A stretch of DNA of 64,000 nucleotides from an uncultured Gammaproteobacteria bacterium. GTDB lineage: Bacteria > Pseudomonadota > Gammaproteobacteria > JAURND01. Shown one piece after another: positions 1 through 64,000 of this stretch. A program made the translations under genes and the position numbers. The stretch lies in assembly GCA_963714975.1 (NCBI GenBank), contig CAVQQD010000003.1, forward strand, positions 384,001 through 448,000, read 5' to 3'. The notes beneath the pieces were generated by a model, which ran no database searches, was not told the DNA's origin, and worked only from the letters and a program-made list of their open reading frames with translations. Each line of letters opens with the position of its first letter. Position 1 is the first letter of the stretch.

Positions 1-145
1 AGAGGCTCGCCGGGACGAGCCTAGATTCTAGCCCAAAGCTGTTAGCGTTGTCATCATTGCTGTGGGGATGTCAAATCTATGGTATCTAGAAAAACTTCGT
101 GTATACTGTGCCGCTAAAGGCTCGACAAAGGGATTCTGCGGAACC

Positions 146-1237
146 ATGAAGAAAGTGTTGATTCTAGCTATGCTGCTGCTTTGGCCAGCACAGTTTTTAT
201 TGGCTCAAGAGCCCACGCCAGAGAGTAGCAATGCGCCTAGTGGTTTCCAGCAGCAATTGCAGAGCATTCAGCGGTCAATGGACCGCCCCAGTACCTCGGA
301 TCAGCCAACTTCAACCCCAACTCCAAGCGCTAGCGCTAATCCCCCTCCTGCTTCCAATGTACAGATACCGATTGTACCGAGTCCGGGAGATTTAAATCCG
401 ACTCCCCCTCCTGCTGCTCCTGCAGCAGCAAGTGCAATGGCGGCTGCTCCCGCGCAACCCGCTCCAGCTGATTTACGTGACGAGGCATTTTTAAAAGTCA
501 CCAATACTTTATTACCTCTTTCTCCAGCACAGATTCAGATGCTAAGAAATGTCTATGATGCCACTCAACGGGCGGCTGCAGTTTTCCCTGGGGTTCCGCC
601 GCGCCCGACCTCAACCTCGCTGTTAGTTGACTTATCCCCTGGATCCGTTCCCCCAGTGATTCGTTTAGGCTCAGGTTTTGTCACTTCTATCGTATTTGTG
701 GATTCAACCGGAGCGCCTTGGCCAATTGATTCCTATAGTCTGGGGAACCCAGCGGCTTTTAACATTGTTTGGGATAAAAAAGGCAATATTTTGCTAGCTC
801 AAGCAATCACCACACATCGCGTTGGTAACCTAGCCGTGATCCTAAAAGGACTGAATACCCCAGTGATGATTAACTTAAATCCAGGTCAGGCAGCCATGGA
901 TGTTCGGGTTGAGTTGAGAATTCCAGGCCTTGGCCCCGAGGCAAAAAATACGGTTTTTTCTGGGTTGCCAGGAGAGCAAAGTCCATTTTTGCTCGATTTA
1001 TTGGCTGGAATTCCTCCGGCGGGTTCCAGAGTATTAAAAGCATCTGCCTGTGATGGTTGCGCCTGGTTACACCAGGGTAAGTTATACTTGCGTACTCCTT
1101 ACACGGTGATTTCGCCGGCCTGGATTTCGACACTCTCCAGCGCTGATGGTACTCACGTGTATGAGCTGCAACCCACTCCTTTAGTACTTGTTACGTATAA
1201 TGGTAAGACCATCAAGCTTAAAATTGAGGGATTTTAA
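146..1237 (+). CDS. icmK: Dot/Icm T4BSS core complex protein IcmK/DotH
   Basis: Signal peptide, Pro/Ala-rich N-terminus, then DLSPGSVPPVIRLGSGFVTSIVFVDSTGAPWPI typical of DotH; first gene of the K-E-G-C-D-J-B order. ATG 146 preferred over the ORF start at 62. Confidence 0.93.
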   Translation: MKKVLILAMLLLWPAQFLLAQEPTPESSNAPSGFQQQLQSIQRSMDRPSTSDQPTSTPTPSASANPPPASNVQIPIVPSPGDLNPTPPPAAPAAASAMAAAPAQPAPADLRDEAFLKVTNTLLPLSPAQIQMLRNVYDATQRAAAVFPGVPPRPTSTSLLVDLSPGSVPPVIRLGSGFVTSIVFVDSTGAPWPIDSYSLGNPAAFNIVWDKKGNILLAQAITTHRVGNLAVILKGLNTPVMINLNPGQAAMDVRVELRIPGLGPEAKNTVFSGLPGEQSPFLLDLLAGIPPAGSRVLKASACDGCAWLHQGKLYLRTPYTVISPAWISTLSSADGTHVYELQPTPLVLVTYNGKTIKLKIEGF

Positions 1238-1240
1238 AGC

Positions 1241-3916
1241 ATGGCAAAACTTAGCCAGGGAAATAAAACTCGTGTCCTGCTCGTGTTGATCGCTGTTATT
1301 GTGATCATTATCGGCATTGCTGTGGTTATCTGGGCATTAAAAAAACGCAGCGAAAAATTGGAGCATGTACAGGCTTCGGTCCAAGGAGTTCCCTCAATTC
1401 TTTCCTTACCTGGAGTTGGAACAAGTACTAAGCAACATGCGCAACTAATTCAGCAAGAAAATATCGCTAAGGCTAAGAAGGCCGAAGCAGAGCGTGCCTC
1501 TTTTGTGCCCACGATTACTAGAAGAGGCTATGTCGGTCAAGCGGTTAATGTGCCTCCCATGGGGATGCAAATTCAAGGGCCGACAGCCACTGGCTGCGAT
1601 CCTGCGGAATTGGATCGCGCCCGCCGAGCCGGGGTGAAAGTAGATGAATTGCGTTGCAAAGGTTGCACCAGCGAACAGTTGCACGCAGCAGGCTTTACTG
1701 CTGGAGAATTGATGGCGGCAGGTTTAAGTGCTACTGACTTACGCGCAGGAGGCTATACAGCAGCTGAGTTACGACAAGCAGGTTTTGATGCTACTGAGTT
1801 GGCTCAGGCCGGCTATGCTGCCAGCGAGTTAAAACAAGCTGGGTTCAATGTCACCCAATTAAAAGCCACTAAGGCCTTTGATGCCAAAATATTAAAAGAG
1901 GTTGGATATAAACCTAGTGAACTCAAAGAGGCAGGATTTTCTGCGGCTCAGCTTCGGGCAGCAGGAGATTCTGCTGCTGATCTTAAGGCCGGTGGTTATG
2001 CGGCAGCAGAAGCACGAAAGGCTGATTTTGTTGCACTCGAGTTAATCAAAGCAGGTTATTCTCCCCAGGAACTTGTGGAAGCTGGTTTTACTGACAGTGA
2101 ATTATCTGCAGCCAATATTTCTCCACAAAATATCAAAGCAGCTCGATCGGCAGCTGGGCCGCTTGATAAACTGCCTAAAGACTGTAACGCGAAGGCGCTG
2201 GCGGATGCGCGAAGCAAAGGGTTTACCGCACAAGCGATTAGGCAGAAGCTGAATTGCCCGCCTAGTGCACTGATGGAGGCTGGTTTTAGTGCTGAGGATT
2301 TGCGAGTGGCTCAATATACCCCCAAAGAACTAAAAACGGCGGGTTTTTCACCTGCGGAATTAAAGGCTGGGAGTTTTGATTTGATGCAGATTAAGGCAGC
2401 TGGTTTTACGCTTGGGGAGCTTAAGTCTGCAGGATTTACTGTGGGTGAGCTGGCCCGAGCTGGCTTTACTGCAAGTGAATTGGCAAAAGCGGGCTTTAAA
2501 GCTGATGATTTGCGAGCGGCAGGGCTGACAGCCAATGATTTAAAAGCAGCTGGGCTTAGTTTGGCTGATTTGAAAGCAGCAGGATACAGTACCGGGGAGC
2601 TGATTCGAGCGGGTTTTGCCCCTGAGGGGGTTGCCGCACCGCCAGGAATTAGTCCAATTACCGCGGTTCCTGCGCTTCCTGCAGGGGCGCCAGTTGCACC
2701 GCCTAGTGCTGCAACTCGGGTGAATGAATTAATCCAAGCCGGTTATACGCCAAGTGAATTAGAGAAAGCGGGTTTTCTCACGCCGCCAGCCACCCTACCA
2801 TCTCAGCCAGCAGTGACCACCCCTACTTCTGCCCCTACTTCTGCTGCACCCAGTGCTGTCACCTCAGCCGCCAAGGAAGCAGCGCAGAGAGTCTCAGCAA
2901 TCTCAGGAACAGCGCCGGCTGCTATAGCAAAAGTGACCACCCCCTCGGCTTCTGCCATCAGTGCCGCTGTAACGCCACCGTTGCCGACGCAAGAAGCAGA
3001 TGCTGAAAAACTGTTGGAAAAGCTGCAGGAAAATCAGTCCAAAGGAATGAATCCTCAACAACGAGGTGATCTGCAAAATAAAATAATATCCAGTATGACG
3101 GCACAAGCGAATCAATTGATTGCTTCTTGGAATCCACCCCCCACTCAGGTATTTGTCCCGGGTCAAGCTGGCGTGATAGGAGGCATACCTCAAGGTTCTG
3201 CTATCGTGGAACAAGCTGGAGGATCTACTGCTGTTGCAGGTGGCGCAGCACCTGCAGGTGCATTACCAGGGACGGGTGCCGCTGGCGCCATCACGGCAAT
3301 AAAGGCCGGTGATATTATGTTTGGAGTCTTGGATACGGGGATCAATAGCGATGAACAAAGTCCTATTTTAGCTACTATCGTTCAAGGTTCGTTAAAAGGT
3401 GGCAGGCTTTTAGGACAATTTTCTCGAGCGGGTGAAAAAGTAGTACTCACATTTACCACGATGAGTTTGCCTGGTTTACCGCGTAGTATTAGCGTCAATG
3501 CCGTGGCGATTGATCCAGATACCGCACGGACCGCCATTGCCAGTGAGGTGGATAACCACTATCTGCTCCGCTATGGGACCTTATTTGCTTCTTCCTTTGT
3601 TTCTGGGTTGGCCCAAGCTGTTGCTCAATCAGGCTCTACGATTGTGACCGAACCTTTTGGCCAAGCTATTATTCAAAATCCTACCACTTCTGCTCTGGAG
3701 AAGGGTTTGATTGCATTAGGCAATGTAGGTACACAATACGCAGGTGTACTAAAACAAAATTTCAATAGGGCTCCTACGATTACCGTAGATTCAGGTGCAG
3801 GGATTGGAATTTTATTTATGGCTGATTTAAGTCTACCCAATCCTCCTCCTGCTGCAGGGGTGGCAGCAGGAGGTGAAATAGCTGTTGTGCCTGTACCTGC
3901 AGTACCTGCGGGATGA
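1241..3916 (+). CDS. icmE: Dot/Icm IcmE/DotG (VirB10/TrbI-like)
   Basis: N-terminal TM helix, many xELxxAGF 10-residue repeats, C-terminal IKAGDIMFGVLDTGINSDE...VDNHYLLRYG domain. Confidence 0.95.
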   Translation: MAKLSQGNKTRVLLVLIAVIVIIIGIAVVIWALKKRSEKLEHVQASVQGVPSILSLPGVGTSTKQHAQLIQQENIAKAKKAEAERASFVPTITRRGYVGQAVNVPPMGMQIQGPTATGCDPAELDRARRAGVKVDELRCKGCTSEQLHAAGFTAGELMAAGLSATDLRAGGYTAAELRQAGFDATELAQAGYAASELKQAGFNVTQLKATKAFDAKILKEVGYKPSELKEAGFSAAQLRAAGDSAADLKAGGYAAAEARKADFVALELIKAGYSPQELVEAGFTDSELSAANISPQNIKAARSAAGPLDKLPKDCNAKALADARSKGFTAQAIRQKLNCPPSALMEAGFSAEDLRVAQYTPKELKTAGFSPAELKAGSFDLMQIKAAGFTLGELKSAGFTVGELARAGFTASELAKAGFKADDLRAAGLTANDLKAAGLSLADLKAAGYSTGELIRAGFAPEGVAAPPGISPITAVPALPAGAPVAPPSAATRVNELIQAGYTPSELEKAGFLTPPATLPSQPAVTTPTSAPTSAAPSAVTSAAKEAAQRVSAISGTAPAAIAKVTTPSASAISAAVTPPLPTQEADAEKLLEKLQENQSKGMNPQQRGDLQNKIISSMTAQANQLIASWNPPPTQVFVPGQAGVIGGIPQGSAIVEQAGGSTAVAGGAAPAGALPGTGAAGAITAIKAGDIMFGVLDTGINSDEQSPILATIVQGSLKGGRLLGQFSRAGEKVVLTFTTMSLPGLPRSISVNAVAIDPDTARTAIASEVDNHYLLRYGTLFASSFVSGLAQAVAQSGSTIVTEPFGQAIIQNPTTSALEKGLIALGNVGTQYAGVLKQNFNRAPTITVDSGAGIGILFMADLSLPNPPPAAGVAAGGEIAVVPVPAVPAG

Positions 3917-3932
3917 TAAAAAATTTGGGGTT

Positions 3933-3965
3933 ATTAATACTCTCTTAAGGAATACAGTGTAATAT
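3933..3965 (+). promoter_or_regulatory. Putative PmrA box plus -10 element upstream of icmG
   Basis: aTTAAtacT-ct-cTTAAggaa with 11-bp period, then 7 nt and TAATAT; resembles the Legionella/Coxiella PmrA tandem motif. Confidence 0.55.
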
Positions 3966-3978
3966 AAGGGTCAATGAA

Positions 3979-4716
3979 ATGAATACGAAAAAGTCTCCTG
4001 AAAAACCTAGTGAGGAATATCATTACCCAGAAGAGCAGTTTGGGGAAGAGGTAACTCCACCGGAGCCGCCTGAAAAAGAAACGAAACCTAAGTTTAGGAA
4101 GATTTCTCGTAAGAAAATATTTTTTGTAGTTATCGTTATTATCATTATAGGAGTTATCTACCAGTTTTTGGGGCAGCGGGAAAAGACGGTTTTAGAGAGT
4201 GCTAAACGTGAGTTAGCTCAAGTAGAAGCCCCCGTGAGTCCAAAGCAACCAGCAAAATCTGCGTCGGTTGCTAAAACAGAAAAAACCGAGGTGACTCGGC
4301 CGGCGGCTTTATCAGCTGAGCAAACTCGGCAGTTAGCTCAGATAGCCAAGCAAGAAGCGACGATTAAAGAACTACAAGGGGCAGTAAAGCAAGCTAACCA
4401 GTCGATCAATGACTTAAATACTGCTTTATTGAGCTTAGCAAATTCAGTAGAAGCCTTAGCAAACCAAGTGGTTGAGCTGAGAAATGTTGAACGAGTACAG
4501 GGGGTTGCTGCTACCAATGCACCACCACCCATGTTCCACCTGAAGGCAGTTATTTCTGGGCGGGCTTGGATAGAATCAGGAAAAGGTAGACTGATTACAG
4601 TTAAAGTAGGAGATAACCTACCGGGTTATGGTGAAGTGACTGGTATCAATCCAGGGGATGGATTAGTAAACACGAGTTCTGGAGCAGTCATTACTTATGG
4701 CCTGCATGATAGTTGA
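3979..4716 (+). CDS. icmG: Dot/Icm IcmG/DotF
   Basis: TM helix, coiled coil, C-terminal AVISGRAWI...VKVGDNLPGYGEVTGI...TSSG motif; synteny. Confidence 0.92.
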   Translation: MNTKKSPEKPSEEYHYPEEQFGEEVTPPEPPEKETKPKFRKISRKKIFFVVIVIIIIGVIYQFLGQREKTVLESAKRELAQVEAPVSPKQPAKSASVAKTEKTEVTRPAALSAEQTRQLAQIAKQEATIKELQGAVKQANQSINDLNTALLSLANSVEALANQVVELRNVERVQGVAATNAPPPMFHLKAVISGRAWIESGKGRLITVKVGDNLPGYGEVTGINPGDGLVNTSSGAVITYGLHDS

Positions 4717-4743
4717 GATCGATATGAGTAAGTGGGAATTACC

Positions 4744-5604
4744 ATGCGCAAAATAATAGTCAGTTTAATGTTGTTCTTTTCTTTACTTTTAGTGGCTGGC
4801 GTCTCTTTGGCAAATGATGCTTCTACTCCTGTTCGTACACCGATGACTCTAGAAGAAGCGAGACATTTTTTAAATGCAGGTGCTTTGGATCAAAAAAGCC
4901 TGTGGTTGAAGAGTCGTCGTTCGGAGTGGGAATTGCTGGAAATTACCATGAGAGGCGATTTTGATACCATTGATTGGAATGCAATTTTTAAAGATGTGTA
5001 TGGCTATGACCCTAGAAATCCTCCGAAGGGGCCAACTAAACCAGGTACTGGGGATGGTAATGATAGCGGGATTCCAGGTTTTCTGGATGTGACTTACATC
5101 CTGGAAAATTTGCAAAAGCAAATACCGGCACTGACCCGTTTAGTGGTTGCTATTAGTTATGTTTGTGGCCTAGTATTCATAATATTAGCGGTAGGCCGTT
5201 TAAAAGCGTATGGTCATCAAACTGTTGCTTCGGCTTACCATACCTCGATGGGACCTTCGCTGGCTTATGGATTGGCTGGGGCCGCATTGATGTACTTCCC
5301 GAGTATGATGAATGTGGGTACAGCAACGCTTTTGGGACCGGTAGGGGGAGACTCGTTATTAGGTTATTCGCCTTTAAATGGGTTGCCTTATGCGCAGTTA
5401 TTTGTCACCGTGATTATGATTGTGAGATTAGTCGGGTTTATTGCTTTTCTCCGCGGCTGGCTAATGTTATCCAAGGTGGGTAGTTCACATGGCCAGCAGG
5501 GCCAGTTGACCAAGGGAATTGTTCACCTCATAGGAGGTATTTTGGCGGTGAATATTATCACTACATGGGAAATTCTGAGGGCTACATTAGGTTATGTTTG
5601 GTAG
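4744..5604 (+). CDS. icmC: Dot/Icm IcmC/DotE-like membrane protein with N-terminal extension
   Basis: LTRLVVAISYVCG...RLKAYG, IVRLVGFIAFLRG and HLIGGILAVNI segments; position between icmG and icmD. Start could be GTG 4732 or ATG 4744. Confidence 0.85.
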   Translation: MRKIIVSLMLFFSLLLVAGVSLANDASTPVRTPMTLEEARHFLNAGALDQKSLWLKSRRSEWELLEITMRGDFDTIDWNAIFKDVYGYDPRNPPKGPTKPGTGDGNDSGIPGFLDVTYILENLQKQIPALTRLVVAISYVCGLVFIILAVGRLKAYGHQTVASAYHTSMGPSLAYGLAGAALMYFPSMMNVGTATLLGPVGGDSLLGYSPLNGLPYAQLFVTVIMIVRLVGFIAFLRGWLMLSKVGSSHGQQGQLTKGIVHLIGGILAVNIITTWEILRATLGYVW

Positions 5605-5669
5605 GAAGATTGTAGTGATAGAATTGGTCGCAGGAAGCGATGGTATTTGTATTAGTTGATTTTTAAGAG

Positions 5670-6104
5670 GTGAATATGCGTAATTTAATCAGACACAATA
5701 AATTTTTATTGTTTATTGGGTTGGCATTTTTAAGCATGCTAAGTGGAGTTGCTTTGGCTGCTCCTGACATTGATTCCAGTTATACTTTGGGAAGTGTGGC
5801 GAACCAGGTGACTGGTTCGTTTAGAGAGCTTGGTATGTTAATGATTGCCGGGTGTTATATTGGTGGTTTTGGATTGGTTTGTGCTTCGATGTTTAAGTTT
5901 AAGGCGCACAAAGATAATCCAACTCAGGTGCCTTTGGGAACTCCGGTGGCATTGTTCTCCATTGGTGTGTTACTGGCCTTCTTGCCAGCAATATTATCGC
6001 CTGCCGGTGTCACAATATTTGGTGACAAAACTGTTGCTGGTGGTTTCAGAGGAGAAGGTGTGTCTGCCATGTATGATGATGGTGCTCCTGATCCTGATGT
6101 TTAA
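5670..6104 (+). CDS. icmD: Dot/Icm IcmD/DotP
   Basis: KFKAHKDNPTQVPLGTPVAL hallmark motif. Confidence 0.93.
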   Translation: MNMRNLIRHNKFLLFIGLAFLSMLSGVALAAPDIDSSYTLGSVANQVTGSFRELGMLMIAGCYIGGFGLVCASMFKFKAHKDNPTQVPLGTPVALFSIGVLLAFLPAILSPAGVTIFGDKTVAGGFRGEGVSAMYDDGAPDPDV

Positions 6105-6115
6105 GGAATAATACA

Positions 6116-6724
6116 TTGCATGAATTGCCATTAACGGTAATTCCTGGGGCCTGGCGCTTGTTTTTGGCCAGAAAGGCTGATAAAGGATTTGAAAAATTTA
6201 GTCGGCAAGTGTGGGAACGGGATGATTACACTTGCCGATTTTGTGGATTCCAAGCTAGGCAATTCCAGGAAATAATTAATTTAGATTGTAACTATCACAA
6301 TAACAAGCTGTCCAATTTAGCGACGGCTTGTTGTTTTTGTGCCCAATGTTTTTTCTTAGAAGCAGTGGGTAAAGGAGAATATGGCGGAGGTACGTTAATT
6401 TACCTGCCAGAAATTAGCCAACCCAATCTTAACGGATTATGTCACGTCTTATTTTGTGCGATTGCTAATGCCAGTGAATATCGGGTTGATGCACAAAATA
6501 TTTATCGAAGCCTAAAACTTCGTTCCAAACTGGTAGAAGAAAAATTAGGTGAAGCGATGGGCGATCCTTCCATAGTAGGCCAAATGCTCAATAATGTCTT
6601 ACAAGATCCCAAAGCCTCTTTACCTTCTTGGTTAAATTTCTTACGCTTATTGCCAGCGCGAGCTCGATTTACCCAACAAATCGAAGCCTGGGCGGCAGCA
6701 GCCTTAAATGAATTAGCAACGTAA
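6116..6724 (+). CDS. icmJ: Dot/Icm IcmJ/DotN
   Basis: RDDYTCRFCG and TACCFCAQC zinc/HNH-like motifs; TTG start; synteny. Confidence 0.93.
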   Translation: MHELPLTVIPGAWRLFLARKADKGFEKFSRQVWERDDYTCRFCGFQARQFQEIINLDCNYHNNKLSNLATACCFCAQCFFLEAVGKGEYGGGTLIYLPEISQPNLNGLCHVLFCAIANASEYRVDAQNIYRSLKLRSKLVEEKLGEAMGDPSIVGQMLNNVLQDPKASLPSWLNFLRLLPARARFTQQIEAWAAAALNELAT

Positions 6725-6732
6725 GGAAAAGC

Positions 6733-9700
6733 ATGGCAAATTTCATTAATTCTTTTCTTGATAGCATTGATGTATTTTTAGCGTGGTTATCGACTTCTTT
6801 AAAACAAACCGTCCAATCGTATTGTGATATTCAAACTGCAGATAGTCCTACTTCCTTAGTATCACACGACGGTTCTTTAGTTTCAGTGATCAAAGTACGG
6901 GGAGTAAGAGCGCTAATCGGCAAAGAAGAATTTGATAAAATTCAAACGGGTTTGGGTCATAGTTTGCAAACGACCATGTCTAGGCCGGGACATGCGATCC
7001 AAATTTATTTTAACTACAATAAAGACGATATTGCCGAGCAAATTGGTGAAATTTTTCAACCGGCAAAAGAAACGGCGCATCGTCTTGAATGCCAAGTAGA
7101 AGATTTATTTAATGAACGTATTGCGCATCTATCCCGCTATTGTGCGGATGAATCGGTTTATCTGGTATTGTGGACACGTCCTGCTTCTTTAACCTCGGAA
7201 CAACTCAGACGGGCTAAAAAAGACAAAACTAAAACGATTAAAGATAAAAAAATCCCGCCGTTTCGCTATACCCAAAATGTGGTTGCTGCATTGGCTGATT
7301 TACGTGAGTCGCATGATTCTTTTGTTCGAGCGCTGATGAGTGACTTGGGCATGTTGGAAATTGCGGCTGATTTGCTGGAAGTGCATGAAGCTATTTATGC
7401 GATGCGCAAGACGGTAGATCCTACTTTTACCGACCGAAATTGGCGTCCGTTATTACCGGGTGACAAAATTACGATTAAAGATTCTCAGCAAGTTCGTGGT
7501 GAAGTCTCGGATATTTTATGGCCCTCTCTGGCACGCCAATTATTGCCGCGGGAAGCAGAAAATATGGATTTGCGTACCGTGCGGATAGGTGATCGGATTT
7601 ATTCTGCGGTTTATGTTGATTTGTTTCCTAAAGAAGTATTGCCCTTTGCTACGTTATTTGCCCGCACGGTACAAACGCAAATTCCCTGGCGTATTTCCTT
7701 TTTAATCGAAGGTGGGGGCTTGAGTTCCTTGCGACTGAAATCCGCTTTGTCGACGATTTTAGCGTTTAGCTCGGCACAAAATAGATTGCTCAATGATGCC
7801 GTGAGTTTGTTAAGATACATTAATATCAATACCGATGATGCGGTAGTCAAATTACGCGTGGCCGCAGCGACTTGGGCCCCGGAAAATAACCTGCGGTTAC
7901 TGCGTAATCGCACCGCGCAGCTTGCCAAGGCGATTGAAGGCTGGGGTTCCTGCGATGTTTCGGAGATCTGCGGTGATGCATTTGCTGGCGTGGTTTCCAG
8001 CATGTTGGGGGTCAGTGCTGAAAGTGTCGCTACGGCCTCGGTCGCGCCGTTAACGGATATATTGCACATGGCTCCTTTATTCCGCCCTTCTTCTCCCTGG
8101 CCGGAGGGAGCGATTTTATTTCGATCTCCTGATGGGAAACCCTGGCCGTATCAACCGGGGTCAAGCGAACAAACGACCTGGATTGACCTGATTTATGCTC
8201 GACCGGGTTCGGGTAAATCTGTTTTGTCCAACGCGATCAATTTGGCTTTAGTGCTAAGCCCTGGAATTCAAAGATTACCGCGGATCGGTATTATTGATAT
8301 CGGCCCTTCCAGCAGTGGTTTGATCTCTTTGGTAAAAGAATCATTACCGCCCAGCAAGCGGCACTTGGTGGCTTATTATCGTTTGCGGATGACACCCGAT
8401 TACAGTATTAATCCCTTTGATACCCAATTAGGGTGCCGTTACCCCACGCCCTTAGATCGGAATTTTTTAGTTAATTTCCTTACTTTGCTAGGCACGCCGA
8501 TTGGGTCTACCAAGCCCTATGATGGTGTTTCCGATATGGCTGGTTTGATTGTGGATGAGATGTATAAAGTATTGGCAGATGATGGCAACCCCCACGTTTA
8601 CACCAAGGGAGTTGAAGAAGTTGTCGATGGTATTTTGGAGGAAATAGGCTTTGTGCAAGACCCACATACCACCTGGTGGGAGGTGACGGATGCACTTTTT
8701 GTCGCTGGATTTATCCATGAGGCAACAATTGCTCAACGTCATGCGGTACCGATTTTAGCGGATGTGACCTCGATTTGCCGTTCTCCCGGGGTTGAAGACT
8801 TGTATGGAAAAATTATTGCGCCGACTGGAGAGCATTTAATTGCGGCTTTTTCGCGAATGATTTCAAGTGCCATTCGTGAATACCCCATTATTGCTGAGGC
8901 CACGAAGTTTGATATTGGCGATACCAAAATTGTCTCATTGGACTTAGATGAGGTGGCCAAAAGCGGAGGAGATGCAGCTAACCGGCAAACTTCCGTGATG
9001 TATATGTTGGCACGTTTTGTGATGGCACGTCATTATTTCTTAACTGAAGCGGATATCAAAGATATGCCGGAGACCTATCACAGCTATCATGAAGCCCGGA
9101 TTATGGAAATTCGGGAAGATCCTAAGCGTATTGTGATGGATGAATTTCACCGCACCGCCGGGGTTGAAGCAGTTCGAGCACAAGTGATTCAAGATATGCG
9201 CGAAGGACGAAAATGGAAAGTGCAGGTTGCCTTGATTTCGCAATCCCTAGACGATTTTGATCCAGTGATGGTAGAGTTTGCAACTTCGGTATTTATTATG
9301 GATGCCGGCCCGGAGCAGGCGGTACAAAAAACCACCCGGATTTTTGGGTTGTCGAGTACCGGGCAGCAAGCCTTACGGACGCGCGTGCATGGTCCGAAAG
9401 AAGGCGGTGCTACTTTTTTAGCCCAATTTGCGACTAAAAATGGTATGAATACCCAATTGTTGACCTTGACCCTCGGGCCGGTAGAGTTGTGGTCATTTAG
9501 TACTACATTAGAAGACACCCAAGTTCGTAATAAACTCTACCAAAAGCTTGGTCCTGTTGAGGCTCGTCGTGTTTTAGCAGTATTATTTCCTGCGGGTTCA
9601 GTAGTCAAAATTATTGAAGAGCGTCTATTAACTGTGAAGGAAAAGTTTGGTTTGATTGGCGAAGAAAGTAAATTAGGCGTGATTGACGAATTAGTACAAC

Positions 9701-9750
9701 AAATTCTAGCGGCTTATGCTCAGAATCCTGACGTTCGATATTTGGTATGA
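6733..9750 (+). CDS. icmB: Dot/Icm ATPase IcmB/DotO (VirB4-like)
   Basis: 1005 aa, Walker A ARPGSGKS, Walker B VMDEFHR, REGRKW motif. Confidence 0.96.
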
Positions 9751-11084
9751 AGAAAAAACTCTATATAAAAACCCATGGCTGTCAGATGAATGAATATGAT
9801 TCCTCGAAGATGATCGATGTTCTTAGAGGCACATATGAAATTGAAGTAGTAGCTGCACCTGAGGGGGCAGATATCCTTATCCTGAATACTTGTTCAGTAC
9901 GAGAAAAGGCTCAAGAAAAAGCGGTTTCTGATGTGGGCCGATGGCGGCTGTTAAAGCAGAATAACCCCGATATTATTATTGGCGTGGGGGGGTGTGTAGC
10001 TAGTCAAGAAGGGGAGTTGCTGCTTAAGCGTGCTCCCGCTATTGATATTATATTTGGCCCACAAACTTTACATCGCTTGCCGCAATTAATTGCCGAAAAG
10101 CAACGAACACGCCGTCCTGTTATTGATATTTCCTTTCCTGAGATTGAAAAATTTGATCGATTACCTGAGCCACGTGCCGAAGGGTGTACGGCCTTTGTTT
10201 CCATTATGGAGGGCTGTAGTAAATATTGTAGCTTTTGCATTGTGCCCTACACGCGTGGGGAAGAGCTCAGCCGCTCGCTGGATAGTGTTATTTATGAAAT
10301 AGCCAAATTAGCCGAGCAAGGAGTGCGAGAAGTCACTCTGTTAGGCCAAAATGTGAATGATTATCAAGGGGCCATGCATTCAGGAGCAGTGGCAGATTTA
10401 GCCTTATTAATCCGCTATGTGGCTGCGATTGATGGAATTGAACGCATTCGCTTTACCACTTCTCATCCCGTAGCTTTTTCCGATGCCTTAATCGAAGTAT
10501 TTGCCCAGGAGCCCAAGCTGGCTAATCATTTGCATTTACCGGTACAAAGTGGCTCAGATCGAATTTTAGCGGCCATGAAGCGGGGTTATACGGCTCTTGA
10601 ATATAAAGCAAAGATTCGGAAGTTGCGTAAGGTAAGGCCGGATATCAGTTTAACTTCCGATTTTATCGTTGGGTTTCCTGGTGAAACAGAAGCAGATTTT
10701 ATGGCGACGATGAATTTAATTCATGAGGTCGGGTTTGATTATTCATTTAGTTTTTTATACAGCAAGCGCCCAGGCACTCCGGCAGCACAATTACCCGACG
10801 ATGTTCCTCTGGAGCTAAAGAAACAGCGTTTAGAGGTTTTGCAACAGCGTCTAGTGCAGCAAGGAATGGCGATTAGTCGTGGCCTGGTAGGGACAATGCA
10901 GCGCGTTTTAGTTACCGGTCCCTCAAAGAAAGATCCAGAACATCAGCTATCAGGTCGTACTGAAAATAATCGAGTGGTAAATTTTGCTAAACCAGTAGGC
11001 ACAGGAAAAATAGTCACAGGCAGCCTTATCTCAGTGCGCATTACTGAAGCATTGACAAATTCCTTGCGTGGGGTAATCGATTGA
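9747..11084 (+). CDS. miaB: tRNA-2-methylthio-N6-dimethylallyladenosine synthase
   Basis: GCQMNEYDS, radical [11 protein letters not shown] motif, C-terminal TRAM domain. Confidence 0.97.
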
Positions 11085-11099
11085 CCGCAACCCTACAGC

Positions 11100-11534
11100 T
11101 CAGCCTCGATGAGTCAATGGCTGTGACTCAATGTCCTCCTCCGCAAAGTCTTCTACTGTTACTATCTGATTTGGGTCCATGCTTGCTAGTTCTGCTTCCG
11201 CTCTTGCTAGTTGTTCTTCCGCAGTTAATGGGGGATCCCAGCTTTCAACCAATTCCCTACTGCAGGGAAAGAATCGCATTAGCTTAGCCGTTAATCCCCC
11301 ACCTATAGTCGCAACCACTGTCCCGGCAAGGCTGAAAAAGGCGAAAGCGCGGCGCTCATCAGTTGAGAGAGGTGTTTCATACAAGTGATTAGTCAAAGGA
11401 ATACTTATAGAATATGCAATGAGAGAAACTAATGCTCCAGAAACGAAACCATTGACTGCGAACTTTTTTTCTGCACGAAGTTGATTATATTCATGCTGAA
11501 TTTTTTGTAGACAACTTTTTTTTTCATCGCTCAT
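11100..11534 (-). CDS. Orphan two-TM protein, candidate Dot/Icm substrate
   Basis: ATG with GAGG RBS, two hydrophobic segments, acidic C-terminal tail. Confidence 0.65.
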   Translation of the reverse strand: MSDEKKSCLQKIQHEYNQLRAEKKFAVNGFVSGALVSLIAYSISIPLTNHLYETPLSTDERRAFAFFSLAGTVVATIGGGLTAKLMRFFPCSRELVESWDPPLTAEEQLARAEAELASMDPNQIVTVEDFAEEDIESQPLTHRG

Positions 11535-11670
11535 AGGTCACCTCTATTGGGTTAAAGTTTTACTATTTGATTTTGCAAAAAATTGCAAATAAATATTACG
11601 CCTTAATGTCAGGAATGTCATGTGTGTTAATCTTGTGTATAATGCTGGTTTCGGAGATAAAAGGTATTTC

Positions 11671-12642
11671 ATGAAAAAACCACGTTACACCATTGAGTTC
11701 GAACTCACCCCCCTGGACAATCAACGCTTGGCTGTTTTGTCTGGACAGTTTGATAAAAACCTGCGGCAAATTGAACGTTTTTTTGGGGTTGAAATAAATA
11801 ACCGTGCGGCTAATTTTCAAATTATTGGTCCAAAACGCTCTGTGGAAAAAGCTAAAGCAGTATTAGATAGGCTCTATCAGGAAACAACCACTGCGCTGAT
11901 TGATTCGGCAAAAATTCAAATTTTAATGCAGACCGTCGATACCCAGCAAGGAGTAAAAAAACCACCGCCTGATTATAATGAAGCTATCATCATTACCCCC
12001 AAAGTTAAGGTACGGCCTCGCAGTCCTAATCAATATCATTATGTCAAAAATATTCTGAGTCATGATATTAGTTTTGGGGTAGGCCCTTCGGGTACTGGGA
12101 AAACTTATTTAGCAGTGGCTTGCGCGGTAGCTGCTTTGGCATCCGATCAGGTGCAACGGATTATTTTGGTTAGGCCTGCCGTGGAAGCAGGGGAACGTCT
12201 GGGCTTTTTGCCGGGCGATTTAGCACAAAAAGTCGATCCTTATTTGCGTCCTTTGTATGATGCCTTGTATGAAATGATGGGAGTTGAAGCGGCAGAAAAA
12301 TTAGCTACGAAAAATATCATTGAAGTAGCGCCCTTGGCTTATATGCGGGGCCGCACGCTCAATGAAGCCTTTATTATTTTGGATGAAAGTCAAAATACCA
12401 CGCGTGAACAAATGAAAATGTTTTTAACTCGGATTGGTTTTGGATCAAAAGTAGTGATTACTGGCGATATTACGCAGACTGATCTCCCTAAGCACGAGCT
12501 TTCGGGTTTGCGTCATGCGATTGCCGTGCTTAATGAAGTCCAAGATATTCACTTTACGTTTTTTCAAGCCCACGATGTCGTGCGTCATCCTTTGGTACAA
12601 CTGATTATTCAAGCCTATGAAAAAGCCGAACATCCAAATTGA
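11671..12642 (+). CDS. phoH: PhoH-family ATPase (YbeZ)
   Basis: GPSGTGKT, RPAVEAGERLGFLPGD and APLAYMRGRT motifs; lies between miaB and ybeY. Confidence 0.96.
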   Translation: MKKPRYTIEFELTPLDNQRLAVLSGQFDKNLRQIERFFGVEINNRAANFQIIGPKRSVEKAKAVLDRLYQETTTALIDSAKIQILMQTVDTQQGVKKPPPDYNEAIIITPKVKVRPRSPNQYHYVKNILSHDISFGVGPSGTGKTYLAVACAVAALASDQVQRIILVRPAVEAGERLGFLPGDLAQKVDPYLRPLYDALYEMMGVEAAEKLATKNIIEVAPLAYMRGRTLNEAFIILDESQNTTREQMKMFLTRIGFGSKVVITGDITQTDLPKHELSGLRHAIAVLNEVQDIHFTFFQAHDVVRHPLVQLIIQAYEKAEHPN

Positions 12643-12662
12643 GAGCAGAAGAAAAATAGAGT

Positions 12663-12703
12663 GGTTCTATGTAGAATCTACCCACTCAAAACTTCATAGA
12701 GCC
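12663..12703. mobile_element. Internally deleted MITE with 8-bp direct repeat AATAGAGT
   Basis: GGTTCTATG...CATAGAGCC ends; AATAGAGT at 12655-12662 and 12704-12711; shorter version of 13414-13498. Confidence 0.7.
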
Positions 12704-12709
12704 AATAGA

Positions 12710-12742
12710 GTTAATATTTGCTTAAGATAATTGTGTTAGGGT
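12710..12742 (+). promoter_or_regulatory. Putative PmrA box plus -10 element
   Basis: gTTAAtatT-tg-cTTAAgata with 11-bp period, 7 nt, then TAGGGT. Confidence 0.55.
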
Positions 12743-12771
12743 TAAACCTGATCATTGACAGAGGAGATATT

Positions 12772-13380
12772 ATGATGGCTAGACAGAATGAAATAGAGCG
12801 TAATGAATCTGCAAATTCAAGGCTTGTTGAAGCTCGGAAATTAGTGGAGAAAATGCATGCAAAAGGAGAGTCACTTTGGATTCGTTTCTTTTACCCAGAA
12901 AAAGCAAAAATTGCTAGTGAATGGGCACGGCGAGCTCGGCAAGATTTGTGGAGAGAGGACGAATCAGAAAAGACTATACCAAGCTTAAGTCAAGACCATC
13001 CACAAATACAGGCTCAATCACACCGCCCTCTTACAACAGAGCTAAACTTATCAGATCATGAACAAGAAGTATTATCCGAGGTTCGCATGCGGCAAATTTT
13101 GGTTCCATTTGTCATTGGAATCGGGGCAATTGCCTCAGCGCCAGCTTGGCTGCCAAAGGTGGCGAATGTTACAACTGATGAGGCAGCGCTCTATTTGGGG
13201 ATCGCTCTTGTATTTTATTTTTTCATGTCGTTGCATCTGATGGCTGAGCATTGGAATTATAATCTTACTGAAGGCAAATGGATAATCAAGGATGGAAAAA
13301 CTGATTCAATGGCAACGGTCGATCGTTATAACGCACTTGTGCAGGAAGAACAAGTGGAAACCAGGCCTTCCCTCGTTTAA
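12772..13380 (+). CDS. Orphan two-TM protein, candidate Dot/Icm substrate
   Basis: AGGAG RBS before ATG 12772; two TM segments; C-terminus QEEQVETRPSLV. Confidence 0.7.
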   Translation: MMARQNEIERNESANSRLVEARKLVEKMHAKGESLWIRFFYPEKAKIASEWARRARQDLWREDESEKTIPSLSQDHPQIQAQSHRPLTTELNLSDHEQEVLSEVRMRQILVPFVIGIGAIASAPAWLPKVANVTTDEAALYLGIALVFYFFMSLHLMAEHWNYNLTEGKWIIKDGKTDSMATVDRYNALVQEEQVETRPSLV

Positions 13381-13413
13381 AATGCAGCAGTGTATTTATA
13401 ATGCTATAGAGTA

Positions 13414-13498
13414 GGTTCTATGTAGAATCGAGTGGGTAGATTTTCCTTCTCCCACAAGGGGAGAAAGATATATTACCCACTCAAAACTTCATAGAGCC
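13414..13498. mobile_element. 85-bp MITE with imperfect 25-bp TIRs and 8-bp direct repeat ATAGAGTA
   Basis: TIRs GGTTCTATGTAGAATCGAGTGGGTA and TACCCACTCAAAACTTCATAGAGCC; ATAGAGTA at 13406-13413 and 13499-13506; internal REP-like hairpin. Confidence 0.75.
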
Positions 13499-13527
13499 AT
13501 AGAGTAGGAATTGTTGGCACATTGAGA

Positions 13528-13965
13528 ATGCTAAAACTTCATCTCCAAATTGCTTCGTCGTCCCAGCAGAAACGACGCTTTGGTACATTCATTCCGAGCC
13601 GTGCTCAATTTCGTCGTTGGATTGGTGCGGTAGTAGCTGACACTGAATTAACCATCCGTATCACCGATGAAGTTGAAAGCACCGAGTTAAATCAAAAATA
13701 TCGTCGCAAGCAAGGCCCTACTAATGTGTTGTCATTTCCTTCAAGTGAAACCCCCTATCTGGGTGATCTAGTGTTTTGCGGACCTTTAGTGCAGCAAGAA
13801 GCGCAGCAACAAAATAAATCCTTGTCAGCGCATTGGGCGCATTTAACCATTCATGGGGTGTTGCATCTACTGGGTTATGACCATGAACGCTCACAAGATG
13901 CTGAAATTATGGAGGGCTTGGAGATAGACATCTTACAGAAATTGGGTATTGCAAATCCGTATTAG
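13528..13965 (+). CDS. ybeY: rRNA maturation endoribonuclease YbeY
   Basis: PTNVLSF and HGVLHLLGYDH motifs. Confidence 0.95.
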   Translation: MLKLHLQIASSSQQKRRFGTFIPSRAQFRRWIGAVVADTELTIRITDEVESTELNQKYRRKQGPTNVLSFPSSETPYLGDLVFCGPLVQQEAQQQNKSLSAHWAHLTIHGVLHLLGYDHERSQDAEIMEGLEIDILQKLGIANPY

Positions 13966-14096
13966 AAATTCGCATTCATGACTTGACCGCAAGACAATAC
14001 TGCAAGACAATACTGTAGGTAAAATTACTTGCCTTGAGCAATAAATTCTTGAGTTGTTAGCGATTTAATTTAAAAAATTAAGGAGGTATCAAATTT

Positions 14097-14795
14097 ATGA
14101 TAAATCTCTATTACTGGCCGACGCCAAACGGGCATAAAATTACTATTTTTCTTGAAGAGGCAGGGTTGGCTTACCGTATTATTCCGGTGAATATCGGCCA
14201 GGGAGAACAATTTGCTCCTGAATTTTTACGGCTATCACCTAATAATAAAATGCCGGCTATTGTTGACCCCGAGCCTGCAGTAGGTCAGGAGCCTTTGGCG
14301 ATATTTGAATCAGGCGCCATTTTGCTGTATTTGGCGGACAAAACCGGGCGCTTTTTGCCGCAAGAGCCGCATAATCATTATCAGGCATTGTCCTGGCTGT
14401 TCTGGCAGGTCGCTGGCTTGGGGCCTATGGCAGGACAAAATCATCATTTTGTGCAATATGCACCGGAGAAAATCTCTTATGCGATAGATCGTTATGTCAA
14501 AGAGACGGCGCGTTTATATGCGGTTTTGAATAAGCAATTGCACCATCATGAATATATTGTTGGGGAATATTCGATTGTGGATATGGCTTGTTATCCTTGG
14601 ATTGTACCCTATGAAAAGCAACTACAGCGTTTGGAAGATTTTCCACATTTAAAGCGCTGGTTTGAATTGATGGGGAGTCGGCCAGCCGTACAACGGGCTT
14701 ATGCTCGGGCAGAGGGGTTCGATAGTCAACCGCTGAGTGAACAGGCTAAGTGTATTTTATTCGGTCAGGATGACAGTGTTGTGCATGATGATTAG
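14097..14795 (+). CDS. Glutathione S-transferase, YfcG/nu-class-like
   Basis: WPTPNGHK, SPNNKMPAI and FESGAIL motifs. Confidence 0.9.
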   Translation: MINLYYWPTPNGHKITIFLEEAGLAYRIIPVNIGQGEQFAPEFLRLSPNNKMPAIVDPEPAVGQEPLAIFESGAILLYLADKTGRFLPQEPHNHYQALSWLFWQVAGLGPMAGQNHHFVQYAPEKISYAIDRYVKETARLYAVLNKQLHHHEYIVGEYSIVDMACYPWIVPYEKQLQRLEDFPHLKRWFELMGSRPAVQRAYARAEGFDSQPLSEQAKCILFGQDDSVVHDD

Positions 14796-14812
14796 ATGAA
14801 TGGGAAACTGCC

Positions 14813-15355
14813 ATGTCTAACTTCGATTCTATTTTAGGGCAGCTAGAACCATGGTCGTTATTCGAGCTTTATCGGTTGCATTCTGCTATCGGTAGGCTAT
14901 TAAATAATCCTGCTAGAAATGAGGCTATTAAGCGTCACCTCAAAGTGGGAATGAAAATCAGCTACTTTGATAGCACCACTAATAGCCTGATCGAAGCAAC
15001 TATCGTTGAGATCAGAAAAACTTGGGTTTCTGTAATTAACATCCATAACGGAAAAAGATGGAGAATTCAGTTTTTCCTTATCAATATTCAAGAAGTTGAT
15101 GTCAGCATTGCACCTACGAAAACAGGCGCTAGTTTAGACAGAAATTCATTAAAGGTGGGAGATTTTGTTGGATGGAATTCCAAAGGATTTGATTTGTATG
15201 GGGTCATTGAAAAGCTTAATCCTAAAAAAGCAATGATACAATTAGGAACTGGAGAACGCTGGACGGTTCCTTATTCTTTATTGTTTTTTGTGATGGATGG
15301 TGTCGTTACAAAACAAAATGCTCAGTTATGCATAGAGGGGGAAGTCATTCGTTGA
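14813..15355 (+). CDS. Hypothetical protein with two SH3/KOW-like LKVG modules
   Basis: Open 180-aa ORF with repeated LKVG(M/D) beta-rich segments. Confidence 0.7.
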   Translation: MSNFDSILGQLEPWSLFELYRLHSAIGRLLNNPARNEAIKRHLKVGMKISYFDSTTNSLIEATIVEIRKTWVSVINIHNGKRWRIQFFLINIQEVDVSIAPTKTGASLDRNSLKVGDFVGWNSKGFDLYGVIEKLNPKKAMIQLGTGERWTVPYSLLFFVMDGVVTKQNAQLCIEGEVIR

Positions 15356-15541
15356 TTTGTCCAAAGTCCTATATAGTAGAATTATGATTAATGTCAAAAT
15401 AGCTGGCAATTGCAAAAATGATAGAATCTAAAGTGTGGAAAACTTCTTACATTAAAAATAACGCAAAAAGAGCGCAAGTTTAATGTCATCTGCTTTACCA
15501 CATTCATAAGATCACTCGTTTCGCTTGAGATGCCTGGAAAG

Positions 15542-16144
15542 TTACTTTTCTTCTTCAATTGATCGCTGTATCGCTGGTCGCTGCATCAGTAGATGAAAAT
15601 AAGAATTTATATTGGACCATTTACTGAGTTCTATGTTAAATAGAGGGAGCCATTTAAGAATTACCATCAAGTAGGCATCTGCTAGGGTAAAGCTAGAACC
15701 TGTAATATATCCGCCTTTTTCTAATTGTTGATTAACAAAGTCTAACTTACGTTCTAGAGCGGGTGAAAAAAATTGAGTTTTCAAATCTTGGGGAATTGTT
15801 GGCTGAAAAAGTAAACCGGCAGTTTTATGTAATTCAGTGCTTACATAGTTCAGCCATTCCAACACACGATAGCGCTGAAGCTGTCCTATGCCAGGTAAAA
15901 GGTTAGTTGCCTGATAAGTCTCAGCTAAGTATTGCTGAATAGCGGAATTTTCGGTAAGTACACTCCCGTCATCAAACTGTAAGACAGGAACATAGCCTTT
16001 GGGATTAATAGCCAGAAAATCACTGCCGCTAGCTGTTTTTTTGGCTTTTAAATCTACCGCTTCAAATTCGCAATCAATGCCGATTTCATGGATGATAACT
16101 CGTACCGCAAAAGAGCAAGCACCTTTTGAGTAATACAATTTCAT
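15542..16144 (-). CDS. gstA: Glutathione S-transferase, beta class (GstA-like)
   Basis: MKLYYSKGACS, INPKGYVP and STELHK motifs. Confidence 0.88.
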   Translation of the reverse strand: MKLYYSKGACSFAVRVIIHEIGIDCEFEAVDLKAKKTASGSDFLAINPKGYVPVLQFDDGSVLTENSAIQQYLAETYQATNLLPGIGQLQRYRVLEWLNYVSTELHKTAGLLFQPTIPQDLKTQFFSPALERKLDFVNQQLEKGGYITGSSFTLADAYLMVILKWLPLFNIELSKWSNINSYFHLLMQRPAIQRSIEEEK

Positions 16145-16237
16145 TATAAAAACTCCTTTTAGTTGTAGCTTTACTTGGAAGCCTTAGTCTAACATTGTAA
16201 CAAACAGTTTCAAGGCTTGCATATCGTTAGCAGCAAT

Positions 16238-16400
16238 TGTAAGTCACCACTTGTGTTAAAGTAGTTTCTAAGAGAGAAAAGGCTCCCTCGCAAGAAGAAG
16301 CCTGCGGGCGTGAGCGACCGGGCAGCAATAGGTCATACAGCCGTGAGAATCAAGGTACTCTAGCCCTAACTCTCGATACGTTTGAATAGTTAATTTGGGA
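16238..16400 (+). mobile_element. Orphan IS110 left end carrying a truncated bridge-RNA-like sequence
   Basis: 16231-16400 aligns ungapped to 18648-18817 with 6 mismatches in 170 bp; no transposase follows. Confidence 0.88.
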
Positions 16401-16457
16401 GGCAGATTCAGATACGAAATGCAATTTTTAGTTAAATTTATTAAGAGGGGATTTGCA

Positions 16458-17159
16458 ATGGATATGCCTGTTTGTGTAATTGTAGGAGTTGGGTCTGGCA
16501 ATGGCGCTGCTTTTGCTGATCAATTTTCAAAGGCTGGTTATCACCTCGCTTTGCTTGCACGGCACACTAGCTTTACTGATGAACTTGCAACCCAATTGGG
16601 TAACGCATCTTCTTACGAATGTGATGTAACCAGCGTCTCGTCAATTACCCAAACTTTTCAGCGCATCCAAAAGGAGCAAGGTGAAATTGACGTGCTAATT
16701 TACAATGCCGGTTCTGGCACATGGGGCAATATTGAAGATATTACCGCTCAGCAGTTTGAGGATGCTTGGTCCGTCAATGCAAAAGGCTTGCTCATGGTGA
16801 GTCAGCAAGTAATTCCAAGCATGAAAAAACGTGGCCAGGGAAGCATTGTTGTTATTGGCGCTACAGCTTCAAGACGCGGTGGCATAAAAACTGCGGCATT
16901 TGCACCTGCTAAAGCGGCTCAGCGCAGCCTGACCGAATCCATGGCCAGGCATCTATGGCCCTTAGGAATTCACGTGGCTTTGGTTATTATTGATGGCATC
17001 ATCGATTTACCCAAAACTCGTTCCAATCTTCCCGATAAGCCTGATAGTTTTTTCTTAAAGCCGGCTGATATAGCAGCTACCGTGTATTGGTTAACTCAGC
17101 AGCCCTCATCCGCTTGGAGTTTTGAAGTCGAAGCCAGGCCCTTTGGGGAGGCGTGGTAG
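16458..17159 (+). CDS. Short-chain dehydrogenase/reductase
   Basis: VIVGVGSGNG, YNAG and GATASRRG motifs; GAGGGG RBS before ATG 16458. Confidence 0.9.
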   Translation: MDMPVCVIVGVGSGNGAAFADQFSKAGYHLALLARHTSFTDELATQLGNASSYECDVTSVSSITQTFQRIQKEQGEIDVLIYNAGSGTWGNIEDITAQQFEDAWSVNAKGLLMVSQQVIPSMKKRGQGSIVVIGATASRRGGIKTAAFAPAKAAQRSLTESMARHLWPLGIHVALVIIDGIIDLPKTRSNLPDKPDSFFLKPADIAATVYWLTQQPSSAWSFEVEARPFGEAW

Positions 17160-17179
17160 CTGCTGCTAAATTTTGTTAG

Positions 17180-17403
17180 TTATCTAGAAGATACAGGCGG
17201 CCATCGTCTGACTGTATGCACCAATGCTAATATCCAGATGGTTTGTTGGTTAATTTCATATACTAGGCGATAACTTTCGTGTGGAATTAATTAAGTTCTC
17301 GTGCTAGCTGAGAAGTAGGTCGATCGATAGCTTGAGTTTCGGCGATAAACTCAGCGCGTAAATCAGACTCCAGCTTCATGGTAAAAACGGCTTCTTTCGA
17401 CAT
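17180..17403 (-). pseudogene. Collapsed type II TA module (RHH antitoxin 5' part joined to RelE/ParE toxin 3' part)
   Basis: Reads MSKEAVFTMKLESDLRAEF...LAREL, then after a frameshift LIPHESYRLVYEINQQTIWILALVHTVRRWPP*. Confidence 0.75.
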
Positions 17404-17492
17404 AATCATACCCTTTCTCTATTTTTACATACTAAGTATGACGTTTTCATTACTTCATGCCACAAAATTCCGATAAAATTCATTGCCAAACC

Positions 17493-17579
17493 GTAACCAT
17501 TCACCACAATGTTAATGGCAATATTCCTTCTCCCACAAGGGGAGAAGGAGTTTGCCCAATTATCATGCTGAATGTTTAC
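17493..17579. mobile_element. 87-bp MITE with 8-bp direct repeat GCCAAACC
   Basis: Ends GTAACCATTCA and TGAATGTTTAC; GCCAAACC at 17485-17492 and 17580-17587; internal REP-like hairpin. Confidence 0.72.
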
Positions 17580-17727
17580 GCCAAACCTTACTATTGGCTG
17601 TTGAATATAACCTATGCCGCCTTGTGATGCGGGGGTTCACTAACCAAAGCCGATCAAATTTGCTGGCAGCATTAACGGAGCGCATGGTGGCGAGGTTTGA
17701 ACTATTATAACTATCGAGATACATTGT

Positions 17728-18627
17728 ATGAAATATCTATCATTATTCATAACTGCGATTTTTTTTAACAGTATTACTGCGCTTGCCAATATACCAGTAA
17801 TTAAATTTACACGTGTCCAGAAAAATCTGGAAGCTCTTGAGAAGAGTTTTGACGGAAAAATTGGTGTTTATGCTATTAATACCAATAATAATCAAATTAT
17901 TGCTTATCGGGCTGATGAGCGTTTTCCAGTCCAAAGTACCTCTAAATTAATAGTAGTTGCTGCGTTGTTAAAACAAAGTGACCAAAATAAAAAATTATTA
18001 CAAGAGAAAATCTATTATACAAAAAATGCTTTGATTACTTGGCATCCAGTGACAGGAAAATATATTAATAGTGGCATGACATTTGAAGCATTATCAGAAG
18101 CAGCAGTAAGTTATAGTGATAATACAGCTGCGAATCTTATCATAAAAAAATTAGGTGGGCCGACATTCGTAACTAATTTTGCTCGCTCTATTGGAAATAA
18201 AACATTTAATATCCGGCACTATGAAGGAGATTTAAACTCTAATCCGGAGAATGAAGATGATACTGCTACGCCTAAAGATATGGCAATAGGTATACGGGAA
18301 TTAACATTGGGAAATACATTGTCACCACCTCAACGAACTCAATTACTCACATGGATGAGGAATAATACGACCAGTTACAAACGAATGCGTGCAGGTGTTC
18401 CGATTGGCTGGGTTGTTGCTGATAGAACGGGGTCTGGCGATTATGGCGTCGCCAATGATATTGGCATCTTGTGGTCACCTCTATGTAAACCAATTGTATT
18501 AGCTATTTATACGGTACAAAACCAACCAAAGGCAAAGGGTCGAGATGATATCCTGGCGTCAACAACGACTATCGTACTCGATGAATTGGCAAAAAAAGAC
18601 CAATGCTTTAAAGATTTATTTGCATGA
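17728..18627 (+). CDS. Class A serine beta-lactamase (RTG triad)
   Basis: Signal peptide, STSK, SDN, YEGDLN (E166-like) and DRTGSG. Confidence 0.93.
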   Translation: MKYLSLFITAIFFNSITALANIPVIKFTRVQKNLEALEKSFDGKIGVYAINTNNNQIIAYRADERFPVQSTSKLIVVAALLKQSDQNKKLLQEKIYYTKNALITWHPVTGKYINSGMTFEALSEAAVSYSDNTAANLIIKKLGGPTFVTNFARSIGNKTFNIRHYEGDLNSNPENEDDTATPKDMAIGIRELTLGNTLSPPQRTQLLTWMRNNTTSYKRMRAGVPIGWVVADRTGSGDYGVANDIGILWSPLCKPIVLAIYTVQNQPKAKGRDDILASTTTIVLDELAKKDQCFKDLFA

Positions 18628-18684
18628 TATCTGAAAGGAGTAATCATCAGCAATTGTAAGTCACCACTTGTGTTAAAGTAGTTC

Positions 18685-18850
18685 CTAAGAGAGAAAAGGC
18701 TCCCTCGCAAGAAGGAGCCTGCGGGCGTGAGCGACCGGTCAGCAATAGGTTATACAGCCGTGGGAATCAAGGTACTCTAGCCCTAACTCTCGATACGTTT
18801 GAATAGTTCATTTGGGACTAAAGCTCCCGCTTACAATCGTAAATATCGAG
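18685..18850 (+). ncRNA. Putative IS110 bridge RNA
   Basis: 5' hairpin AGGCTCC/GGAGCCT. Loop 1 holds TCAGCAAT (left flank plus core) and GGGAAT (reverse complement of core plus right flank). Loop 2 holds ATAGTTCAT (8/9 to the right end) and CTTACAAT (reverse complement of core plus left end). Transcript ends are approximate. Confidence 0.82.
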
Positions 18851-18856
18851 GTTACC

Positions 18857-19810
18857 ATGAAATTGTATAGTTCTTTTATCGGTATGGATATAGGGAAATT
18901 TAATTTTGTTGTTGCCTTACATGGAGAAAAGATCACGAAAGAGTATCCAAATAGCGCTGAGGGCATTAAGGATTTTTTAAAAGATTATGAAGAAATTTTA
19001 CCCACAGCATTTTGTGTGGTTGAAACGACAGGGGGTCATGAAAAAATTTTGTTACTGGCCCTGCGTTCTAATAGATATGCAGTCCATCGTGCAGATACTA
19101 GGAAAGTAAAAAACTTTATCCATTCCTATGGTAAAAAGGCAAAAACAGATGCATTAGACGCTAAAGGACTAGCCCATTATAGTTATGAAAGGTATCAGGA
19201 ATTAGATATTTATGAACCTCCTGATGAAACGGATATAGCACTTTTTACATTGGTAATGCGTAAAAATGATTTAACAGAGATGCTGGTTGCTGAAAAAAAT
19301 CGCCTTAAATCGCCTAATAATCATGAAATAGTAGAAATAAGTTGTAAAAAAATGATTACCATGCTCTCGGAAGAAATCAAATTGCTCAATGAGAAAATAA
19401 ATGAGCTGATTGAAGGTGTACCTTATTTAAGGGAAAAAAGGAAAGTTTTAAAGAGCATTCCAGGGATTGGTGATGTGCTGAGCTGTGAATTGATTACTTT
19501 ATTGCCTGAACTAGGAACACTGGATAGGAGAAAAATAGCTGCTTTAGCTGGGTTAGCTCCTCAAGCAAATGAGAGTGGCAAATACAAAGGATACAGGCGC
19601 TGTGGTTATGGTCGTCAAGGAGTGAAGCCAAAATTATTTCTCGCTGCCATGGCGGCAAGGAATTCAAATTCGCATCTAAAAGTCTTTTATGAAAAATTGG
19701 TTGGGTCAGGTAAAAAGAAAATGGTGGCTTTAACCGCTTTAATGAGAAAAATTTTAGTCATCGCCAATGCAAAGGTAAGAGATTTCAATAAAGAATATAA
19801 TTTGGCTTGA
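18857..19810 (+). CDS. IS110-family DEDD recombinase/transposase
   Basis: GMDIGK, VETTGG and KTDALD (DEDD), SIPGIG, catalytic-Ser-like NESGK; GAGG RBS before ATG 18857. Confidence 0.95.
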   Translation: MKLYSSFIGMDIGKFNFVVALHGEKITKEYPNSAEGIKDFLKDYEEILPTAFCVVETTGGHEKILLLALRSNRYAVHRADTRKVKNFIHSYGKKAKTDALDAKGLAHYSYERYQELDIYEPPDETDIALFTLVMRKNDLTEMLVAEKNRLKSPNNHEIVEISCKKMITMLSEEIKLLNEKINELIEGVPYLREKRKVLKSIPGIGDVLSCELITLLPELGTLDRRKIAALAGLAPQANESGKYKGYRRCGYGRQGVKPKLFLAAMAARNSNSHLKVFYEKLVGSGKKKMVALTALMRKILVIANAKVRDFNKEYNLA

Positions 19811-20071
19811 AAGAGCACCAAGGAGGGTGCGGTCAAGCCAAATCGACAAGCCCGCTCTATAGCGGGCGAAAAATCTAGACAATTTTTTAAAAAATTAAGA
19901 TATAAATTCTCGTCCAGTGTTTGTTAAAATAAAGCCACGATACAGCCGGGGACGGCAATGACCGTGACGTGATTCCGGGCAGCTTTTGCCACCCAAGCCA
20001 CTGCCCGGTTATTTAAATCACGTCTTAAATATCCCGGGGTGTGGGGCGGAGCCCCACCTTAATCCGCATCT

Positions 20072-20920
20072 TTAATGCACCAATTTTGAATGTACCCTGT
20101 TAGGTGTGAGCCCATTTAAACTTTGATGGGGTCTTTCAAAATTATAAAACTGAAAGTACTCGTCCAATCCTTCCCGCGCAGTCGTAACGTTTTCCCACTC
20201 CTGCAGGTACACACATTCATATTTTACCGATCGCCATAGGCGCTCAACAAAAATATTATCTGCCCATCGTCCCTTTCCATCCATGCTGATTTTGATTTGA
20301 TGCGCGGCGAGCACATCAGTAAAATCTTTGCTTGTAAATTGCGCTCCCTGATCAGTATTAAATATATCGCAGCGTGAATGCGCTAATACCCGCTTAAGTG
20401 TTTCTACACAAAAATCAGCCTCCATAGTGATGCTAAGCTGCCAATCCAATACAAAACGGCTATACCAGTCTATTATGGCCATCAAGTAAACGAAACCTCG
20501 TCGTAGCCTAATATACGTGATATCTGTACTGAAAACTTGGCAAGGCCTGACTATTGCAACGTCATTCAGTAAGTACGGATATACTTTATGTTCAGGATGC
20601 GGCTTACTGGTATGAGGGCCCGGCGCCAATGAGTGCAATCCTAAATGCTCATAAGCCCAACGTGTCTCATGGCGTTTACAAGGGTAATGGTGATAAGAAA
20701 TGTAGTCACTCATTTGCCTTGTACCGAAAGCTGGATGCTTTGTGTAAATTTCATCCACTAAGCGCAGTAATGCTAGCTGTTTATCACTTAATACCTTGGG
20801 ACGTGGCACGTAATATACATTGGAACGGGTTAAATCCAGTAGATCACATTGTCGACAGACTGACAACAATGGGTGTTCTCTCTCAACCCAACCTCGCCTT
20901 TCATCCACGGAACAACTCAA
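20072..20920 (-). CDS. IS3 transposase OrfB (integrase core), probably expressed by -1 frameshift
   Basis: STDITYI, NTDQGAQF and ERLWRSVKYE DDE motifs; A9G slippery run on the minus strand at 20922-20931. Confidence 0.93.
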   Translation of the reverse strand: MSCSVDERRGWVEREHPLLSVCRQCDLLDLTRSNVYYVPRPKVLSDKQLALLRLVDEIYTKHPAFGTRQMSDYISYHHYPCKRHETRWAYEHLGLHSLAPGPHTSKPHPEHKVYPYLLNDVAIVRPCQVFSTDITYIRLRRGFVYLMAIIDWYSRFVLDWQLSITMEADFCVETLKRVLAHSRCDIFNTDQGAQFTSKDFTDVLAAHQIKISMDGKGRWADNIFVERLWRSVKYECVYLQEWENVTTAREGLDEYFQFYNFERPHQSLNGLTPNRVHSKLVH

Positions 20921-21194
20921 ACTTTTTTTTTAAAAAATCATTCTCTACTTTTAAACGACCAATTTGTTCATATAATTCAGCCAGTTGAGTAGCATGTTCC
21001 GTAATTTCATTTTTATTTTTATCACTAAAAACATCGGGCAACAAGGCTAAGGCTTGTTTTTTCCATGCGTTTATTTGCGTTCCATGGGCACCATACTTCG
21101 AGCTAATTTGTGCCAATGTTAGCTCCCCTTTAATAGCTTCCAAAGCAATTTTTGCTTTTTCTGCTGGAGTATATGTTTTACGTTTTTGGCTCAT
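20901..21194 (-). CDS. IS3 transposase OrfA (HTH)
   Basis: KAKIALEAIKG...WKK...LYEQIGRLKVENDFLKKK. Confidence 0.92.
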   Translation of the reverse strand: MSQKRKTYTPAEKAKIALEAIKGELTLAQISSKYGAHGTQINAWKKQALALLPDVFSDKNKNEITEHATQLAELYEQIGRLKVENDFLKKKFELFRG

Positions 21195-21507
21195 TCTCGT
21201 CTCCTGATCCGAAGCGAGAATTATATCTTAGCTTGCCATTTTAACTGTCTGAATTTCTTCGCCCACTATACTCAGCGGGCGCGTCAGTAGGGAGAAACCC
21301 TAGTTTAGGCTGGGGTTTATAGACTTGTATGCTTAAAAATTTTATTTTTTTAAAATTTTTAAGACATAGTTGATTCCCGGTGAATTAAAATCGCCTTAAT
21401 TTTCGTACAGTTAGCGAGACTGTGAAATAAATTTTTCGTACAATGTGGGCATTATTTCTTGAATGGTATTCCATCCCCTCGGTTTTATAAGGAAATGGCA
21501 CAGCCAT

Positions 21508-21619
21508 TTGACCGACGGGTGACGCGCAGGCGGGGACCCCAACGCGCGCAGGAACGAGCACGGTGGGGTGCCGCAGCGGCAGGACCCGTCGTGGATCAGG
21601 GCATCAGCGGGAATTGCTG
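21508..21619. repeat. Structured GC-rich repeat, copy A
   Basis: CGACGGGTGACGC...CGCGCAG..CGAGCACG...GCGGCAGGACCCGTCG core shared with 56227 and 57865; ends AGCGGGAATTGCTG. Confidence 0.8.
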
Positions 21620-21801
21620 GAGTAATCATCCTTTTTCTGGATTATTGTCTTCTTTACGTATATAATGCTGGTTTTTAATTATTTCAACATGAGGTTTTGC
21701 ATATCATGAACATGACTACTTAAAGTTGCCCGTCAAGGGCCAAAGAGCGCGCTATTTACGCTCTGTTTTGAGAATCGCCCTTCACTTTAAGAGAGTCACT
21801 T

Positions 21802-23241
21802 ATGCATAAGCCCATTCAAATTGAACAGCTAAGTTTATCCTTCCCTAACAAGACCTGCTTTGAAGCATTTAACGCTGAAATTCATCATGGCAGCCGCATT
21901 GCCATTATTGGTCGCAATGGCTGTGGAAAAACGAGTTTACTGAATATATTGCGTGGCTTAGCAGAACCGACTATGGGTCGTATTATCATGCCTGCCGACG
22001 CAATAATTGGTTTTGTGCCACAGGTAATTAACGACTTTGTTGATCACAGTGGTGGTGAGCGGCTCAATTGTGCTTTGACCCAAGCCTTAAGTCTTCAGCC
22101 CAATATTTTATTGCTGGATGAACCCACTAATCACCTCGATGAGCGGAATCGCCGCCATGTGTTGCGTTGGCTGGAGCATTTTTCCGGCACATTGCTGGTC
22201 GTTTCACATGATGTGGTTCTGCTGCGTCAGTTGGTGAATACGTTTTGGCATATCGATCAAAGCCGTATTCAGATTTTTACTGGTGGTTTTGATGATTATC
22301 AACAAGCCCGAAACATTCAGCGGGTGCAATTGGAAATATCGTTACAGAATCTAAAACGCGAACGAAATGACCTGCATCAATCACTCATGCAAGAACAACA
22401 GCGTGCAGCCAAAAGCAAGACCAAGGGTGCAAAAAATATTGATCAAAGAAAATGGCCAACGGTAGTGAGTCATGCGAAGGCCAGTCGATCTCAAGAAACT
22501 AGTGGGCGGAAAAAAGCTGCGCTTGCTAGTAAAAACCAAGCGGTATTGGCAGAATTGGCTGAGTTGCATATCCCTGAAGTCATTGTTCCTAAATTTCATT
22601 TGTCTTACCAAAAAAATAATCATACGGTATTATCCATTAGTCAGGGGTCAGTAGGCTATGCTGAAAATAAATGGATATTGCAAAATATTCATTTATCGAT
22701 AATGGCTGGAAACCGTGTTGCACTGCTTGGTGATAACGGTTCAGGGAAATCCAGCTTATTTAAGGCTATTTTAGCAGCTGAAGATGTGATTCGTTCTGGG
22801 GAATGGTTCTTGCCTAGGCAACATGCCATGGGCTATTTAGATCAGCATTATCAAACGCTTTGTCCTACAGACACGGTATTAACATCCATCAGTCGCTTGA
22901 TGCCAAACTGTTCTCACGTGGAAATTCGTTATCATTTAAGTGATTTTTTATTTCGCAGTCAAGAGACAGTTAATACGCCGATTGCACAACTGTCCGGCGG
23001 TGAAAAAGCGCGTTTATCGTTGGCGCATATTGCCGCACAAACACCGGAGCTGTTATTGCTGGATGAAGTGACTAATAATTTGGATCTAGAAACTCGTCAA
23101 CATGTAATTGAAGTATTGAAAGATTATCCAGGCAGTTTGTTGGTGATTTCACATGATCAAGAGTTTTTGCGTGCGATTGCAATCCAAGATTATTATGAGA
23201 TCACTGAGGGTAGTCTGCATTTGCAATTACCATTGAGCTAA
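21802..23241 (+). CDS. ABC-F family ATPase (possible ribosome protection protein)
   Basis: Two ABC domains (GRNGCGKT, LDEPTNHLD; GDNGSGKS, LSGGE, LDEVTNNLD), long linker, no TM segments. Confidence 0.9.
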   Translation: MHKPIQIEQLSLSFPNKTCFEAFNAEIHHGSRIAIIGRNGCGKTSLLNILRGLAEPTMGRIIMPADAIIGFVPQVINDFVDHSGGERLNCALTQALSLQPNILLLDEPTNHLDERNRRHVLRWLEHFSGTLLVVSHDVVLLRQLVNTFWHIDQSRIQIFTGGFDDYQQARNIQRVQLEISLQNLKRERNDLHQSLMQEQQRAAKSKTKGAKNIDQRKWPTVVSHAKASRSQETSGRKKAALASKNQAVLAELAELHIPEVIVPKFHLSYQKNNHTVLSISQGSVGYAENKWILQNIHLSIMAGNRVALLGDNGSGKSSLFKAILAAEDVIRSGEWFLPRQHAMGYLDQHYQTLCPTDTVLTSISRLMPNCSHVEIRYHLSDFLFRSQETVNTPIAQLSGGEKARLSLAHIAAQTPELLLLDEVTNNLDLETRQHVIEVLKDYPGSLLVISHDQEFLRAIAIQDYYEITEGSLHLQLPLS

Positions 23242-23431
23242 CCAGACTCTTAAGTTTTTAAAAAATCTACCCTGACCTAATAGCTGTTTGGCCGACTGAA
23301 CCTTGATCCGTCAATATTAAATATGGTATATCTGCGTTGGTCTTAGGGATCGCTATTGGGCGCATCAATGGAAATTTTCTGCTGCCTTATATAATATTAT
23401 CACGTAGCTCATGTTCTGTAAGAGACTAAAA

Positions 23432-24169
23432 ATGACTTCATTAAAAAATAAAGTAGCCATTGTTACGGGCTCTACTGGCGGCATAGGCGAAGCTATTGCG
23501 CGCTTACTCAGCCATGAAAGCACTCGCGTTGTAATCAATTCAGTCTCTTCGCGAGCTAAAGGGGAGGCATTAGCCACTGAATTGCATGGTTTGTATTGCC
23601 AAGCGGATATCACCATTGAAGAGGATTGTCAGCGCTTAATTGAAACCACCATTCAACACTATGGACGATTGGATTTTTTAATTAATAATGCAGGTAGCGT
23701 AGGTCGGCTACCAAGTAATAATCTTGCAGATTTGAGTAATGAATTATTTTCTCGCATGTTAAATATCAATGTAGTAGGTACCTGGTGTTTAACACGTTAT
23801 GCCATTCCTCAGTTAAAACAGTCTCAAGATGGTGTGATTATCAATATTACCTCCGTTGCAGGCACAGATGCGGCTGCAGCCACTAGCTCCATTCCCTATG
23901 CTGTTTCCAAAGCAGCCTTGAATCATTTGACTAAATTATTGGCCAAAGAGCTAGGCCCAGAAGTTCGAGCGAATGCCATTGCTCCTGGACTGATTAAAAC
24001 ACCCCGCACTCAAAATTATACAGAAGCAATCACTAAATTTACTGAAGGTTCTCCGTTAAAACGCACCGGGGAACCTAATGATGTTGCTGGAATTGCCCTG
24101 GCTTTGATCAAATCCAACTATATCAATGGTGAAGTGGTGGTAGTTGATGGTGGATTTTCGACTATGTAA
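23432..24169 (+). CDS. Short-chain dehydrogenase/reductase (FabG-like)
   Basis: TGSTGGIG, NNAG and YAVSK motifs. Confidence 0.92.
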   Translation: MTSLKNKVAIVTGSTGGIGEAIARLLSHESTRVVINSVSSRAKGEALATELHGLYCQADITIEEDCQRLIETTIQHYGRLDFLINNAGSVGRLPSNNLADLSNELFSRMLNINVVGTWCLTRYAIPQLKQSQDGVIINITSVAGTDAAAATSSIPYAVSKAALNHLTKLLAKELGPEVRANAIAPGLIKTPRTQNYTEAITKFTEGSPLKRTGEPNDVAGIALALIKSNYINGEVVVVDGGFSTM

Positions 24170-24322
24170 ATTTTTTTAAAGAATAAGTGGCAAGAGCCAT
24201 CAAGTGATAGCAAAATCAACAGCGCATTCAGTTTGCAGCACTATGGGGTTAAAATTAGAATTGCTGTGGGAGAAGGGATTTCCTTTGTTTGCTGGGAATT
24301 GCTGCTATATAATAGCTCGCCT

Positions 24323-26626
24323 ATGAAAACTACTAAGATTAAAAATAAATCCAAATCATTTGCTAAGCCTTTTCCCTTGCGCTTGCGTGAACCTTTACTC
24401 ATATTGGTTGTGGCGATTGGCTTATTCTTAGTACTCTCTTTACTCACTTATACCCCTGCTGATCCTGCCGGGTTTGCTGTGCTGAAAAATCAAGCCGTGA
24501 TGAATGGTGGTGGTAAGTTAGGGGCTTTTTTGTCCAGCAGCTTGATTCATTTGTTTGGCTATTTTTCCTTTGTGTTCCCCTTCATGCTGTTTTATGGTGT
24601 TTGGCTTTATTTCCGCTATCGTGGCGCCATGGATCAAGAACAGTTTGCTTATTTTCGGATGTTGCGGGTGGCTGGGTTTTTTTTCATTTTGATCCCGGGC
24701 TGCGCTCTAGCGAGTTTACACGTTGCCATTGATTGGGCTCCAGGAGTCACGGGTGGCGGTTTTATTGGACGTCGGATGGCGCTTGGGATGGTGCATTTCG
24801 TCAATGTTTCAGGTACTGATCTTTTATTAACTGCGTTTTTCTTAGGCGGAATTACTCTTTTTACGGGTTTATCGTGGTTAACGGTTGCTGATGTGCTAGG
24901 CGATGCATTATGGCGCGCCAATCGTTCCATTCGGGCGATTTTATCGCGGATTGACCAATGGGCTATGAACTCCAGTGTGAAAGAAGAACGCTTGGGAGAA
25001 ATAGAGCCGATTATCCTGCCAAAACGCCAACCCAAAATTATGCGGGTGGAACCTAAGCTTGAATCTGTGGCGCCGCCTGAACCTATGATGCTAAGCAAAA
25101 AGGTTGATGTAGAGCCAGCATTATTTGAACCGCCATTGGCGGGAACTTTACCTCCGCTTTCGTTATTGGATCCTCCAAATCATTCTCATGTGAAGGGTTA
25201 CACTAATCAACAGCTCGAAGAAATCTCACGAGAAGTTGAGCTCCGGTTACAAGATTTTGGCATTCAAGTTAAAGTGGTTGCGGTGCATCCAGGTCCTGTT
25301 GTCACGCGATTCGAATTACAATTAGCCGCAGGCACTAAGGTCAGTCGGATTACTGCCTTAGCCAAGGACTTAGCACGCTCTTTATCAGTCATTAGTGTGC
25401 GAGTAGTCGAGATTATCCCAGGCAAGCCGGTGATTGGCTTGGAACTACCGAATATCGATCGTGAAATTGTGCGGTTAAGTGAGATTTTAGCCGCTGATCT
25501 ATATCAATCGGCTTTTTCTCCGCTCACGTTGGCCATGGGCAAAGATATTTCAGGTTGCCCAGTAGCAGTAGATTTGGCCAAAATGCCGCATTTATTGGTG
25601 GCAGGAACGACCGGTTCGGGTAAGTCAGTGGGATTAAATGCTATGCTGCTTAGTTTATTGTATAAGGCAACCCCTGCTCAGCTGCGTTTAATTTTAATTG
25701 ATCCAAAAATGCTAGAGTTATCGGTTTATGAGGGGATTCCGCATCTATTAACTCCTGTGGTAACCGATATGAAAGATGCGGCAAATGCCTTGCGTTGGGG
25801 CGTGGCGGAGATGGATCGGCGTTATCGATTGATGGCATTTTTAGGGGTGCGTAACATTGCTGGTTATAATGCTAAAGTAAAGGAAGCTGAGAATAAAGGC
25901 ACGCCGTTGTTTGATCCTTTTTTGCCTGGTGATTTGAGCCAAGATAATCCGCCTCCTTTGACTAATTTGCCTTATATTGTGGTGTTGGTGGATGAATTTG
26001 CTGACATGATGATGTTAGTGGGCAAGAAAGTAGAGGAACTGATTGCCCGAATTGCGCAAAAAGCTCGGGCGGCTGGCATTCATTTAATTCTTGCTACCCA
26101 ACGACCTTCCGTGGATGTGATTACTGGTTTAATTAAAGCGAATATTCCTACGCGCGTGGCTTTCCAGGTTTCCTCAAAAATTGATTCGCGCACTATCTTA
26201 GATCAACAAGGGGCAGAACAATTATTAGGTCACGGTGATATGCTTTACCTGCCGCCTGGCACAGGCGTGCCGATTCGGGTTCATGGTGCTTTTGTTGCGG
26301 ATGAAGAAGTACATCGAGTTGTGTATGATATTAAACGCCGTGGGCAACCGCAATATTTAGAGGAAATTTTGCAAGGTGAAGCTACAGACCCTGGATCTGA
26401 ATCTGCAATTGAGGGAGAAGTCACAGGTGAACAGGATCCTTTATACGACCAAGCCGTGCAAATTGTGGTGGAATCACGTCGGGCCTCGATTTCGCATATC
26501 CAAAGGCGCCTGAAGATTGGTTATAACCGCGCGGCTAATATCGTGGAAGCAATGGAAGCAGCAGGAGTTGTTACCGGTATGGATAGTAGTGGGGTACGCG
26601 AAGTATTAGTGGCGGAAGCGCAGTAG
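24323..26626 (+). CDS. ftsK: DNA translocase FtsK
   Basis: N-terminal TM domain, [24 protein letters not shown], gamma domain IGYNRAA. Confidence 0.96.
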
Positions 26627-26662
26627 TAACAGTAATCATTCACCATCCTTTGTGTGTAAAAA

Positions 26663-26816
26663 TCCTTCTCCCCTTGTGGGAGAAGGTGCCCGAAAGGGCG
26701 GATGAGGGGTAACCTTGAAAACAGCAAGAAGCATTTTATTAGCTGAATGCTAACTGTTGCTTACCCCTCACCCGCGCGCCTTACGGCGCGGCGGCCTCTC
26801 CCACAAGGGGAGAGGC
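26663..26816. repeat. Inverted pair of REP-like palindromes between convergent ftsK and rne
   Basis: CCTTCTCCCCTTGTGGGAGAAGG...GGATGAGGGGTAA and the inverted TTACCCCTCACCC...CTCTCCCACAAGGGGAGAGG. Confidence 0.85.
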
Positions 26817-26830
26817 AAAATCGTGTTATT

Positions 26831-29158
26831 TTAACTTTCCTTTTTTTCTTTTTCTTCAACTGCTTCTTTATCTTTAGGTACTTGTGGACGCACAATGACC
26901 GGTGGGGTGGCTTGGGTTTTTTCAGTATGGGTTGCTGGTGGTGGTTCAGGTGGTGTTATTGGAGCTGCTGTTACAGCGGTGCTTGCCTCTTTAGGTCTTT
27001 CCACTTTGGCAGAGGGTTCTGGTTTAGTTTTGGTTCCTTTAAAGCCAATACTATCTTGATAGTAATCCTCAAGATTCGTTGGAAAAGGCGGTAGATGATT
27101 TGGAAGTGTTGTTTCTTCAGCCTGAGGCGGCGCAGGGGGAGTTGCTGTAGCTGCTGGTGCTGCGGTTTTTTGTGGCTTAGCAGCCTGTGGCGGTTGAGCT
27201 GACCCTGCTGCCCCGCCTTGACTGCTGCCACTAGCGCCGCCCCCACCAGCAGCACCTCCTCCACCACCACGGCGACGGCCACCACGGCTGCCACGTCGTG
27301 TTCTGGGTTTGCTCTCGCCCGCAGGTCCTGGTCCTTCAGCTTTTTCTTTTGGTTTTTGCTCTGGAGGGTGAGTAAGCTTTTTCTCGGGCTTGGTGGTGGT
27401 CGGCGCCGGTTTTACAGGAACCGTTTCAACAGGAGTTTGTTCAGCTAATTTTCGTTCTTCTTCCTCAGTTCCAAACAAACTAGACAAAAATCGTTTTAAC
27501 AAACCAGTCGGTGCTTTTTTGCCGGGAATTAGGCCTTCGGTGGCAAAAATACTTTTTACTGCGGGTTTTTCTTCAGGCTTACTCGGTGCAGGTTTTTTAT
27601 ATAATTGTTCTGCCTCTTTACTGGCGAGTAATGCGTGGCTGGCTATTTTCCCGCTGGCGCCACCAGCTTCTTCTTTGGACAGGCGTTTAATTCGGTAATG
27701 GGGAGATTCCAACTCGGGATTAGGGATGATCACAATATTGACGTTTAAGTTTTTCTCAATACGCAGCAGTGCCTCGCGTTTTTCGTTAATCATGAAAGTC
27801 CCGATATCAATCGGTAATTGCACCTGAATTTGGCCGGTGTTGGGTTTAACCGCATCTTCTTCAATCATACGAATGATCGAGAGAACTAATGATTCTACAC
27901 TGCGAATGGTTCCCCAACCGGCACAACGTGGGCAGACGACTTGGGTTGCCTCGCCTAAAGAATGGCGCAGACGTTGGCGTGACATTTGCAGCAGGCCAAA
28001 ACTCGAAGAAACACTGCCAATTTGAGTGCGTGCCTTATCCAACTTCAAGGCATTTCGTAAGTGATTCTCGACTTCACGACGGTGACGTACTGAAGCCATA
28101 TCGATAAAGTCAATCACGATTAAGCCGCCAATATCGCGTAAGCGCAGTTGACGGGCAATTTCTTCGGCTGCTTCTAAATTCGTGTTGAGAGCAGTTTCCT
28201 CGATATCGCTACCCTTGGTGGCTTTACGAGAATTGACATCAACCGCTACCAAAGCTTCCGTATGATCAATGACGATTGACCCGCCCGAAGGTAAGCTGAG
28301 CTCGCGTTGATAGGCAGATTCTATTTGATGTTCAATTTGATAACGATTAAATAACGGGATAGTAGCCGTATAAAGCTTTAAACGATAAGCAAAATCAGGG
28401 CGGATTTGCTCTAGGTGCTCTTTGATCTTGGCATATAAAGCAGCATCGTCTACGATGATTTCCATCACATCTTGGCGCAGGTAGTCACGGATCGTGCGAA
28501 TGACGACATCGCTTTCCTGATGAATTAAGAACGGCGGATTTCTTTCTGTAGAAGCTTTCTTGATGGCTTCCCATTGTTTGAGTAGGGCATTTAAATCCCA
28601 TTGCAGTTCGCTTGAATTTTTCCCCACCCCAGCAGTGCGAACAATGAGACCCATCCCTTCAGGCAATGGCAATTGGTTTAATATATCGCGCAGCTCATCA
28701 CGATCTTCGCCTTCTACTCGGCGCGAGATGCCACCGGCGCGGGGATTATTGGGCATTAGCACCAAGTAGGAGCCTGCCAGGCTGATAAAACTAGTTAGGG
28801 CGGCGCCTTTATTCCCTCGCTCCTCTTTTTCTACTTGCACTATGATCGGCGTTCCTTCCTTAAGAACGTCTTTAATGTTAGGCCGATCTGCTGGTTTCGT
28901 TTCAGAGGGGAGGTAATATTCTTGGGCAATTTCCTTTAAGGGCAGGAAACCGTGGCGTTCACTGCCAAAATTGACGAACGCTGCATTAAGGCTGGGCTCA
29001 ACACTGGATATTTTACCCAGGTAGATATTCCCAGTTTTGGTTTTGTAGCTTTGACGTTCGGTAATTAAATCAAGGAGTTTTAAGTTCTTAACTTCAACAA
29101 TCACTACCCGCAACTCTTCACTCTGAGTTGCGTTAATCAACATTATTTTCATAATCAT
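26831..29158 (-). CDS. rne: Ribonuclease E
   Basis: MLINATQSEELRV, S1 domain, DVNS, IDFIDM, CPRC zinc link, disordered C-terminal tail. Confidence 0.96.
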   Translation of the reverse strand: MIMKIMLINATQSEELRVVIVEVKNLKLLDLITERQSYKTKTGNIYLGKISSVEPSLNAAFVNFGSERHGFLPLKEIAQEYYLPSETKPADRPNIKDVLKEGTPIIVQVEKEERGNKGAALTSFISLAGSYLVLMPNNPRAGGISRRVEGEDRDELRDILNQLPLPEGMGLIVRTAGVGKNSSELQWDLNALLKQWEAIKKASTERNPPFLIHQESDVVIRTIRDYLRQDVMEIIVDDAALYAKIKEHLEQIRPDFAYRLKLYTATIPLFNRYQIEHQIESAYQRELSLPSGGSIVIDHTEALVAVDVNSRKATKGSDIEETALNTNLEAAEEIARQLRLRDIGGLIVIDFIDMASVRHRREVENHLRNALKLDKARTQIGSVSSSFGLLQMSRQRLRHSLGEATQVVCPRCAGWGTIRSVESLVLSIIRMIEEDAVKPNTGQIQVQLPIDIGTFMINEKREALLRIEKNLNVNIVIIPNPELESPHYRIKRLSKEEAGGASGKIASHALLASKEAEQLYKKPAPSKPEEKPAVKSIFATEGLIPGKKAPTGLLKRFLSSLFGTEEEERKLAEQTPVETVPVKPAPTTTKPEKKLTHPPEQKPKEKAEGPGPAGESKPRTRRGSRGGRRRGGGGGAAGGGGASGSSQGGAAGSAQPPQAAKPQKTAAPAATATPPAPPQAEETTLPNHLPPFPTNLEDYYQDSIGFKGTKTKPEPSAKVERPKEASTAVTAAPITPPEPPPATHTEKTQATPPVIVRPQVPKDKEAVEEKEKKES

Positions 29159-29285
29159 CCATCTTGTCAGTAAGCGCGTTCAAACCACCTATTGTAGGGG
29201 TGGGATCGCTATTAATTCTGAATTGGTTTCAGCTCGTTTTTTTTGCGCACTATAACAAAGTTTAGCGCCTAGAGCAAATCCAATT

Positions 29286-29367
29286 CTCTCTCCCCGTCGA
29301 GCGGGAATTCCCCTCCCCCTTTGAAGAATCCCCCCCCCCTTTGAAAAAGGGGGGTAGGGGGGATTTA
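29286..29367. repeat. REP-like palindromic cluster in the rne upstream region
   Basis: CCCCCCTTTGAAAAAGGGGGG hairpin with a preceding partial duplicate. Confidence 0.55.
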
Positions 29368-29509
29368 GGAGAGGGCGCAAGTGCCGTAGCTGCGCTCTAC
29401 AGGCCTGATTGTCAATATTAGAAAATTGTGTTATTTTCACAGGCACTTATCAACAATCATGAATTTTTTGTAGTGAGACATCAAGCAAACCCTCTGCGAG
29501 GACTAACAT

Positions 29510-42043: not shown

Positions 42044-43593
42044 CAATGGCACTACCTTAAGCCACAGAATATTTTAAAATCCTTTTATTTATTTTACGTA
42101 GCAATTTTTCTTTTTCGATTGCTCTGTTTCTCTTCAAGGCTGGAAATGGTTTCGGTCTTTGCTTGACTAGCCTGGGCTCCACCCTATCTGGTCTATTTCC
42201 AACTTTGTTTTGCACAATTAATTTTAACATCTCAATATACATTTTATGGTTGCTCACCTGATTTGAGCTTATAAAATAAGGAATAAATTCATTTAGTAGC
42301 TGCACACTTCCCTTAAAGCTTATTTCCCATGGATTAACGCCATACTCATAACAAGCTTTTGCTATAATTATTCTGATAAAATTATATGCTAATAAATGAA
42401 TTCCTATTTCTTTTCTAACCATTTCTGGTGTTTTGCACGATAACATATCCATATTCATGATACTTTTAATACTTCGCAAATTAAGCTCCACCTCCTACCT
42501 TCGCTTATATATTTGGGCAAGCTCTGCTTTGTGGTATTTTTTGTCTAAAAATGTTGTAACGTATATGTGGCCTGATACTTTAAATTCCCGTATGGAAATT
42601 TGATCGGGGTATGCCTCATATTGCTTTTGTGTCATCCATTCCGGTTTCTGTGGTTTCTCCCAGTTGACAATGTGATCATTTTTACCCAATTTTTGTCCCA
42701 TTCTAAAATCATAATTCCTTTGACTTTGTCCGCGAAAAACACCATCAGCTCCTATTTTTTTTAAGTCCGCCATAAGAAAAAAATTGGGGTAATAACGGTC
42801 ACCCAGCACAATATCGTCGGCTTTAATGCAGTTTATAATTTCTCTTAATAATGAGATTTCTCCTGTGCCCTTTCCTTTGTGAGCCCCTATTGCATAATCT
42901 ATTACGGTTCCCCGCGTCAGTGACATAACGGCTACTATTCGCGCCATAGGAAATCCAGCCCCTTTTTTCTGATTACCATGCTGAGGAAATTTTTTTTGAT
43001 TAGCTTTTGTATCCGACATTTTGACGGTAGATCCATCAAATGCTTTTAATTCTCGGCCATAGACTTTCCATCTCATTGGAATAGATTTCAAAGGGAAAGC
43101 TCCAGATTCTTTAACTAATGCCTTCACAGTATCTTCAGGCAATCGCTTTCTGGCCTTACAATAGGGGCCAGTATTTGAGCTTATTTTATTCTGCTTCTTT
43201 TTTTTACTATGCAGCTGCTCCACAACAACACCAGCAACCGCTTTTTTGCAGGATTTATCTGGATTTAAAACTTGTTTAATAAACGTAAATAAGGTTTTGG
43301 TGGGGCTATATATCCGGTCACGATATTCCCGGCACTCTCTAAGTATCTTCTGACATTTTTCTGAATTCAATAGGTTTAACAGGAAAATGTCTGGTGCACC
43401 ATCAGCCAATTCTTGTCTTTTATTTTTAACTTGCTTAATTTTATTTTTCTTTTTAAAATTCACAGATCAGTTTCCTTTTTTTATTATTGTGTGTTTGCTA
43501 CAACAATAATATTAAATTTGGAAACTGATTTCATCTTTTTTCATCTAAATCATAGGCTTATATTCATCTTTGCTCCTTAAGGTAGTGCCATTG
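42044..43593 (-). mobile_element. IS4-family element with perfect 18-bp TIRs and 11-bp target duplication
   Basis: TIR CAATGGCACTACCTTAAG at both ends; CATTCCAGATC at 42033-42043 and 43594-43604. Confidence 0.95.
42057..43463 (-). pseudogene. IS4 transposase with an in-frame TAG in the YREK motif
   Basis: FDGS and GDRYY motifs, then YKRR*EVELNLRSIK with a stop at 42495-42497 where W (TGG) is expected. Confidence 0.88.
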
Positions 43594-43849
43594 CATTCCA
43601 GATCAAGCTTTGAAAAAGGATGATTGGTTAAGTATAATGCACATTACTATGAAGTATATTCGAGCACCAGATATGTTGCCCCATCTGGCGGGCTTGGCAA
43701 ATGCCTGGAGAATAGTGGATCAGGCAGGTGGGCATGATTATTTAGAAGCAGTCTTTACTTATATTCTTGACCAAGCTGAAATAAGTAATCTCGATAAATT
43801 ATTTGAGCTCATACAAGAAAGTTTATCTAATAACTCACAGGAGAACGTT

Positions 43850-44083
43850 ATGACCATTGCACAACAATTAATAGAACGAGGGCGCCAAGAAGCTATGACC
43901 ATTGCACAACAATTAATAGAACGAGGGCGCCAAGAAGGGCGACAACAGGGTCAGTTTGAAACGGCGGAAGCAATAGCCAAAAGACTTTTACAAACAGATT
44001 TTTCTATTGAGCAAGTAGCCCGATTTACCACGCTGCCGCCAGAAATAGTGGCTAAGCTAGAGCAAGAGCAGACGGTTACCTAG
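43850..44083 (+). CDS. Putative internally initiated Rpn C-terminal small protein (RpnS-like)
   Basis: AGGAG RBS before the ATG of MTIAQQL; 45-bp-period duplication at 43849-43937. Confidence 0.6.
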   Translation: MTIAQQLIERGRQEAMTIAQQLIERGRQEGRQQGQFETAEAIAKRLLQTDFSIEQVARFTTLPPEIVAKLEQEQTVT

Positions 44084-44159
44084 ATGCAGGTGCATACACC
44101 TGTTACACTAAGCAATACGCATTAGCCCTAGATCATTGCAGCACACGGATACAAAGCTC

Positions 44160-45290
44160 ATGAAACTAACATTGGTTTGGCAGCAATTACGTACCCATGA
44201 ACTAGCACTATTGGTTGGTATAATTAGTGTGATTATGCTGTACGTATTAAAAGCCTATGGTGTCATGGGCTCGGTTAACCCAATTGTAGCTCTGGGTGTG
44301 TTTATCTGGCTGTTCCTGGTCATCTTGTATTGTGTATTCCTCGTTGTTCGGCACGCGGAAGCCTTGGCTAAATTACTGAGAGAACCACTTGGCACCTTAG
44401 TGCTCACTTTGTCAGTGATCACCATTGAAATTGTTATTATCACGAGCGTGATGTTGGTGGGTGCCGAAATGCCTTCATTAGCCCGGGATACCATGTATTC
44501 CGTGATCATGGTAATTCTCAATGGTATGGTTGGCATTAGTTTACTGTTAGGCGGGTGGCGACATCGTGAACAGAGTTTCAACTTACAGGGTTCTTGCGCA
44601 TTTCTAAGCGCTATCTTAATAATTGCCGTCGTAGGTCTTATATTGCCCTCTCATACCTTGTCTACCAAGGGACCCACCTTCTCGTACTTACAAAGCCTAT
44701 TCTTTATCATCACTTCTATCAGCATTTATGTGGTATTTTTGGCGATGCAAACTGGCCCTTACCGCCGCTATTTTATCGATTCATTAGATAACACCTACCC
44801 GAGGCCTCCTGCTCATCAGGCAGCTAGAACTGTACGTTACTACTCATTACCTACGCACTTGATATTGCTAATACTTTATCTGTTAATCACGGCGATTTTG
44901 GCAAAAGGTATCGCCACGCCGGTTGATTTTATCCTAATCAAGCTGCATCAACCGCCTGCTCTTGGCGGTTTTATTGTCGCGATACTGATTTTATCCCCCG
45001 AAGCGTTTGCCGCTATTCGAGCCTCGATGTCAAACCAACTGCAACGCGCCATGAATATTTTATTAGGTTCAGTGTTGGCCACTATTAGCTTAACTATTCC
45101 GGCCGTATTAACTGTAGGTTTTTTTACTGGGAAGCATGTCGTATTAGGTTTAGGTGGGATTGACTCGATTATGTTAATGCTGACCTTGTTAGTGAGCATT
45201 TTAACCTTTAGTAATGGCAAAACTAATGTATTTCAGGGGTTGCTGCATCTATTAATTTTTGTCACTTATGTAGTACTGATCTATGATTAA
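44160..45290 (+). CDS. chaA: Ca2+/H+ antiporter, ChaA family
   Basis: EPLGTLVLTLSVITIE, LARDT, LSPEA and GSVLATISLTIPAV motifs. Confidence 0.9.
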   Translation: MKLTLVWQQLRTHELALLVGIISVIMLYVLKAYGVMGSVNPIVALGVFIWLFLVILYCVFLVVRHAEALAKLLREPLGTLVLTLSVITIEIVIITSVMLVGAEMPSLARDTMYSVIMVILNGMVGISLLLGGWRHREQSFNLQGSCAFLSAILIIAVVGLILPSHTLSTKGPTFSYLQSLFFIITSISIYVVFLAMQTGPYRRYFIDSLDNTYPRPPAHQAARTVRYYSLPTHLILLILYLLITAILAKGIATPVDFILIKLHQPPALGGFIVAILILSPEAFAAIRASMSNQLQRAMNILLGSVLATISLTIPAVLTVGFFTGKHVVLGLGGIDSIMLMLTLLVSILTFSNGKTNVFQGLLHLLIFVTYVVLIYD

Positions 45291-45330
45291 TTGTTTCTGT
45301 AACCATTCAGCACAGGATAGAAACAGGCAT

Positions 45331-46866
45331 CTATGGCTGATAGATCAGGTCGGTGCTTTCGTCGTGTTGCAATGCGGCTTGTTCGTCAAGTTCTTTACTT
45401 AATTGCCTCGCCTGTGCGAGTGTCTGGTGAATATGAGGCGCTTCATTGCCCTCTTGGCGGAAGTCGGTGTAAACACTTCCATATTGTGGATGTAACAATT
45501 CTTCTGCTTTCTGTAGATTAGTTCTAGAATCTTCTATTAAAATGATGTTGCGGTCCTGGGGATCTCTATTAAAATGTTTAGCTGCTGCACAGAGATGAAA
45601 GTTTTTACCATGGCTTTTTTGTGCCTTCTCTTCAGGAAGCCAGCTTTCTATATGGATATTTTTAAGGATCTGTTCATCCAATCCAATTTTTTCTTTCAAG
45701 AAGCGCCGAATTAACTCGACATGCGGATTATAACTCACGATAGCAATATCGTGACCCGCATAGAACAATTCTTCGAATGCTGTCTTCCATTCATGCGCTA
45801 AACCGCGGGGCTTGATATTTTGGATAGCTTTCCATTGCGTCTCTGTGTTTGTATCGTGCAGTCCACAGAGGGTGAGCATCTCATAAACATGCTGGTTGGT
45901 TATGGTTTCATCAAAATCAAAAGCGATAAGCCCCCTTTTTATTGGCCGACTTGCTTTATTCTCTAGGGTGGGTCTTCGGTTTTGCGCGCCATTTGAGCCG
46001 ATGTTGGAGGATTTTGCTTGTCTGATAAATGGTGCAGCTAGAAGGCTAAGAGCAAGTATTATCGAAAAAGTTACGCTGATAGCTAAGGTACTCTCCGAAG
46101 AGAGGTTCAATTTATCCCCTAATACATTTGCCATCGAATAAGTCCCAAATGCTATTCCTGGTATCATGGCAAGATAACTAAGGGTTAGTAGAACATGAGC
46201 ATGAGCATTTGAGTTATTCTTCTGCTGAAATTGTGGTTTATTGGTTATAGTAGCAGTACCGTGAAATATTATAGTAGCAACTAGATGGAGTATTGCGGCA
46301 GGTAAGGCATAGGGGGAGGGAAGTCCTAGATATATAAAACCAGAACTAACTACTGTAGCTGTAATGTTTGCAGCTAAATCTGAGTAGGTGGTGTTGCCTA
46401 ATTGGCAGCTTTGGGTAGATTTTGCCGGGTCTAATTTTTGTTTTGCCTGCTTGTAGACCTCCCGAGAGAAATTGGCTGTGGCTAGGGCCAATATTAGCGC
46501 AACAGTTATACTGATAGCTAAGCTAGCTTCTGAAGAGATAGCCAATTTTTCCCCTAATACATTCGTCGCTTCATAATATGCAAATGGCACTCCTGCTATA
46601 AAGGGTAAAGCGCTAGCAAAAAGCACTTTGTTATAGGTATTGATTTTCTGCTCATTGTCTTGCTTTGGTGCACTCGATATCAATTGACATTGTTTCTCAA
46701 TTACGTAGTTATGTATTATATACGCTGTTAGATTGATTATGGCCAAGGGTAAAGCATAGGGCGAAGGAGTTCCTAGGTATATAAAGCCTGAATTAATAGT
46801 AGCAAATGTTGCGAAAACTGAGAGGTAATTGATGTCAGCAATGTTATCGCGTGTGTTTTGTTGCAT
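45331..46866 (-). CDS. Membrane protein with duplicated TM module and C-terminal HAD-like domain; candidate effector
   Basis: Two copies of SGFIYLG.PSPYALP and NVLG.KL..SSE..LAIS; IAFDFDETIT, IVSYN and LIEDS motifs. Confidence 0.72.
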   Translation of the reverse strand: MQQNTRDNIADINYLSVFATFATINSGFIYLGTPSPYALPLAIINLTAYIIHNYVIEKQCQLISSAPKQDNEQKINTYNKVLFASALPFIAGVPFAYYEATNVLGEKLAISSEASLAISITVALILALATANFSREVYKQAKQKLDPAKSTQSCQLGNTTYSDLAANITATVVSSGFIYLGLPSPYALPAAILHLVATIIFHGTATITNKPQFQQKNNSNAHAHVLLTLSYLAMIPGIAFGTYSMANVLGDKLNLSSESTLAISVTFSIILALSLLAAPFIRQAKSSNIGSNGAQNRRPTLENKASRPIKRGLIAFDFDETITNQHVYEMLTLCGLHDTNTETQWKAIQNIKPRGLAHEWKTAFEELFYAGHDIAIVSYNPHVELIRRFLKEKIGLDEQILKNIHIESWLPEEKAQKSHGKNFHLCAAAKHFNRDPQDRNIILIEDSRTNLQKAEELLHPQYGSVYTDFRQEGNEAPHIHQTLAQARQLSKELDEQAALQHDESTDLIYQP

Positions 46867-47011
46867 AGTTCATTTACCTAATATCTTGTCATCGATGCTA
46901 ATTATTTGCATATTTTACATAATTCTGCCTAAAAGTAAAGGCAAAATGCTGCCCTGGGGCAGAAATACTGCGGGTTGGGTGAGGATGTGCTTTTTTTGGC
47001 TATAAGCCATT

Positions 47012-48532
47012 TCATACACCCTCACCCGCCTTCGGTCCCCTCTCCCGCAAGCGGGAGAGGGGACTTGCTGGGCTCTCACCTGCCTTCACCCATTCTTCCG
47101 CAAGCGGGGGAGGGGCTTTAGATAAGTAACCTGCCAATTCGTCCAGCAGTGCGTGTTCAACGCTATCCAGGGTTTTTTCCGTGCGGATTTTGTGGATAAT
47201 TTCCAGCGCTTGTTGCCGAGTCAAGCGCTGATTGCCGCGAAAATCAAGCGGAGTTAATGCGGGTTCATCAGGATTAAGGCTCGATAAATACTGATTAAAT
47301 TCTTGCTGTAATTCTGGGGTGAGATCCGAAAAATAATTGCGTCCCAGGTAACGCAGCACTATAGTTCGTAACACTGGGTGGGTAAATTGCCCCACCATGC
47401 TAAGTTTTTGCGCAATGGGGGCTTGGCGAAATAAATGACATAGACTTTCCTCTTCACGGCTCAAAAAACCATTCTCATATAATGTCGTTTCGATATCAGC
47501 GCCAGGTATTTTGGGATAGGTATAATTTTGATAATAAGCTTGGATTGCCTTAAAAATGGCAGCATTTTCCTGCAACCATTGCAGATTGCTTTGGGTGATG
47601 GCTTGCCGTTCGTCAGTTAAATGCTGGGTAAAGCGTGGCAGGTAAGGCAAAATTATTCCGCCTTCGCCAGTTTTTTTGCGGCAGACCCAGGTATTCTCTG
47701 CGATAGTGTCTGGATGCGTCGAGGAGAGGATTGATTGGTCCAAACGTAACCAGAGCTGTTGGTTTTTATAATGCTGATGTTGGCCTAAATAAAGTACCGG
47801 AAATTGATATTGATTATCAGCACCGGTTTCCCCAATCATCAGGGCCAAGTAGTGCGTCTCGTCGCTTATAAATCCTACCGGTAATTGTTGCCTACGGCTT
47901 TGGTTAGTGGCTTTAGCAAAACTGCCCATGGCATACTCCCACATTTTCGTATGGGCGCGAAAATGCTTGGCTAGGGCTAAAGTGGCTTCAACATCGACCA
48001 GTGCATTATGCGCTGACCCACTGGCAAGCTGATTAGCTTGATTTAAATTCTCTAATTTGAGTGAAAGCTTGTCATTGAGTCTAGGCCAAATAAGGTTAAC
48101 TGCCTCATTCGTGTTGTACAAAAAATATAATTGGGTGATCGGTAATAAATCGAAACGACCACAATCATTGCTCCATTGGTGGGTGTAGGGAGGCAATAAA
48201 TTGCGATAAAAAGCAAAGCGTAGAAATTCATCGTCAAAGCGCAGGGTATTATAACCACCACTTTGGGTCCCGGGAGTGTTGACCAATTTATGAATTTGCG
48301 CAATGACACTAGCTTCTGGGCTGCCTGCTAACATTTGCGCGATCGAGATTCGATGAATGAGTATTGCCGCAGGTTCTGGAATTACATCGCAATTCAATTT
48401 AATGCGGTATTCATAACGTTCCAGCTCATTTAAGTTTAAATCGGTACGAATAGCGGCAAATTGTAATATTTGATCAAAACATTTACTACGCCCAGTGGTT
48501 TCTAAGTCGTAAAATAGATAGGTTTTATTCAT
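47012..48532 (-). CDS. sbcB: Exonuclease I
   Basis: FYDLETTG, QFAAIRTD, GYNTLRFDDE and HNALVDV motifs. Confidence 0.93.
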   Translation of the reverse strand: MNKTYLFYDLETTGRSKCFDQILQFAAIRTDLNLNELERYEYRIKLNCDVIPEPAAILIHRISIAQMLAGSPEASVIAQIHKLVNTPGTQSGGYNTLRFDDEFLRFAFYRNLLPPYTHQWSNDCGRFDLLPITQLYFLYNTNEAVNLIWPRLNDKLSLKLENLNQANQLASGSAHNALVDVEATLALAKHFRAHTKMWEYAMGSFAKATNQSRRQQLPVGFISDETHYLALMIGETGADNQYQFPVLYLGQHQHYKNQQLWLRLDQSILSSTHPDTIAENTWVCRKKTGEGGIILPYLPRFTQHLTDERQAITQSNLQWLQENAAIFKAIQAYYQNYTYPKIPGADIETTLYENGFLSREEESLCHLFRQAPIAQKLSMVGQFTHPVLRTIVLRYLGRNYFSDLTPELQQEFNQYLSSLNPDEPALTPLDFRGNQRLTRQQALEIIHKIRTEKTLDSVEHALLDELAGYLSKAPPPLAEEWVKAGESPASPLSRLRERGPKAGEGV

Positions 48533-48609
48533 GGATATCCCGTTGTTCCGGTGCCGGCTGGATCTAGCGCCCGGTAGTCATGAGCTAATAGTAAATGATC
48601 TCAGTGGGC

Positions 48610-48637
48610 TTGCCTAGTTTTGGGTGAGTGCTAGAAT
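48610..48637 (+). promoter_or_regulatory. Putative sigma70 promoter of the trehalose/glycogen cluster
   Basis: TTGCCT, 16 nt, TAGAAT with an extended TG. Confidence 0.4.
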
Positions 48638-48661
48638 AGGGGGTGATCTAAACAGGGAGGT

Positions 48662-51600
48662 GTGATGGATAATGCTGAGGAACATATTCCGCGTTGGTAT
48701 CAGGAAGCCATTATTTATGAGCTTCATGTCCGCGCTTTTTTCGATAGTAATAAAGACGGTAGTGGCGATTTTCGTGGCTTAATTCAAAAGCTTGATTATT
48801 TGCAGAACCTAGGGGTTACTGCGATTTGGTTGCTACCTTTTTATCCCTCACCGTTAAGGGACGACGGCTATGATATTTCTGACTACACTAATGTCCATCC
48901 CACTTATGGAAACCTGGCCGATTTTAAATTAATGCTGCGTGAAGCGCATCGCCGCAATATTCGCGTTATCACCGAGTTAGTAGTCAATCATACTTCCGAT
49001 CAGCATCCATGGTTTCAGCGGGCACGCCGTGCCAAACCCGGCAGTCAATGGCGTGATTTTTATGTGTGGAGTAATACCACCCAGCGATTTGAAGATGCCA
49101 GAATTATTTTTCAAGATTTTGAATCGTCCAACTGGACTTGGGACCCGGTAGCTCAGGCCTATTATTGGCACCGGTTTTATGCTAATCAACCAGATCTCAA
49201 TTTTGATAATCCCTTGGTGCAAAAAGCGGTGCAGCAATGGTTGGATTTTTGGTTGAATTTGGGAGTAGATGGTCTACGTTTAGACGCGATTCCTTATCTT
49301 TATAAACGTGAAGGAACTAATTGTGAAAATTTGCCAGAGACCCATGCATTCTTAAAAAAAATCCGTCAACACATTAATGAAAAATATGCCGATCGCATGT
49401 TGTTAGCGGAGGCCAATCAATGGCCAGAAGATGCTGTCACTTATTTTGGCAACGGCGATGAATGTCATATGGCCTTTCATTTTCCATTGATGCCCAGAAT
49501 GTTTATGGCCTTGCAAATGGAAGATCGATTTCCCCTGGTGGATATCTTACAGCAAACCCCCGAAATTCCCTCCTCTTGCCAATGGTGTATTTTCTTGCGT
49601 AATCACGATGAATTGACCCTCGAGATGGTCACCGATGAAGAACGAGATTACATGTATCAAGTCTATGCTCAAGATCCACAAGCACGGGTTAATTTAGGAA
49701 TACGCCGGCGATTGGCGCCGTTACTAAATAGTAATCGAAAAAAAATTGAATTAATGAATGCCTTATTATTTGCTATACCTGGCACTCCGGTTATTTATTA
49801 TGGAGATGAGATTGGGATGGGAGATAATTATTATTTAGGTGATCGTAATGCGGTGCGTACTCCTATGCAATGGAATGCGGATCGGAATGCTGGATTTTCT
49901 ACTTCTCATGCCCAGAGTCTTTTTCTCCCGATTATTATCGACCCTGAATATCACTACGAATCCGTCAATGTGGATACTCAAGAAAAAAACCCGGAATCCT
50001 TATTATGGTGGATGAAAAGATTAATTGCGTTACGCAAACGTTATCCAGCATTAGCATTAGGAAAGATCCAATTTTTATTTCCAGAGAATCCAAAAGTTCT
50101 CGCGTTCACGACTAGTTATAAAGATCAAACCTTATTAATTGTGGCGAATTTTTCTCGTTTTAGTGAATATGTTGAGTTAGATTTGTCTGATTGGGAGGGA
50201 AATAGTTTGCTTGAACTATTTGGGCAATCAGAATTCCCGGCAGTCACCGGGAAATCCTATTTCCTAAGTTTGGGCCCCCATGCATTTTATTGGTTTTTGT
50301 TGAAATCGAAATCATCTGAAATATCTGAAATTTCTGAGAGTGAAAATCCTATTATGGAAGTTGCGATTCGTGGTAGTTGGGATCGCTTATTAAAAGAAAG
50401 CGATCAAGCTCATTTAGAATCTATTTTACTTAATTATTTACCTCAGCAACGTTGGTTTGGGCGCAAGAATTTTAAGATAAAACAACTGCAACTAGAAGAA
50501 TCCCTCTCTATCTTTATTGAGGATAGGAGATTTTACCTACTTTTTGTTGAGGTTATTGATGTAAAAGATCAGAAAACAATTTATTTTTTACCAATTACCA
50601 GCATAAAAGAACAAGATAACGAGATATTAAAAGAAATTCCACAGACCGCGTTAATTGCCAAAATTGTGCCTGAGAACGAATATTTAATCGATGCGAGCTT
50701 TGATCAAAAATTATGCGATAGGGTGATTAAATACATTGCCAGAGGGCAGAAAATACGCGGGAAAAAAGGTATTTTATCTGCACAAAATACTTCAATATTC
50801 AAATCTTTAGCTTTAAAAAATCAATCGGCAGATTTGACGCTATTAAGTTCAGAACAAACCAATACTTCGATTAAGTACGGAACTGAATTTATTTTGAAAT
50901 ATTATCGACGCTGTCAGGCAGGAGTCAATCCAGAAATAGAAATTGGTCAATTTTTAACTGAGAAACAGCGCTTTCCTTACTCTCCAGCCTTTGCGGGATG
51001 TCTAGAATATATCGATAGGAGTGGAAAAGTTATATCATTAGCGGTTCTTCATCAATTTATCCAACATGAGACTGATGGTTGGCAGTATACCTTAGATCAT
51101 ATTAATCGTTTTTTTGAAAAAATATTAACTGAAAATAGCAATTTGCCAACGATAATTCCACATCCAGAATTATCTCACAATTTTTTTGAGAATGAGCACC
51201 CCATCCCAGAGGAAGTAAAATCATTACTTGGTAATTATATTTATATGGTCAACTTATTAGGCCAGCATACTGCAGAGCTGCATATTGTGCTTGCTTCTAA
51301 TGCTGAAGAGCTTGATTTTGCTCCCGAAGTGTTTTCCACCTTTCATCAACGTGCGCTGTATCAATCTATCCGGTCGTTGGTGGGCAGAACGTTTAGTCAG
51401 TTAAAAAAGGCAACGGTAAATTTGGACGGCGAAGTAGCCAATTATGCCCGAAAAATTTTAGATTCTTCCGAAAGAGTTGATGCAATCTTACGTAAAATTA
51501 TTAATCGCAAGATAAGTGGATTACGTATTCGTAGCCATGGTGATTTTCATTTAGGTCAGGTGATCTTTACCGGTAAAGATTTTATGTTGGTCGATTTTGA

Positions 51601-51979
51601 AGGAGAGCCAGAGCGTTCCTTATCGGAGCGGCGAATCAAACGATCACCCCTAGTAGATGTTGCTGGGATGCTAAGATCGTTTCATTATGCTGCTATGTCC
51701 GCATTATTTGGTCCAACCTCATTGGTCAGAAAAGAAGACATCAAAACTTTAGAGTCTTGGGCAAATTTTTGGAATCAATGGGTCCGGGTATGTTTCTTAA
51801 ATGGGTATTTTTCGAAAGCAAAAAATCAATCATTCCTTCCAAAAAATCAAAAAGATTTCGCACTGTTATTAAAAATATTTATGCTAGAAAAAGCTGTTTA
51901 TGAAATTAATTACGAATTAAATAATAGGCCTGAATGGTTAGAAATTCCTTGTCGTGGTTTAGTTGAGCTATTAGAATGA
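48662..51979 (+). CDS. treS: Trehalose synthase TreS fused to maltokinase (Mak/Pep2)
   Basis: RLDAIPYL, AEANQWP and FLRNHDELTLEMV; C-terminal EQTNTS, HGDFHLGQ and DFEGEP. Confidence 0.95.
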   Translation: MMDNAEEHIPRWYQEAIIYELHVRAFFDSNKDGSGDFRGLIQKLDYLQNLGVTAIWLLPFYPSPLRDDGYDISDYTNVHPTYGNLADFKLMLREAHRRNIRVITELVVNHTSDQHPWFQRARRAKPGSQWRDFYVWSNTTQRFEDARIIFQDFESSNWTWDPVAQAYYWHRFYANQPDLNFDNPLVQKAVQQWLDFWLNLGVDGLRLDAIPYLYKREGTNCENLPETHAFLKKIRQHINEKYADRMLLAEANQWPEDAVTYFGNGDECHMAFHFPLMPRMFMALQMEDRFPLVDILQQTPEIPSSCQWCIFLRNHDELTLEMVTDEERDYMYQVYAQDPQARVNLGIRRRLAPLLNSNRKKIELMNALLFAIPGTPVIYYGDEIGMGDNYYLGDRNAVRTPMQWNADRNAGFSTSHAQSLFLPIIIDPEYHYESVNVDTQEKNPESLLWWMKRLIALRKRYPALALGKIQFLFPENPKVLAFTTSYKDQTLLIVANFSRFSEYVELDLSDWEGNSLLELFGQSEFPAVTGKSYFLSLGPHAFYWFLLKSKSSEISEISESENPIMEVAIRGSWDRLLKESDQAHLESILLNYLPQQRWFGRKNFKIKQLQLEESLSIFIEDRRFYLLFVEVIDVKDQKTIYFLPITSIKEQDNEILKEIPQTALIAKIVPENEYLIDASFDQKLCDRVIKYIARGQKIRGKKGILSAQNTSIFKSLALKNQSADLTLLSSEQTNTSIKYGTEFILKYYRRCQAGVNPEIEIGQFLTEKQRFPYSPAFAGCLEYIDRSGKVISLAVLHQFIQHETDGWQYTLDHINRFFEKILTENSNLPTIIPHPELSHNFFENEHPIPEEVKSLLGNYIYMVNLLGQHTAELHIVLASNAEELDFAPEVFSTFHQRALYQSIRSLVGRTFSQLKKATVNLDGEVANYARKILDSSERVDAILRKIINRKISGLRIRSHGDFHLGQVIFTGKDFMLVDFEGEPERSLSERRIKRSPLVDVAGMLRSFHYAAMSALFGPTSLVRKEDIKTLESWANFWNQWVRVCFLNGYFSKAKNQSFLPKNQKDFALLLKIFMLEKAVYEINYELNNRPEWLEIPCRGLVELLE

Positions 51980-64000: not shown

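Follow-up and report, generated by a model that had tools for sequence, protein, structure and literature searches.

A solo left end of a diverged IS110-group allele keeps its target-binding loop and is most likely an inert relic

The study of IS110-family elements that are guided by a bridge RNA offers a frame in which even small fragments of such elements can be read. In IS621 of E. coli, as far as the accessible text of the two main reports goes (PMC11208160; PMC11208158), the left end encodes the bridge RNA, with a DEDD/Ser recombinase downstream of it, and this RNA is made of a 5' stem-loop, a target-binding loop (left target guide or LTG, hairpin, right target guide or RTG, and handshake) and a donor-binding loop (left donor guide or LDG, hairpin and RDG). 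In the same accounts the target is REP-like, the -35 and -10 parts of the promoter are split across the junction of the excised circle, and position 7 of the LD tolerates mismatches. These features, with a putative split promoter among them, recur in the element that we have studied in a stretch of 64,000 nucleotides (the window; positions 384,001 to 448,000 of contig CAVQQD010000003.1, assembly GCA_963714975.1) from an uncultured Gammaproteobacteria bacterium. There are also clear differences, since the core is CT in IS621 and AT here, the target here is xCAGCA-AT-TCCC, and the similarity between the proteins is distant. The subject of this study, a solo left end that we call the stub, departs further from IS621: it consists of the first 163 nt alone and has neither the 3' half of the donor loop nor a recombinase. 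What could still be encoded by it is a target-loop-only RNA, a module for which the separate TBL and DBL RNAs used in vitro with IS621 (portions of PMC11208158) are the closest parallel, engineered there and natural here.

Two other described situations resemble this locus. ISPpu9 and ISPpu10 of Pseudomonas putida, according to the accessible parts of two reports (PMC12288879; 10.64898/2026.03.19.712850), belong to the IS110 family, insert into REP sequences, form promoters at the circle junction and have unlinked non-coding modules elsewhere, namely orphan copies of ssr9. Unlike the stub, ssr9 is described in those parts as a small RNA in its own right that has recombination boxes of its own, and not as a truncated bridge RNA. 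Expanded IS110 loci that hold partial modules and carry resistance genes have also been described, in what is accessible of 10.64898/2026.08.14.744561, and here too a partial module lies beside a full copy in the same orientation, with cargo, a beta-lactamase gene among it, between them and donor half-sites at the outer boundaries. The distinction is that the partial module here is a diverged allele, and that mobilisation as a unit is not seen here. In the literature on orphan or remnant IS110 bridge RNAs, in so far as its text was accessible, there is no description of a natural target-loop-only bridge RNA.

The genome (three contigs, C1 to C3, 2.56 Mb) holds four near-identical full copies of the element, at C3:402648 (the copy in the window), C3:520417, C3:459650 and C2:68578, which differ from each other at 0, 0 and 1 of 170 left-end nucleotides (at most 0.6%). 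From the three copies that are uninterrupted, the ends can be placed at xCAGCAAT/TGTAAGT...ACATAGTTGAT/TCCCGCT (a slash marks the boundary of the element), which gives a length of 1304 bp. In the window, the left target flank and core of the resident copy, TCAGCAAT, occupy 18647..18654 (+), and the complete bridge-RNA region, with 5' stem-loop, target loop and donor loop including the RDG CTTACAAT, occupies 18655..18856 (+). The gene directly 3' of it, at 18857..19810 (+), encodes an IS110-family RNA-guided recombinase of 317 aa, which carries Pfam domains PF01548 and PF02371, passes the NCBIfam model NF033542 'IS110 family RNA-guided transposase' (160.7 bits, cut-off 140) and matches the bridge recombinases in the PDB (ISCro4 9t56, E 9e-32; IS621 8wt6, E 5e-29). 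What remains of the resident right end, 104 nt that close the element, lies at 21271..21374 (+) and finishes in ACATAGTTGAT, that is, the left donor and core, followed by the right target TCCC at 21375-21378. A search of genome contigs with the recombinase returned just two distant actinobacterial matches, and a search of nine genomes at the level of the order with the RNA model returned weak matches only (G003 and G002).

Rfam 15 gave no match in 14000-22000 at E values up to 1, a null that may reflect the lack of a bridge-RNA family in Rfam, and the bridge-RNA model was therefore tested on relatives of the element. When 400 genomes of the class were searched at the protein level, elements with 47-57% identity were found, in multiple copies in G054, G166 and G205 and in a single copy in G294, and their ends were placed by comparing copies. 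Together with the window element, all five start with AT/TGTAAGT and finish in GTTGAT. In all five, the left flank and the AT core recur in the 5' strand of the first internal loop, and the 3' strand is in each of them the reverse complement of AT plus four nucleotides of the right flank. The window element thus combines LTG TCAGCAAT and RTG GGGAAT with the target TCAGCAAT^TCCC; in G054 the LTG AGCTAT and the RTG TAGAAT correspond to AGCTAT^TCTAA, with 1-nt departures in individual copies; in G166 CTCGCAAT and CGTCAT correspond to CTCGCAAT^GACGG; in G205 GCAATCAT and GTTAAT correspond to CAATCAT^TAAT (with one G·T, at the distal RTG position); and in G294 ACGACAT and ATAGAT correspond to ACGACAT^CTAT. 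As the same loop positions spell the element's own insertion site in five out of five related IS families, the guide coordinates that the preliminary description gave for the stub are correct.

Other parts of the model are equally well conserved. Every one of the 65 cells of the target-loop stems is paired, 7 of the 13 pairs show compensatory changes, and none of 500 shuffles scored as high. The second loop carries in all five elements an LDG that begins ATAGTTG and the RDG CTTACAAT, the reverse complement of AT+TGTAAG; the resident LDG ATAGTTCAT reads against the right end ATAGTTGAT. Position 7 of the LDG does not pair with the donor, which has G, in either of the alleles found in this genome (C in the resident, A in the stub) and is G in the four orthologues; in IS621 the corresponding LD position is reported to be mismatch-tolerant (parts of PMC11208160). 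The CA that follows the RTG complements donor positions 6-7 (TG), also at the resident right end, in keeping with the handshake rule stated for IS621 in the accessible text of PMC11208158, by which the dinucleotide next to the RTG pairs with the donor. Read from the sequence, a junction of right and left ends would bring together TTGATT, a spacer of 17-18 nt and TAnnnT after TGn, both in the window element and in the four orthologues, a putative promoter that agrees with the one at the circle junction of IS621 (PMC11208158). Among the genomes that bear orthologues, 20 of 23 matches to the model adjoin a recombinase with at least 283 aligned residues. The recombinase is truncated at L138 and L159 and lies about 1.3 kb away at L153 (G054:C4:189030-192119), and the match at L141 is close to a contig end with no recombinase seen. 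An RNAalifold prediction pairs the leader stretch AAGAGAG (18687-18693) with CUCUC (18789-18793) in the 5' strand of the donor-loop outer stem; the same columns can pair in four orthologues, with compensatory changes in three of five pairs. This could be an alternative or switch helix; as the stub has lost the 3' strand that competes with it, the helix would there close the target-loop module.

By repeat search and pairwise alignment, the stub (16231-16400) is an ungapped 170-nt match to 18648-18817 with six substitutions (96.5% identity), at 16267, 16298, 16322, 16334, 16346 and 16392. The homology begins with CAGCAAT and ends in TTTGGGA/GGCAG, four bases into the inner hairpin of the donor-binding loop. 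The ungapped copy, its lack of a recombinase and its cut within the donor loop are all as first described. The CAGCAAT that the stub shares with all resident copies is explained by its being the left half of the target. The left target flank and AT core of the stub, GCAGCAAT, are at 16230..16237 (+), and the element itself, the first 163 nt of a variant allele of the IS110-group element, runs from 16238 to 16400 (+). It has kept the leader, the 5' stem-loop (16281..16302, +; one pair broken by G>A at 16298), the whole target-binding loop (16306..16366, +; LTG 16322-16329, hairpin 16331-16344, RTG 16345-16350), its handshake dinucleotide CA (16351-16352, +), and the 5' half alone of the donor-binding loop (16372..16400, +), that is, the 5' strand of the outer stem, the LDG (16386-16394) and the first 4 nt of the inner hairpin. 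The target loop is intact, as had been claimed, with 13 of 13 stem pairs and a score of 98.0 bits against the covariance model, compared to 98.7-99.7 for the resident copies. This model finds five matches in the genome, the four resident copies and the stub, and thus no second diverged stub. The 3' half of the donor-loop hairpin, the RDG, the 3' strand of the outer stem, the recombinase and the right end are missing, and because of these losses the stub cannot move or guide donor recognition alone. No other pieces of the element were found near it, and the next ORF, where the resident copy has its recombinase, encodes an SDR oxidoreductase. Both in the stub (16280-16303) and in the resident copy (18697-18720), the minus-strand reading of the 5' stem-loop with TTTCTCTCTT after it has the score of an intrinsic-terminator-like site. 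A deletion made by the recombinase was considered as the origin of the truncation and rejected, since the junction GGGA/GGCAG has no AT-type core and evidence for it is lacking.

Three of the six substitutions fall in predicted guides, at the positions originally noted. The LTG (16322-16329) reads GCAGCAAT in the stub and TCAGCAAT in the residents (U>G at position -8), the RTG (16345-16350) reads GAGAAT and GGGAAT, respectively (G>A at position +3), and the LDG (16386-16394) reads ATAGTTAAT and ATAGTTCAT (C>A at position 7). With about 21-26 guide nucleotides among the 170, the binomial P is 0.03-0.05, and this concentration of substitutions in guides is suggestive, not strong.

The single change in the RTG bears directly on the sites that each allele is predicted to recognize. 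A REP-like repeat ends in the target CAGCAAT^TCCC, and the unoccupied sites of the genome comprise 36 of CAGCAATTCCC and 10 of CAGCAATTCTC. All four resident copies are in xCAGCAAT^TCCC and none in TCTC sites. The 12-mer predicted from the stub guides, GCAGCAATTCTC, has two intact copies in the genome, against 0.3 expected by chance, and both belong to one repeat subfamily (...aaaaaGCAGCAATTCTCgctgctccgtcat). A third member of this subfamily (C2:41382-41409) carries a clean 17-nt insertion at 41389-41405, exactly between GCAGCAAT and TCTC, which is identical to left-end positions 1-17, has TGT at both its ends and is missing from three paralogous repeats. To judge from this footprint, an element of this IS family has at least once inserted at the predicted site, though at another locus. 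The earlier prediction of an ATTCTC target thus holds in that GCAGCAATTCTC exists and that one member of the subfamily is footprinted; it cannot be extended to the stub's own insertion site, as the footprint is at another locus and the right flank of the stub is lost. Moreover, the 17 nt are the same in both alleles and the resident RTG could wobble (G·T), so that the footprint is not proof of the variant. The 'AG' that precedes CAGCAAT at both the stub and the footprint locus is a weak likeness (1 in 16). We also considered that the stub and the footprint at C2:41389 were reciprocal products of one event, and rejected this because both hold left-end positions 1-17.

Two further sites of the TCTC type have extra bases exactly at the crossover, TCAGCAAT(TGT)TCTC at C3:263421 (+) and GCAGCAAT(T)TCTC at C1:158061 (-); these may be shorter footprints or plain repeat variation, and the same scan found no such extra bases at TCCC-type repeat sites. 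Composite repeat units also occur, for example at C3:55285-55337 and C2:41330-41382, in which TCAGCAATT(C/T)CC is followed about 52 nt further on by GCAGCAATTCTC. As both target types are then found in one repeat unit, two IS alleles would partition neighbouring sites. With one base of the RTG changed (G>A), the two alleles are thus predicted to target two different subfamilies of one repeat, and this genome is a compact natural example of drifting bridge-RNA specificity, in which the footprint marks past use of the second site.

Where the stub came from can be addressed by its divergence, its boundary and its alleles. It differs from every resident copy, its neighbour included, at the same 6 of 170 positions (3.5%), compared to at most 0.6% among the residents. 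Its homology starts where the element meets the target, and the upstream flanks of the stub and of its neighbour are unrelated. When contigs of three soil-metagenome runs were aligned to 15900-16900, one of them (X2, a single contig of 187 nt with a depth of about 2) covered 16284-16400 with three differences, at 16321, at 16322 and at a third, unlisted position, presumably near the contig end. X2 carries the stub alleles at 16334 (C), 16346 (A, in the RTG) and 16392 (A, in the LDG), and it runs past 16400 with a resident-type, intact donor-loop sequence. Since three stub alleles are found in an untruncated bridge RNA, they are not the result of post-mortem decay; X2 has T rather than G at 16322 and is therefore a third allele. 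By these comparisons, and with the two intact copies of GCAGCAATTCTC and the footprint in a third member of their subfamily as a further argument, the stub is a diverged allele of the resident IS110-group element and not a copy of its neighbour. The contrary explanation, a local partial duplication of the neighbour's left end followed by drift, was already disfavoured, and we consider it highly improbable. It would account for two similar sequences only 2.4 kb apart in the same orientation, and a tandem build-up of partial IS110 modules has been described (accessible portions of 10.64898/2026.08.14.744561). Against it, the neighbour is identical to two other residents over the 170 nt whereas the stub differs from all of them at six sites, the homology begins exactly at the target/element boundary between unrelated flanks, and an independent bridge RNA from a metagenome has three of the same alleles as the stub. 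The sister-allele reading has its own weak point in X2, which is a single 187-nt contig at a depth of about 2 with T at 16322. The claim of an independent insertion of a retargeted variant is thus upheld in part, for the diverged allele, the exact boundary and the X2 alleles, but draws little from the flank. It had been proposed that the left target guide covaries with the flank, the full element having TCAGCAAT in both places. The guide is indeed TCAGCAAT in the four resident copies, but the flank is so in just two: at position -8, where all four guides have U, the flanks have T, T, C and A, and this position is mismatched in two of the four orthologues as well. Tabulated in this way over the genomic copies, the covariation is weak, and since the resident flanks vary at -8, the G/G match of the stub says little. 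For the stub only the left half of its own site can be read, the right flank being lost, and there guide and site agree at 8 of 8 positions; the distinctive part of this match is one base at the guide edge and is weak evidence. The left flank of the stub is not repeat DNA and its right flank is deleted. An empty site between the GST and SDR genes was searched for in 30 relatives, none of the same genus, and was not found (SDR or GST matches had 64-70% DNA identity and were never adjacent), and the best match in a metagenome search with the GST protein had 51% identity.

Based on these results, the explanation that we favour, and consider most likely though far from certain, is that the stub is the solo left end of a sister allele of an IS110-group (IS621-like) element, which arrived by guided insertion, was cut back by deletion and is now inert. 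The sister allele's right target guide would have read ATTCTC, where the resident's reads ATTCCC, and this would have tuned it to the TCTC subfamily of the same REP-like repeat. Recombination guided by the bridge RNA would have inserted it at a site outside the repeats that has GCAGCAAT, and an ordinary deletion would then have removed everything beyond left-end position 163 together with the right flank. Any transcript of the stub would be a low-level RNA that comprises the 5' stem-loop plus the target loop and continues into the SDR gene. What promoter remains is an extended -10 of the bridge-RNA promoter (TGT+TAAAGT, read from sequence, 16254..16262, +). The stub has the -10 half alone of the promoter predicted at the joined ends: its -35 slot holds GCAATT, TTGATT arising in the circular RE-LE junction alone, and the integrated resident copies likewise have a -10 without a -35. 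Because the strong promoter would exist just in the excised circle, the integrated state is predicted to keep only the weak extended -10; for integrated IS621, the accessible text of PMC13626964 reports that the bridge RNA is weakly expressed. Several points weigh against this explanation or limit it. The stub lies 2417 bp from the resident copy in the same orientation, a spacing that an unrelated site would give with P ~0.008, so that the two are likely to be linked in some way, be it by a region that tolerates IS elements, by local insertion or as a composite element. The flank match at -8 is uninformative, and the 17-nt footprint cannot be ascribed to the variant allele. Finally, the target loop is fully intact at 98.0 bits, and for that reason inertness is graded as no more than most likely.

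A promoter role, raised in the preliminary description, would have the extended -10 and a structured leader of 190 nt now drive or regulate the SDR gene, which would be compatible with a relic. The gene for this SDR-family oxidoreductase (16458..17159, +) starts 58 nt downstream of the stub on the same strand, a consensus scan, which is insensitive, gave no + strand promoter in 16100-16520 at its threshold, and the upstream GST gene is divergent, so that there is no read-through from that side. The -10 agrees at just 4 of 6 positions and lacks a -35, and the SDR homologues in G002 and G006 share no upstream sequence; such a role is accordingly judged unlikely. The divergent GST gene has a promoter-like site of its own (TTGAAA, 16 nt, TAGACT with TG; 16186-16213, minus strand), 18 bp from the left edge of the stub. 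Still less probable, to the point of being very unlikely, is action in trans, by which the stub would supply a target-loop-only RNA, the resident recombinase and donor loops would do the rest, and circles would also be sent to GCAGCAAT^TCTC. By analogy this would be mechanistically possible, since IS621 recombines in vitro when TBL and DBL are given as separate RNAs, and since in IS621 two RNA molecules presumably provide the two loops of a synaptic complex (both in the accessible portions of PMC11208158). The intact target loop, the handshake CA that still complements TG at donor positions 6-7 of the resident right end, the left-end footprint in exactly the site that the stub guides specify, and the extended -10 would all suit it. 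On the other side, no resident copy (0/4) is in a TCTC site, the -35 is absent and no + strand promoter reached the scan threshold, neither a terminator nor a defined 3' end can be seen, one pair of the 5' stem-loop is broken, and there is no sign of purifying selection, given that six hits would spare the 26 stem nucleotides by chance with P ~0.37. The footprint is explained equally well by an extinct variant acting in cis. If, against these odds, a recombinase-less module of an extinct sister allele were still transcribed, it would give the IS lineage a second specificity, GCAGCAAT^TCTC, while the IS's own guide stayed unchanged; dead IS110 fragments could then reprogram living copies, and the stub could, in addition, serve as an outer end for the segment with the SDR and beta-lactamase genes. 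That segment is the basis of another explanation, also unlikely, in which the stub would be the outer boundary of a 5.1-kb IS110 unit that could be excised as one circle by the resident recombinase and bridge RNA. It extends between the LT/RD junction (16230-16243) and the LD/RT junction (21366-21378) and holds, besides the resident IS, the SDR gene, what remains of a RelE/RHH toxin-antitoxin system, and a class A beta-lactamase. Both outer donor half-sites are present, intact and in the right orientation (AT/TGTAAG at 16236-16243, and ATAGTTGAT directly before the boundary at 21366-21374), the spacing of the two copies is far below chance (P ~0.008), the toxin-antitoxin remnant is plasmid-like, and expanded IS110 loci that contain partial modules, are bounded by half-matches and are enriched in resistance genes are reported in what is accessible of 10.64898/2026.08.14.744561. 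Yet 16401-17492 is single-copy in the genome, at least 80% of the segment is covered in none of 52 matching plasmid records (PLSDB), so that movement as one unit is seen neither in a second genome copy nor in a plasmid record, the base composition is not clearly foreign, and insertion at the end of a repeat, with a paralogue at C3:113380, is a simple explanation of the resident copy. Were the stub such a boundary, it would offer a concrete route for a beta-lactamase gene to become IS110 cargo. Our verdict, however, is for the diverged, truncated and most likely inert allele: the stub is an ordinary relic with a micro-evolutionary story, and fragments of IS110 elements, even where their guide loops look intact, are ordinary scars that should not be over-read.

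The genes between the stub and the resident copy deserve a brief description. The class A beta-lactamase gene (17728..18627, +) passed the generic model NF033103 (295 bits vs 200), and no named family model passed. Between it and the SDR gene, on the minus strand at about 17196-17470, are an RHH-type antitoxin ORF (about 40 aa) and then a RelE/StbE-like frame broken by stops; stretches of 70-78 nt in this remnant are 80-86% identical to plasmid toxin-antitoxin genes. The resident copy of the window is itself split, in its right-end hairpin after the recombinase gene, by an IS3-family element of 1413 bp (19858..21270, -) flanked by a 3-bp duplication, CTC, at 19855-19857 and 21271-21273. The genome has two further copies of this element, at C1:259849 and C2:414109. 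The element ends in TATAGCGGGCG, which is similar to the AGCGGGCG arm of the hairpin in the IS110 right end where it is inserted, and so it seems, by this likeness, to have landed in sequence that looks like its own end.

Follow-up and report, generated by a model that had tools for sequence, protein, structure and literature searches.

An insertion sequence of the IS110 group was identified in the window, our term for the whole 64,000-nucleotide stretch of DNA analyzed here, and we are confident that it encodes a DEDD/Ser recombinase together with a bridge RNA located upstream of the recombinase gene. The intact element is 1,304 bp long. It has defined boundaries and a defined site specificity, and it shows a conserved RNA fold, guides that co-vary with their targets, and conserved catalytic residues. 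The bridge-RNA reading, and a core that consists of the dinucleotide AT, are supported by these comparisons of sequence.

The preliminary description of the window had covered positions 18647 to 21380, with boundaries of the element inferred from the single copy. These boundaries were borne out by uninterrupted insertion sites and by 3 intact copies elsewhere in the genome, 2 of which were identical to the window copy outside a nested insertion (see below), while the third differed by 1 SNP. All 4 copies, the window copy included, were located in the context xCAGCA-AT...AT-TCCCG, with AT at both junctions, so the search for copies with deviating boundaries, proposed earlier as a way to refute the reading, revealed none. 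The left target half (LT) covers positions 18647 to 18652, of which CAGCA (18648 to 18652) was common to all 6 left junctions, and is followed by the left copy of the AT core (18653 to 18654) and by the first bases of the element, TGTAAG (18655 to 18660), which represent the right donor half (RD) and are a start shared with the relatives. The element ends with ATAGTTG (21366 to 21372), the left donor half (LD), which is followed by the right copy of the AT core (21373 to 21374) and by TCCCG (21375 to 21379), the right target half (RT), common to all 4 right junctions. The target had been described as TCAGCA-AT-TCCC; the CAGCA segment was retained in all left flanks, but the leading T was not, with T, T, A, C, G, and G preceding CAGCA at the 6 left junctions. 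The uninterrupted site CAGCAATTCCC occurred 36 times in the genome, compared to an expected number of 0.95 to 1.2. These sites mark the margin of a repeat family, into which 25 of the 36 extend with GCT; the repeat sequence also flanks the copies at L002 and L004 on the right. The element accounts for a set of repeat-associated insertions in this genome.

The recombinase gene (18857 to 19810, plus strand) is intact and encodes a protein of 317 amino acids with the Pfam domains PF01548 and PF02371. The protein matched the NCBIfam model NF033542, named "IS110 family RNA-guided transposase", with a score of 160.7 bits (cut-off, 140). Matches to solved structures covered residues 6 or 7 to 304 and included ISCro4 (9t56, E = 9.4e-32) and IS621 (8wt6, E = 4.6e-29). 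The residues D11, E56, D98, D101, S240, and G241 were invariant among 32 homologs and aligned with D11, E60, D102, D105, S241, and G242 of IS621, the roles of which have been described (PMC11208158). The protein thus has the features that characterize the IS110 group, an N-terminal DEDD RuvC-like domain and a catalytic serine within a C-terminal Tnp domain.

All 4 guide matches that had been claimed for the left non-coding end were recovered. The sequence TCAGCAAT at the left junction (18647 to 18654) is repeated at 18739 to 18746 in loop 1, where it represents the guide to the left target half (LTG), and GGGAAT at 18762 to 18767 in the same loop is the reverse complement of ATTCCC at the right junction (21373 to 21378) and represents the guide to the right target half (RTG). 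Similarly, ATAGTTCAT in loop 2 (18803 to 18811; LDG) is identical in 8 of 9 positions to ATAGTTGAT at the right end (21366 to 21374), and CTTACAAT (18830 to 18837; RDG) is the reverse complement of ATTGTAAG at the left end (18653 to 18660), with 8 of 8 positions matching. When the 202-nt left end was shuffled 200,000 times, no shuffle contained the 4 matches in this order, 9 contained the first 2, and 678 contained the first one alone. The mismatch in the window copy is at LDG position 7, which is a C whereas the donor has a G; this C is unique to the element, while the relatives have a G that matches the donor. The RTG is 6 nt long with the core counted, may be extended by a G-U pair, and is followed by CA (18768 to 18769), which complements the last 2 donor bases, positions 6 and 7, in a handshake-like manner, as does the published handshake guide of IS621 (PMC11208158). 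The guides follow the target-loop and donor-loop design suggested earlier and agree with the published IS621 layout, in which the LTG has the sense of the top strand and the RTG is complementary to it, with a donor loop built alike (PMC11208160).

A comparison of 33 sequences indicates that the two-loop fold is maintained by compensatory changes. The model contains 27 pairs, 94.6% of the cells in the alignment were paired, and 16 pairs had changed on both sides. None of 500 shuffles reached the observed pairing, and slid controls were paired at 28% to 45%. The predicted RNA is located upstream of the gene, as in other IS110-group elements, and consists of a 5' hairpin (18697 to 18720), a target-binding loop with its closing stems (18723 to 18783), which contains the LTG, an inner stem-loop (18748 to 18759), and the RTG, and a donor-binding loop with its closing stems (18788 to 18851), which contains the LDG, an inner stem-loop (18814 to 18828), and the RDG. 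A GAGG ribosome-binding site lies in the 3' arm (18844 to 18851) of the stem at the base of the donor loop. Of 32 distinct relatives, 30 had a stable 5' hairpin, although its sequence was unrelated. When the guides were constrained to remain single-stranded, the optimal fold of the window RNA reproduced the model; however, the minimum free energy of the segment 18655 to 18860 was no better than that of shuffled sequences (z = -0.92, with 32 of 200 shuffles as good), and we therefore relied on the comparison with the relatives, which upheld the hairpin and the 2 internal loops of the preliminary description where the single sequence did not. RNAalifold, run on a MAFFT alignment in which linkers of variable length were misaligned, consequently did not recover the 5' hairpin or the basal stem of loop 2. 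The missed pairs were named by hand and then counted, with misaligned rows scored as unpaired. An Rfam scan of positions 18000 to 22000 with E-values up to 1 placed no family on the left end, and its lone hit (18089 to 18147) was a chance match to a microRNA.

The loop-1 guides changed together with the flanks among the relatives, which contained 18 distinct loops and 13 target classes. The guides matched the left half of the site in the same sense and the right half as its complement, as in the IS110 group, and varied with the site. In total, 177 of 234 non-core guide positions matched the flanks, a value that was not reached in any of 20,000 permutations. This natural variation is the one proxy for an RNA-dependent, reprogrammable recombination. 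Poorly fitting rows were retained in all counts: L022 had 2 mismatches in the LTG, the LTG of L036 and L049 did not end in AU, and L024 was scored 3+3, where the call of the left end is probably wrong. The donor was nearly invariant across the relatives. The LDG sequence AUAGUUG was identified in 30 of 33, and the right ends that could be located finish in ATAGTTG. All 18 right junctions read ...CATAGTTG followed by AT, and 16 of the 18 left flanks ended in AT. Co-variation in loop 2 was thinly represented, with a single double change in the L016 group, which contained AUGGUUG in the RNA and ...CATGGTTG followed by AT at the right end. Furthermore, the base after the RDG was a C in 32 of 33 relatives and fits G7 of the element's own donor rather than the target, which would hinder strand exchange according to the rule established for IS621 (PMC11208158).

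AT is precisely the overlap between the LTG and the RTG: the match of the LTG stops after AT, and that of the RTG starts at AT. The core was AU in the LTG of 28 and in the RTG of 31 of the 33 relatives. The dinucleotide is present at both junctions and is read by the LTG, the RTG, and the RDG, whereas the corresponding letters of the LDG were AU in only 2 of 33. The earlier reading of the loop-2 string stands for its 8 of 9 matches to the right end, but its terminal AT was not conserved in the relatives. We consider a TT core, or a core of the three bases ATT, very unlikely. The left (..AAT/TGTAAG) and right (..GAT/TCCC) junctions do share 3 ambiguous bases, and a comparison of the empty site CAGCAATTCCC with both junctions leaves ATT unassigned. 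However, among the relatives the right target half can begin with any of the 4 bases, whereas the first base of the element is T throughout, which leaves AT as the only sequence common to both junctions; the limits of the LTG and RTG matches and the predominance of AU in both guides also point to AT. Another explanation is that CAGCA and TCCCG are terminal sequences of the element itself, which are common to all copies in the genome, and that the matches at the left end are internal protein-binding repeats, with no RNA guide involved. This is extremely improbable given the 36 uninterrupted CAGCAATTCCC sites, 25 of which run into the repeat, and the presence of the repeat sequence to the right of the copies at L002 and L004. 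Moreover, the flanks of the relatives were entirely different and mirrored in their own loop 1, and the stems around the loops co-varied as RNA pairs.

The preliminary description did not mention a nested insertion sequence of the IS3 family (19858 to 21271, minus strand; 1,414 bp) in the right non-coding end, which contains orfA (20901 to 21194) and orfB (20072 to 20920), both on the minus strand, and does not belong to the IS110 element proper. It splits a GC-rich hairpin located 3' of the stop codon of the recombinase gene into 2 halves (19850 to 19857 and 21275 to 21281) and is surrounded by a 3-bp duplication, CTC, at 19855 to 19857 and 21272 to 21274. The remainder of the IS110 right end (21272 to 21365) also includes an A+T-rich stretch. 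The recombinase gene, the RNA region, and both termini were unchanged by the insertion. It is possible, but in our view rather doubtful, that the window copy is no longer mobile and that only the family functions as a bridge system. The split hairpin, the displacement of the right terminus by 1.4 kb, and the LDG mismatch at position 7 would fit such a loss, but the termini, RNA region, and gene are intact, position 7 of LD is more tolerant to mismatches in IS621 (PMC11208160), and enlarged IS110 elements have been reported to be mobile (10.64898/2026.08.14.744561). In addition, all 4 copies contained the same LDG, differed by 0 to 1 SNP, and were located at different cognate sites, which argues for recent movement with this RNA.

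We suggest that a bridge RNA of about 165 nt, with a 5' hairpin followed by the 2 internal loops, would be transcribed upstream of the recombinase gene. Loop 1 would read the insertion site (T)CAGCA-AT-TCCC at the edge of the scattered repeat family, and loop 2 would read ATAGTTG-AT-TGTAAG, the sequence formed when the two ends of the element are joined. Judging from IS621, excision is expected to yield a circle, the junction of which would complete a promoter across the joined ends. The complex of recombinase and RNA would subsequently pair the target with the donor, and strand exchange would take place at AT. A putative extended -10 box, TG-T-TAAAGT (18671 to 18679), was located near the left end, and the relatives contained TGnTATAAn-like sequences at the same offset. 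A promoter scan of the integrated left end identified no full sigma-70 site, and a -35-like TTGATT would form only across the joined ends, 17 to 18 nt before the conserved extended -10 box. The 16-mer that spans the joined ends had 0 occurrences in the assembly. Contigs and reads from four sequencing runs gave no joints; they comprised three short contigs confined to the coding region, with 0 reads from the 2 raw-read runs, and speak neither for nor against circles or empty sites.

NCBIfam already names the family RNA-guided, and AT cores have been tried on IS621. The element shares with IS621 of Escherichia coli the protein family and catalytic residues, an RNA in the left end with a 5' hairpin and target and donor loops, the strand rule for the 4 guides, a 2-nt core read by guides, a handshake-like pair after the RTG, and a target in repeated extragenic sequence. 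In contrast, the core of IS621 is CT, its protein is only distantly related (E = 4.6e-29), and the 6-nt RTG, the LDG that mostly does not read the core in the clade, and the base after the RDG that fits the own donor set the present element apart. IS622/ISCro4 of Citrobacter rodentium, the best match among the solved structures, follows the same 14-nt target and donor logic with handshake guides, but recombines between CT cores, with CT or GT sites chosen for use (10.1101/2025.05.14.653916). ISPpu10 of Pseudomonas putida, likewise from the IS110 group, targets repeated extragenic palindromes and forms a junction promoter in its circle, but has a CT core and lacks the 5' stem-loop (10.64898/2026.03.19.712850). 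The seekRNA of ISEc21 and the IS1111 group also derives from a non-coding region and guides the choice of target, with no true target duplication (PMC11187229). However, the IS1111 group is characterized by an RNA downstream of the gene, a right end longer than the left, and subterminal inverted repeats of 7 to 17 bp (PMC11208160). An assignment to this group was rejected, as the RNA is located upstream and the non-coding ends are 202 nt (left) and about 145 nt (right, in intact copies); the only trace of inverted repeats was a GAC...GTC pair that flanks the donor.

The claim of a different core holds for AT versus CT, but the novelty is less than implied, since AT, GT, and TT cores have been tested on IS621 by reprogramming, where non-CT cores including AT performed worse unless combined with a longer right target guide (Durrant et al.; PMC11208160). 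One analysis in the Methods of that study retained only guides with CT cores, and its supplementary tables may list orthologs with other cores, perhaps including this clade. Our literature search identified no report that joins IS110, an AT core, and a bridge RNA, and no mention of a bridge RNA in the papers retrieved for Legionella, Wolbachia, Rickettsiales, or Coxiella; the available text of 10.1101/2025.10.25.684509 does not mention cores, and 10.1101/2024.06.21.599552 uses the word in an unrelated sense. We tentatively propose, as a possibility that may well prove wrong, that the element belongs to a natural clade of bridge recombinases from Legionellales-like bacteria, Rickettsiales, Wolbachia, Holosporaceae, and further bacteria of the intracellular type. 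This clade would act on a self-complementary AT core and have a nearly constant donor, CATAGTTG-AT-TGTAAG, an LDG that does not read the core, and a position after the RDG that fits the own donor and not the target. Should these differences hold up, strand exchange and handshake pairing in the clade would follow a variant of the IS621 logic, and the clade would supply AT-core enzymes ready for use, with 13 or more natural target specificities. A natural clade that has used AT with many targets also reveals which features of the RNA can be dispensed with, and it is a sensible place to search for enzymes that widen the range of addressable sites compared to the CT core used by IS621, IS622/ISCro4, and ISPpu10.

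The nearest named relatives of the proteins of the source organism were metagenome bins of the Legionellales type, with identities of 76% or less. The element was not found in 20 related genomes searched by DNA, in which the gene order around the locus was not conserved, a pattern that neither supports nor excludes a recent acquisition. It was also noted that a gene for a class A beta-lactamase is located between 2 left ends of the insertion sequence; since this arrangement does not by itself demonstrate movement, the reading that the gene has been shown to be cargo of an enlarged IS110 element was rejected.

The open reading frame at 18857-19810 encodes a recombinase of 317 amino acids with the Pfam domains DEDD_Tnp_IS110 and Transposase_20. 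The protein passed the NCBIfam model NF033542, "IS110 family RNA-guided transposase" (160.7 bits; cut-off 140), and the name of this model shows that the kind of element is already known. Its residues D11, E56, D98, D101, and S240 align with the active site of IS621, given as D11, E60, D102, D105, and S241 (Hiraizumi et al., PMC11208158). When the genome to which the window belongs (2.56 Mb in 3 contigs) was searched, three more copies of the IS110 element were identified. In these copies, the sequence of window positions 18648-19857 runs directly into that of 21275-21379, and the span 18647-21380, which the preliminary description had treated as one element, thus consists of two. The second is a complete IS3-family element of 1,414 bp on the minus strand (19858-21271), which contains orfA and orfB with HTH_Tnp_1 and rve domains and is flanked by imperfect terminal inverted repeats (TATAGCGGGCGAA and TTCGCCCACTATA) and a 3-bp CTC duplication. 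It was inserted within the GC-rich hairpin of the IS110 right end, 3' of the IS110 stop codon, and two further copies were located in the genome, at C2:414109-415522 and C1:259849-261263. Without it, the IS110 element in the window was identical to two intact copies and differed from the third at a single base, 18792. Diverged kin of the IS3-family element were also present in related genomes.

The left junctions of the four IS110 copies and of two left-end remnants all read xCAGCA-AT-TGTAAG, and the right ends of all four copies read CATAGTTG-AT-TCCCG, where the likeness among the copies ends. The empty site CAGCAATTCCC occurred 36 times in the genome, compared with about one expected occurrence, and 25 of these extend as GCT into a G+C-rich interspersed repeat family, the same repeat sequence that forms the right flank of the copies at loci L002 and L004. 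Taken together, the common junctions and the empty sites indicate a single insertion sequence of 1,304 bp with one target sequence, the conserved flanks being target and not terminus. Differing boundaries among the copies were looked for, and those first proposed were shared by all.

The G+C-rich repeats are about 110 bp long and were found at window positions 21500-21620 and in the right flanks of L002 to L004, with more than 10 listed in this genome of 43% G+C; the IS110 target corresponds to the first 11 to 14 bases of one class of them. It was also noted that a 24-bp remnant of the left terminus (locus L008, C2:41382-41405) was preceded by GCAGCAAT. A short palindromic repeat (TTCCTTCTCCCACAAGGGGAGAAGGAG...) at 17521-17556 has many near-identical copies in four related genomes of the same family (G003, G004, G006, and G008), and was also seen just left of many IS110 target sites.

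Direct reading of the window confirmed the four short matches on which the proposed bridge RNA was based. In loop 1, the left target guide (LTG) TCAGCAAT at 18739-18746 repeats the left flank plus core at 18647-18654, and the right target guide (RTG) at 18762-18767, GGGAAT, is the reverse complement of the core plus right flank, ATTCCC (21373-21378). In loop 2, 8 of the 9 positions of the left donor guide (LDG; ATAGTTCAT, 18803-18811) agree with the right end of the element (ATAGTTGAT, 21366-21374), and the right donor guide (RDG; CTTACAAT, 18830-18837) is the reverse complement of the left-end sequence ATTGTAAG (18653-18660). When the 202-nt left end was shuffled, all four matches appeared in order in none of 200,000 trials, and the first two in only 9.

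A profile of 32 homologues identified 79 loci in named public genomes, mostly Legionella and Legionellales bins, other Gammaproteobacteria, Rickettsiales, Wolbachia, Holosporaceae, and Paracaedibacter, with identities of 42% to 81% over the best matched segment and 46% to 59% for near-full-length matches. The upstream regions of these relatives have a scaffold in common and differ in the two sides of loop 1. In relatives for which both junctions could be located, the 5' side of the loop repeats the left flank, and its 3' side complements the flank on the right. These relatives comprised 18 distinct loops and 13 target classes. Of their 234 non-core guide positions, 177 matched the target, a value reached in none of 20,000 trials with permuted targets. 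True pairs of element and target averaged 5.6/7 and 4.3/6 matches, compared with 3.1/7 and 2.9/6 for mismatched pairs. Locus L024 was retained in the counts despite a poor score, which is probably due to a left end misplaced in our analysis. One target, (C)GAAGCA-AT-CCAG, was found in different bins and species (L012 to L015, L024, L026, L027, L033, L061, and L081), embedded in a longer conserved flank (..GCGACGAAGCAAT..), which suggests targeting of a repeat that several intracellular-type lineages share.

The relatives were also informative on the core. Their right junctions read CATAGTTG followed by AT in 18 of 18 cases, and the left flanks ended in AT in 16 of 18. Since the next base on the target side was C, G, A, or T, the two junctions share nothing beyond AT; this resolves the ATT ambiguity in the window's genome and supports the AT core first proposed.

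The two-loop fold, for which covariation had been suggested as a check, was examined on an alignment of 33 sequences. The structure named there consists of three stems that close loop 1, the inner stem-loop of loop 1, a basal stem that closes loop 2, and the inner stem-loop of loop 2. Altogether, 94.6% of the cells were paired, with changes on both sides in 16 of 27 pairs. None of 500 shuffles reached these values, and pairing fell to 28% to 45% when the partners were slid by 1 to 3 columns. RNAalifold independently recovered 22 pairs, with compensatory changes in 12. The 5' hairpin was stable in 30 of 32 relatives (z below -2), with sequences unrelated among them. On the window RNA, the named fold had an energy of -41.8 kcal/mol and was the best fold when the guides were held single-stranded; folded without constraint, this RNA was no better than shuffles.

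The guide arrangement is that of IS621, and bridge RNAs have been predicted in 85.7% of the catalogued IS110-group elements (Durrant et al., PMC11208160). In IS621, handshake guides adjoin the RTG and RDG and, once strands have been exchanged, pair with the other DNA at its positions 6-7 (PMC11208158); similarly, the RTG here is followed by CA (18768-18769), the complement of the TG that occupies positions 6-7 of the donor, and 27 of 33 relatives have C as the first base after the RTG. The element departs from the IS621 design in its AT core, and also after the RDG, where the base is C in 32 of 33 relatives, fitting the element's own donor G7 and not following the target. A further departure concerns the two letters next to the 7-nt LDG. 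Just 2 of 33 relatives have AU there, and the AT counted as a contact in loop 2 by the preliminary description is therefore probably not a conserved one. At LDG position 7, the window's element alone has C, the relatives carrying the G that matches the donor. That four near-identical copies sit at cognate sites argues that this mismatch is tolerated, and the position was reported to be more mismatch-tolerant by Durrant et al. (PMC11208160). The core is CT in IS621, IS622/ISCro4, and ISPpu10, and an AT core reprogrammed onto IS621 gave lower efficiency unless the RTG was lengthened (Durrant et al., PMC11208160). We found no description of a natural AT-core clade in the article texts searched, although the Methods of that study imply non-CT guides among its data. 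These clade-level departures from the published design may merit a test.

In the relatives, the distance between the left terminus and an extended -10-like box is constant; in the window, this box is TG-T-TAAAGT at 18671-18679. A -35-like TTGATT would arise only upon joining of the two ends of the element, right to left, which fits both the junction promoters described for IS621 (PMC11208160) and ISPpu10 and our promoter scan of the integrated copy, in which no complete promoter was found. The GAGG ribosome-binding site, 5 nt before the recombinase start codon, falls within the 3' arm of the loop-2 basal stem (18844-18851), and RNA folding may therefore limit, or be coupled to, translation of the recombinase. 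It was also noted that TCGAGG in the ribosome-binding region is kept in the relatives.

A truncated left end of a related IS110 element (170 bp, 96% identity) is located at 16231-16400, in a GCAGCA-AT site. Its guides are altered: the LTG begins with G, as does its own flank, the RTG is GAGAAT, and the LDG is ATAGTTAAT; the site that would fit this RTG, CAGCAATTCTC, occurred 10 times in the genome. Together with genes for a short-chain dehydrogenase (SDR oxidoreductase; 16458-17159) and a class A beta-lactamase (17728-18627), the relic and the full IS110 element span 5.1 kb (16231-21374) between left and right junctions of the same kind. In its arrangement, this stretch resembles the enlarged, or "expanded", IS110 loci reported by a preprint of 2026 (10.64898/2026.08.14.744561). 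Between the end of the beta-lactamase gene and the target half-site lie 20 bp, and the nearest homologues of this gene, with at most 76% identity, were from metagenomes and from bins that carry the label Gammaproteobacteria or Tatlockia.
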